Assembly: GCA_951406725.2 (NCBI GenBank)
Contig: OX597819.1
Coordinates: forward strand, 21,824,001 to 21,888,000
Source: Octopus vulgaris
Lineage: Eukaryota
Direction: 5' to 3'
DNA: 64,000 nucleotides
Shown here: in pieces, positions 1 to 64,000 of the stretch
Numbering within the stretch: position 1 is the first letter of the stretch
Layout: each line of letters starts with the position of its first letter
Notes under the pieces: model-generated
What the model was told of the DNA's origin: nothing
The model's input: only the letters and a program-made list of their open reading frames with translations
The model's database searches: none
Made by a program: the position numbers and the translations under genes

Positions 1-323
1 AATAGCAAAAAAAGTATTAAAAAATGGGGAAAAAATGATGGTAATTTTTTTTTTAAATCGTTGACTCATCGTAGACATTTTTAGAGAGTTACTTCCCTTA
101 AATAATAGCGAAAAAATGCATTAAAATGGAAAAAAATGATGGTAATTTTTTTTTTTAATCGTAGACTCATCGTAGACGCGCGCTAATACCCAGAAGGGCT
201 CGATATGAAACACGACTATAAGATACCCGGTTTTGGTTAAACTGCACCGCAAAATGTGGGAGTAGTTAGGAATCTAAATCGTAGGAGACAGATAGCACAC
301 AACCTCACTTTTATATATAAAGA
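1..323 (-). mobile_element. Non-autonomous Helitron, 5' portion (runs off window edge)
   Basis: Highly similar to 23270-23485 (gtagactcatcg...gggctcgatatga...actgcaccgcaaaatgtggga...ggaatctaaatcg). The minus strand starts A|TC TTTATATATAAAA at 323. Confidence 0.75.
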
Positions 324-324
324 T

Positions 325-620
325 TATCTTATGGCCTCTTCTACCACCAGTTCTGTTGTACACTTGTTTCTCCTAATAGCATTAGCTTGATCTACGAGTC
401 TCTGCTCCCTTATTTGAAGCGTCCCCATTTTTAACCCAAAGTGCTAGAATACGTTTTTCTCTAATCTCTTAACATGGGGTCATTTTCGAACTAGAGCTAC
501 ATCCCTAATCTCTCTCCTCTTCGCTTACCCATTTCCGTTCGAAACGACTGACGGATGAAAGGCTTTATTTACGGCCTCATTTATTCTGCTATGAGAAGAT
601 TCCCTCTGTGTTAACTCCTG
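325..620 (-). pseudogene. N-terminal remnant of an R4/Dong-like LINE ORF
   Basis: Minus strand translates RKRILALWVKNG..EQRLVDQANAIRRNK..ELVVEEAIR, resembling the EQRLxDQxxxI motif near the N-terminus of R4-clade ORFs; contains stops. Confidence 0.5.
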
Positions 621-920
621 TCTTTCATAAACTGAGGTTAGACAATTTTCCTGTGCTTTATTTTGACATCCTCATTCTGCATCTGAGGTTCGTTTCCTCT
701 CTCCTGATCATTACTATTATCAGCCCCTGAATGTCTCCTCCTTATTGACGATCACACATTGTGGATTTCTTTCTTTCTTTTAAATCTGTTAGTCTTGTTT
801 ACACGTAAAACCCTCACTACAATACACACACACACACACACATTCTTTGTTTTGTCCTGAACTGTCCACAACGTTTTCTTAATGTCAAGCCTGATAGTTA
901 ATAAACAGATCATTATTTTC

Positions 921-933
921 ATCATTATTATTG

Positions 934-995
<62 letters not shown>
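921..995. repeat. (TTA)n microsatellite at the 3' junction of the R4/Dong-like element
   Basis: Direct reading. Confidence 0.95.
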
Positions 996-998
<3 letters not shown>

Positions 999-2075
999 TA
1001 GCTTTATTTTTATAGCGTGCTTTCACTTCACTACCAAGCGCAGCTCTGTGTGCCTTGGGTATGTGCTGTGATTTGTTGTGATGCTCTGCGTAGGATGTGT
1101 GCAGTGCCTAGTAGTGCAATTTTCTGTATGTTATATGTGTTTGTAAGTCCTGGTGTTTTTGTTATGTATTTGTCTGAATATTTTTTTATCATGCCTAATG
1201 CACCTACTATGATAGGAATTGTTTCTGTTTTCAGATTCCACATTCTAGTTACCTCTATTTCCAGGTCTTTGTATTTTGAGAGTTTCTCCATTTCTTTTAG
1301 AGAAACGTTGTCATCAGCCGGTATTGATACATCAATTAGAAAGCATTTTTTTCTTCATGATCTCTGACAACTATATCTGGTCTGTTGGACTTAATTTCTC
1401 TATCTGTGTGTATCGGCATATCCCAGAGTATGGTTGCTTTCTCGTTTTCTGTGACCTTTTTTGGTGTGTGCCTATACCATCTTTTTTCTGTTGTTATTCT
1501 ATAATGTTGGCATAGCTTCCAATGTATGTAGGTTCCAACTCTGTCATGTCTGTGAATATATTCCTTCTTAGCCAGGACTGGGCAGCTAGAGATAATATGA
1601 TTTATTGTTTCTTGTCCATCTCCACATATTCTGCAGTTACTTGTAATATTTCTTTTCATTACATGTTTTTGGTAATTTCTGGTGGGGAGGCTTTGGTCTT
1701 GTGCTGCAATTAAAAATCCCTCTGTCTCTGCTTTGAGTCCTGAGCTTCTCAACCATTGCTGGGATTTTTCTTTGTCTATTTCTTTTGCGTTTAGTTTAGT
1801 CCAGTATTTACCATGAAGGGGCTTTTCTTGCCATCGTTTTATTATGGCTCGTTGCTGTTCTATTTTTAGTTTGGATTTCATTTGTTTTATAGCTTTTGTT
1901 GTTTCTTCATCTTCTTCTTCTTCTTCATGTTTATTAGGTGGTATGATTTCTTGTTTGTATTTGTCAGCTTCCTTAAATACTGAGAACAGTTTTTTTTTGC
2001 TCGTGTTTTGCCGCTATCTGGATCAGTTTTCCTTCCTTCTGAAGTAGATATTTTTGCAGTCCTATGGTGGTTATT
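996..2075 (-). mobile_element. 5'-truncated R4/Dong-like RLE non-LTR retrotransposon (copy 1)
   Basis: ORFs 1336..1881 and 1031..1291: KPLHGKY, ETEGFLIAAQDQ, CCHC knuckle CRIC-x7-HIISSC, RHD, RPDIVV, KLSKYKDL, PIIVGALG. Flanked by (TTA)n on both sides; near-identical to 54880-56232. Confidence 0.9.
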
Positions 2076-2077
2076 TA

Positions 2078-2345
<268 letters not shown>

Positions 2346-3479
2346 CGACAAATATTAATTTGCAGATTTCTACTGCATCGTTTGCTGCACCTCCATGTTG
2401 CAGAGGTGAGTGCAGCATTATGTGCTTTTTGTTGTTGTTGGATGTGTACAAAATAAAAACGGTATTGCATTGTTTCCTTATGTTTTGTTATGGTGTTTGG
2501 CTTGAGTCTTTTGTTGTATAGGTGATTTTTATTGTGTTGTGCGTGTAATGCGAGCTGTGTACTTCTGTTGGGTATCCGACCTGTAGAGTACATGTTGTGG
2601 CGGTTGTTTGTCTGTTTCGGCTTTGTAAAAATTTGCTTTTCCTAAAAAAAAAAAACATATGCAAGTGTATTTTGTCTTTCATTGCACTCTTTATCAATCT
2701 TCCGCTATATCTCGTTTGTTTCCTTTGTTATTTCCTTTTTTTTGTTGTATTTTTTTGGTACAGTGTGGCATCGTAAAATACATATAAAACACTTCAATGT
2801 CATCGCTATCTGACCATCCATCTCCTTTGGCCTTGCTTTTTGTTTGGTCACTGACATTAAGAGATGGATCCATCTGTTCAGATTTCAATTTCTAACTAAA
2901 CACCGCCTCTCACGTGTGCTCAGACTTCTTTCTAATCACGATTGCTCGAGGCTCACAAAACGAAATTCACAGCTGTTTCTCTGTTCTTCATTGCTTTATT
3001 AACGAGCACAAACGATTATTTTTGACTGTTTGAAAAGAATCTTATTGAATTGTTTATTTAAATTCATTTCAATACACTGCATTCGATGTTTCTTTTGTTC
3101 ACCTGTTCATACGTGAGCTGTATAAACATTATATTTATTAATATGTAAGCGAGAAACAAATATGTGCAGATGTCTTATATTCGGCAGTGTTGTTATTATT
3201 TCTTATGTTTATTATAATTTATTTTTAGTCTGAATGTTTGTTGCAATCACTTACCGAGACACCCAGCATCGTAGGTTTCGTGAAGAATAAGTGATGCTAC
3301 AGTATTACCGAAACCACGGAGAGGGGGTGTGGCAGGGGCAGCAGTGAAATATCTTTAATAGAACACAGACACTAAATTGATAGAGTTTTCCTAAGGATGT
3401 GGGCAGTATATGTCAGCACAATCTTTTTCACCGGTATTGTTGGAGCTCTTGGAGTCTTACAGGCGTAGCGGGCTTACTA

Positions 3480-5510
3480 CATGCAGCCTACGGTACAATG
3501 CTATTCGTTCTTTTCAGCTCTCTAATACTTTCCTAATTATTCCGGCCGTGCCAAGGAGGCAAACCTTTTGTAATAGTTCTACTGGGCACTCTATTCCAAT
3601 TTCCGTTATATTCCCCTTGATGCCTCCTGATACTGTACCTGAAGACACAGCAACAATTGCCACTATCTTCACCTTCTTCATTTTCTATAGCCGGGATATT
3701 TAGCACTTAAGAAAGTTTTATCTGTCTATCTTTCTGCATTCCTTATTGACTATTCGTGGGTCAAAGGGGAATGCAACTCAACCATATAGCATAAGGGATA
3801 TTGAACCCAATGCCCTGATGACAAAGGAATAACCTTTAAGTTTTACTCTCATAGCTGCCACATCTTGGCGATATCAATTCCCAGGTCACCAGATTTATCA
3901 ACCTGTTATCTTTATTTTATGATAATGTTGACTTCTTGATTACTGCCACGCCGATTGTTAGGCATTCTTTTTTAGTCCCTCCTAAATAATACTATATCCG
4001 ATCTTCGTTGCTTTAACAGCATTTCTGACTGGGAGTCAAACTCCCAGAGGATCTTTACTTTTCCCTTTTTCGCCCATTACGTTTTCCGGTGTATTTTGGT
4101 ACCAAGCACCCTTTATTTCATACCCATACTTCCGGCATAATAGCCAATGAAGGTTATGGGTTACCTTGTCATGGTTGCGCTTGTAATATTTCTGCGCAAG
4201 ACTTTCACAGGTACTAACAATATGAGTCACGCTTTCCACCTTCTTTCAATACATTCTGCAGAGGTTCGTTGCACTTGTGTGGTATATATTCCTTTTCACC
4301 GAGTTGGTATTCAATGCCTGGTCTTGAGCAGCGTTCATTATGTTTTCAGTCTTCTTTTTAAGGTTACACTTGCTGAGCCACCTCCATGAGGCTTTCAGAT
4401 CTTTTAAGGTTTTAGTTTCACGGTTGAACTGACCATGTAATTCCATGCGGAGTGGACTTTCTTCTCTCTCGTTAGCTATTCGTGACGGAAATTCCTTAGA
4501 ACTTTCGACTTAAATGTTGGCAAATCCTTCTGCATTAGCAGCATGCTATGACAGGTCCTCTTACGTCCTGTTTGCTGTTTAGCAGATATTCTGTTATATT
4601 TCTTCTTTCACTATCGCTGCACACCTCGACGCTAATCAGGCCACGTACACCTTTAAACCTCTTCATGTATAATTTGTGAACGTTCGCCTTGGTCAACCTC
4701 CTCTCGTGTCCATTTCTGAATGGGTGTACAGTAGCCGACTACAACAATAGCCCATATATTAATGGCGGTCACAAGGTTCCATGCGTTGAGTTTTGACTTC
4801 AAGAGAAAATTTGAGCCGTTTCAAATATGCAGTGGTGACCATGCCTTTCATTTATCGGTGCAAGATATTGTCCAGCTTCAGGACCCCAAAGTACTTGTAA
4901 ACATCATCATCTTAGTCTCCCATTTGCTTCCCGTTTGGCACTTCTATACTCCTACAATATGCTCTGTTCCTCCACTTGAAAGTGAGCACCGCACGCTTTA
5001 AGATCTGTACAGTCTCAAGCGGCCTCTCCGCTTCAGGATTCGTTTTTGCGAAGAGCTTTAAATAATCCATGAAGTGGAAGTGGTTTAGACAAGGTCCATT
5101 CTTCTTCGGTTCCAATTGCGTGTTGACTTTCCGTGGATCAACAGAGAATGAGATCAAGGCTATAAGAAATTACAAATGTGAACAAGAATCTCCCTGGAAG
5201 ATGGCACTTTTTAATGTTACCTCGACTAAGTGATAGTTGATACCGAAAAGACGTGTTTTTCAACTAGTTGTACTGTTCTTAATCAGTGCATACTCCTTCT
5301 CAGCTACTCCCCCTATGTTGAGTCTTTCCAGAATCTATACACAAGATTTTTGGTACCGTTTGCAGTTCCTTACAGCCTTGTCTATCACAAGGTGGTCCTT
5401 GGTGGCCTAGGCTCTTTTTTGGCATTCTTTTTGTTCTACTGAGAGCAGATTGATTTCCGCAAGGAACGTATATATTTTCCCTGCCAGGATGCCTATTATC
5501 ACTTTCCATA
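3480..5510 (-). mobile_element. Degenerate R4-like RLE LINE (second family), RT to RLE region
   Basis: Fragments: IFQGDS-like, HFHFMDYLKLFAK (HLLFMDDLKL), MELHGQF..SWRWL, AAQDQAL, CRMY..ESVTHIVSTC..RNHDKV..LHWLLC; many frameshifts and stops. Confidence 0.8.
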
Positions 5511-5564
5511 AGAGGTTAAAACTAAAATAGGTTAACTGTGTGTATATATCAATTCTATTTATTT

Positions 5565-5652
5565 GTGCAGCTGATGATAGCCCTGCATTTAAACTGATGA
5601 AATGAATGCATTGTTCGATTAAATGCAGTTCAATGAAACGGTCGTACTGCAT
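5565..5652 (+). ncRNA. Type I hammerhead ribozyme motif (intact core)
   Basis: Stem I UGCAG/CUGCA; CUGAUGA 5571-5577; stem II CUGCAUUUAA/UUAAAUGCAG; GAA; stem III ACG-GU-CGU; GUA site at 5646. Homologous to 48938-49026. Confidence 0.75.
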
Positions 5653-5659
5653 CACTTTA

Positions 5660-5673
5660 CTTATTTTCATTTT

Positions 5674-5720
<47 letters not shown>

Positions 5721-5754
5721 CATAAATACATATATATGTATATATATATATATC

Positions 5755-5786
<32 letters not shown>

Positions 5787-6612
5787 CATACATATATATA
5801 CATACACATATGTATATATACATACATATATATACATACACATATGTATATATACATACATACAGTTATATATATATATATATATATATACATACATATG
5901 GGGGTGGGTATCATTGTGTGTATGTTTGTCGACCACCACCACCTAACAATAGGTGGTGTTGTATCCCCATAATTTAGAATAATATTACTGTGGTTGATTC
6001 ATGTGACAAAAATTGTCCAACGTGGTGCCCCAGCATGGCCACAGTCTAATGAGAGAAACAAAAAAAAAATATATATATATATATATATGTATAAATATAT
6101 ATACAGGTAAATCAAGAGAAGAAAATAGGGAAATTAACAGCAGGCAATTAGACATACACAGTGAAAATATTAGATTAAAAATCCTGTGAAATTTTATCGA
6201 AAAGTTGGAGTAGAAATGAGCAGAGAGAGAGTCTAGAGAGACTCAGAAACGCGCATGCGTGCCCAGATATATATTTCTCAATTTCTTTGTTTTGTATAAA
6301 ATATTTGTCCTCGCTGTCTCTCTCTTTCTTTGCCACTCTTCCGTACTCTCTCACTTTATCTCCGTATCAATCTCAGTCTTTTGATTAATACATAGGAAAT
6401 CTAAAATATCTTAGCATATCAATCAAAATACCAATTCTGGAGATCGATGCTTAGCGCAGCCTTTCATCTACTTAACTCTAACTTATGTCAAATCTTAACA
6501 ATACGCTTACATTCTATTGTCCGTCGTTACTACGTTCATGCTTCGTCCATATATACTTTCTCATTTTCTTTCTCTTCCTCTCTCTCTCTCTCACTCTTTG
6601 TGTCTTTCGTTA

Positions 6613-6700
<88 letters not shown>

Positions 6701-6702
6701 TG

Positions 6703-6735
<33 letters not shown>

Positions 6736-6736
6736 G

Positions 6737-6801
<65 letters not shown>

Positions 6802-6975
6802 TTATATATATATATATGCATGTATGTATGTGTGTATGTTTGTCGACCACCACCACCTAACAATAGGTGGTGTTGTATCCCCATAATTTAGAATAATATT
6901 ACTGTGGTTGATTCATGTGACAAAAATTGTCCAACGTGGTGCCCCAGCATGGCCACAGTCTAATGAGAGAAACAT
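5660..6975. repeat. Direct duplication of a (TA)n + SINE-D 3' tail block (5915-6060 vs 6830-6975)
   Basis: Identical gtcgaccaccaccacctaacaatagg...ccagcatggccacagtctaatgagagaaaca in both copies. Confidence 0.9.
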
Positions 6976-7019
6976 TCATTCTCATATATATATATATTAT
7001 CATTTTTATATTTAGGTTA

Positions 7020-8613
<1,594 letters not shown>

Positions 8614-9353
8614 ACTCCAGGAATCGTTACCATATTCCGTATAATGCATTACTTCCAGACTGATACTCTGCAGAATTTACTTCCATTGACAGACATATCA
8701 GTATATTAGACAATATCAAAGATCAGTGGTCGAAGAAGGAGAGGACGAGTGAGAGAAAAAAGATCAATTACATGAAAGGAACTTAACTATCAGAATACAT
8801 GAAACAACAAATAAACAGTTGAAAGAGAAAGTATATAAATAAATAGAAAACAGAGAGAGGAATAAGGAAAAACGAGCGATTTTGTAATGTGGTGCTCCAG
8901 CGTGGCTACAGCGGCATTGATTCAACACTATTAGAAATGCGAATGGTTTTACCATATACATAAATTTGACCGTGTGCATAAATTCATATTGATATATGAG
9001 AGCATCATATATGCGGGTATGAATATTGTATGTGTGTATGTTTATGTCTATATACTCACACACACATACATATAAATGTGTGGGGAGCGTGTGTGTGCGC
9101 GCGCACATGTGTGTACCCATTCATGCATATATAATTCTGAAGACTTTGAAACAGTCTTACCGAATTTCATATCTTATAAATGGAAAACCCTTTTTTTAAC
9201 TATACATGTGCTTGTGTTTGTGTTTGTATGTTTATAGGTATGTATATGTGTGTATTTATTCCCTTTTAAGAACTGAGAGGGCATCATTTTTAGGTAAACT
9301 ACACGATAGCCGAAAGTATACTGTGCATATACATATATTTATATATGGCCAGT

Positions 9354-9620
<267 letters not shown>

Positions 9621-9641
9621 CATGTATGTGTATGCATACAC

Positions 9642-10360
9642 AGATGTCCTTGCGTCTGTAGGCATCACCTCAATTAAAGCAATGATTCTGAAAAACCAAA
9701 TGAGATTGTGCGGCCATATTATTTGAATGGCGGATGAACGTATATCCAAACAATTGTTTTATGGTGAGCTTCCAGAGGGGAGACGTTATCTGTGTAAAGT
9801 TTTAGGGACCGCATAAGGACCACCATGAAGTCTCCTGGAATGATTCCAGAAGATATAGAAACCCTTGCTTCGGATCGAGTTGGATGGAGAACAAAAATGT
9901 GGAGTGGAGTGAAAGCGTTTGAAGAGGCCAGGATAACGCATGCAAGACTCAAGAGATATTTAAGGAAGAATGTTACGATCAAAAGGTGAATCACAATGAC
10001 TTTTTGTGTGCACAGCTTGTGACGGATCATGCATTTATTTTGCAGGGTTCAAATCTCATTTGCGGACCCATGAAATACGAACCTCCACCAAATATTCTGC
10101 CTATATATCTGTACACACCTTTGAATGCAGTGTATGCCAGAAGATTTGCAAATCCAACAGAGACCTCAAAAGATATTTTAAGATCCACAAAGATCAGAAC
10201 TTAATTGCAGCTCTTGGTGGTCCAAATCGGATGCGTAATCTATGTGGGTGTCTTTTCAGAACATTTTCTGGTTTAAAAAGCTACATCAGACGCCATGATG
10301 GTTCTAAGGTGTAAGTACAGGAGGTGGTCAAACTCTGCATAAGGAACAGACAACCACCAT
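9642..10360 (+). mobile_element. 3' end of an RTE-like LINE with C-terminal C2H2 zinc fingers (degenerate)
   Basis: [34 protein letters not shown]; ETLASDRVGWR; then FAGFKSHLRTH, CSVCQKICKSNRDLKRYFKIH and CGCLFRTFSGLKSYIRRH; short 3' UTR ending in (TA). Confidence 0.8.
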
Positions 10361-10476
10361 ATATATGTATGCAATTAAATGTGCGCAGAAGACGGGTACA
10401 AACTCTAATAGTTTCATGCATTGAGATGTAGTCCAGGCAAGGTTTAATAGCATGCCTTATATCTCTAAGCCATCTA

Positions 10477-10890
10477 CGAGGAGGTATAGAAAAGTAAACG
10501 GAACCCTTCTATGTGGAACAAGCCCGTTGTAGACACTTGATGCGATCCTCAAGCATCGATCTGCTGACCGGCGTTATTCAGTTGGGTATACTGCCACCTG
10601 GTGTGTCTTTGTTTTACACTGCTTCTTCCCTCGACTTTTGCGATGGCTGTAACATAAGAATATGCTTCCGTGAAATTCTGTTTTCTACTGGGGAAAACAG
10701 TGGCCGAAATGGTTTTCATGCTTCAAACGGTTTACAAGGACGCTACCAAGAGCAAAACTCAAGTTTACGAATGGTTTTCACGCTTTAGGAATGTTCTCTT
10801 GTCACTTGAAGACCAACCTCGTTGAGGACAACCATCAACCTCTTAAAAAAATGAAAACATCACAAATATTCGTGAACTGATCTTAGAGCA
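10477..10890 (+). mobile_element. mariner-family 5' half (degenerate)
   Basis: TA|cgaggaggtatagaaaagtaaacggaa TIR, and leader and N-terminus (gcgatggctg...cttccgtgaaattctgt..gggaaaac.gtggccgaaa) homologous to 46003-46420. Confidence 0.8.
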
Positions 10891-10995
10891 TCATCTTAGA
10901 GTGGGAGTGGTGGTGCCTAAACAGAACAATTACTTTTGCTTCAAAAAATGAACGCAAAACGAAAAATTACTAACATTATCAATGTGTGTGGTGGA

Positions 10996-11289
10996 AACAC
11001 TCCGTCGGTTACGACGACGAGGGTTCCGGTTGATCCGAATCAACGGAACAGCCTGCTCGTGAAATTAAAGTGTAAGTGGCTGAGCACTCCACAGACACGT
11101 GCACCCTTAACGTAGTTCTCGGGGATATTCAGCGCGTCACAGAGAGTGACAAGGCCGGCCCTTTGAAATACAGGTACAACAGAAACAGGAAGTAAGAGTG
11201 AGAGAAAGTTGTGGTGAAAGAGTACAGCAGGGATCACCACCATCCCCTGTCGGAGCCTCGTGGAGCTTTAGGTGTTTTCGCTCAATAAG
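10996..11289 (-). mobile_element. SINE family A, head-less copy
   Basis: Matches the body and tail of 60044-60423. Confidence 0.9.
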
Positions 11290-11654
11290 CAATTATCAAT
11301 GTAAAACTATAAGAAAATAGCAACAATAATAACGAAATCAAGAACAAAAACAATATCTTCGATGACGTTAGGGATAGCAACCACAGAAGTAGTTGCAACA
11401 AAGTTATCTGTTAGGGCGACGAAGGCGTTAGGGCGACGAAGGCAACAAGACAAACGACAACTCTTGTGACGTCAGCAATAACAACAACAACAACAACATC
11501 TACAAACGCATATCTTTGTTAGACTTGCAAGTAAAACCAGGAATACATGTTTGGTAGACGAGTCAGTCTGAAGAGGAGATAGATGGTGGTATGTATGTAA
11601 CTGGGGAGGAGAAAGGTCTTGTTGATGGTGGCGGTCGTGTTGCTGCTGTTGTTA

Positions 11655-11655
11655 A

Positions 11656-11690
<35 letters not shown>

Positions 11691-11810
11691 CGGTGGTGGT
11701 AGTGGTGTTGTTGATTGTGGTGGTCGTGTTGCTGCTGCTGTTAAGATGATGATGATGATGATGATGATGACGATGACGATGACGATGATGATGATGATGA
11801 CGATGACGAC

Positions 11811-11851
<41 letters not shown>

Positions 11852-11910
11852 CGATGATGATGATGATGACGATGATGATGACGGTGGGGGTGGTGGTGGT
11901 GGTGGGGGGG
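11655..11910. repeat. (GAT/GAC)n and (GGT)n arrays with a duplicated ggtcgtgttgctgctg.tgttaagatg unit
   Basis: Direct reading. Confidence 0.9.
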
Positions 11911-12188
11911 GTTTGAGATGATTATGATGATCGTAGTGATGATTGTTGATGGTGGTAGCTGCCATGAAAGAGAACTCTACCATTGGCATTTTGGTGTTAG
12001 ATGCCTTCTTGTTTATATCCCATGCGGCGAGATATGTCATCGCTCGCTCCAACGCCGAGACCACCACTTCACGGGATTCTGACCTTTTTTTGGTTTTGTC
12101 AATGTTTGGACACTCGACCGTTCCAGACAACAGTGATTCATCTCTCCTCCGCCACCCATATATTATAAACTGACACTGCCAGAATGGC

Positions 12189-12236
<48 letters not shown>

Positions 12237-12387
12237 GCTACACACAATAGATATTCCTAATCTCTGTTCTTCTTTATCACATATTTATATTGTGCATCCA
12301 TCTTTGAATTGCTTTGGAACACTTGCTTCTCCCGTCTTTTTCTTTAAACAAAAGCAGAACAAAAGTTGGCCTTAAAAAAATTTGCCT

Positions 12388-12393
12388 TCTTTC

Positions 12394-12427
<34 letters not shown>

Positions 12428-12454
12428 TTCCTTTCTTTCTTTCTTTCTTTCTTC

Positions 12455-12537
<83 letters not shown>

Positions 12538-12645
12538 TTTCTTTCTTTCTTTCTTTCTTTCTTCCTCCCTTTCTTTCTTTCTTTCTTTCTTTCTTTGTTT
12601 CCTTCTTACTTACTTCCTCTCTCTCTCTCTATATATATATATATA
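12388..12645. repeat. (TTTC)n / (CT)n / (TA)n compound microsatellite
   Basis: Direct reading. Confidence 0.95.
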
Positions 12646-12977
12646 TCTCCTTTTCTCTCTCTCTCTCCATATACTCTGATACTCCTAATGTTATTTACCT
12701 TAATGCCTCTCTCCCTCCCCTCAATCTCTCTTTCTCTCTCTTATGCTAGATCTGCACGTTGGTGTGTTCAACAGACACAAATCCAGCCTCGTCCAACGCT
12801 GTTGGACTTTTGGATTTTGCTCAAAGGATATTGGAATATTTCACATATATACCATTATGCCTATAAAACGGATTTACGAATACAATATCCATGCATATCT
12901 TGCATCTATCTTCTGTCCTCCACGTCACTCTCTGTTTGTATCACATTTGTAACTATGATTTAATTTTTCTTCTCACC

Positions 12978-13029
12978 GTCTCCGATGAAGGGATATTATC
13001 AATTAATATCTTAGAAACAGCTGTAAGAC
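12978..13029 (+). ncRNA. Minimal type I hammerhead motif, U4C core variant
   Basis: Stem I GUCU/AGAC; CCGAUGA; stem II GGGAUAUUA/UAAUAUCUU; GAA; palindromic stem III ACAGCUGU; GUA site at 13025. Confidence 0.6.
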
Positions 13030-13102
13030 CTTCTATCTATACATCTATCTATAATATCTATACAGCCTTCTTTTTTTTATCTCATTACATAAAAAAATCT
13101 TG

Positions 13103-13179
<77 letters not shown>

Positions 13180-13254
13180 TGAGTGAGTGAGTGAGAGAGA
13201 GAGGACAGAGTGAGAGAGAGAGACAAAGAGAGAGATGATAAGTTACTACTCAGT

Positions 13255-13400
13255 TCTTGTCCAGCCAAACTTACTCACAAGGCGATTTAGGTTCGCGACT
13301 ATTGTAGACGCACACCTCAGGTGCCACGCATTGGGACCGAACTCTAAACTATGTGGGGACAAATTGAACTTCTAACCACACAATTATAACTGCGCCTAGG
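13255..13400 (-). mobile_element. SINE family D, degenerate 5' head fragment
   Basis: actcacaaggc...gtgccacgcattgggaccgaac matches the reverse complement of the SINE-D head (43036-43170). Confidence 0.65.
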
Positions 13401-13799
13401 GATACAATGTGAATAAAATAAACCCACATTGACTCTTGATGAACCCATATTGAATCGTAATGAATTCATGTTGAATTCTAATTTCTGAACAGATGCCAGC
13501 GTTAAACTACAAATATCTCTGTGAACATTAAAACAGAACATATCGACTAGTTTCTCCTAGATATTGCCTTCTGGTTTATAGTGCTAACTTTGCTGGTCAG
13601 TAATAGAAAGAGTATATGTTAAATAAACACATGTATAATGTATGTTGTGTATGTATTTATATATGTGTATGTATGTGTGTGGGTCTGTGTATCTATAAAT
13701 ATATATGTATATACATACATACATACACACATGCATATATTTGTATACAGACACATTTACGGATTTATGCATATATCATTGAGAGAGGATACTTCAACC

Positions 13800-14215
13800 A
13801 TACTCCAGACCCAATACACCAAAAATTCCGGATGAACTCACAAAACACATAGACCCCAAAATAATAAACTTATCTAAAAGAGAACTTGACGAAAATGAAA
13901 TGAAATGAAATGAACCTACTACTAAAAGGCCTCAAATTTACACCTACACCCACTCCAAACCTCATAGAACTAAAAACTGATATAGATAACTTCAGCCGCC
14001 ACCTCCGCCTCATGGAATTCTTTGAAAATAAAGAAACAGAAGATAACTCAATCATAAGAAAAAAATCCCATTTCACCCCTTACAAGGGAAGTGACAAACA
14101 CCTTGACGCATACATAGAGACAATATCCAAATTCACTCTCTACACACACAAATGCAAGCAGAGTCTCCGCAGAGGAGAAAAACAAGTATTTTATTATGAT
14201 CTAAGTGATATGATA
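13800..14215 (+). pseudogene. Penelope-like element fragment, region N-terminal to RT
   Basis: INLSKREL..E.NLLLKGLKFTPTP..ELKTDIDNFSRHLRLMEFF matches the LxKGLxFxPTP...FxRxLRLxEFF motif typical of PLE ORFs. Confidence 0.75.
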
Positions 14216-14217
14216 TA

Positions 14218-14612
14218 TCTCTTATTAAGAAGGCAGATTTTATCTGCCTCCCTTTGTCTCTTATAGAAATCTACAATATAGGATTTTTTCAATTACAATT
14301 TACCTAGCATTTTTAAGAGTAGAATGCATCGGGTCGTGCACAGCACACGCACACACACAGTGTGCAACGAATAAAGTGAAAGTAATTCACTTTTTGTAGT
14401 GACTGACTCTTTCACTCTGCATTCCCACTTCCTCTTTACACACATAGACACACAAATATATAAATAAAATTGTAAGCTAACGTGTGTGTGTGTGTGTGTG
14501 CGTGTGTGTGAGTGTGTGACAGGAAAGTTTTTTAGGACGAATAAATTCAGTGCAATCATTAACAGTACTTTCAAGCAATTCAGCCCCGAGCAACGCCGGG
14601 CAATTCTGCTAG
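14218..14612 (+). mobile_element. Non-autonomous Helitron
   Basis: 3' hairpin cccgagcaacgccggg (14585-14600) followed by CTAG|T at 14609-14613; same hairpin as 22992-23007. Putative A|TC start at 14218 (5' end uncertain). Confidence 0.7.
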
Positions 14613-14686
14613 TATATATATAAAATGTAATATATAAATAAATATCTGTAAATATAAACCATCCGATCTTCTGATTACCTCATTTC

Positions 14687-14803
<117 letters not shown>

Positions 14804-15367
14804 GCATATATAGACATATAGGCAAACAATCATATAAAAATCTTGCACAACAAATATATAAATGTATATATATATATGTATGTATATATATGTATATATA
14901 TATATATATATATTATATATCTAGTACAATTTAAAAGCGTGTTATCAATAATTAGGTTAATTAGGATAATTATTTTTCAGTTCATTGAAGTTTTTTTTTT
15001 GTGGTGGTCGTTCTGTTTGGCTTTATTGTCTTTATTGGTGTTATGTCTTTTTTTTTTGTTGCTTTATATTAATTTAGAATCTGGAATCGCCCACACTGGA
15101 ATTCCCTTTAATGGTAATTTTATGCTTTTATGCGTTAGTTTTTCTTCTTTCTGTTGATCTAATTCCGTTATTTTTTATGTCGCCAGATCGTACAGAATAT
15201 ACATCCAAGAACAGCGTGGTCATAAGGGATTAGTCATTAGTCTGGCAATTAGTCATTAGTCTTCTCTCAATAACACCGCTTAACGACTCTCCCAGCCTTG
15301 AAGAGAAACTTGCTTCAGCCATTTGTACACTTTCATATATTAATGCACCTATGTGTGTGTGTCTCCC

Positions 15368-15431
<64 letters not shown>

Positions 15432-15577
15432 TGTAGGTAGGTAGGTAGGTAGATAGGTAGGTAGGAGGGTAGGTAGGTAGGTAGATTGATAAACATGTAT
15501 GTAGATTGATAGACAGGTAGGTAGGTAGGTAGGTAGGTAGGTAGGTAGGTAGGTAGGTAGGTAGGTAGGTAGGTAGG

Positions 15578-15645
<68 letters not shown>

Positions 15646-15685
15646 AAAATAGATAGATAGATAGACTGATAGATAGATAGATAAA
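15368..15685. repeat. (GATA)n/(GGTA)n compound tetranucleotide array
   Basis: Direct reading. Confidence 0.95.
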
Positions 15686-16234
15686 TAGAGCTATTTGTGT
15701 GTCATATTTAATGTAAATATACAATATGTAAGAATTTTTTTTTATACCTGAGGCGTCCATCCTGGAATAAAATTTCTTGGGAGTTCCGTGTTTGGAAACA
15801 AACGAATATGAGTAGCAGACGGAAAATAGCCCAGAAACAACGATGAGTATGCTTGATGCTTATTTCTGTCATTGAAGACCTTGTGAGAAGTTTGTATTCA
15901 TTGCCAGCCTGATTTTTCAGTCACTGTTGGATAACCATTTTCATTTGCGTCCCAACCCATTGAGTAAAACCAGAAATTAGTACTGACCATGAATTTCAGT
16001 TTCATGCTAAATACACCATTCAAAAGATTGATTGGATTCAAGTGAAGCTGTTCTTGAGAATGACGATTTTATTTACGAGGTTTTAATCTGTTGCAGCCGT
16101 TTGTAGTCTCCACGTAAGCATGCGTCTGGTTAAATGTGATTAGAGCACGATTTCTGTCAGCACAAATATACGAATAAGTTTAGGTATAAATATATGTACC
16201 GTTGCCTTCTGCATATCTAAATAATTGCATATAT

Positions 16235-16292
<58 letters not shown>

Positions 16293-16295
16293 GCC

Positions 16296-16358
16296 GGATA
16301 ACTGAAGACATGATGGCGTGGATTTCCACCTCGGCATCCGAAACTCGGAGTTTTATCT
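16296..16358 (+). ncRNA. Type I hammerhead ribozyme motif (intact core)
   Basis: Stem I GGAUAA/UUAUCU; CUGAAGA 16302-16308; stem II with GUGGA/UCCAC and GAUG/CAUC; GAA; stem III ACUC-G-GAGU; GUU site at 16352. Confidence 0.65.
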
Positions 16359-16455
16359 TGGCAACCGAATAATTGTCACATATTACATTTACAGATAAAT
16401 TCCTCTATTTACAGAATATTGAGGTCTCTTTCTTTTCTTATCTAACCGTTTTTAC

Positions 16456-16540
<85 letters not shown>

Positions 16541-16554
16541 CTAAGGTAGAAACT

Positions 16555-16760
16555 ATTTTAATGGGGAAACAGGAAATTCGATCCGAAAGAGACGTACGGT
16601 CCATAGACAATAAATTTCCTCTCCACAATATCGCCAAATGTAGCTCAATCAACACATTGACAAATGTGCAGAACGATTACAACTACAATTCGTAATTACA
16701 CAAGTAAGACTGAATAAAGAAGTCTCATATATCTGGAAATATAAACTAGTATTAAATATG
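16555..16760 (+). pseudogene. Penelope-like GIY-YIG endonuclease remnant
   Basis: FNGETGNSIRKRRTVHRQ*ISSPQYRQM*LNQHIDKC resembles YIGETGxxLRxRxxxHRxxI...H..C. Confidence 0.65.
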
Positions 16761-17128
16761 AACCCATATCAAAAATAAAACGCTTAACCCATCTAATGGA
16801 AGATGTAAGTCAGAATAAGGCAGAGAACACTGCAAAAAAAAACAATAACATAGAAATTACAGATTTACCTCCCCTTTACTGCAATATACATGAGTGAGCA
16901 ATTATCTCCCCTAGAAATATGTTTTCCCCCTCTAGCAGCTTAACTCTTTCAACTCTCAGTTTAATGAGAAATGCGAAACCGGTCTTCAATTACGTTGAAA
17001 GAACAAAACCTTATTTTGTACAAAATTGTATATCTTTATTAACATGGCTCTAATATAATCTTCAATCCTGTAAAATAAATACTCTGTGTACTTCATCTTT
17101 TCTATTTCTCTCCCTCCCTCCCCCTCTC

Positions 17129-17175
<47 letters not shown>

Positions 17176-17247
17176 ATAGTAAATAGGGTAATAAAAATAA
17201 ATTATTATTACCAGTGACCTAGTACAAAAGACGAATTAGTCAGTTAA

Positions 17248-17323
17248 TCCTGTACTGCAGTTTCATCTTTTTTTTTAGCAAATGAATAGAATTTATCTGC
17301 CAAGGCCAGAATTGTCAGCAGGA
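17248..17323 (-). ncRNA. Type I hammerhead motif, G8A core variant (dimer unit 1)
   Basis: UCCUG/CAGGA stem I; CUGACAA; long stem II; GAA; palindromic ACUGCAGU; GUA. Confidence 0.6.
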
Positions 17324-17674
17324 AGCCTTTGTAATACATACCGTGAGAAGCACGTGCAAATCTAACGATCTGTATACCCTAACTATTCAGACCAGTGCGC
17401 AGATGCAAATCATACCGGCGACAGAGAGGATGCCGGTAAAAATCTACGAGCAAATCTATCGAGCAATATTTAAACATAGTAAATAGGGTAATAGAAATAA
17501 ATTATTATTACCAGTGACCTAGCACAAAAGACGAATTAATCATTAGACTATATGTTATTCATATATAAATATATTAAAAGGCTTCCAAATAAAAAAAGCG
17601 AGTGCTAGATACACAAAAAGGGGATAAATTCATGAAATGGAATGTAAATCAAAAACGTTTACCAACTCAGCTAA

Positions 17675-17749
17675 TCCTGTACTGCAGTTTCATCTTTTTT
17701 TTAGCAAATGAATATAATTCATCTGCCAAGGCCCGAATCGTCAGCAGGA
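17675..17749 (-). ncRNA. Type I hammerhead ribozyme motif (intact core, dimer unit 2)
   Basis: UCCUG/CAGGA stem I; CUGACGA; stem II UUGGCAGAUGAAU/AUUCAUUUGCUAA; GAA; palindromic stem III ACUGCAGU; GUA site at 17680. Confidence 0.75.
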
Positions 17750-17849
17750 AGCCTTTGTAATACATACCGTTAGAAGCACGTGCAAATCTAACGATCTGTA
17801 TACCATGCGTTCTTGAGGTGATATAAACAAAAGACCACACATTACGATA

Positions 17850-17980
17850 AAAGTTTAGTCAACTATATAGTCGCCGGTACTCTGAAAGGTGAAAGATTTC
17901 CTCAACATCAGCTGCATTTGAACTCAGAACCTAACGGTAGGTGATTATATGCTGCTATAATTCACCAATTCTGCCATTCT
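17850..17980 (-). mobile_element. SINE family C, degenerate
   Basis: tctgaaaggtgaaag...catttgaactcagaac...aattctgcc resembles the reverse complement of 29006-29140. Confidence 0.5.
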
Positions 17981-18048
17981 ACTGTTTAACTCAGTCATGC
18001 CATTTTGTAGCTTTAGTGAATCTGCTCTTCTGCCTCCGTTTTATTAAT

Positions 18049-18213
18049 GAGATGAGTTTGATTAGACGCAGCTGTTTGAACTGTAGATGTTTGACGCGGC
18101 CGACTGAACATTGAGCCTTGTTTTGGTGACAGAATTTATTTGGCTCTGGGGGGCAAATGCGTGCATGCGCAGAAATATCCACGTGCAAAAATGGGTGAGA
18201 AATACAAAACGTA

Positions 18214-18256
<43 letters not shown>

Positions 18257-18483
18257 TGAGTGAGAGAGATTACAATTTATAAATGAAAAACAACATGAAT
18301 ACTTTCCCCCTCCATATACACACTGAGAAATATGCTCACACGCATAAACAAAGGGGGAGATGGAAGTGAGAAAACAAAGAAGGGAAAGGAAAAAGACAAG
18401 ACAAATATAAAAATGCCTCATGTCAAATAGCGAGCGTCAAATCAACGGCGCCAGATCAGCTGCGCCAGAACATCTTACATCCC
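18049..18483. mobile_element. MULE-like MITE with imperfect TIRs and 9-10 bp TSD
   Basis: TSD ttttattaa(t/c) at 18039 and 18484. Left end gagatgag..acgcagctgtttg..tttgacgcggc vs right end rc gggatgtaag..gcgcagctgatctgg..tttgacgctcgc. Confidence 0.65.
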
Positions 18484-19698
18484 TTTTATTAACGCAGTGA
18501 TTTCACAACTGAACTTGGTAAGCTAGCGGTAGCCACCTTCTGGTACTTATGAATAGCAAGTACGGCTGAGTCAGCGAGAGTTAAATATCTTGACTTGAAG
18601 TCCCAATTGTATTATGATAAGATGGGAAGGGACACGAAACAAATGCACACTCAACCGGCTTTTACGCGCATGTACTCTATCGACTCACCACCACAGCCGC
18701 TATGTAATATGCTAACTTGGAGGAACAGCAACTGCATTAATTCTCTCGATCAATAACTATCGATAATTAGAACAATCAAAATTAAAATCTAAAACAAACA
18801 AAGAGAGAAACAAAGCTTGAGTTTCTTCAGAGTGAAAAGGGTAACATGCCAATGCCACCTTCACAATTTTCAACTGTAATTAAATTTGTGGGAGGCGATT
18901 AGATGTGTTGCATATATAATTATCTGACAGAAAACGAAAGTATTGATGAGAAAGATTTTCAATCGCTACTTACTTTGATCTTGGCTTCAAACTAAGGAAT
19001 TTTTCCACCAGTACCATGCGAGGGATCATAACATTGATGCTGCACGCTTTTGAAGGTGTTATATCCGATTATTTTTCAATTGAATCCTTCTCATTAAGTT
19101 AAAAGAGAAAATTGTTCTCCTCTTTTAAATCGAAAATAAATTTATTGAGTAAAAAGAAAAGGTAGAGGGGACAATTGTTGTTGTTTTGTATTTGTTTTGG
19201 ATATTTGTTTTCTTTTCGTTTGTTCCTATTCTTTACTTCGACAAAAGAGGTATTTTTTATGTATATAAATTTCATTTTACTGACTACAAAATTATGTACT
19301 GTGTATACATACATATGTGTATGTGTGTGTGTGATTATGTGAGTGTAGGCGTATGCGTAGGTATCGTATGTATACTTCATTATATACACAGATATATAAA
19401 CAGACATATATATACATGGATAAATTTAGGTATAGAAATATACACACACATACACACACACACACACAAACATATATATATACATGCATAAATATATGTA
19501 TTTATGATTATATATTTGTGTGTGCATACGCATACAAACACACACATACATACATATATATATATATATATATGTATGTGTATATATATATGTATATATA
19601 TATATATATGTATATATGTTTGTATGTATATATATATATATATATATACATGTGTAGGTGTTTGTATATATATGTATATATATACATATGTAGGTGTT

Positions 19699-19756
<58 letters not shown>

Positions 19757-19768
19757 TATGTAGGTGTT

Positions 19769-19810
<42 letters not shown>

Positions 19811-20110
19811 TATAATTTCAGCTATTGACGTAAGCCTGCTCTGAACGTACTTTAAAATATTTTTTTAATATTTCATCCATTCTCCTTCATGCTATTGATT
19901 TCGTTATTCTTTCTTTCGTTGTTCTCTTTCTATCCGACTCAACGTCCTCGTGCAGGACCACTCCCACATACACATCCACGCTTTGCAAGAAAGAGAAAGC
20001 CTGTGTTATTTGTACGCATGCGCATACATATGTATACAGGCTCCACGAAATCATACCGACAGCACCGTTTAGAAACAGAATACATATGCATATATATAAC
20101 AATACATATG

Positions 20111-20188
<78 letters not shown>

Positions 20189-20238
20189 AGAGACACAGAG
20201 ATAGAGAGAGATACAAATATGTATATATACGTACACAC

Positions 20239-20273
<35 letters not shown>

Positions 20274-20411
20274 TGTATGTATGTATGTATGTATGTATAA
20301 TCAATTCAAAGAACATACAATATTTAAAAAAAACAGAAAAATAAACGATAAGTAGCAACCTGAGCACGAGCATAACCAATATATGAAGTTGATGCAAAGT
20401 GAAAAGAGGGA

Positions 20412-20449
20412 GCCATTAACGTTTCGAGCATAGCTCTTCGTCGGAAGGT
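20412..20449 (-). ncRNA. Minimal hammerhead-like motif, U4C variant, in a PLE-type repeat
   Basis: CCGACGA-A-GAGC-UAU-GCUC-GAA-ACGU-U; stem I weak. Confidence 0.45.
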
Positions 20450-20508
20450 GGAAAGTGCAAAGAGAAAGATAGATAAATAAGAAAAAATCGCTAATAATCC
20501 ACATGCGG

Positions 20509-20539
<31 letters not shown>

Positions 20540-20596
20540 GATAGATAGATAGATATATAGATAGATAGATAGATATGCATGTATATATAAATACAT

Positions 20597-20932
20597 GAAG
20601 GCGCATGGCTCAGTGGTTAGAGCGTCGAGCTTACGATCATGAGGTTGTGAGCTCGAATCCCGGACCGGGCTGCGTGTTGTGTTCTTGAGCAAGACACTTT
20701 ATTTCACGTTGCTCCAGTTCACTCAGCTGTAGAAATGACTTGCGACGTCACAGGTGCCAAGCTGTATCGACCTTTGTCTTTCCCTTGGACAACACTGGTG
20801 GCGTGGAGAGGGGAGGCCGGTATGCATGGGCGACTGCTGGCCTTCCATAAAAACAACCTTGCCCAGACTTGTGCCTGGGAGGGTAACTTTCTAGGTGCAA
20901 ACCCATGGTCACTCATGACCGAAGGGGGTCAG
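20597..20932 (+). mobile_element. SINE family B: tRNA-derived, CORE-like domain, full length
   Basis: Box A tggctcagtgg, box B gctcgaatcc, then CORE-like gttgtgttcttgagcaagacactttatttcacgttgctcc; inserted in TA-rich repeats. Confidence 0.85.
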
Positions 20933-21639
20933 AAAGAATATATATATATATATAAATTTATTTTAAAAAAAGTGAAAACGCCACTATATAAGATACATTT
21001 TAATTTTCTTAGAAATGTTACATGTTTCGGTTCTTCTTGAAAAAATGATCCTTATCAATAATATTTTAAAAAGTTAAGTGTAATAAAAAAGTTCGTAATT
21101 GTTTCTTACTGGTCTCAACAGAATCCACGTGGTTGTTTTTAGCTGTGTTATGTGTCTGAATGGTTAGTGGCTGAAATGGCAGTAGCAGCAGTGACTATTG
21201 GTCGTAGTAGTAGTAACCGTGGTGGTGGTGGTGGTGGTGGTGATGGTGGTGGTTAGGGTTGCAGCAGCTCATTGGTTGTAGCAGCTTAGCTGTGGCAGTA
21301 GTGCCACAAATAAGACGATACACGAGGAAAATAGTTAATGCAAATGTTTGAATTGCCTGCTGGAATGGTAGCAATGTGTTGTGTACTCATGTATTTAGGA
21401 GAGTTTACTCTCAATTTCGGCAGCTGTAACAACAAGGTCTGTATTTCCTGGATATATGGGTTAATAATGAACGTGAGGCTGAACGAACGAAAAGGAATAC
21501 CTGCATTTTGTTTATTTAGTGCGGCAAATAAATTTATAATTACAAATTTGTTACAATGTTGCAGTAATGAGGCAGTTTCTGCGCTCGATCCTAAGAGGGA
21601 TTAATAAAAAAGTAAAGGGCAGAAAAAAAGCCAAACATT

Positions 21640-23520
21640 CTAGCTTTAATTAGATTTTCGTATCTTTCCTATGGTCATGAATGTTGGGTAACATTCAAAA
21701 GAGTACGATCGCGAACTGAAGCGGTCGAAATGTGATTCCACCGAAGGATCTTCAAAATGGAGATTCTTCCGAAGTGTTTCCCGGATCGAATCGCTTATTC
21801 TCTGCATTTAGAAGTCACAGTACCGATACTATAGACATGTGACTAGTAGGGCCCAGAAAACAATAGCAAGGCTAATTCTTTAAACTGAGCCAACTGGCAT
21901 AAAACCTAGGGGTATGCTATGAACGAAATGGTTGCACGTTTAAGAATTCAGTCAAAAAGTCCAATGAGCCGTTGTTTCTCACATGAGTCTATGGAGAACG
22001 AACCAGAGAATTCTCCCCTGAATATTGAACGAAGTGGAAAGAGGAATCCTGTTTTGAGAGCCAAAATTTTCATAAACATTTTTGAATTACTCCAGGCAGG
22101 AAAAATAGAGTTGAAACTGATCGTACTGCAACTGGTAAATGCTATGTGTGTTTAGTAAATGAGGCCACGGTTATAAGAAGGATCAATAATTTTAGTTGGC
22201 CATCAACTCACTCATCACTCATTATCATAGTTTAAAATTTAGCTGATTCGAAGGATGACAAGTAGAATCTCGATTCCATCGCTTAATATAAAGAGAGGAA
22301 AATGAGAACTAGTGAAAATACAAAATAAGAGTTTATGAGTGAATTCAGAAATATACTTTTTCTTTGACAGATATTAAGAGGTGAGAATGTGCTTAAGATG
22401 TTGTGTGATATTCAAGAGTCGCTACTTGACGCAGCAAGAGAAGTACTTGGAAGCAGAAGAAAAATTAAGAGGTAAAGATGAGTTACAAGGAAAATAGTGG
22501 AAGTGATACAGAAAAAGAAGTTAGCAAAACTTATGTATAAACCTCTACGAAATTATGATCTATGATGTCTTATTTAAGAAGTGAATATGCAATTTTTAAA
22601 CAGCGAAGTAAGTTGACTCGCTAAACGCGATAAGTGCAACTACTTGAATGAGTTTGCGGATACAAGTGAAGCTCAAACAAATATAGGCAGAGAGTTGAAC
22701 ATGAGATTAGCTTATCAATTAATGGAAGAAATTACGGGCAACGCCAACTAAATAATGAGCTCTTCATTAGGACTGAAAGATGAAAACCTGCTGACCAACA
22801 GATGAAGTCATAAAGATTAGATGGAATAATTAATTCGAAGTAGTGTTAGACAGACCATTTCCTCACAATTAAGGAAATATATCTTCAGAGAACAGAAACT
22901 GAACATTGAAACGAGAGAAATCACATAAGATTATTTTGCTGCTGTTGTAAAGATAAAGCAGTCTAATAATTATAAATCACTAGCAGTATCGCCCGGCGTT
23001 GCTCGGGTTTGTAAGGGAAATAACTATATAAGCATTTTTAGAGAGTTACTTCCCTTATAAATTCGGGCTTCCATAGCCATTTTTGTTTTGGTGTCTTCAA
23101 GCCATGAAGTCGCTGTTCTAAAAGAACGCTGGTTTCCTTCACAACGCATTACGACGTTGATTTCTTTACACTCCCTTCCCCACAGCTTCACGAGGGAGGG
23201 AAGAGGGAGAAGCAAACAGGTGCAGCTGTGAGCGTGGATGCCAACTCCGCCGCCATCGACATACGATGCATTTTATGCATTAAAATGGAATAAAAAATGA
23301 TGTTAAATTATTTTTAAAATCGTAGACTCATCGTTGACGCGCGCTAATAGTCAGACGGGCTCGATATGAATCACGACTATAAGATACCCGAATTTGGTTA
23401 AACTGCACCGCAAAATGTGGGAGGAGTTAGGAATCTAAATCGAAGGGGACAGACACTCATACAACTAGAGTTTTATATATATAGATTAGTTGTTGGCGGA
23501 ATCGATCAAATTGTATTTAA
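21640..23520 (+). pseudogene. Highly degenerate LINE (RTE-like) endonuclease-RT linker remnant, interrupted by a Helitron
   Basis: A-rich coding-like strand with ELAYQLMEEITG, RWNN*FEVVLDRP and NNYKS|Helitron|SLLAE fragments; many stops. Confidence 0.45.
22980..23485 (-). mobile_element. Complete non-autonomous Helitron (~506 bp)
   Basis: Minus strand A|TCTATATATATAAAA ... hairpin cccgagcaacgccggg ... CTAG|T; no TSD; homologous to 1-323. Confidence 0.85.
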
Positions 23521-23739
23521 AATGTATTTATGGCAAGAAACAGCTAGGTTTCTTTCTCTTTTACTTGTTTCAGTCATTTGACTGCGGCCGTTCACATGTT
23601 TTTAAAATTCGGAAGAATATAGGAAGTTCTCACATAATGGAAGAAAGAAGCAATTATAAAAATACAAAGAATGTAAACTGCGTAGGTTGGGAAATTTGGA
23701 AGGTATAACACTGAAAGGTTTTTCTAGAGAGCAGGAACG

Positions 23740-24950
23740 AAAACTGGCTTCTGTGGAGCCCTAATTAATTTGGATCAATCTAAAGCACATAATAGGATCG
23801 ACCAACGTTACCTGGAAGCTGACCTGAAATCAATTGGGTTCGAACCCGTTTACATAAGAGGTCAAAGTAAACGGCCACCCAGTGGAACCGTTTAACATCG
23901 CACACCCAGTCCGTCATGACTGCCCGCACTTGCCTTTTTTTTATTCATTGGCTCGCGAGTCACTGCTGCGGTAGTTGAAACAGTTGACGAGTAAACAATT
24001 CGAACTAAAACCCGGCGGGGGTGGGGTAGTACCGGCGTACACGACATGGTGCCGGACACCTCCGAAGTGGAGACGATTGGCACCATTCTAAATGAACACG
24101 AGTGAGTAGCTGGAGCCAAAATCAACGGGGGATGTCGGTACAGTTGAGTAGCTAGAGAGTGCTGTCCATGCTGTCGGACGACGTTGTTGCACGCTGGGCT
24201 GACGAAGCGGTTAAACTGCATGGGGTCTGGTTCCGTCCTGACCGCCAGATGAGGAAGGTGTGGGAGGAAGTGACAAACACTTACCCAGCTATGAGCAGAG
24301 AGGTAGAAAAGGTGAACAAAGGTGACGAATGCCTACGCCGCCTTGGTCATCATTTATCCGTTTCTTTATTGCCCACAGGGGTCTAAACATAGAGGGGACA
24401 AACAAAGGCAGACAAAGGGATTAAGTCGATTACATCAATCCCAGTGCGTAACTGGTATTTATTTAATCGACCCCGAAAGGATGAAAAGCAAAGTCGACCT
24501 ATTTCCTTATTACCCACAAGGGGCTAAACACAGAGGGGACAAACAACGACAAACAAGCGGATTAAGTCGATTACATCGACCCCAGCGCGTTCTTAATTTA
24601 TCGACCCCGAAAGGATAAAAGGCAAAGTCGACCTCCGCGGAATTTGAACCCAGAACGTAATGGCAGACGAAATACCGCTAAGCATTTCGCCCGCCGTGTT
24701 AGCGATTCAGCCAGCTCGTTGCCCTTGTTTATCACCTGGCAGTCGTAACTTGCCCGGGCTACACCTTCATTATATTGGAGCATCTGTTATTTTTTTTCTG
24801 GTGGAAGGGACTTGTTCCAATGATAAAACGATCAGTCTTTTCCCAGTACCCACTGCACTGCGGTTTAGGTATGCAGTCGGCTGCTAATGCAACGCATCCT
24901 AGACGATGAGCATGTACGGGCACCGTTCGAAAAAAACGTCTTGCCACTTA
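23740..24950 (+). mobile_element. Tx1/L1-clade LINE RT remnant split by a SINE
   Basis: GALINLDQSKAHNRIDQRYL, VNGHPVEPFNI..VRHDCP, VAGAKIN, WADEAVKLHGVWF..KVWEEV, TNAYAALVIIY|SINE|HLAVVTCP; tttatc repeated at both SINE edges. Confidence 0.75.
24360..24723 (-). mobile_element. SINE family C (Meta-domain-like) with duplicated 3' tail
   Basis: Reverse complement of the 29006-type SINE; tail cccaca.ggg..taaaca.agaggggacaaacaa present twice. Confidence 0.9.
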
Positions 24951-25668
24951 GCATTATATCGGACTTGATAAAGATTCCGACAGCTCACCGCATTTTGTCA
25001 GATATTTAGAAACACGCAGATTATTGGAAGATTATTAAAAAATTCAGCTTTATTCTTTTATTTTTTATTTTATGCGTTTCAGCCCCTAGAAGCCGTGGCC
25101 ATGTTGGGGCACAACCAGTTTAAACACCGAGTAATACATGACCACTATACCCTCTGTGTGTCTTTGTGTGCGTATGCATGTGTGTGTGTGTGTGTGTGCA
25201 TGTGTATTGCTGTGCATCTTTATCCCGTCTAAACCAATTCTTATCGGTCATATCAAGTTTGTATGGCGTATCCAATTTAATTCCTTTCAAATCATTATTA
25301 TAACACCACGCTTTCCTCTTCCATTATTAAATCATTCATGTCATTATAAGCATTAATATTATTCCTCTGAATATTGCCAATATTACGACATTATATAATA
25401 AATGTCCAATGGCCTGACGCCGAATGCTTATTCTTTACCCTTTATTCAATTTACATCTTTGACTAATGAGTATTTTATGTCACATTATGAAGTGTTGAAA
25501 CTCATTTGCAATAACCATTAACGCAGAAATTCCTCCGGATCAATGAGTTACTTCCCTTAGACGGCTAACAAAAACACACTAAAGACATAAATCCCAAGAT
25601 TTCTTTCATTTCATTTCCTGTTTTGACTAATTCTTAACAAACGTTACGATGAATGGCGCTATATATAC

Positions 25669-25722
<54 letters not shown>

Positions 25723-25829
25723 CTGAGCGCCATACTAATACAATTGTTTGTTTATATTCCACCTGCCTTCGTCTTTTGTTTATATTCATAAAGCTTCCCG
25801 TTATATATATATATATATATATATGTGTG

Positions 25830-25862
<33 letters not shown>

Positions 25863-25869
25863 ATAATTA

Positions 25870-26263
25870 AATAAGGGTAGGAATTAAAACCAGTGGCCTA
25901 GCATATTAAAAAAAAAACAAAGATTAAAAATTATTTTACATACAAAATTTAGCGGACTGACCACTAAAAATGGACAGCCTATATGCTAGATATAGACGTC
26001 AAAATCGCCATTTTCCACGAAGAATGTGTTCTCAAGAAAAAACTCAACAAAAAAATCCATAATGTAAAAATAAGCAAGACAAATGAAAATATACGAAATA
26101 AAAAACGATTACCTATGTACTAATTAGTTTCACTTGTTAATATTTACGTATATGGATGCGTAAACATCTGCAAGATCGTCAGCATAGTCTGTCGTTTACG
26201 AAATACAATTTCCAGAACTAGATACAGAATGCTCGATCGAAATCCGAGCATGTATAACGTTCT

Positions 26264-26270
<7 letters not shown>
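25870..26270 (-). mobile_element. Hammerhead-bearing PLE-type terminal repeat
   Basis: Shares the aaggg..aatta..ccagtggcctagca end motif with 17185 and 62680; contains the hammerhead at 26113-26187; bounded by (TG)/(TA) repeats. Confidence 0.55.
26113..26187 (-). ncRNA. Type I hammerhead ribozyme motif (intact core)
   Basis: Stem I CUAUG/CAUAG; CUGACGA; stem II CUUG..AUGUUUACG/CGUAAAUAU..CAAG; GAA; palindromic stem III ACUAAUUAGU; GUA site at 26118. Confidence 0.75.
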
Positions 26271-26303
<33 letters not shown>

Positions 26304-27244
26304 AGAAAAATGTTACAAAAAGAAAATATAAAATATACGTGGAGATGTAAGGGTAAAATATGAAAAATCAACGAAAATGCACATTGTAAATAAAAAAAAA
26401 AGGCTTTTTATGACAGGTAACGACAATTATATACATTTAGATTGACTGAGGTAGTAATAAGTGTCATAAAAGTCATTATTATGAGATGATTATAAAGTCA
26501 GAAAACAAAGCGTACCATGGTTTCCGCAAAGCTATTCATCGCTTTAAAAACACCGGCTATATATATATATATATATGATGATGATGATGATGAGGAGGAG
26601 GAGGAGGAGGAGGAGGAGGAGGAGGATATATCCGGGAAAAGACATCGATAAAAGGCAGTAAGTACTTGGATCGATTCACTCGGCTAAAATATTTCAAGGC
26701 GTTGCCCCAGCGCGGCCGAAGTCTAACGAATGAAACAGGTAAAAGAATAGAAGTATAGCAGTTGGAAAGAATTTAACCATTAAAGGAATGAACTTAAATG
26801 TTGTTATTTGTTTATTTAATTGTCTTGATCACGACTCGACTTCCATGCCCACCAATTTCTCTTTTCGTCTTCTCTTGCTCTCCCCGCTTCGTCAATTTCT
26901 CTCCCTCTCCCTCTCTCTCTTTCTTTTTGTCTATCTCTCTCTCTTTCACCCCCTTCTCACTTCCCTTACAATATACGCGCGTAAAAGGCTTGCTTCAGAA
27001 TCAGGACATATTTGTAAATGGTATTACTCATATTTGTAAATGGTTTTACTCGGATTTGTGGTCGTCTCCTTTTGCTTATAGTTGAACAATCCAAGACATT
27101 CTGGGTGGAATATGTCTGTGCTGGGTATACTCTCCTGCTTAACATTTTACCTGTAACATTCTATCTGTTGTTTCTCGTCTTTCGGGATACACTTCCGCTT
27201 CTCTGTCAACACCTCCTCGTCTCCATTACACACACACACACACA

Positions 27245-27288
<44 letters not shown>

Positions 27289-27334
27289 TTCTTTCTCTCT
27301 GAATCACTTAACACTCGCTGTCATTTATTTCTTA

Positions 27335-27566
27335 TCCCTTCGTTTCTGATAATCTTTTCTACCCAAGGCACAAGGTTTGAAATTTTGGGGGAGGAGGCCA
27401 GTCAATTAGAACGACCGCAGTACGAAACTGGTACTTAAATTATTGACCCCGAAAGGATGAAAGGCAAAGTTGACCTCGGCAGAATTTGAAATTAGAACGT
27501 AAAGACAGAAGAAATACCGCCAAGTATTTCGCCCGGTGTGTTAACGATTCTGCCAGCTCGCCGCCC
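27335..27566 (-). mobile_element. SINE family C, alternative-tail variant
   Basis: gaccccgaaaggatgaaaggcaaagttgacctcggc...ctgccagctcgccgcc, with tail aggcacaagg.ttgaaattttggggg. Confidence 0.85.
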
Positions 27567-27778
27567 TACTGATAATGATTCTGTTCATCCTGTCATGCTG
27601 TCTCTTTTTCATACTACCAGAATCCCTTTTTGACAAAGAACAGAAAAGATTCTTTCATATCCGAAGTATCCCGATAATCTTGAAAGGACAATGAAGTTCT
27701 CTTCCCCGATTTCTCTGCACCACGCCCACTTTGTAATGAGGTATGGCAGTTAATCTTAATCATATGCTTCTCACTTTT

Positions 27779-27809
<31 letters not shown>

Positions 27810-28216
27810 TCCTCTTTCCCATGAAGACACGGGCGTATGAGGGATAGCAGTAAATCTGTCCGTAAACTATGCACCCTACCATCATCCATTCTCTCTTCCC
27901 CAACCCAGGTAACGCATTTTTGAAATCCGTTTCTCTCCTTCTTGCCATCCACCTTTTACGCTTCATCCCTCACAACAATAAAATATATTACTTTCATCAC
28001 TGTCTCTCTCTCTTATTACTCTCTTCAAAATTATCGCCCTTCCAGTACTCTCTTCTCTCTCTCATCCTCACACCCTTCTCTTGTTTTCGTCATATTTTCA
28101 CAGCTTCCGGCCACATACCCTATCATTCCAACCATTGCTCTCACGTCTATTCTCCCTCTTTGCTCACGTTGTCTTAAACAGTAAATTGTAGCCAGCATTC
28201 TCTCTAACGTGGTTTG

Positions 28217-28662
28217 GGATCTTTTCGGTTTGAACGGCAGTTTTTTTCTAGCGGTGTCATATGAAATTGTCACCCATAATTATGACCCTAGTATCGATCT
28301 ATTGCATTTCAATCTGTTTTAGGGTTAGGTTTAGTTAGGGTTAGCTAGGTTTAGGGTTAGGGGTGGGGGAAGGGTATCTTTTTTCTTTACAAATGTAAAT
28401 AAACCCAATCTGTTTCTTAAACAAGGGACATATTCATACGGCACAGAATGTGTTTTATTTACCTCAATGGACGTCATTGATTGGTTGAAATTGCAGAAAT
28501 TGTAGAAAAAAGACAAGAAATATCTTACAAACTATAGAATTTTCTCAATAAAGCCAAGAGAAAAAGATATTTTATAAACACATTCTACCAGTATACGAAG
28601 TTTAAAATCTTTTAGTTACCTAGAAATTATGTTAAAAACTGCCGTTCAAACCAAAAAGATCC
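28217..28662. mobile_element. MITE with ~29-bp TIRs and 8-bp TSD (Merlin/MULE/hAT-like, unresolved)
   Basis: TIR ggatcttttcggtttgaacggcagttttt / aaaaactgccgttcaaaccaaaaagatcc; TSD gtggtttg at 28209-28216 and 28663-28670; internal TTAGGG/TTAGG repeats. Confidence 0.9.
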
Positions 28663-29005
28663 GTGGTTTGTAAACAGAGACAATGCATACAGACCAGCGG
28701 TCATTAGCCTGATCAAAGTCATGACACACCACTCCCACTAGTGTTTACTTGGTGCCAAGATATAAAACACGTTATACAAAGTGTAAGGGAGCTGGAATTA
28801 AGAAAAGCACCCGGACAAAGAAACAGGCGAAATGTAAGATACAAGATATGGTTCTCTGAGCTGTGTGGATGCCATTTCTGTCTTAGACCTGAATGAGACT
28901 GTGACGCCCTGTCCAAAACATGATTGTATGGACAGTGACAGTAAAATACATTAATATTTTATATATACACACGCGCGCGCGCGCGTGTGTGTGTGTGTGT
29001 ATAAG

Positions 29006-29415
29006 GGCGGCGAGCTGGCAGAATCGTTAGCACGCCGGACGAAATGCTTAGCGGTATTTCGTCTACCGCTACGTTCTGAGTTCAAATTCCGTCGAGGTCA
29101 ATTTTACCTTACATCCTTTCGGGGTCGATAAATTAAGTACCAGTTACGCACTGGGGTCGATATAATCAACTTAATCCGTTTGTCTGTCGTTGTTTGTCCC
29201 TTCTGTGTTAGCCCCTTGTGGGTAATAAAGAAATCGGTATTTCGTCTGCGGCTACGTTCTGAGTTCAAATTCTGCCGATGTCTACTTTGTCTTAAATCCT
29301 TTCGGGGTCAATTAAATACGTACCAGTTATGCACTGGGGTTGATGTAATCGACTTAATCCCTTTGTCTGTCCTTGTTTGTCCCCTCTATGTTTAACCCCG
29401 TGGGCAATGAAGAAA
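29006..29415 (+). mobile_element. SINE family C (tRNA-like head plus Meta-domain-like core): full copy plus tandem 5'-truncated copy
   Basis: ggcggcgagctggcagaatcgttagc..gagttcaaattcc (box B)..catcctttcggggtcgataaattaagtaccag; second unit 29236-29415. Confidence 0.9.
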
Positions 29416-29849
29416 TATATGAGGGTATGTATGTTAGTGTGTATGTATGATCGTATGCAAACATGTATGCATGGATATATGCATGTATATGTATATACAT
29501 ATACACACACACATGCATGATATATATAAATACAAATATATACATATATATGTATATGTACATATATGTATTTATACATAATCATACACACACATATATA
29601 ACAATTTATAGATTCATCTACTTCGAGTTTCACATTTAAAAAGGAAATCTTTCATATGCCACAAAGTTTCTGGATTCTTATGGCATAAATAATATATATA
29701 TACACCAAAGCGAGCACGTACATGTATGGTTTATTGATATTTAAGCTGCAAAAAACATCACAAAGATATCACAAAACAATGCTACTCGGAGGGTCACGTT
29801 CCCGTACTTTGGACAGTTTAGATTGCAGCTTTGATAAGTATATTTTGTA

Positions 29850-30205
29850 TTTGTTTCTTCTAGTTTCAGCTCACGAGCTGTGGCCATGCTGGGGCACCGC
29901 CATTTGGTGTTGCTACATAATTCTATTTCACAAATGCTTTTTAGGAATTGACATTTGGGGCATGAGAGAGTTTGATGCAGCCGCCCTCATCTGCAGCTAC
30001 TGTCGCGAAGTTGATTCATCTGGGACACCTGACAAGAAGAGGTCCGATTTATTTTGAGGACGCCTACATCCACCCTATGCAGGTCTCTCAAGTTCTTCGG
30101 AAGGATATTGAAGAGCTGTGGACTTCTGAAGCTCAGGCTATTGCAGTATCTCGTCCTACATCTTGATGGCAAATTTGGAGTTCTTGGCACCATGCAGTGG
30201 CGCCC
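29850..30205 (-). mobile_element. 3' end of a CR1-like LINE with 3' UTR
   Basis: CRTRYCNSLSFRSPQLFNILPKNLRDL..VPDEP-like C-terminus, paralleling GPALFNIVPREIK..IPDKP of 49304..50368; tail ggcggtgccccagcatggccacagctcgtgagctgaaac. Confidence 0.8.
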
Positions 30206-30279
30206 AGTTCTAGTATTTGTGTGTATACACACACACACACACACACATACACACACACACACACACACACATATATATG

Positions 30280-30350
<71 letters not shown>

Positions 30351-30494
30351 AATTATAAATAGGGGCAAAATAAAAATTTCTATGGCAGTATGATAAGAAA
30401 TAGACTTTAAATCGTCAGTTACCACATACAGTATACATCACAATAAATACACATCGTGTTCACTCGAGGAAAGCAAGCTAACAGGATTTTTCAT

Positions 30495-31740
30495 AGGCGT
30501 AGGAGTGGCTTTGTGGTTGCTAACCTCTGTCGTGGAAAGACGTGTTTTTTGGGGCGGTGAGTCAAACGTTTTGTTACACGTGGATAATTTTTTCTATTGG
30601 AATTGTTGTCTATTGTTGAATATTTTCGAAATGTTGAACATTGTTGAACTTTGAAAATGTTTGTGCTTTTTCCCGGTGACGGGAGAAAGTGATTGTTGAA
30701 ATATTGAAATTATTAATATTGAACTTTTATTAAAGCCGTTGCAGGCTTTATTGTCATGCCAAAAAGCGGGGATGACATTTGAACTGTTATCCTCATTAAA
30801 TGGGAAAAAAATTATAAGTTTCCCGTTTTTTGGAATAAGCAATTTATTATTGCGAGAAAAATTAAATTTTAGCCGTTGTAGGCTCTATTGTGGCTTCCGC
30901 CACTAGTGTGCGCGAGATTTAAACTGTTGTCCTCGTTTTTTGGGATTCTATATTTTATTATTGTGTGAAAAAAAAATTAATTTCGAACGTTGTAGGCTTT
31001 GTTGCTTACGTCTCGCCCCACCAGCAGGGGTGGGATTTGAACTGTTGTCTTCGTTAAGAGAAAAAACAGCAAAAAATTATAGGTTTCCCTTTTTCTGGGA
31101 TTAAATTGTGTATCATTTATTTCGAACGAATATGTCGGTCGAAATAATCCAAGAAACGAACCAGCTGCGTGAGCCAGCAAAAAATTTCGCGGCTGTAGCC
31201 GCTGTCTCTTCTGAAAATATTGTTATAGAAATAGTAATAAGATCAGGCTGGAGAAAAGGTACCTGTCACGAGACAGATTCATGAGAAGATGGAAGCCTGT
31301 GGCGAGGAAGCTTGGAGTGTTTGGCACCAGGTAAGTGGAAGCCAAAAACAGAAAGGAAAAAGCAAGGAGTCTACCCTGGTGGTCGGATGCCTATCCTCCA
31401 GAGAAGCCATTATAAATTTCATTTGTAATGAGCAACGCTTAACTCAAAAGCTATAAACATATTTATTAAATTATTGTAAATATTTAATCGCTACGGCTCC
31501 TTCATCCTTTTATTTTGTTTTGTTCTTGTTCTTCCCCTGTTTGAAATGCCTTCATGGCAAATATTTATGAAAAAAAGTAGCTTGCTTACAAACCACATGG
31601 TTCCGGGTTCGGTCCCACTGCGTGGCAACTTGGACTAGTGTCTTCTGCTATAGCCTCGGGCCAACCAAATCCTTGTGAGTGGATTTGCTAAAGGGAAACT
31701 GAAAGAAGCATGTCGTATATATGTATATATATATGTGTGT

Positions 31741-31772
<32 letters not shown>

Positions 31773-31971
31773 TTGTGTGTCTGTGTGTATGTTTGTGTGT
31801 CTGTGTTTGTCTCCCCAACATCGCTTGACAACCAAAGCGGTTCGGCAAAAGAGACCGATAGAATAAGTACTAGGTTTACAAAGAATAAGTGCTTGGGTAT
31901 AATTTGCTCGACTAAAGGCGGTGCTCCAGCATGGCCGCAGTCAAATGACCGAAACAAGTAAAAGAATAAAG
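30495..31971 (+). mobile_element. SINE family D split by a ~1.06-kb insertion (head 30495-30517, body 31575-31971)
   Basis: aggcgtaggagtggctttgtggt | insert | aagtagcttgcttac.aaccacatggttccgggttc rejoins to the intact head seen at 43036. Confidence 0.85.
30518..31574. mobile_element. Unclassified insertion with internal ~120-140 bp degenerate repeats
   Basis: Splits a SINE-D head. Recurring gccgttg.aggct (30736, 30872, 30986) and ttt.aactgtt.tc (30778, 30918, 31036). No obvious TSD. Confidence 0.6.
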
Positions 31972-31986
31972 GAGTAAGATTCATTA

Positions 31987-32045
31987 TCTCTGGATCGAAC
32001 GATTTCGGCATTAATCCAACGGAGTATTCCACTCATCAGCGGAGA
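31987..32045 (-). ncRNA. Type I hammerhead motif (intact core, imperfect stems)
   Basis: Stem I UCUCCG/CAGAGA (1 mismatch); CUGAUGA; weak stem II; GAA; stem III AUCG-UU-CGAU; AUC site at 31993. Confidence 0.5.
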
Positions 32046-32084
32046 ATATGATAAGAAATAAATGAAATACTTACAAGCATCCAT

Positions 32085-32960
32085 GGTTGGTTGTAAGAGG
32101 CAAAATTGATCCCCAAATGCAGAACCACCTACGTGGCAAAAAAACTACCGGCCAAGTGCATGCCAAAACTTAAGGTGTAAGATGTTTAAACCTCTTCCTC
32201 CAGGACCATTGTGAAACCAATATGATGATCACAGCAGAACAAGCAGCTGGGGAGAAGAGAGTCTGGTGATGTGCCGAGCAATTGTTAATCAACAAAACTG
32301 TGATGTCAGAGATGCAAGAGTATAAGAGGAACTAAGTTTCAACGTGACTAGACTAAAAGTAAGACTTTGACTCAGTTCCCCACTCATGGATGCTAGAAGC
32401 TCTCCATATTGCTAAAGTTCCAGTGAGAATAGTCAAAGCCATAGCTGACCTGACTTCATCGTGGGCCACCATCTTGTAATTAAATACAAAGAGGAACTGT
32501 TTTATCACCGATAAAATACAGTCTCGCACAGGCATATTCCAAGGGGACAGCCTCTCTGTGGTGTTGTTTATACTTCCTGTAAACCTCTTGTCATTCATGT
32601 CAAGGAAGTTTGAAGGTCATCTCACTGATTCACAAGGAAGCAGAAATATCGAAATTACACTCTGTTTCTTTGTGGATAACTTAAAACTTTATGCAAAGAA
32701 TATGCATGTGATGAAAAAGAGCCTTGGCCTATTTACAACATTCTCAAAGGATGTAGGGTTGGAATTTGGTCACGATAAATGTTGTTATATAGTTGGGAAA
32801 AGGGGGGAAAACAATAAAACAGACTAGTTACATCTCCGTCAGTGATTTGACTGTTTCTCCTGCATCTGACGAGGAATGTTTCAGGTATCAAGGGGTGGAT
32901 GAAAATATATCTTACAATGGTACCTGTAAGTCCAAACACTGTATATGAGAAATAATCTTA
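32085..32960 (+). pseudogene. R4-like LINE reverse transcriptase remnant
   Basis: EQAAG..CAEQLLINK..LD*K*DFDSVPHSWMLEAL..GIFQGDSLSVVLF..FFVDNLKLYAK..DVGLEFGHDKC; many stops. Confidence 0.85.
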
Positions 32961-32989
32961 AACAACTTCTCGTCGACAACCATGATTGC

Positions 32990-33034
32990 CACACGCTGAT
33001 GAAAGGTAAACACCTTGAAACTCGGGTCCGTGTG
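32990..33034 (+). ncRNA. Compact type I hammerhead ribozyme (intact core)
   Basis: Stem I CACACG/CGUGUG; CUGAUGA; stem II AAGGU-AAAC-ACCUU; GAA; stem III AC-UCGG-GU; GUC site at 33028. Confidence 0.85.
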
Positions 33035-33603
33035 TATCATGAGTTGAAGACGGGGAGGATGACTCCCCTTCACAAATACTAAGAGGACACAGATAGTGTG
33101 TCTATAGCCAGCTGGAGGAGATATCTTCCTGGGGCTACAAACTACAGTAGCATCCACCCTTAGGGGTTATCCATTTTCAAATAGCAAATATGCGTCACGA
33201 TGTGTTACCGCTATTGTTTATAACTCGCTCTGAGATTTATCATCATTAATCTTAAACAAATGCCACTTCTAGCTAACTTTGGAGAGAAAATTTGTATTCT
33301 TTCCATTGAGAATCAAACGAGATTTGAAACCGGTCGTATATATTACTTTTGTCTCGAAGAGGAAAAAAACATGTTTGTTTACGTTAATCAAAGCGCTGTA
33401 ACGACACGGTGTGCTGCAGGATAAGGTTTCCATTATACCTCACTGTAGAGAATAAATAATATTTATTCCTTCTTCCCTTCTTCGAGTTTGGCAAAATGGG
33501 CCTCTCTGGAAACTCTTTACACGTTTACTGCAACTATAGTCGGTTAAATAACAAGGAAGGTTTCATTGCTTTCAATATTAATCGCGAACACACAAATATA
33601 TTC

Positions 33604-33638
<35 letters not shown>

Positions 33639-33699
33639 CACACGCATACAGACATACACACAAAGGTACATACATACACACGTACGTATGTGTGTATAT

Positions 33700-33888
33700 A
33701 CGTATATAACTATATATATATAATATATATATATGATATATATATACATATAATATAATATATATATATAACTATATATATATTATATATATATGTAACT
33801 ATATATATAATATATATATATATGTAACTATATATATAATATATATATATATGTAACTATATATATAATATATTTATATATATATATG

Positions 33889-33933
<45 letters not shown>
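33700..33933. repeat. (TA)n-derived minisatellite with (gt)aactatatata(at)aa units of ~22-30 bp
   Basis: Direct reading. Confidence 0.9.
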
Positions 33934-33936
<3 letters not shown>

Positions 33937-34413
33937 TTACATTATTGTTTCTAGCTTCATTTAACGCAGTGGGAAATACATATTATATGTGTGTGTATGA
34001 ATATGTATACATCAATCTGTGTGCATTTTTATAAATGTATATGTGTTTATATGTTTTTATGAATGTGTATTTTCATGTGCGTTCGTCGGGGGAGTTGGAG
34101 GTGTTACTGTAAGAGCCGAATTAGATTGGCGTGAGCCGCCATGATCGTCACCTGATGTATCATTATTATCCAAAAATGTGCTAACATATCGGTTAGGAAG
34201 TTACAGCTATGGAATGCTGGCATACACCATTAATATCCTATAAAATTGCTTTCACAACTCAGTTATTTCAAACTTGGTGTTGCACTGTTTTTGGGTATGT
34301 GGAAATTGCTATCTTACCACATCGGATATTATTAACTCGCAGGCATCGATTGTCTATTTAGAAAATCTTTCAGTGGGAATCATTCCAGAAAGAGGATGTC
34401 TATAGGTTTGTGC

Positions 34414-34483
<70 letters not shown>

Positions 34484-34801
34484 GAAAGACAGAGAGGAAG
34501 AAGGAGACATAGAAGTAGAGTTTGAAAAAATCAGAATGTGACAAACGTGTATGTATATATAATATATAGATATGTTTGTATGTACATATCTTTATATATG
34601 TGTGTATAACTCACACACATACACATACACTCTCTCTCTCTCTCTCTCTCTTGTATATATAAGTGTATATATATATATGCGTGTGTGTGTTTAAATGTAA
34701 ATTTATATTTAGAGAGAGAGAGACGTGTGTGCAGAGAATGTGACAGATCAAGAAAGTATGAGATTGGTAGAAGGAATCGTGAATATGTATATGGGAGAGA
34801 A

Positions 34802-34834
<33 letters not shown>

Positions 34835-35690
34835 CGAAGTTAAAATAGACCTAATGAGAGCGACACAAAGACAAAGAGAGACATGAGGAAAGGAAAAAAA
34901 GAAATGACAACCGAAGGAAAAGCAAAGAATGCGAATGACAGACAGACGGAGGGAGGGAGACTGAAAGAGATAGAGAGAGAGAAAGCAGATAAATTCGTAG
35001 TAAAATTCATTTATTCCATTCGTTCAGTTCCAGTTTCCATATAATATCACATCACAAAGAATACTTTAGATTCTGCAAAAGAGAGAAAAAACCAAAAAAA
35101 AAAAAAACCCAGTAAGTACCAAATTTCAGAATTATTACATTATATGATGCTCATATCACATGTTTATAAATAGGATATCTTTGTTGTATTTCTATTATAT
35201 GCCTTTTTTTATATGTATTTCTGGTAGTATTTTTTTTATATGATACAATAGGCCAAAATGGAATTTTTTGTTCTAAGGTTCAAATTTCGAAAGATGGCTT
35301 AAATTTCTAAAACGCTTTAAATTTCACTAATTCGAGGCATTGTCTAAATGTTTAGGTTAACGGTTGAGCTGTGTGGTGACAATAAATAAGCCGTGCAGTG
35401 AATAAACCTCCAAGAGAGAATAAAAATTTATGTGAAATGGTAACAGATACAGAAACAGCAGTGATAAATATAGTAGCAGCAGCAGCATCATCACCACCAC
35501 CACCACCACCACAATGGCGACAGCACCAAAAGAAACAGGAAAAGCAACAGCATTAATAAATTCAAAATGAAAACATTTGTCAATATCTGTTAATCCGTCA
35601 AGAGAAGGGGAAAATGAAAATGAGGAGAAGGTTTTGTAACCCATAAAAAAGGCTTCCGTGTTCAGCTTGTTGATTATTGAGAACTTACGT

Positions 35691-36072
35691 GGCACTCCAT
35701 CGGTTACGACGACGAGAGAGTTCCACTTGATCCGATCGACGGAACAGCTTGCTCCTAAAATTAACGTGCATGTGGCTGAGCACTCCACAAACACGTATAT
35801 CCTTAACGTAGTTCTAAGAGGGATTCAGCGTGACACAAAGTGTAACAAGGCTGGTCCTTTGAAATACAGGTACAATAGAAACAGGAAGAAAGAGGGAGAG
35901 AAAGTAGTGGTGAAAGAATACAGCAGGGTTCGCCACCCCCCAACCCCTGCCGGCCTTGTGGCACTTTAGGTATTTTCGCTCAATAAACACTCAGAACGCC
36001 CTGTCTGGGAATCGAAACCGCGATCCTACGACCGCGAGTACGCTGCCTTAACCACCGGACCATTGCGACTCC
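35691..36072 (-). mobile_element. SINE family A, full length
   Basis: tRNA-like head ggagtcgcaatggtccggtggttaagg..gtttcgattccc on the minus strand; matches 60044-60423. Confidence 0.9.
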
Positions 36073-36081
36073 TATAGAGAG

Positions 36082-36780
36082 CTAGCGGAATTACTCGACG
36101 CTGTCCGTTTTACTGCTGTTCTTATTCAGATTTGCAAGCGATAAATATGAAAACATATTTTGTTTTTCAGGATTATTTCAAAACATCCATATTTCCTTTT
36201 AAATTATCCAAATTGTAATGATAATAGAATTTAGAACTGAAAATCTGCCAATCTCGATGCAACTCAGTGTAAACAATATTCATTGTGTAAACTTTTGTTT
36301 GTGTCCAAATGAATGAATTGCTACTACTTCCAACTCGTGAGCAACCAACATAGAGTTGGCTGTGAGAGAAGAATGTAGTAGAGAGACGAATTTCAACTAC
36401 CTTGAGGGATTCACCCTGAAATTTGATAATTGAAATATCAAAACTTAGCTTGACTGGAAACTGAAGTCTCTTAAATTCAAATGGAACATCTGTATGTATG
36501 AGAAGAAATTTTGGAATAAAGACATTTTCTTTGTGAATACCTGTTATGATCGTTGCCTGTAAGACATGGGGCTTCATAGAAGTAAGGACTATACGATTTC
36601 CATTACACAGTCGAGGTGGGTCAAGATTTTTAAGCATGATAATGGAAGCATCCAGCTTTAGGGTCAAGTTATGGTGTGGCATCCAAGTGGGTTTAACTGA
36701 GTCTGAGACGATGTCAAAGTCACTACACAACAGAATAGCAATTATATCGTCTTCGCTTTCATTTCTAATACTAAACACAT
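36082..36780 (-). mobile_element. 3' end of an autonomous-type Helitron (PIF1-like helicase C-terminus)
   Basis: ORF 36173..36778: MPHHNLTLK..IIMLKNLDPPRLCNG..FEFKRLQFPVKLSF..QGESLK..FFSHSQLYVGCSRV..TMNIVY; degenerate hairpin then CTAG at 36082-36085. Confidence 0.9.
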
Positions 36781-36837
36781 CACATTTTTACTTTACGATA
36801 TCGAACGTTTCCTTTTCTTTCACTCTTTTTAAAACAT

Positions 36838-37160
36838 GGCACTCCGTCGGTTACGACGATAAAGTCCTTGTTTAGTTGATCAACGGAACTGTCTGCTCGT
36901 AAATTTAACTTGCAAGTGGCTGAGTACTCCACAGATATGCATGCCACGAATGTAACTCCCATGGAGATTCAGCCCCACACAGAATGTGACAAGGGTGGCT
37001 CATTTGAATTACAGCTAACACTTATTTTTGCCAGCGGAATGGACTGCAGCAAGGTCAAGTAGAGTGCCTTGCTCAAGAACACAGTGCGCCGCCGGGAATC
37101 ATACACATGACCTTACGATCGTGGGCCGAATACCCCTAACCACTGAGTCACACACCTTCA
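36838..37160 (-). mobile_element. SINE with family B-like tRNA+CORE head and family A 3' tail
   Basis: 37030-37160 rc = gaaggtgtgtgactcagtggttagg..gtgttcttgagcaaggcact; 36838-37010 = family A tail gcactccgtcggttacgacga..gtggctgagtactccacaga. Confidence 0.75.
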
Positions 37161-37579
37161 CTCTCTTAACCGTAGAGAAAAGAAGTGAAGCGATAGAGAC
37201 AGAGAAAGGAAAGCCTCAGCCATTTAAAATGACAATTACAATGAAATACGATCGATCTTTTTTAGCTTCTTTCTTTTTAGCAATGAAGAAGAGGGAAAGA
37301 GATTTAGTTAGAAATAGATAGAACGTCTTTCAGGTGTTTAGGTTTTCATTCTGCTACTTATTTGATAGCTTTCCCTTGTTTGATAGTTTTTCCTGTCTTT
37401 TAGTTGGAGGGAAAGACCATGTTTTTTCCCTTCCTTTTCTCTTTTTTCATACAAAAACTAATGCAAATTTCGAACGGAGTATATCTGTTTAAAGAACCCA
37501 TAAAAATGGGTAACACCTCATACATAATGGGTGGTGGAAGAAAGTTGCCAACGGGTGGCTACACGAAATTCAACTCTAT

Positions 37580-37664
37580 ACTTCATAGAGTTCTTCTTAC
37601 TATAGCCTCGAACTGACCAAGGCCTTTGAGTGGATTGGTAGACGGAAACTGACAGAAGCCCGTC

Positions 37665-37759
<95 letters not shown>

Positions 37760-37880
37760 TGTGTATGTATGTATATTTTCGTGTGTGTGTTTGTGGTGTG
37801 TGCGTTAGTTTCCTCACCACCATGTTTTTGATAACAGATGTTTGTGTGTTTGCGTCTCCATAACGTTAGCAGTTCGGCTT
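37580..37880 (+). mobile_element. SINE family D, internal fragment with expanded (TA)n
   Basis: ctatagcctcg..gtggattggtagacggaaactgacagaagcccgtcg(TA)n..ttagcagttcggc. Confidence 0.85.
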
Positions 37881-38215
37881 GGGAACAAACAAGGACATCC
37901 TTCCCGATCAAGTTCACCTTCGACGTTTTGCTGTGACCGGTCAGCTTCGTCCGGTGGAACATGCCAATGGCTGATGAATGTAAATGCGGAGAGAAAGCGA
38001 CGATGAGCCATGTCATGTCAAACTGCAGGCTGGCACTGGACAGATATACATGGCATCACAACCATGTCCACGGTGTCATAAGCACGGCGCTCAAGGAGAT
38101 GACCGAGAAGTACAATAGGGGAGAGTACCCGAAAGTGGAATATACTTCCAGAAGGAGGGAAAAGGACCTAAGACCAGATATTGACCCACCGTCGAGAGAA
38201 ACTGACCACGGTGGT
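37880..38215 (+). pseudogene. HERO/NeSL-like RLE LINE fragment (CCHC-RHN region)
   Basis: [46 protein letters not shown] matches the C-x-C..H..C..RYTWRHN motif. Confidence 0.7.
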
Positions 38216-38250
38216 TATTAGCGGGAGCGACTTATAATGGAAGTCTGTCC

Positions 38251-38348
38251 ATAGGTGGAATTTACCATGGTGGAATATACCGAGGTGGAATTTACCTATG
38301 GCGAAATTTACCTGGTGGAATTTTCTGTGGTGGAATTTACCTGGAACC
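38251..38348. repeat. 14-15 bp ggtggaatttacc tandem repeat ending ggaacc (MULE-type TIR-like end)
   Basis: Six units read directly; no matching opposite end found. Confidence 0.7.
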
Positions 38349-38481
38349 TGTGCCTGCATCTTATTCGGCTGCATGCCTGGAGTATCTGAAGCCTGTTAGC
38401 ACCCATCCTTTTCTAGAGCTGGCAACAACCGGTTTGTTCAGAAAAAGAAACAAGCAAACAGACGAGCAGATGAAGAGAGAG

Positions 38482-38514
<33 letters not shown>

Positions 38515-39856
38515 GAAAAGAATATGAGAGAGAATATGAGAGAAAGGGAAGGAGAAGATTAGACATCAGTATTTGACTGATATTTTATATATGAATTTCC
38601 AAAGGATAAAAGGTAAGGTTGACTTGAGTGAGATTTGAACCCTGATCGTGGAGAGCTGCAATAAATACTGCAAAGCATATCAGCTTTTACCTGGATGTCA
38701 TTGTATTGATTTGACTGCATACGTGTGAAAAGTATGCACATGTTGTGACGGTGCAGCACGCAACCATATGTCACAGTTTTTATTTTCATTCGCCAAAACT
38801 CTTAGTTCGAATACTAGCGAGGTTAGCCTCTAGCTCGCTGGATTCATTGAGTCAGATACCAGTAATATACTTGGTTTGTTTCCACCGACTGCATGACTTC
38901 AGCTACGAAACATGATTTTGTGCTGAAATTATAAATCGATATTTGCCTCAATGAAAGGTTTGAATGGATGGGTTTAAGTACAATTGATACAAGTGTTTGT
39001 AGGGGTGAGAATCTCATGCCAGTGCACAAATGGTTATACTATAAATCTCTGTCGAAAGTTGAGCGTAGGGAACGTTTAAGGATCACTAAAGACAATGTGC
39101 GAACGTGCATTCGTGCATGCACGTGTGTATGTGAGATCTGTTTTGGACTCTCAGATGTGAGTGCGGATGTAGATGCTTTAAAATAGATCATATACTGGTG
39201 TGTATCTGTGTATGTGTTAACCATATCATATACTAGTGAGTGTATATGTATGCTTTAATGTGTGTTTATGCTTGAATTCCGTTAATGTCAGTGTATGTAT
39301 GAATACATTTAAGTATGTCTTATTGATGCGTATGGATGTGTTTAACTCCATTTGATGTCAGTATGTGTAAATAAGTGTTTGATGCTAGTGTATGTATGCT
39401 TGTGTGTATATGTGCCTGAGTGTGTGTGCGTGTGTGTAAGTGAATGCGTGCTTGTATGTATTTTTGTGAATGTGATTGTTCGTAAAAAGGAAGAGAATAT
39501 TTTGAAAATCGAAACAAATAAAAAAAATATTATTTCAATTACCGTGTAAATAAAATGGAGAATGGAAATTTCATCGTTTGAAATAATTTAGATACATTCC
39601 AAGAAAATCTTTTCAATCAAAAATTGTTGTTAAAATATCAAAAATAGCTCGACTTTTAATGGCGACCAGTCAGTAGGAATTTATTTCCGTAAACTTGTAC
39701 ATTCGAACGAGGCTGATTATTGGAAACACGAATGAAATGTCAACGAAAATGAATTCACGACTCACTGCTTCACATCTAATGATATGTATTGCATGTAATT
39801 ATAAGGTTAACATTTGAACAAATCTTGATTAATAATGTACTGTCCTTCTTATGTAG

Positions 39857-39893
<37 letters not shown>

Positions 39894-40079
39894 AATTCAG
39901 CGACGATAATGCACCGGCTTTCTGCTGTGTTCTTCAACCCAGAACTTTCTTTAATGTCCGTCAAAGTGCTACCGACGATCGAATTTGTACCGGTTCCTTT
40001 GCTATCTACCAATACATCTTTGAACGAAGGCATATACTTAAATGCATACATGGAAGCAAAGATATATGTATACATGCAT

Positions 40080-40120
<41 letters not shown>

Positions 40121-40912
40121 CATACTCACACAAACATATATATGCGCTCGGGTGCCTGCGTGTGTGTGTGTGTGTATGAGTTTGTCTGTACAGGCATATA
40201 TGTAAATAAATACGCCTGCATGTATGTGTATGTGAGGATAAATGCGGCTGACTGTGTGGGTGGTGTTTTGAAGAGACTACTAAGACGATTAGTTCCTATA
40301 TAGATAACAGCGTGACGTCGTCGCCATCATCGAAACTGCGCACTAACTGAATCAACAGAAACAAGAGCGCTTTAATAAAGGAACAATTTACAAAGTTAAT
40401 ATCAACGCCCAAAAAACTTTCATCTCAAGGAATTTGATAGCAATTTCGAACACATCAAACATTTTAATAATAAAGAATATATTTTGTCAAAGTTTCTCGA
40501 GAAGTTAATTTAATATCACAATAAGAAGGGTGTTTTTTTTTTTGTATTTCTTTTTAATTCTGTTATAATATTAGTAAAAGAAAACAAAAAGATCCTCTAG
40601 TAACTGTAATATCTTAGATTACTAAAGAGATTTTGTACCACATTCTTTCCTCACAGTTGATCTCTGATTTCTACCTATCAATATACAGTTAGAGTTTCAT
40701 CGATCTATTGATCGGGTGTATTATTATTGTGTGGTGTGATAATATTTTGTTTTATCGGAAGCGTGGGCTGCTTTTCGATTTTGATAAAAAAAAAATGGGA
40801 GAAATATGTGTTGGTGACATTTTGTGTATCTGGAGTCTATCCTAATTCACTACTGCATCTTTGCACTACACACAAACATACACACCTACGCTCATGTACA
40901 AATGTATGTATG

Positions 40913-40950
<38 letters not shown>

Positions 40951-41181
40951 GTTATGTTTGTTTCGTATAGAGTCATAATACAAACAATTTAGCACGAACA
41001 TAAAGAACTACTCACTAGTTTTCTGTAGGTTATATAACTATTATATTTTAAAAAAAAGAGAAGTAACAGTGACTTCGAGAATTCCCATCTGCCTTCTTTT
41101 ATCAGACTCTCAGAAGTAGTCTAGCCAGCCGAAACACCAAGTCAATCAGCTCTATTCTTATAAAAGTGCTTTATATATAAA

Positions 41182-42654
41182 CTAGCTTAAGGTGATCCGC
41201 TGTACGCTCGGGTGGGGGTGTGGTTGTTACTTTCTGTTGCTTCTTTTCTGTTTTTTTATCGCCACATTCTCCCTCTTTGTTTCTCTCTCCTTTCTCTCTC
41301 CCTTTCCCACACTCTTACATTTCCTTTCTCTCGGACTCTCCCTCGCTTTCTCTTACTTTCTATCTTTATCTCTCTCCCATTTATAAAGAACAAAAGATCT
41401 TGAGTAAGTTAAGAAAGAAAATATTTTGAAAGATCAATCATAAATATCAGGCAGTGACAACGGAAAGGTCTGCTTCAAGGCAGACAGCAAAACACAAACA
41501 TTCAAAAGGGACAGACCAACTTGCAAGCTGAATAACAATTTTTAAAATATTGGAAACCAAAGTTTGAAGGGATAGAATCTCAGGATAGTAGACTCACAAT
41601 GCCTGACATTCAAAAATTCCTGGAAAATTCCGAGGATTATGGTACTTCCTGGAAAGTTACGAGAATTAGGGTAATTCCTGGAAAGTTCCGAGGTTTACGT
41701 TACTTCCTGGAAATTTCCGAGGATATGGGTATTTATTGGTAAGTTCCAAGGATTAGGGTACTTCCTTGAAAGCTCCGAGGATTAGGGTACTTCCTGGAAA
41801 GTTCCGAGTATTGTGGCACTTCCTGGAAAGTTCCGGGAATTAGGGAAAATTACTTCCTGAAAAGTTCCGAGGATTAGAGTATTTCCTGGAATGTTCCGAG
41901 GATTAGGATTCAAAACAATCCGAGGTTGGCATCAAAACATTTTAACGACGGACACCAACGTACTGGCAGTGTAACGGCTGGAGCAAAATTTTGAACTTGA
42001 TGTAAAAGAAAATTCCTAAACACCTAAACACGACAGGAGACTCATCATGGCAGGCATTCAAAACTTCTTCATGACGGATGGCAACACATTGACTATTTAA
42101 TGGCTGGCGCAAAATTTTAGCTTGATGTAACCGAATTCCTAAACGCCCCCTCCTGTAAATTTTAATCCCCTTCCAACCCCATTTAGAGCCCTTTTCACAT
42201 AAAAATCCAATTTGCATTAACGTAATAATTCACCGTTCTAAAAGACCTGTGGCGGGAATATTTAAACTTTTGCGGCTGTCAACGCTTTCTCTCTATAGAT
42301 ACAGACAGACGTAGTGTGAGAGAGGTGGTGGAAGAAAGGGTGACAGAGAGACAGCGAAGCTGTCAAACGTCGTTATAGAGAGAAAGTTGTGAGAAAGAAG
42401 GAAAGAGAGAGATGGAGGAAGACAGAGTGATATGAAAAAGGGAGAAACGACAAATACTTGTCAAAGTGTGTTTTTGTTACCCTAGTAACCACAGCTTTTG
42501 AGATAGGGGTTTCTAAGCTAGTCCACTCATTTCCTTGCCTCTGTTTACATGTCCCTGTAAATTTTTGGAGCCAATTCGACCCCATCTAGTACCCCTTCAC
42601 TCGTTCCAATCCGGAAATGAGACAAACAAGCTTATCGTATTTCAGCTTTATAGA
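41182..42654 (-). mobile_element. Non-autonomous Helitron with internal minisatellite
   Basis: A|CTAG at 41181-41185 with adjacent imperfect hairpin atccgctgtacgctcgggt; putative A|TCTATAAA start at 42654; internal ~30-bp array. Confidence 0.65.
41615..41910. repeat. ~30-bp minisatellite (gtacttcctggaaagttccgaggattagg)n, about 9-10 units
   Basis: Direct reading. Confidence 0.9.
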
Positions 42655-43035
42655 TATTGATATGTGTCAGTGTGTGTCATTATTCAGTTTTATTTCAAGA
42701 TTTTTTGTTAGTAGAGAAAGAGCCGGTTTCTAACCTAGATTCGAGGCCCCTTCATTGGGAATTCAACATCAACAACAGGGTATTTTTGCATGCATGCATA
42801 CGTGCACATTTGTAAGTTTTGTTTGAAGTTTGTCTTCTCAGGCATATGTTTGCGTATCCTGACATGCTCATCTCTACTTAAAATTTCCAGTGACGGCTGC
42901 AGTCTTGGAATCCGCTTTCTCATTTCTGATTTTGAGTAGCCTAACTTCTCAAAGTTGGTATTTAGGCACTGGTACAAATCCCAGTGACCCAATTTATTAC
43001 AGGTATAAATCTGAACTTGCAATTTGGATATGTAT

Positions 43036-43199
43036 AGGCGGAGGAGTGGCTGTGTGGTAAGTAGCTTACGTACCAACCACATCGCTCCGGGTTCAGCCCC
43101 ACTGCGTGGCACGTTGGGCAAGTGTCTTCAATTACATCTCTGGGCCAACCAAAGCCTTGTAAGTAGATTTGTTAGACGGAAACTGAAAGAATCCCGTCG

Positions 43200-43254
<55 letters not shown>

Positions 43255-43460
43255 TGTCTGTGTCTGTGACTGTGTGTGTGTGTGTAAATGTTTGTGTCTG
43301 TGTTTGTCCCATCAATATCGCCTAAAAGCCGATGCTGGTGTGTTTCCGTCCCTGTAACTAAGTGGTTCGGTAGTAGGCTTGCAGAAAATAAGTCCTGGGT
43401 TCGATCTGATCGACTAAAAGCAGTGCTCATGCATGGTCGCAATCAAATGATGAAACGAAA
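43036..43460 (+). mobile_element. SINE family D, near full length with internal (TA)/(TG)n
   Basis: aggcggaggagtggctgtgtggtaagtagctt..ccgggttcagcccc..gggcaagtgtctt..gcatggtcgcaatcaaatga. Confidence 0.9.
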
Positions 43461-43754
43461 GATTAGTATATATATATGTGTGTGTGTTTAATATAATATA
43501 TATGTGTAGTTATATATATGGGTGAATACACTAGTATTCCCTTGTCGTCAAAAATATGTAGAGTTGTAGCTATTGCAAAACCTGGAGCATCTTTTAAAAA
43601 TGAGAGGTGAGACCTTTCACAGATTTTTCACCTAAAGTTATCAGGTTTTGTATTTATAATAAAATATTTACTTTGATTTTAGTCCAAATGCCTAAAGCAA
43701 AAATTTTCAAAATGTAACATTGCGTACTAGACGATGAACCTTTGCCAATTCCAG

Positions 43755-43851
<97 letters not shown>

Positions 43852-44069
43852 ACATAATTTCGTTTTACAATTAAACAGAGATATAATCATTTAAATATAC
43901 ATGATAAAATGTAAGGTGCAATTGCAAAAAATTTGACTGTACTGTGTACAAGTTTTGAATATATATAAAATTGCTACTAAACTGAACTGCAAGATTATTT
44001 TCGCAAAATCTAGTTGGTTATGCCTCCTAGGCAAGAAAAATTTTTCTAATTTATTAATAAACTCACATA

Positions 44070-44131
<62 letters not shown>

Positions 44132-45094
44132 TGATTTCGCTCAGTCATGGTGATACTAATAACCTGTTGTTAGAGCCCAATATACATGTTTTAAAATATG
44201 TATACATATTAAAAATAATATCTAACACACATCCCTGTTTCCTTTGGATATATTAGCATAGTTTTAATAATCTTTGCCTTCTATCTTATTGCTTTTTCTC
44301 CATTCGCACACATCACAGATGCTAAGTTCTTTCAACATTTAGTTCGTTGATAGATAAATCAATAACGTATTACATATAAAAGCCAGTCTTTTTTTTACAA
44401 ATTACATAACTTTCCTAATTTGTAATTATATTTGAGAGAAACTTAACAACACCTTATTAACCTAGAACTTTGATCGTCACAGAGTTCTCTCTGTCTTTTA
44501 CCTTTTTTAAAAAATCTAATTTGGTGAGAGTAAGATTCAATTATTATTATTCAACTCCAACCAACAAATTACAATTAAAGCATCAGTTTTCATCTTTATT
44601 AAGCTTCACCTATTTTACTTTGTTTTTGCTATAAAGATTGATTTTTTCCCACAAATAATTGTCTACGTCACTTTTAATTAATTAACTAGTTCCTTACCTT
44701 TACGTCTTCTATAATACTTCACTTCCTTTTCTGCAACGTTTATCTTGGTATTTTTCCCCCAATATAAAACCAAAGCTTTATACTAAAAGAAAACGGCATA
44801 GTTTACCATTTTATTCCAGTTTGTTGCCTTCTTCTTACTTTCAATGTCCAAGTCATTTTAAGACCTCTTTTGGTTTTTCCGTTTCCAATTTATCTACAAC
44901 TCACGATTATCTTCTATTTTTAACTTTAATTCCAATGAATTTATGTTTAAGCCCTTGCAGATTGCCATTTCGTCATCTGTTTTTGGTGTCATATAATTCT
45001 ACAGAACCAGCTTTCTTCGAATTGTTCCGAGAAATTAATTGCAGCATACAAAGAAAACACCTAATTAATTAGACACAAACGTTGTAATTATCGC

Positions 45095-45575
<481 letters not shown>

Positions 45576-46002
45576 ACCACACACCCACTCCTGCACCTAA
45601 TGTGTCTCGTTTTCAGATATGTACACTTCATTTGAATCTATTTCTAAAATTTACCTCTTCTAATACATCTTTGCATATCACGCAAAATTTCAAATGCGGT
45701 TCAATCCTATTAAAGAAGACAAATTTTGCGTCGTATTATCTTTTTTCTGATCTGAATGTACACAGACATGTTAAATATTACTGTAAATAACTCCATTCTA
45801 TTGACCTCTGCTTAGTGTATTAGTCTAATTAATTTATTCCCGCTTTACAACGCAGCCAACATTTGCTCTTCTAAAATAACAGTGACCGACTCTTCGTTGT
45901 CATGAAAGACAGTTCGGTTAGCATGGCTATGGATGTGTAACAACTCAGAAACACGTGCATCCTACGGTCTGGTGGCATCGTTCATGGTCTGGAGGTAGTG
46001 TA

Positions 46003-46905
46003 CGAGGGGTAACCAAAAGTAACCGGAAGCGTTCTCTGTGAGACAAGACCGTTGCAGTTTCGGGCTTCCACCGCTAGAAGCTACTTGATGTGATCCTCAG
46101 GCTTGAGTCTGCCGACCGGCGTCGTTTTGTGATGTCCTACTGCCACGTGGTGCATCTTTATTTTGCAGTGCTCCTCCTCTCTTCGTCGATTTTTGCGATG
46201 GCTGAAACGAAGGAATAAGCGTGCTTCCGTGAAATTCTGTTCTCTGCTTGGGAAAACGGTGGCCGAAACAGTTGTTATGCTTCCAAGGCCACTGCCATAA
46301 GCAAAACATTGGTTTAGGAGACGTTTCCACGATTTAGAAATAGTCACGTGTCGCTTGAAAGCCAACCTCATTCAGGGCCAGCGTTGCCGTCCCGAACAAA
46401 TGATGACATCATGTAAATTCCTGAAATGAATTTGGAAGATTGCCATCGAACAATTGACGTAATTCTTGATATGACTGGTGAGTCCTGGGGCCCCTGCCAG
46501 CGAATTTTGAATGAGGAATTGCGAATGAAAAGAGTTGCAACAAAATTTGTGCCTCACTTACACACGGAAGATCAAAAGCAGTCACGGTGGAAAGCGTGCC
46601 GTGAACTGAAAAAAGAAAACCTGTTGGAAGTCGTGATGAAAGTGGTGACGGAAGCCGGTGCTACGGAATTTGTTGATGTGGAAGGGTTGAAGAAAAAAGA
46701 CAACGGAAGTGTTAAAAGCATCGCAAGTGTTAAAATCATCGCTTCTCAAGGGTCCCAGCACTGTTTCGAAAAGTGGAAGACGCGTCTGGACCGATGCATT
46801 GCTTCAAATGGAGAATAATTTTGAAGGCGATAAAAGTGTAAATATGTAAAACTAAGTGAATAAAATAATATTGCGAATTCCGGTTTCTTTTGGGTACCCA
46901 CTCCT
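46003..46905 (+). mobile_element. Internally deleted mariner element
   Basis: TA|cgaggggtaaccaaaagtaaccggaa ... ttccggtttcttttgggtacccactcct|TA; remnants CQRILNEELRMKRVATKFVPHL (WVPHEL-like) and CFEKWKTRLDRCIASNGE*FEG; catalytic core missing. Confidence 0.9.
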
Positions 46906-47010
46906 TATTATATCCATGAGGTCTATAAGGAGAAGTTCTCTCGTGACTTGTGTAGCGTATTACCATGTCGAGATGTACCGAACTGTACATATCTAAACCC
47001 TAAATATGTA

Positions 47011-47124
<114 letters not shown>

Positions 47125-47191
47125 GTAGCAATGCAAATAAACACTTATATATCTCTCACCTATCGGCTGTTTATGTGCGTGAATATATATA

Positions 47192-48655
47192 CGATTGCGG
47201 CCAAAATGTTCAGAACGGCATTGTTTTCGTCAGAAAAGTAGGTATAATTTTTTTACCAAAGTTGTTTTGTATTCTATAATTTTCACAGACAATAAATACG
47301 ATATTATGTTTTGAATTTGTTTACGTGACGGTTCATTTACTAAACACGCCGTAAGAATATCTGCAATGTATTTTGTTAATATAATGCCACTTATTCCGTT
47401 ACCAATTCGTCAGCAGATTATTAAGCTTCGAAAGAAGGATAATTTAAGTATTAGGTCTATTGCAAAGATTGTTAACAAGTGAAAAAGTGTTGTACACGGT
47501 ATTCTTAAGGTCTACGATGATTGTGATTCGTGTGAAGCAAGAAAGTTTACAGGTAGGCCAAGAAAAACGACCAAGAGAGAAGATCGTGCTATGGTAAGGT
47601 TGGTTAAAAAGGTTAGATTTAAAACTGCTGCTGCTGCTGCTGTTTCTCGGGAAATGAGCATTGTACTGAAGAAAACTTTATCTCGAAAAACTGTGTCTCG
47701 TCGTTTAGTTGAACATGACCTACAAGCAAGAGCACCTGCAGTGAAGCCACTGATCATCTCCAAGAATAAAAAGTGTCGTCTTACCTTTGCAACCGAACAT
47801 GTGTTGTGGTCTCAAGAAAAATGGCAAACGGTGCATTTCAGTGATGAATTTAAGTCTGTTATTTGGCTCAGATGGGAAAATTGCCTTACGACTAATGTTA
47901 ACTTCCGTGGAGGAGGTGTCATGGTTTCGGGGATGATATCTGGAGATGGTGTGGGCCCTTTGGTGCGATTACATGGAAAGGTAAATGCAGGAGATTATAA
48001 ACAACTTGTAAAAGATCATATCTTGCCTGTGCTGAGAAATTCAACTAAGCGACCACCCATATTCATGCAGGACAATGACCCATGTCACAAGGCTAAGGCG
48101 GTCATGAACTTCCTCAAGGCTGAAAAGGTTATCATTATGGATTGGCTTGCTCAAAGCCCAGATCTCAATCCTATTGAAAACATGTGCTGGAGTCGGAAAG
48201 ACAACATCCAGGTCCCCTGGAGAACGTTCGAAAGCCAGAAATCCTAAAACAACCGAGCAATTATGGAATGCCCTTCAGGAAGAATGGAATAAGATCACCC
48301 AGCAAGAAATTGAAAATTTAATTTCCCCATGCTGTCGAAGATGTCAAAGTTTGATTGAAGCTAAAGGGCTTCACACTAAATATGAAATAATTCCAGAATT
48401 CTCAGTCATTTTTGATTATTTTGTTATTTTTTCAACCGTTCTGCTCATTTTGTCCAACATGGGTTTTGCAGTAAATCACTATATCATCCATAACTTTTGT
48501 ATTATCCAGTCCTATTACACCGAAATCTCAGACAATACCAATTAATATTGCATTTATTGTCTGTTAAATTATAGAATATAAAACAACCTTAATAAAAACT
48601 TATGCCTACTTTTCTGACGAAAACAATGCCGTTCTGAACATTTTGGCCGCAACTA
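47192..48655 (+). mobile_element. Full-length degenerate Tc1 (DD34E) transposon with ~115-bp TIRs
   Basis: TIRs ttgcggccaaaatgttcagaacggcattgttttcgtcagaaaagtagg... (47192-47307 / 48543-48655), TA flanks. Confidence 0.93.
47384..48385 (+). pseudogene. Tc1 transposase pseudogene
   Basis: ATG 47384, in-frame TGA 47480; GRPRKTT, HFSDE, QDNDPCH, SPDLNPIEN with 34 residues between D and E; a deletion after FSDE and a frameshifting insert near 48190. Confidence 0.9.
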
Positions 48656-48690
48656 TATATATCTATATATTTATATATATATATATAAAG

Positions 48691-48862
<172 letters not shown>

Positions 48863-49137
48863 TCAGATGAATATGGTACTTGAGTTGAGGCACCAGAATT
48901 ATGCTTTAATTTTAATTTAATTAAATTCTATGTCTTTGTGCAGCTGAGGATTGCTCTGCATTTTAATTTGATGTAATGATTGCATTGTTCAATTACTTGG
49001 AGTTGCAAGAAACGATCGTACTGCATTACCTCTGGATATCTTGTTGCTTATTTTGATTTTAATCACCTAACTTGAAATTGTATGGATAATACAGTACTAA
49101 ATTCTGGTACCTCAACTTAAGTGCCATATTAATCTGA
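48863..49137 (+). mobile_element. Hammerhead-containing PLE-type repeat with 38-bp inverted ends
   Basis: tcagatgaatatggtacttgagttgaggcaccagaatt (48863-48900) vs aattctggtacctcaacttaagtgccatattaatctga (49100-49137). Confidence 0.7.
48938..49026 (+). ncRNA. Type I hammerhead ribozyme motif (intact core)
   Basis: Stem I GUGCAG/CUGCAU; CUGAGGA 48944-48950; stem II UUGC/GCAA base; GAA; palindromic stem III ACGAUCGU; GUA site at 49020. Confidence 0.8.
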
Positions 49138-49147
49138 CTATATATAA

Positions 49148-50366
49148 ACTTAGATAAACTTAGATATGTTTCGACCAAAGATTGGTCCAGGCCATGTCTA
49201 ACTTAATAGCACCACCTGATAGGATTATTCGAATCCTGTTTAAGTCAAGTTTTGTTTAAGTCAAGTTTTGTTTAAGTCAAGTTTTGTTTAAGTCAAGCTT
49301 TGTTCAAGTAGTGAGTTCTTGTTGGGTGAGTTGTATCCAGTTTTGTTCAAGTAGTGAGTTCTTGTTGGGTGAGTTGTATCCAATTATGGGTGGCTTATCT
49401 GGTATTCTTTGAAGGAATCTATCCAGACTCTGTTTAAAGTTGATGGGATCCTTTCCCTCTTTGATCTCCCTCGGGACAATGTTAAATAGGGCAGGGCCTG
49501 TTGAGGAAAAGAAATTATGTTGCAGTGTACATGTATGTTGTGATCTTGAATTTGGCAGGGGACGTATAGCCCGTGGTCCAAGTCTTGGATGAACCTTGAA
49601 GCTAATGTTTAGGTCGTTTGGGCAAAGTTGGCGGTATATTTTCCACATCGTACAAATGATGTACCGCTCACGGCGACGCTGGAGGGAGTAAAGTTTCAAG
49701 GCTTTAAGGCGATCCCAATAATCGAGAGCAGCCATGCCTTCAATTTGTTTAGTGAGAGCCCTCTGGGGTGACTCAATTCTGGAGATGTTTTGTCTTGTGT
49801 GAGGAGACCACAGTGGGCAGCAGTATTCAAGGTGTGGCCGTACAAAGGAGGAAAAAAGTGGTATGATGACACCTTGTTCTCTGGACCAGAAAGTTCTTAA
49901 GATCCAGGAACTCATCCTACGAGCTATATCGACCTTCTTGTCGATGTGTGCACTCCAACTGAGATCATCATCAACAATTACACCCAGGTCTCTGATATTG
50001 TTAGAGGCTGTGAGCGGTTCACCTGAAGGAAGAGAGTATGGTTGTTTTAGTGAGGAATTTCTTCCAAAATGCATCAGCTCAAATTTTCCCTCATTCAGTT
50101 GCATTTTGTTTCTGTCTGCCCATTGACTCACAGCATATAGATCAGACTGGAGTTGAGTTCGGTTTGCTTCTTCATTGACGATTTGCTGGAGCTTAGTGTC
50201 ATCAGCGAATATTTTCACTTTGCAGTAATGTACGACACTGGAAAGGTCGTTTACGTAAATTATGAAGAGTAGCGGAGCCAAAACAGTTCCCTGGGGAACA
50301 CCGCTGGTGAGTTTTGCCGGGTTTGAGTGGACTCCATCAGCTACAACATGTTGTGTTCTATTCGCC
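49148..50366 (-). mobile_element. 5'-truncated CR1-like LINE, young (open RT C-terminal frame 49304..50368)
   Basis: SGVPQGTVLAPLLF, FADDTKL, RDLGVIVD, VRPHLEYCCPLWSPH, LYSLQRRRERY; uninterrupted 354 aa; 3' UTR with 16-bp and 43-bp-period repeats and a tctaagttta tail; inserted in (TA)n. Confidence 0.92.
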
Positions 50367-50382
50367 ATATATATACATATAT

Positions 50383-50434
<52 letters not shown>

Positions 50435-51098
50435 TGGGTATGAGTTTGTCTCTATATCTTAGCGATTCAGCATAACAGACCGATAAAATATGTAACAGAG
50501 TTTTCAAATAAAAGTACCGCATCGGTTTTTCCTCTGAACTTTTCAAGGTGGTGCTCCAGCTTAGCCGCAGTCGAATAACTGAAACAAGTAAAACTTTAGG
50601 TTATCTATTCCAAATCGATTCTAACACCAAGTGGTAATTAATTCATATCTTATTCATCAGAAGCGTTCATGTTTGTAAATCCCTCTTTTGTATAATTTGC
50701 TAGTTTTATTTTCTATCCTTCACAGTTCCTACAGATTACAGAATGGTTATAAATTGGCTCCTTAAGATTATTTTTCTTGATGCAAACCTAAAATTCCTTT
50801 ATCCGAAATTGAAAATCATTTTTCAACTACACATCCTTTTAACTATGTTTTTGACTTAATCTCAGTTCCTGTTATCTAAATAATAATAAAAAAAGAGTAT
50901 GGTCAATGAAATATATTTGAGTACATTTCCTCCTTGTTTAGTTTTTTCTGTTCAAATTTTGACACGAGGCCAGCGATTTTGAGGTTGTGGCGAGATCAAC
51001 CTCGGGAGAATTTGAAATCAAAACGTTAAGTATTTTGTCTGACGCGTTATTCATTCTGCCAAGTCAACATTTTCTCATCTAACTAAACAAAGATGGAA

Positions 51099-51137
<39 letters not shown>

Positions 51138-51399
51138 TGGGTGTATGAACCTGACCGCACCTGAACAAAATATTTGTGCTCAAATTTTCAGACTTTTATT
51201 TTTCTTTCATTTTACTGAAAAAACTGAATTGCAATCAAGTACAGGTGCAACGCTCTCTCCATATTCTGCTGCGCGAGGAAAAGGTGTGTGGCTGGAGAAT
51301 GAGTCTCTGATTTCTTGCGCGAACCGAAATCACTGAAACAATAAGCGAAAGCATTTCATATCAAGTTAAACTCTATTGCGAGCGACGGAGTTAGCTGTT

Positions 51400-51560
51400 A
51401 TCTTTTACTTGTTTCAATCATCAGACTGCGGCCATGCTGGGGCACCGCATTGATGAATCTTTTGTCGAACGAATCGAACGCGGCACTTCACTTTTTGAAA
51501 GCTTGGTATTTATTTTATCGTTCTCTTTAGCTGGACCGCTTGGTTACGGGAACTTAAATG
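51400..51560 (-). mobile_element. SINE family D 3' fragment
   Basis: cttttacttgtttcaatca..gactgcggccatgctggggcaccgc. Confidence 0.75.
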
Positions 51561-51880
51561 CCGGTTTCTACTGAAATGCATAAGCGTTTTAGACAAACTT
51601 ATGAAAATACTTTGGAGAGTGAAAGGGTTAAATGCACATGCGCCGATCTGTTCGGGAATCGAACCTTTGATACTGTGATTATGAAGCCAAAACTGTAAAC
51701 ATTCTGTCTCACGCTTTCGCGTACCATTACGTTGTAACAGTTATTTTAAAGATTATTTAACCGCTGGAATAATATCCCATACTACATTAAAGCCACTTCT
51801 ATCCATGCACACACTTGCTAACAATATTTAGTCGAAACCTGACCCGAAACGTTTCTCTTCTCTTTCTCCTTCCTCTTAAA

Positions 51881-52700
51881 GGCGACAAGCAAGCTGAATC
51901 ATTTAGCACGCTAGTCTAAATGTGTGTGTGTGTGTGTGTGTGTATGAACACACCCGAACAAAATATTTGTGCTCAAATTTACAGTAATGTGTACTAGCCA
52001 TCTTAATGTGGCTAGCCACTGGGGGTGGGGTGTTACTGATGCTTTTAGCCCCAGGCGATCAACGTCACCAGATGGACTTTAGACACAACATTTCAGTGCC
52101 CTTGTGTTACTTGCAAAGGGAGGTCATCCTCCCTCGAAAACCTAAGTGCTACATACGGACTATAGTTTCCAGGTAATTGCCTCTCGTCAACGCATGGTAA
52201 ACACCGGTTTCCGATGAAGGAGACCCTCTGCAAATAATATTTAACGTTTTTCACAGCAACCACAGTCACTGATTTAGAAAAAACTGAATTTCAATCAAGT
52301 ACAGGTACAACGCTCTCTCCATATTCTGAATTTCAATCAAGTACAGGTACAACGCTGTTGACGTTTTTAATTCAAATTACGCCGAGGTCAACTTTATTTT
52401 TCATCCTTTCGGGGTAGATAAAATAAGTACCAGTCGGGTGCTGTAAACCATGTAATCGACTGGCAACTTCCCTCAAAGTTTGAAGCCTTGTGCTTTTTGC
52501 AGAAAGAACCACAGTCGATCAGTTGACAGAATCATTAGCGCGTCGTGTTCTTCGTGTTGTAAAATCAAATGCCACTGTGGCTGATTTTGCTCTTCATCCT
52601 TTCGATATCAGTAAAAGAAAGGAACAGTCAAGGGTCGATGTGACCGACTAAATCTTCCCCTTCAACATTGCTGGTCTTATACAACAAATTTGAAAGCATT
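51881..52700 (+). mobile_element. SINE family C copies; the first is split by a composite insertion (51922-52355)
   Basis: Head ggcgacaagc..gaatcatttagcacgct..aaatg resumes at 52355 (..ttcaaattacgccgaggtcaactttattttcatcctttcgggg); a second degenerate copy lies at 52520-52700. Confidence 0.65.
52152..52196 (-). ncRNA. Compact type I hammerhead motif, C3U variant; paralogue of 32990-33034
   Basis: Stem I CAUGCG/CGUAUG; UUGACGA; stem II AGG..CCU; GAA; palindromic ACUAUAGU; GUC site at 52158. Confidence 0.6.
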
Positions 52701-53109
52701 ATTTTTTTCTCTTCCTATTCTTTAAATAGAACTATACGCGAAATGCTTAAGATCCTATCGTTAATGATTAAAGAGAAGATACCCAAAGATTGAAATCAGA
52801 ACTTCGAGGCCTTCAACTATATGAAGGCGTTACGCGACAAATACAAAGACCACTGAGTGAAGAAAATTCAATTTGACTCTTGTGAGATTCGAACTAAGAA
52901 CCGTGAATGAAAAATAAAGAGCAATTTATCCACCGCCCTACACATTCTTCTAATCCACCAGCAGTCTTATACTGTAATGAAAGAGCGGTCGCGTATTTAC
53001 TCGTTTCTATTACTCACGATGTGCTTGTTGATGTTCTTGGTGCTGTTGTTGTTATAACTTTGTTGCTGTTGTCACGTCTGTTGTTTCTTTTATGTCAATA
53101 CTTCTTCGT

Positions 53110-53460
53110 TTAACATACATAGATGCATACATACACATTTATATACATACATATATACATGTGTGTGTATGAATATATATATATGTGTGTGTTTATATGT
53201 ACGCATATATATATATATGGGCATATATGTATGCATATATGCCTATAACTATATAAATATGTATATATATGCATATATATACGCACATATATACGCATAA
53301 ATATATCCATATATACATATACATGCATATATACAGATATATGCATATATACATATATATATATGAACATATATATGCATATATATGTATGTATATGCAT
53401 ATGTATATGCATATATGCATATATATATATGCACTCAAACACATACACACACATATATAA
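53110..53460. repeat. Degenerate alternating purine-pyrimidine (TA/CA/TG) array
   Basis: Direct reading. Confidence 0.9.
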
Positions 53461-53721
53461 GCGTATATACTTCTGATTATCTCTCACTTTCTAGCTCTCT
53501 CTCTCTCTCTATTTCTATCGCTATCTCTTTCCTGTTCGTTCTCTCGCTCTTATTCTCATACTGTCTTGCCACAACGTTATACCCCTAAAATAAAAAAAAA
53601 CCGCTGAAGAATAACAACAACAACACTGACAACGTTTTCGGCGCTGAAGCATTTAGTTTCAAACTAAAACACGCAAACATATATACAAACAAACAAACAA
53701 ACAAAAAAAAAAAAAGAAACA

Positions 53722-53758
<37 letters not shown>

Positions 53759-54100
53759 AAAAAAACAAACAAACAAGCAAGCAACCAAAAACGCAGAGAA
53801 GGAATAAATTGCCTGATAATTGACCATTTGCTAAGACAGGGAGTCATGATTTGACGCCAAATAAATTCCCAAAGAAGAAGAAGAAGCAAATATATGAGAA
53901 GCAAATTCAATTAAATACCTATCCAGTCTATAAATTATATGAGGGACATTAGTCGTTTTCAAACATCACAGTCATACAAAAGACTACCAGTACATGCGTG
54001 TGTGTGTATAAGCGGGTGCGAGAGGTTCTATGTGTGTGGCAGGCAGTATATGTGTGCGTGGGTGTACGTTATAGATATATATATATACATATATATATAT

Positions 54101-54165
<65 letters not shown>

Positions 54166-54813
54166 TATATACATATATATATATTTACATATATACATAT
54201 ATATACACGCATATATATATATATATAGATATATATAGATACATACATACATAATGTTATACATATATGTATAAATATAACGCATACATAATCACATACG
54301 TTTGCATATATATGCAACATAGATATGCGCGCGTGTATATACGCACGCATGTATATACATATTTAAGTCCTGATGTATCTATATCTGTGCCTTTCAGTGC
54401 ATGAGTGTTTACATGTGTGTATGCATTTTTGTGTGTGTGAGTGTGTGTGTGTCTGTGATGTGTGTTTGTGTGTTGATGCTGTGGTGTCTGCTCTAATAAA
54501 CAATCAACGAGGTAGCAAGTGAAATATCACCAACACCTTCTTTATTTCACGGTCTTCTCTCTCCTCTTCGACATTTCTTCCTTCCGACTCGATATCGTTA
54601 TACAATGGAATGGAAGAATTGATTTTATGCTGGTACAAATTATCTTCCGCTTCTTATGCTTCTTGTATTCCCATTAACGTCGACACTCTGTGATCGAATC
54701 TCTCCAACATCGACTGTCACTTTTAGCGTTCCACACTCAAAAGTCTGGATTTTAGCCATATATATGTAATGATGTAATCAACTGAATCACTTCCCAAAAT
54801 GTGTGACAACGTG

Positions 54814-56354
<1,541 letters not shown>

Positions 56355-56818
56355 CATGAAGTGCAGGTTAATCATTCAGTTCAATGAGATAGTTGACCCC
56401 GAAATCAAAGGTTCACTGACACGATTGAATCGGCAACTATGACAGCTAAGCATTATACATTGACACTTCAAAGTTGAAACTAGTAGATAACTACATCTAC
56501 CAAACGCTTCAGCTGACGATGACGTGGGTACACACATCATGGAATATGCCTGACCAAACTGACGATAAAAGTTATCGTCACTCTTTCTGACCCGAAAATT
56601 CTTTGAAATGAATCGGAGAAATTTCCTGACGCAAGAGTCTGAAGTAAGCAAGTTCTTGGCCATACAAAAGCATACAAAATGTAGCAAGGGACAACCTTAC
56701 ACGCAGACCAAATAAACTGGTTTCTTAGCTACGGTCCTCATCCTTCTTAACGCACTTTTATTTCAGTATTACAACTTTAGAAATACTTGCGCTGAGGACA
56801 ATGCATATCCTATAACAT

Positions 56819-56860
<42 letters not shown>

Positions 56861-57059
56861 GCACTGTTTGTGATCGTTGTTGTTGTTGACCTCGTTCTCA
56901 ACACCATCATCATCGTCACCACCGTCATCCATACGTGGATATTTCTGTCTCGAGTCTTTGGACTTCCAGGACCGGTTACCTAGATTCATTGGTGTACAAA
57001 TGACCGACATCACAATATTCTCTTCCAACCAAGCGCCAGTCCGTCGCAGAGTTTCTCTT

Positions 57060-57185
57060 TTACAGTTGAGTCTACTGGAGCAACTTTAAATGACGGATCT
57101 TGTTCGAGAACACAACACACCACCCAGTTCAGGAATCGAAACCACAATCTAACTATCGTGAGTGGAACACCTTACTCATTATGTC
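57060..57185 (-). mobile_element. SINE family B-like head fragment
   Basis: ttgagtctactggagcaac..cttgttcgagaacacaacac..ggaatcgaaaccacaatc. Confidence 0.65.
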
Positions 57186-57187
57186 TT

Positions 57188-57258
<71 letters not shown>

Positions 57259-57379
57259 TAGTAGTAGTAGTAGTAGTAGTAGTAGATATGAGGAGAAGGA
57301 GATGGGGTTCTGTTACTAGCTACCAGAAATGGTCTTCGTTAGAGACGTGATTTTTTTCTGTAGATTTGGATTTCTTGTC

Positions 57380-58160
57380 TCTTTCTTTGAATAGTCTGAC
57401 TCTAACACCAATATAAAACTTATGTAATTCTGCATAATCTTATGCATTTTCTCCTTCCCAAACAATTTTTACTTAACAGGTATTGTTGTGATCACCGCAT
57501 TTCAGTTGCATTTGTTGTAGATTTAGATTGTAAGCATTTTTTGTTGTTTATAATTTATGGTTCTTTATAGTTTAAAGTTTGGATCGCATATATCGTTTCG
57601 TTGCGGGAACATCTTTTGCTAGGACTTGTATTGCTTTTAAGAATATCTTCTGATATCTATGATCGGTTGGGAAGGGGTTTTAGTCGTATAGTTTTACTTC
57701 GTCACGTATGGTTATCTTTACCTGTGCTATCTTCTCTCTGTAAATCTGTTTATTTCTGTGCCGCTCTACTGAGAAGTGTGTTGCATTTGGTGAGCTTTGC
57801 TTTTTAATCTTTTCAATACGCTGTTCAGCGGAAGTGTTTTGCAGAGGCCTTTGTTATGTAAAGATTTGTTGATTTCGTCAGCACATACAAAGGACACTTA
57901 AACATGTGTTCAGCATGTATCCTTTTGGGAACTGTTTTTATAGTTTTTAAAAACTTTTATATATCATACTAACGAGATCTTCTCCGAGGTTTTTAGGTCT
58001 CTAGGTTGAGGTAGTCAGTTGCAATATCTGATGGTAGTGCAAGTTATGCTTTCGGAGCCTTTGTAGTTTGTAAAAGAACAAAAGTTATACACACAACGCA
58101 GATCTCTCTCCAGGTTTTACGCACAGCAAATTCCAGTAAGAAATGAGGTTCACAAGGTAT
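57380..58160 (-). pseudogene. Possible very degenerate Penelope-like RT-thumb/linker remnant
   Basis: A-rich minus strand with weak FYK, P.PN and GRRKC..LC fragments; many stops. Confidence 0.3.
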
Positions 58161-58462
58161 ATGGTGATGTTGATTGTGGTGTTGGTGTTATGTGTCGTTG
58201 GTTGTATCGGTGACGGCAGTGTAGGGGGTTGTAGCGGTGGTGCTGGTGGATGCAGTTTTGTTGTGTGAGGTAGCAGTGTTTAGGGTCGTAGTTAGGGTTA
58301 GTGGTGCTGGAGCCGTTGGTGAAAATTAGGGTTGTGGTATCGATGGTGATATTATTGAAGGGTATTGTTTGTTGTGGTGGTGGCTAGAGTGATAATGTTG
58401 AGAGTAGTGGTAGGACTGGTAACATTGTGTGTAGTGAGTGTTTTGTTTTGTGGATGTAGTGT

Positions 58463-58802
58463 GGAGGCACAATGGCCCAGTCGTAGGATCGCAGTTTCGA
58501 TTCCCAGACCGGGCGTTGTGAGTGTTTATTGAGCGAAAACACCTAAAGCTCCACGAGGCTCCGGCAGCAGGTGGTGGCGAACCCTGCTCTGCTCTTCCAC
58601 CACAACTTTCTCTCACTCTTTCTTCCTGTTTCTGTTGTACCTGTATTTCAAAAGGGGCCAACCTTGTCACACTGTGTGTCACGCTGAATCACCCCGAGTA
58701 TTACGTTAAGGGTACACATGTCTCTGGAGTGCTCAGCCACTTGCACGTTAATTTCACGAGCAGGCTGTTCCGTTGATCGGATCAACTGGAACCCTCGTCG
58801 TC
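58463..58802 (+). mobile_element. SINE family A with a small head deletion
   Basis: ggaggcacaatggcccagt|cgtaggatcgcagtttcgattcccagaccgggcg..ggaaccctcgtcgtc. Confidence 0.9.
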
Positions 58803-59569
58803 ACGAATGTTTGTAGTAATTAGTTGCGGAGTTGTTGTTGGTTATGGGGGGGGGGGGGTGAACTGGGCGGTGGTGGTGGTTGTTGGTGATGGTGACGGTG
58901 TTGATGGTAGTAGTGATGTGAAAAGCCATGTGAAGAATTGTGTCATTGAAGAAGAGCAGAAACCGTTTTTCAGACGTTCGTCGAGCTGAGAAGAAATTCG
59001 TGCATGGTGAGATCTAATCACGGTCTGCGTACTTTTGAAACAAATTTCTTCATCATACAACGTGTCTGCGCCCATTAACAGATTTTTAATTCATTTTTTG
59101 TTTATCTTAGTCGAGTTTATAATCTTTAATTGAGATTTCCTCTTCAAACTAGCATTTGTTTACAAACCGTTAACTTTCAAATATTTTTACTGATTTTAAT
59201 TTTATTAAATTTATTTATTCATTCATTCATTCATTTCCGAACAGGGTGGAATAGATTTGGTAGAAGTTTAACCAGATTTTACACAATAAATTTCATGACA
59301 CGATCAAAATATTTCAAAGAATTTCATACTCTACGGATTTTCTTCGCCATGCGATCATTACATCTCATTTAAACGAACCTATGAGGCCAGTATGTCTGTC
59401 TCAATTCAAAGTCAATATATAATACTGGCTAATTAAATCCAACTGCAAATCACTACTTGCTCATACAGATATCCTTATCACCTTTTACATTCAATTTCTT
59501 CTTCTTCTTCTTCTTCTACCTCCCCCTCCTCCCCCTCCTCTTCTCCTTATTCTTCTTCTTAGTATTATC

Positions 59570-59749
<180 letters not shown>

Positions 59750-60043
59750 TGTCTCATTTTTTTGTTTTCTTTTTTCATTTTTCGTCTTTTTTCTCCTTCC
59801 TATTCCAGCACTAAATTTTTTAAGAAAGCCAACAGGAGGACTTTGCGTGGTCACATGACATGCTAGAAATAGCAAATTACTGTCTTCTTATCTGTGCTTC
59901 TAGCTTCATTTGTCGTTGGGCAATAAATATTGAACCAGCCTCAATATACTATATTACATCGGAAACTCACTTCCGTCTGTGTGTGTGTGTGTGTGTGAAT
60001 AAGTTTTCTGCTCAACAAATGCACACACACACACACCTTTATA

Positions 60044-60423
60044 GGAGCACTCCGTCGGTTATGACGATGAGGGTCCCAGCTGATACGATCAACGGAACAG
60101 CTTGCTCGTGGAATTAACGTGCAAGTGGCTGAGCATAACACAGACACGTGTCCTCTTAACGTAGTTCTCGAGGAGATTCAGCGTGACACAGAGTGTGACA
60201 AGGCTGGCCCTTTGAAATACAGGTACAAGAGAAACAGGAAGAAAGAGTGAGAGAAAGTTGTGGTGGAAGAGCAGAGCAGGGTTCGCCACCACCCGCTACC
60301 GGAGCTTCGTGGAGCTTTAGGTGTTTTCGCTCAATAAAAACTCACAATGCCCGGTCTGGGAATCGAAACCGCGATCCTACGACCGCGAGTCCGCTGCCCT
60401 AACCACCGGGCCATTGCGCCTCC
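60044..60423 (-). mobile_element. SINE family A, full length
   Basis: Minus head GGAGGCGCAATGGCCCGGTGGTTAGGGCAGCGGACTCGCGGTCGTAGGATCGCGGTTTCGATTCCC with A/B boxes; inserted in (CA)n. Confidence 0.92.
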
Positions 60424-60656
60424 ACACACACACACGAACACACACACATTACAGATAATAAAGAGAAAAAAATTAAACTGTTCTTGGCGTCTTCAATAAA
60501 AATGATTTACATTTGATTAATTAGTATTGCAAAATCATGATTTTTGGAACGTAGTTATGAGATGGCGATGCAGCTATTTCATATTTGTCACGACTTTGGA
60601 CAGAGTGTGAAAATTTTTGCTAAATATTTTTGTTTTCAATATGTTTCAAAATACCT

Positions 60657-60886
60657 ATTTCTTTATTACCCACAAGGGGCTAAACATAGAGGAGACAAAC
60701 ATGGACAGCCATAGGTATTAAGTCGATTATATCGACCCCAGTGCTTAACTGGTACTTAATTTATCGACCCCAAAAGGATGAAAGGCAAAGTCGACCTCGG
60801 CAGAATTTGAACTCACAACGTAACGGCAGCCGAAATACCGCTAAGCATTTCGCCCGACGTGCTAACGATTCTGCTAGCTCGCCGCC
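60657..60886 (-). mobile_element. SINE family C, full length
   Basis: Reverse complement of the 29006-type sequence. Confidence 0.9.
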
Positions 60887-61392
60887 TCTAGTTTCAAAAT
60901 ACCGTCAGGTAATTTACGTTTGACTGGACGAAAATATTCACGAGATAAGTCACTAAATTTGGTTAGCTCTACTTCACCTTCGCATCCAAGTTGAGGTCTT
61001 GTTAATCCTATGAATGTGTCATGAAATGGTATGGACTACAAGTGATTGTAAGTTTGCATCTCTGTATTCGTGTATAAAGCGTTTGTCTGTCAAAGTGTGG
61101 ATCAAAAGATTGTAATACCTTGGTGGTTTAGTGGTTGCTTAGTATACTGTTTTGATAAGATGCTATAGCATGTATACAGTCGTGGTTTGTAATTTTCATA
61201 ATCATGTCCGCATTTTATGAGTTTTTGAGTCAAAACAAAAGTAAAATGGAAAGACATTCCACTTTGATGATTTGCTCGTTGTACATAATTCGAAAAATTT
61301 GCTCATGGGATTTGTCTACGTATTTGAAACTTATATTTGTTGTATAGGAATGTCTTCTCTGTTTCTCAAATTATATTTCGTTTTCCCTTTAG

Positions 61393-61527
61393 AAATTTGC
61401 TTTCCAAACACATGGTTCTAGGTTCAGTCCTGCTGCGTGGCACCTTGGGAAGGTGTCTTCTATTATGACCTTGGGCCGACCAAAACCTTGTGAATGGATT
61501 TGGTAGATGGAAACTCGAAGAAGCTCG

Positions 61528-61593
<66 letters not shown>

Positions 61594-61830
61594 ATGTGCG
61601 TGCCTTTGTGTCAGTGTTTGTCCCTCACTACCTCTTGACAACCGATGTTCGTGTGTTTACGTTCCCGCAACTGAGCGGTTCCGCAAAGAGACCGCTAGGA
61701 TAAGTACTAAGCTTAAGGGGAAAAAATTAATCGGGTTGATTCAATTCGACTAAAGATTCTTCAAGGCGTTGCCCCAGTCTGGCCACAGTCAAATGACCTA
61801 AGCAGGTAAAAGATAAAGGATATAAGATAA
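61393..61830 (+). mobile_element. SINE family D
   Basis: ttgcttt.caaacacatggttct.ggttcagtcc..(TG)n..ggcgttgccccagtctggccacagtcaaatgac. Confidence 0.88.
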
Positions 61831-62191
61831 CCGTTTCATCATCAAGCATAAATTAATTTTGGGGACGAAGAAATGAAGTTTTTTTTTTCTTTTCCACGCT
61901 GAATATCTTTTATGATCTAAAATTATAAAGAAGTATCTTTTGTAAGATTAATGCGGATTTCACTGTTCGAGCGAATCAACTTTTCAGTTGTGGTTGTTCT
62001 TTCAGCAACTAATTTGGAATTAATTAGTACGGGATTAAGATTTTGGCTGCCTCTTAACTTTTGATTATTTTGTGTAGTTCCAGTGGAATGTTTTCGTTTT
62101 GAGATTTTGCCTTAATAATGAAGTAGTTTTATGGATAATGCTATACACTCCTCTGTAAGTTTGGCTGTGTCGTGTAGGGGAAACACATATC

Positions 62192-62592
62192 TATTTATTC
62201 TTTAATTCTTTTATTCGTTCCAGTCATTTGAGTGCGGCCATGCTGGAGCACCGCTTTTAGTCGAACAAATCGACCCCAGGACTTATTCTTTGTAAGCCTA
62301 GTACTTATTCTATCGGAATAAGTACTTAGGTTTCCGCTAAGTTACGATGACGTAAACACAACATCGTTGTCAAGCGATACTGAGGGGCAAACACACACAC
62401 ACACACACACATGCATATATATATATACGACGGGCTTGTTTCGGTTTCCGCTTACCAAATCCACTAACATAGCTTTGGCCACCCCGAGGCTACAGTAGAA
62501 AACACTTGCCCAAGTTGCCATGCATTGGGACTAAATCCGAAATCATGTTTTTGAGAAGCAAGCTTCCTACGACACAGGCAGTCCTCTACCTA
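62192..62592 (-). mobile_element. SINE family D
   Basis: Reverse complement of the 43036-type SINE. Confidence 0.88.
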
Positions 62593-62621
62593 TGTATATA
62601 TATATAAATATACATATACAA

Positions 62622-62671
<50 letters not shown>

Positions 62672-62679
62672 TATCATAT

Positions 62680-63289
62680 CAAAAGGGAAATGGAATTTAA
62701 TTAAATTTAAAATATTCAATCAAAATTTACATTTCCAGTGGTCTAACGTGCAAAAAAATTAGTCAAGAAGACGATATATTAGTTATACGATATAGTGTAT
62801 ATTTATACATATAAGGAATCCACACTTAGGGTGAGATTCAACACATTAGATAACCAAAAAATAATAGATAAAATTCGAGAGGAATAAATTTGGAAATGAA
62901 AAACAATTACCATTTAATACTACGGACCAAATTGGTTTCTGATCTTCCTTTAGTTGGCGGTTTATAGTAGCCAACGGTAGGACTGCGATTGCGCAGAAAA
63001 ATTTGAAAAGTTACTTCGTATAGACAGTAGACAGGTAGCAGTCCTTGTCTTCTGTCTTATATGTTTTAACCCCAGGTTAGACCTCGCCGAAGAAGATCAG
63101 ACCTTGCGAGTTCCCTCGACTTGCTAAAAGAAGACCAGAAACCAATTTAGTCCAGGGTATTAAATGGTGAATGTTTTTCATTTCCAAATTTATTCCTGTC
63201 GGATTTTATCTATTATTTTTGTGGTTATCTAATGTGTTGAATATCATCCTAAGTGTGGATTCCTTATGTGTATAAATATACACTATATC

Positions 63290-63295
<6 letters not shown>
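62680..63295. repeat. PLE-type repeat with ~170-bp inverted duplication (62784-62957 / 63122-63294)
   Basis: aaggaatccacacttagg..caacacattagataacc..ggaataaatttggaaatgaaaaaca present on both strands. Confidence 0.85.
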
Positions 63296-63330
<35 letters not shown>

Positions 63331-63679
63331 ATCCAAACATGAACGCGAGAACGTGGTCCATCAGTTTCGACGATTATGACTCAGTTTCTTTTCATCACCT
63401 TCATTAATTACTTATGGAGTAGCTGAATATTCTGCACAAAACTTTGTCCTTAACCTAATACTTTTCGTTATACTGTGTGCGCTAATTTTGTGACACAATC
63501 TGTCACTATTGCAACTACAATCAGTTTGACGGCCTTATCGCAACATTTCTGAAACACAGTTTGCTCACAAATAGATCCGAGGTGATAGAAAATAACATTT
63601 GCCAAAGATGCTAGCAGTGGGATCGTTGCAGGTATGTCGAGGTTGCGAAGCGAAATCGGTAATTATTCGGCCACGCTCA

Positions 63680-64000
63680 CATACATACATAAATGCATAT
63701 ATATATACATACATACGTATATGCATACAAACATAAATGCTTACATACATACGTTCATACAAATATACATACATACACACATGCATAGTTACATACACAC
63801 ATTCATACATACATATATACATACATTGATGCATGCATATATTCATACATACGTACAAACATGCATACTTACATACATTTATGCAAATATACATTCATAC
63901 AAACACACATACATACATTCATACATACGTACATCCATTCACACATACATACATGCATTCATGCATATATACATTCATTCATACAAATATACATATATAC
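63680..64000. repeat. Degenerate (CATA)n satellite
   Basis: Direct reading. Confidence 0.9.

Follow-up and report, generated by a model that had tools for sequence, protein, structure and literature searches.

Does a pair of hammerhead motifs within a short tandem repeat mark a retrozyme that still releases a small RNA, or an element that has decayed beyond doing so? The question is raised by positions 17171-17805 of the window (by which we mean the whole 64-kb stretch of DNA analysed here), where the original prediction saw a partly decayed retrozyme or Penelope pLTR dimer. Our analysis supports that proposal, and a 2026 preprint argues that its two alternatives are the same thing (bioRxiv 10.64898/2026.07.22.740005, accessible part). 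We consider it probable that this interval is, on the minus strand, a single decayed insertion from a repeat family that is dispersed and non-coding, carries hammerheads and has a unit of about 427 nt, and that it is a non-autonomous Penelope-type element equivalent to a non-LTR retrozyme. The surrounding window is AT-rich animal-type DNA (30-43% GC), dense in microsatellites and transposon relics. Its SINE and microsatellite features point, in our judgement, to an octopus as host.

Two hammerheads, one with an altered core

Motif search and a type I descriptor both recover the two minus-strand hammerheads that had been placed at 17675-17749 and 17248-17323. The letters agree with an intact CUGACGA upstream, a G8A change downstream and a shared palindromic stem III, and the predicted GUA cuts at 17680 and 17253 do lie 427 nt apart. 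Stems I and III are the same in both copies. In the upstream copy, stem I (UCCUG/CAGGA) pairs 17749-17745 with 17679-17675, and four further pairs extend it to 17753/17669; stem III consists of 2 bp, A-U and C-G, closing UGCA within the palindrome ACUGCAGU, and the cleavage triplet is GUA. Stem II of both hammerheads opens with U·U, not with the usual G10.1-C11.1. Two basal stem II pairs follow in the intact copy and three in the G8A copy, and beyond them lie an internal loop and a 13-bp hairpin.

The substitution at 17313 is a CpG-type transition. We found no paper on G8A itself, so its effect is judged from two neighbouring cases: G8C abolishes cleavage in a Penelope hammerhead (PMC11167929, available text), and A8 is reported together with U3, not C3, in the accessible part of PMC4209133. 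By analogy, the downstream core is presumed inactive.

The type I descriptor, loosened so as to admit G8A, finds six sites in the window; 100 block shuffles gave 0.03 on average and never more than 1. A simpler hammerhead pattern finds five, where 0.23 would be expected. Hammerhead motifs are more numerous than chance would give, yet they are not rare in this window. Rfam returns no hit at gathering score across the window, and at E up to 10 on 17100-17900 it returns 17 weak hits, almost all of which fall on the (TA)n tract and none of which is to a hammerhead. With no Rfam hammerhead hit, the identification rests on the core consensus, on folding and on variant letters in relatives, such as a sister variant in one putative RNA run (X9) that keeps stem III with other letters and has a GUC triplet.

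Layout of the insertion

Read in the RNA sense, the segments of the locus (Table 1) run B'-D-A'-C-B-(127-nt deletion)-A-(TA)20. This order corresponds to about 1.8 turns of a cyclic unit C-B-D-A, minus 127 nt, with about 1.5 units remaining. The two direct-repeat units originally described are therefore real as a repeat but unequal as units. Positions 17240-17378 match 17667-17804 with six mismatches and one gap in 139 at a spacing of 427, whereas 17171-17242 match 17471-17542 with three mismatches in 72 at a spacing of 300, and from these spacings it follows that the downstream copy lacks 127 nt. Divergence between the two copies at the locus is about 5%.

Table 1. Features of the hammerhead-bearing insertion and its immediate flanks (window coordinates)
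Feature	Position	Strand	Remarks
(TA)20 microsatellite	17133..17172	.	Adjoins the 3' end of the element; probable target site
Segment A	17171..17242	-	3'-terminal part of the insertion; from self-comparison; high depth in DNA-type runs
Deletion junction	17240..17242	-	Deletion of 127 nt, with loss of segment D; microhomology of 3 nt (TCA); immediately 3' of the downstream hammerhead
Segment B, downstream copy	17240..17378	-	Hammerhead-bearing repeat
Downstream type I hammerhead	17248..17323	-	Core CUGACAA, A at 17313 (G8A); predicted cut after 17253
Full turn of the 427-nt unit	17253..17679	-	Predicted monomer between cut sites
Segment C	17379..17465	-	Once at the locus; junctions to A' and B recur in diverged contigs
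Segment A'	17466..17542	-	Internal copy of A
Segment D	17543..17666	-	Once at the locus; deleted from the downstream copy
Segment B'	17667..17804	-	Upstream, 5'-truncated copy of B
Upstream type I hammerhead	17675..17749	-	Intact core CUGACGA (17744-17738), GAAA (17691-17688); predicted cut after 17680
5' boundary of the insertion (probable)	17805..17806	.	Repeat identity stops at 17804; organism C contig

The interval between the predicted cuts is 34% GC, similar to the window average. As had been claimed, it contains no ORF: stop-free frames reach at most 66 codons, whether the monomer is treated as linear or circular, and ATG-started frames at most 42 codons. Six-frame translation of segments C, D and A reveals no coding remnant, and the ORF survey finds no RT/GIY-YIG ORF between the repeats at 17171-17805.

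At the 5' side, a 957-nt contig from organism C, present at single-copy depth, aligns on 17806-18210 while its first 523 letters have no place on the element, a layout that would fit an empty site. No target-site duplication is readable beside (TA)20. Other copies of the family are longer by about 14 letters at 17335 and 17761, so that both B copies of the locus represent a shorter variant. Outside the element by 70 nt, 17873-17944 is a fragment of a far commoner repeat (summed depth above 200,000 in the DNA-type runs), related to pieces at about 29060-29280 and 60790-60830. This repeat is presumably SINE-like.

A dispersed family with a cyclic, ORF-less unit

Part of the sequence is present in 20 of the 24 listed sequencing runs (eight studies, four organisms), with at most 23% of its words in any one of them. 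Contigs of four of the 24 runs were aligned to 17173-18210: X1 (organism A) and X6 (organism C) are DNA-type runs, while X9 and X18 are putative RNA, none of the listed runs being on record as RNA. The missing cover of X9 and X18 on the unique flank and their depth profile count neither for nor against expression. The contigs aligned number 798 in X1 and 796 in X6, mostly 90-95% alike, counts that include the separate repeat at 17873-17944. Across the element, depth sums to 125-54,803 in X1 and 641-115,240 in X6, against 71.5 and 50.5 respectively in unique flank, figures that are not copy numbers. The family to which the element belongs is dispersed and multi-copy, and occurs in at least two organisms (A and C).

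Is the cyclic arrangement peculiar to this locus? Junctions and joints were drawn from 32 of 1,804 listed records, and a junction was counted as bridged when at least 31 letters lay on each side. Within this sample, C/B is bridged by at least four records from all four runs, B'/D by at least two, D/A' by at least four, and A'/C by at least three, the last all from the putative RNA runs X9 and X18. Two DNA-run records also cross A'/C, though the shorter arm covers just 19 letters in one and 28 in the other. The A'/C contigs carry 4, 5 and 18 other letters, and depth across this junction is about 5,000-5,800, equal to that of C. One 433-nt contig makes a full turn, through D, an unaligned part, C, A and D. 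Because all four junctions are bridged by diverged contigs, many copies are without an ORF, and the ORF-less cyclic unit is a property of the family and no accident of the locus. Two outcomes that the original prediction had listed as counting against it were a duplication unique to this locus and homologues always linked to an RT/GIY-YIG ORF; neither is the case, as the sequence recurs in contigs of four runs and many of these join A to C with no ORF between.

In all four runs the highest depth falls in the bin 17523-17557 (A'/D), exceeding that of C and B several-fold or more. Such polarity is what 5' truncation combined with a fixed 3' end would produce, and it suggests an excess of 3'-end fragments over whole units. 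Neither a hammerhead pattern nor a segment A pattern found a match when metagenomes were scanned. Among viral contigs there were five pattern matches, which we take as chance since their similarity to the element does not go beyond 15 nt.

Can the locus release a 427-nt RNA?

Folded alone, the upstream motif takes an inactive shape in which CUG of the core pairs with CAG of its own palindrome. In equilibrium terms, which ignore co-transcriptional folding and proteins, the active single fold costs 7.5 kcal/mol locally for the upstream motif (13.1 kcal/mol in the full transcript) and 6.6 for the downstream motif. For the 634-nt transcript the price is 25.6 kcal/mol with two single folds and 22.5 with the double hammerhead, only 3 less. 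When this transcript is folded whole, all hammerhead stem I and III helices have a probability near 0. The 427-nt monomer is 59% paired, equal to 60 shuffles, with an energy z of about -2.0 to -2.3, figures that describe a decayed copy.

Short palindromic stems III act as dimers (PMC4209133 and PMC6765202, available parts). Here the palindrome duplex is worth -11.1 kcal/mol, and cofolding of both motifs gives an inter-copy stem III with swapped stem I. Judging from the topology, each core in such a dimer would cut its partner's site, and G8A would for that reason block the upstream cut (17680). In the dimer fold the intact upstream core could still cut 17253, and 17680 could be cleaved only via the dead core or a weak single fold. 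As one of the two ribozymes is broken, release of a 427-nt RNA from this locus would be inefficient, and on this model we regard it as possible but unlikely. The headline claim of the original prediction, that the locus produces a roughly 427-nt RNA, finds no support, given the G8A core and the disfavoured active folds. Reads spanning the cleavage-site junction would not be diagnostic at the family level, because re-ligation restores a sequence that is present in tandem DNA.

As to transcription, an A-box-like 12-mer at 17673-17662 (-), 6 nt past the upstream cut, was considered as a Pol III promoter and rejected, there being no B box and T runs following at once; 27 of 2,000 simulations yield such a 12-mer, which is probably there by chance. 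ARAGORN finds no tRNA at the element.

Inversion joints near the cut site

Three of the eight joints listed (from 32 of 1,804 records) change strand, and each has one end at 17670, 17679 or 17683, the predicted cut lying at 17680/17679. All three of these opposite-strand joints thus have an end within 9 nt of the cut site, for which a naive uniform model gives about 0.001. One is common to organisms A and C, and the single opposite-strand joint for which the first piece is listed makes a head-to-head arrangement, as is usual for Penelope elements.

Such joints raise the possibility that genomic copies record ribozyme action in vivo: cut RNA serving as template would give cDNAs that end at the cut site, and head-to-head inversions, while circular or uncut RNA would give copies of more than unit length. 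We hold this only tentatively, and would sooner bet against it. The clustering comprises three events at most, and the palindrome at 17681-17688 may itself cause switching. In addition, subfamilies diverge at the cut site, so that alignments tend to stop there, and a drop in depth across it is present in X6 and absent in X1. The role of the hammerhead in Penelope retrotransposition is described as unclear (PMC8557442) or not detected (PMC11167929) in the accessible portions of these papers. With its hundreds of truncated copies, the family lends itself to a simple test of whether insertions end where the ribozyme cuts; were 5' ends to pile up there genome-wide, this would amount to direct evidence for hammerhead cleavage as a factor that shapes Penelope-type retrotransposition.

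Comparison with known elements

According to the available text of PMC7229834, metazoan non-LTR retrozymes are non-coding, low-GC units of 150-450 bp arranged head-to-tail with one type I hammerhead each, as here. Among the closest systems are mussel repeats of 350-390 bp and the axolotl element Rtz_353/HHR_Amex2, which shares a 2-bp stem III with a tetraloop and U·U at the base of stem II; HHR_Amex2 cleaves weakly alone and better as a dimer (same source). Unlike the metazoan retrozymes described there, the present element has about 1.5 units, one core with G8A, a long and interrupted stem II and a monomer that is not strongly self-paired. The literature portions available to us characterise retrozymes by a GC content under 45-50%, dimer-to-multimer arrays, a self-paired monomer, no PBS/PPT and a long target-site duplication when one is present. 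What we find is a type I hammerhead, a 427-nt head-to-tail unit that is non-coding with 34% GC, and a dispersed multi-copy family. For Li (2026), an active retrozyme has two consecutive complete hammerheads; G8A at 17313 breaks one of the pair, and for this reason we file the locus as a decayed copy, not as an active retrozyme.

The Penelope-derived non-autonomous elements of Li, Clavereau and Pollet (2026) are likewise ORF-less hammerhead repeats, which co-occur with Penelope-like elements, mostly as monomers and short arrays; in the accessible part of that work the sample consists of vertebrates, three insects and a coral. EN+ Penelope pLTR hammerheads (PMC4209133, PMC11167929 and PMC8557442, available parts) share with our element a palindromic short stem III, partial tandem arrangement and 5' truncation, along with inverted copies, an AT-rich or (TA)n target and a 3' end downstream of the ribozyme. 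In contrast to them, our element has no RT/GIY-YIG ORF, and its hammerheads lack the extra nucleotide and the G10.1-C11.1 pair of the minimal Penelope consensus.

Penelope-like elements typically show partial tandems, head-to-head inversions and microsatellite targets (PMC8557442 and PMC3846280, accessible text), and Poseidon insertions have their 3' end downstream of the hammerhead in an AT-rich target (PMC11167929, available part). A partial tandem with 5' truncation and a fixed 3' end is seen here in the layout and in the depth polarity, and the same polarity recurs in a relative at 25863-26266. Inverted 5'-truncated copies occur among the other family copies (three of the eight listed joints), with none at the locus itself. 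The target is (TA)20 here, and microsatellites flank 25863-26266, an agreement that comprises two loci in a microsatellite-rich window. An optional tail of 30-40 bp may also be borne by Penelope-type insertions, as far as the accessible literature goes; the loose contig ends listed for the family (24 of 177) give no clear sign of one either way.

In listings of the openly readable literature, our search on retrozymes or hammerheads in octopus or other cephalopods found no such family, which may nonetheless be on record elsewhere, for instance in subscription papers or repeat libraries. Two octopus repeat papers name Penelope families and, in the accessible main text, make no mention of a ribozyme. 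A cephalopod-type example of the link between retrozymes and Penelope thus appears to be unreported, and at the family level our case would add one to a link tested mainly in vertebrates (bioRxiv 10.64898/2026.07.22.740005, accessible part). At the level of the locus it matters little, this being a fossil copy in a window where hammerhead-like motifs are common (six in 64 kb).

Relatives within the window

A solo relative lies at 25863-26266 (-), between two microsatellites, and its hammerhead at 26182-26118 has U·U and a palindromic loop. A 15-nt motif of segment A is common to this relative (at 25889), where it matches at 14 of 15 positions and again lies 3' of the hammerhead; none of 200 simulated windows matches so well. 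Segment B aligns to the relative above all 300 shuffles. Segments A, C and D, each taken whole, give no alignment to it above shuffles, and since only B aligns whole the kinship is distant.

We found no sequence link within the window between the element and an autonomous Penelope partner. A Penelope-like ORF relic does lie at 13907-14110 (region 13850-14190, +), an N-terminal piece with 53% identity, across 74 aa, to an RT protein of 764 aa in which we take a zinc-finger linker and GIY-YIG motifs to be recognisable. This relic was rejected as part of the element, being on the opposite strand and showing no DNA similarity to it in a self-search of 16900-18100 against the whole window. The ESM Atlas gave no usable match for the relic, and tblastn with the 764-aa protein finds nothing near 17171-17805 at E up to 10.

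Alternative explanations

Could the locus nevertheless be an active retrozyme that is transcribed, is cut at both sites and builds up a 427-nt RNA in linear or circular form? In that case the upstream core, being intact, would cut twice, at 17253 through the dimer fold and at 17680 through the single fold, with RtcB-type ligation to follow, a course of events we judge improbable. Its strengths are that one core is intact, that identical stems I and III allow strand swapping, as the palindrome duplex (-11.1 kcal/mol) and the cofold with inter-copy stem III and swapped stem I illustrate, and that RtcB circularises retrozyme monomers in vitro (PMC7229834, available text). Against these stand the downstream G8A, read in the light of G8C and of A8 going with U3, not C3 (PMC11167929 and PMC4209133, accessible parts), the cost of the single active fold (7.5 kcal/mol locally and 13.1 in the full transcript), the stem II pair lost from the upstream copy and a promoter search that yielded just an A-box-like 12-mer without a B box. 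Moreover, eight of nine predicted Xenopus dimers showed no cleavage in vitro (bioRxiv 10.64898/2026.07.22.740005, accessible part).

A plain partial tandem of two 5'-truncated pLTRs from an autonomous Penelope-like element, with A'/C as a one-off truncation point, would account for the tandem arrangement, the 5' truncation, the head-to-head inversions and the (TA)n target, all Penelope features in the literature available; it would also suit the position of the 3' end, given that Poseidon insertions end 3' of the hammerhead too (PMC11167929, accessible part), and the presence of a Penelope-like ORF relic 3 kb away. This reading, which we think unlikely though a little less so than an active locus, is opposed by the recurrence of A'/C in contigs with 4, 5 and 18 other letters at a depth (about 5,000-5,800) equal to that of C, by the tblastn search, in which the 764-aa protein has no match near the element at E up to 10, and by the relic itself, which is on the opposite strand and not joined to the element. 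That the motif arose by chance in a local duplication, or that the assembly is at fault, is scarcely credible: the missing Rfam hit, the non-canonical stem II and a repeat-rich genome could be cited for it, but the six descriptor sites against 0.03 in shuffles, the 5% divergence between copies, the hundreds of diverged contigs in two organisms and a variant that keeps stem III pairing largely refute it.

A possible course of insertion and decay

If the locus is a decayed non-autonomous Penelope-type insertion, as we prefer, its layout could have arisen as follows. In the ancestral RNA, the short palindromic stem III would have favoured a double hammerhead in which each core cut its partner's site. 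A Penelope-like RT/GIY-YIG protein, supplied in trans, would have nicked the (TA)n tract, and reverse transcription of the family RNA would have started at a fixed point where segment A ends, about 210 nt 3' of the cut site. The RT would then have run for about 1.8 units and halted in the second B copy; since two cut sites were passed on the way, its template would have been circular or an uncleaved multimer. Afterwards the copies would have diverged by about 5%, the downstream copy losing 127 nt and a CpG transition turning its G8 into A.

Other hammerhead-like motifs in the window

Another family is represented on the plus strand by two hammerhead-like motifs, at 5571-5646 and 48944-49020, that are 82% alike over 106 nt. 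Both have a long stem II and a short stem III; the former ends 31 nt ahead of a (TA)n tract, and the latter is surrounded by an inverted repeat of about 47 nt (85%) at 48854-48900 and 49100-49146. Decayed transposon ORFs at 47483-48545, 49304-50458, 1031-2013 and 55247-56140 represent a transposase of the Tc1 type, an RT ORF and, next to (TTA)n tracts, a pair of related LINE 3' parts. A compact hammerhead-like motif at 32996-33028 (+), with a 5-bp stem II and a 6-bp stem I, lies about 170 nt past an RT fragment at 32480-32824 (RVT_1, E 3e-6).
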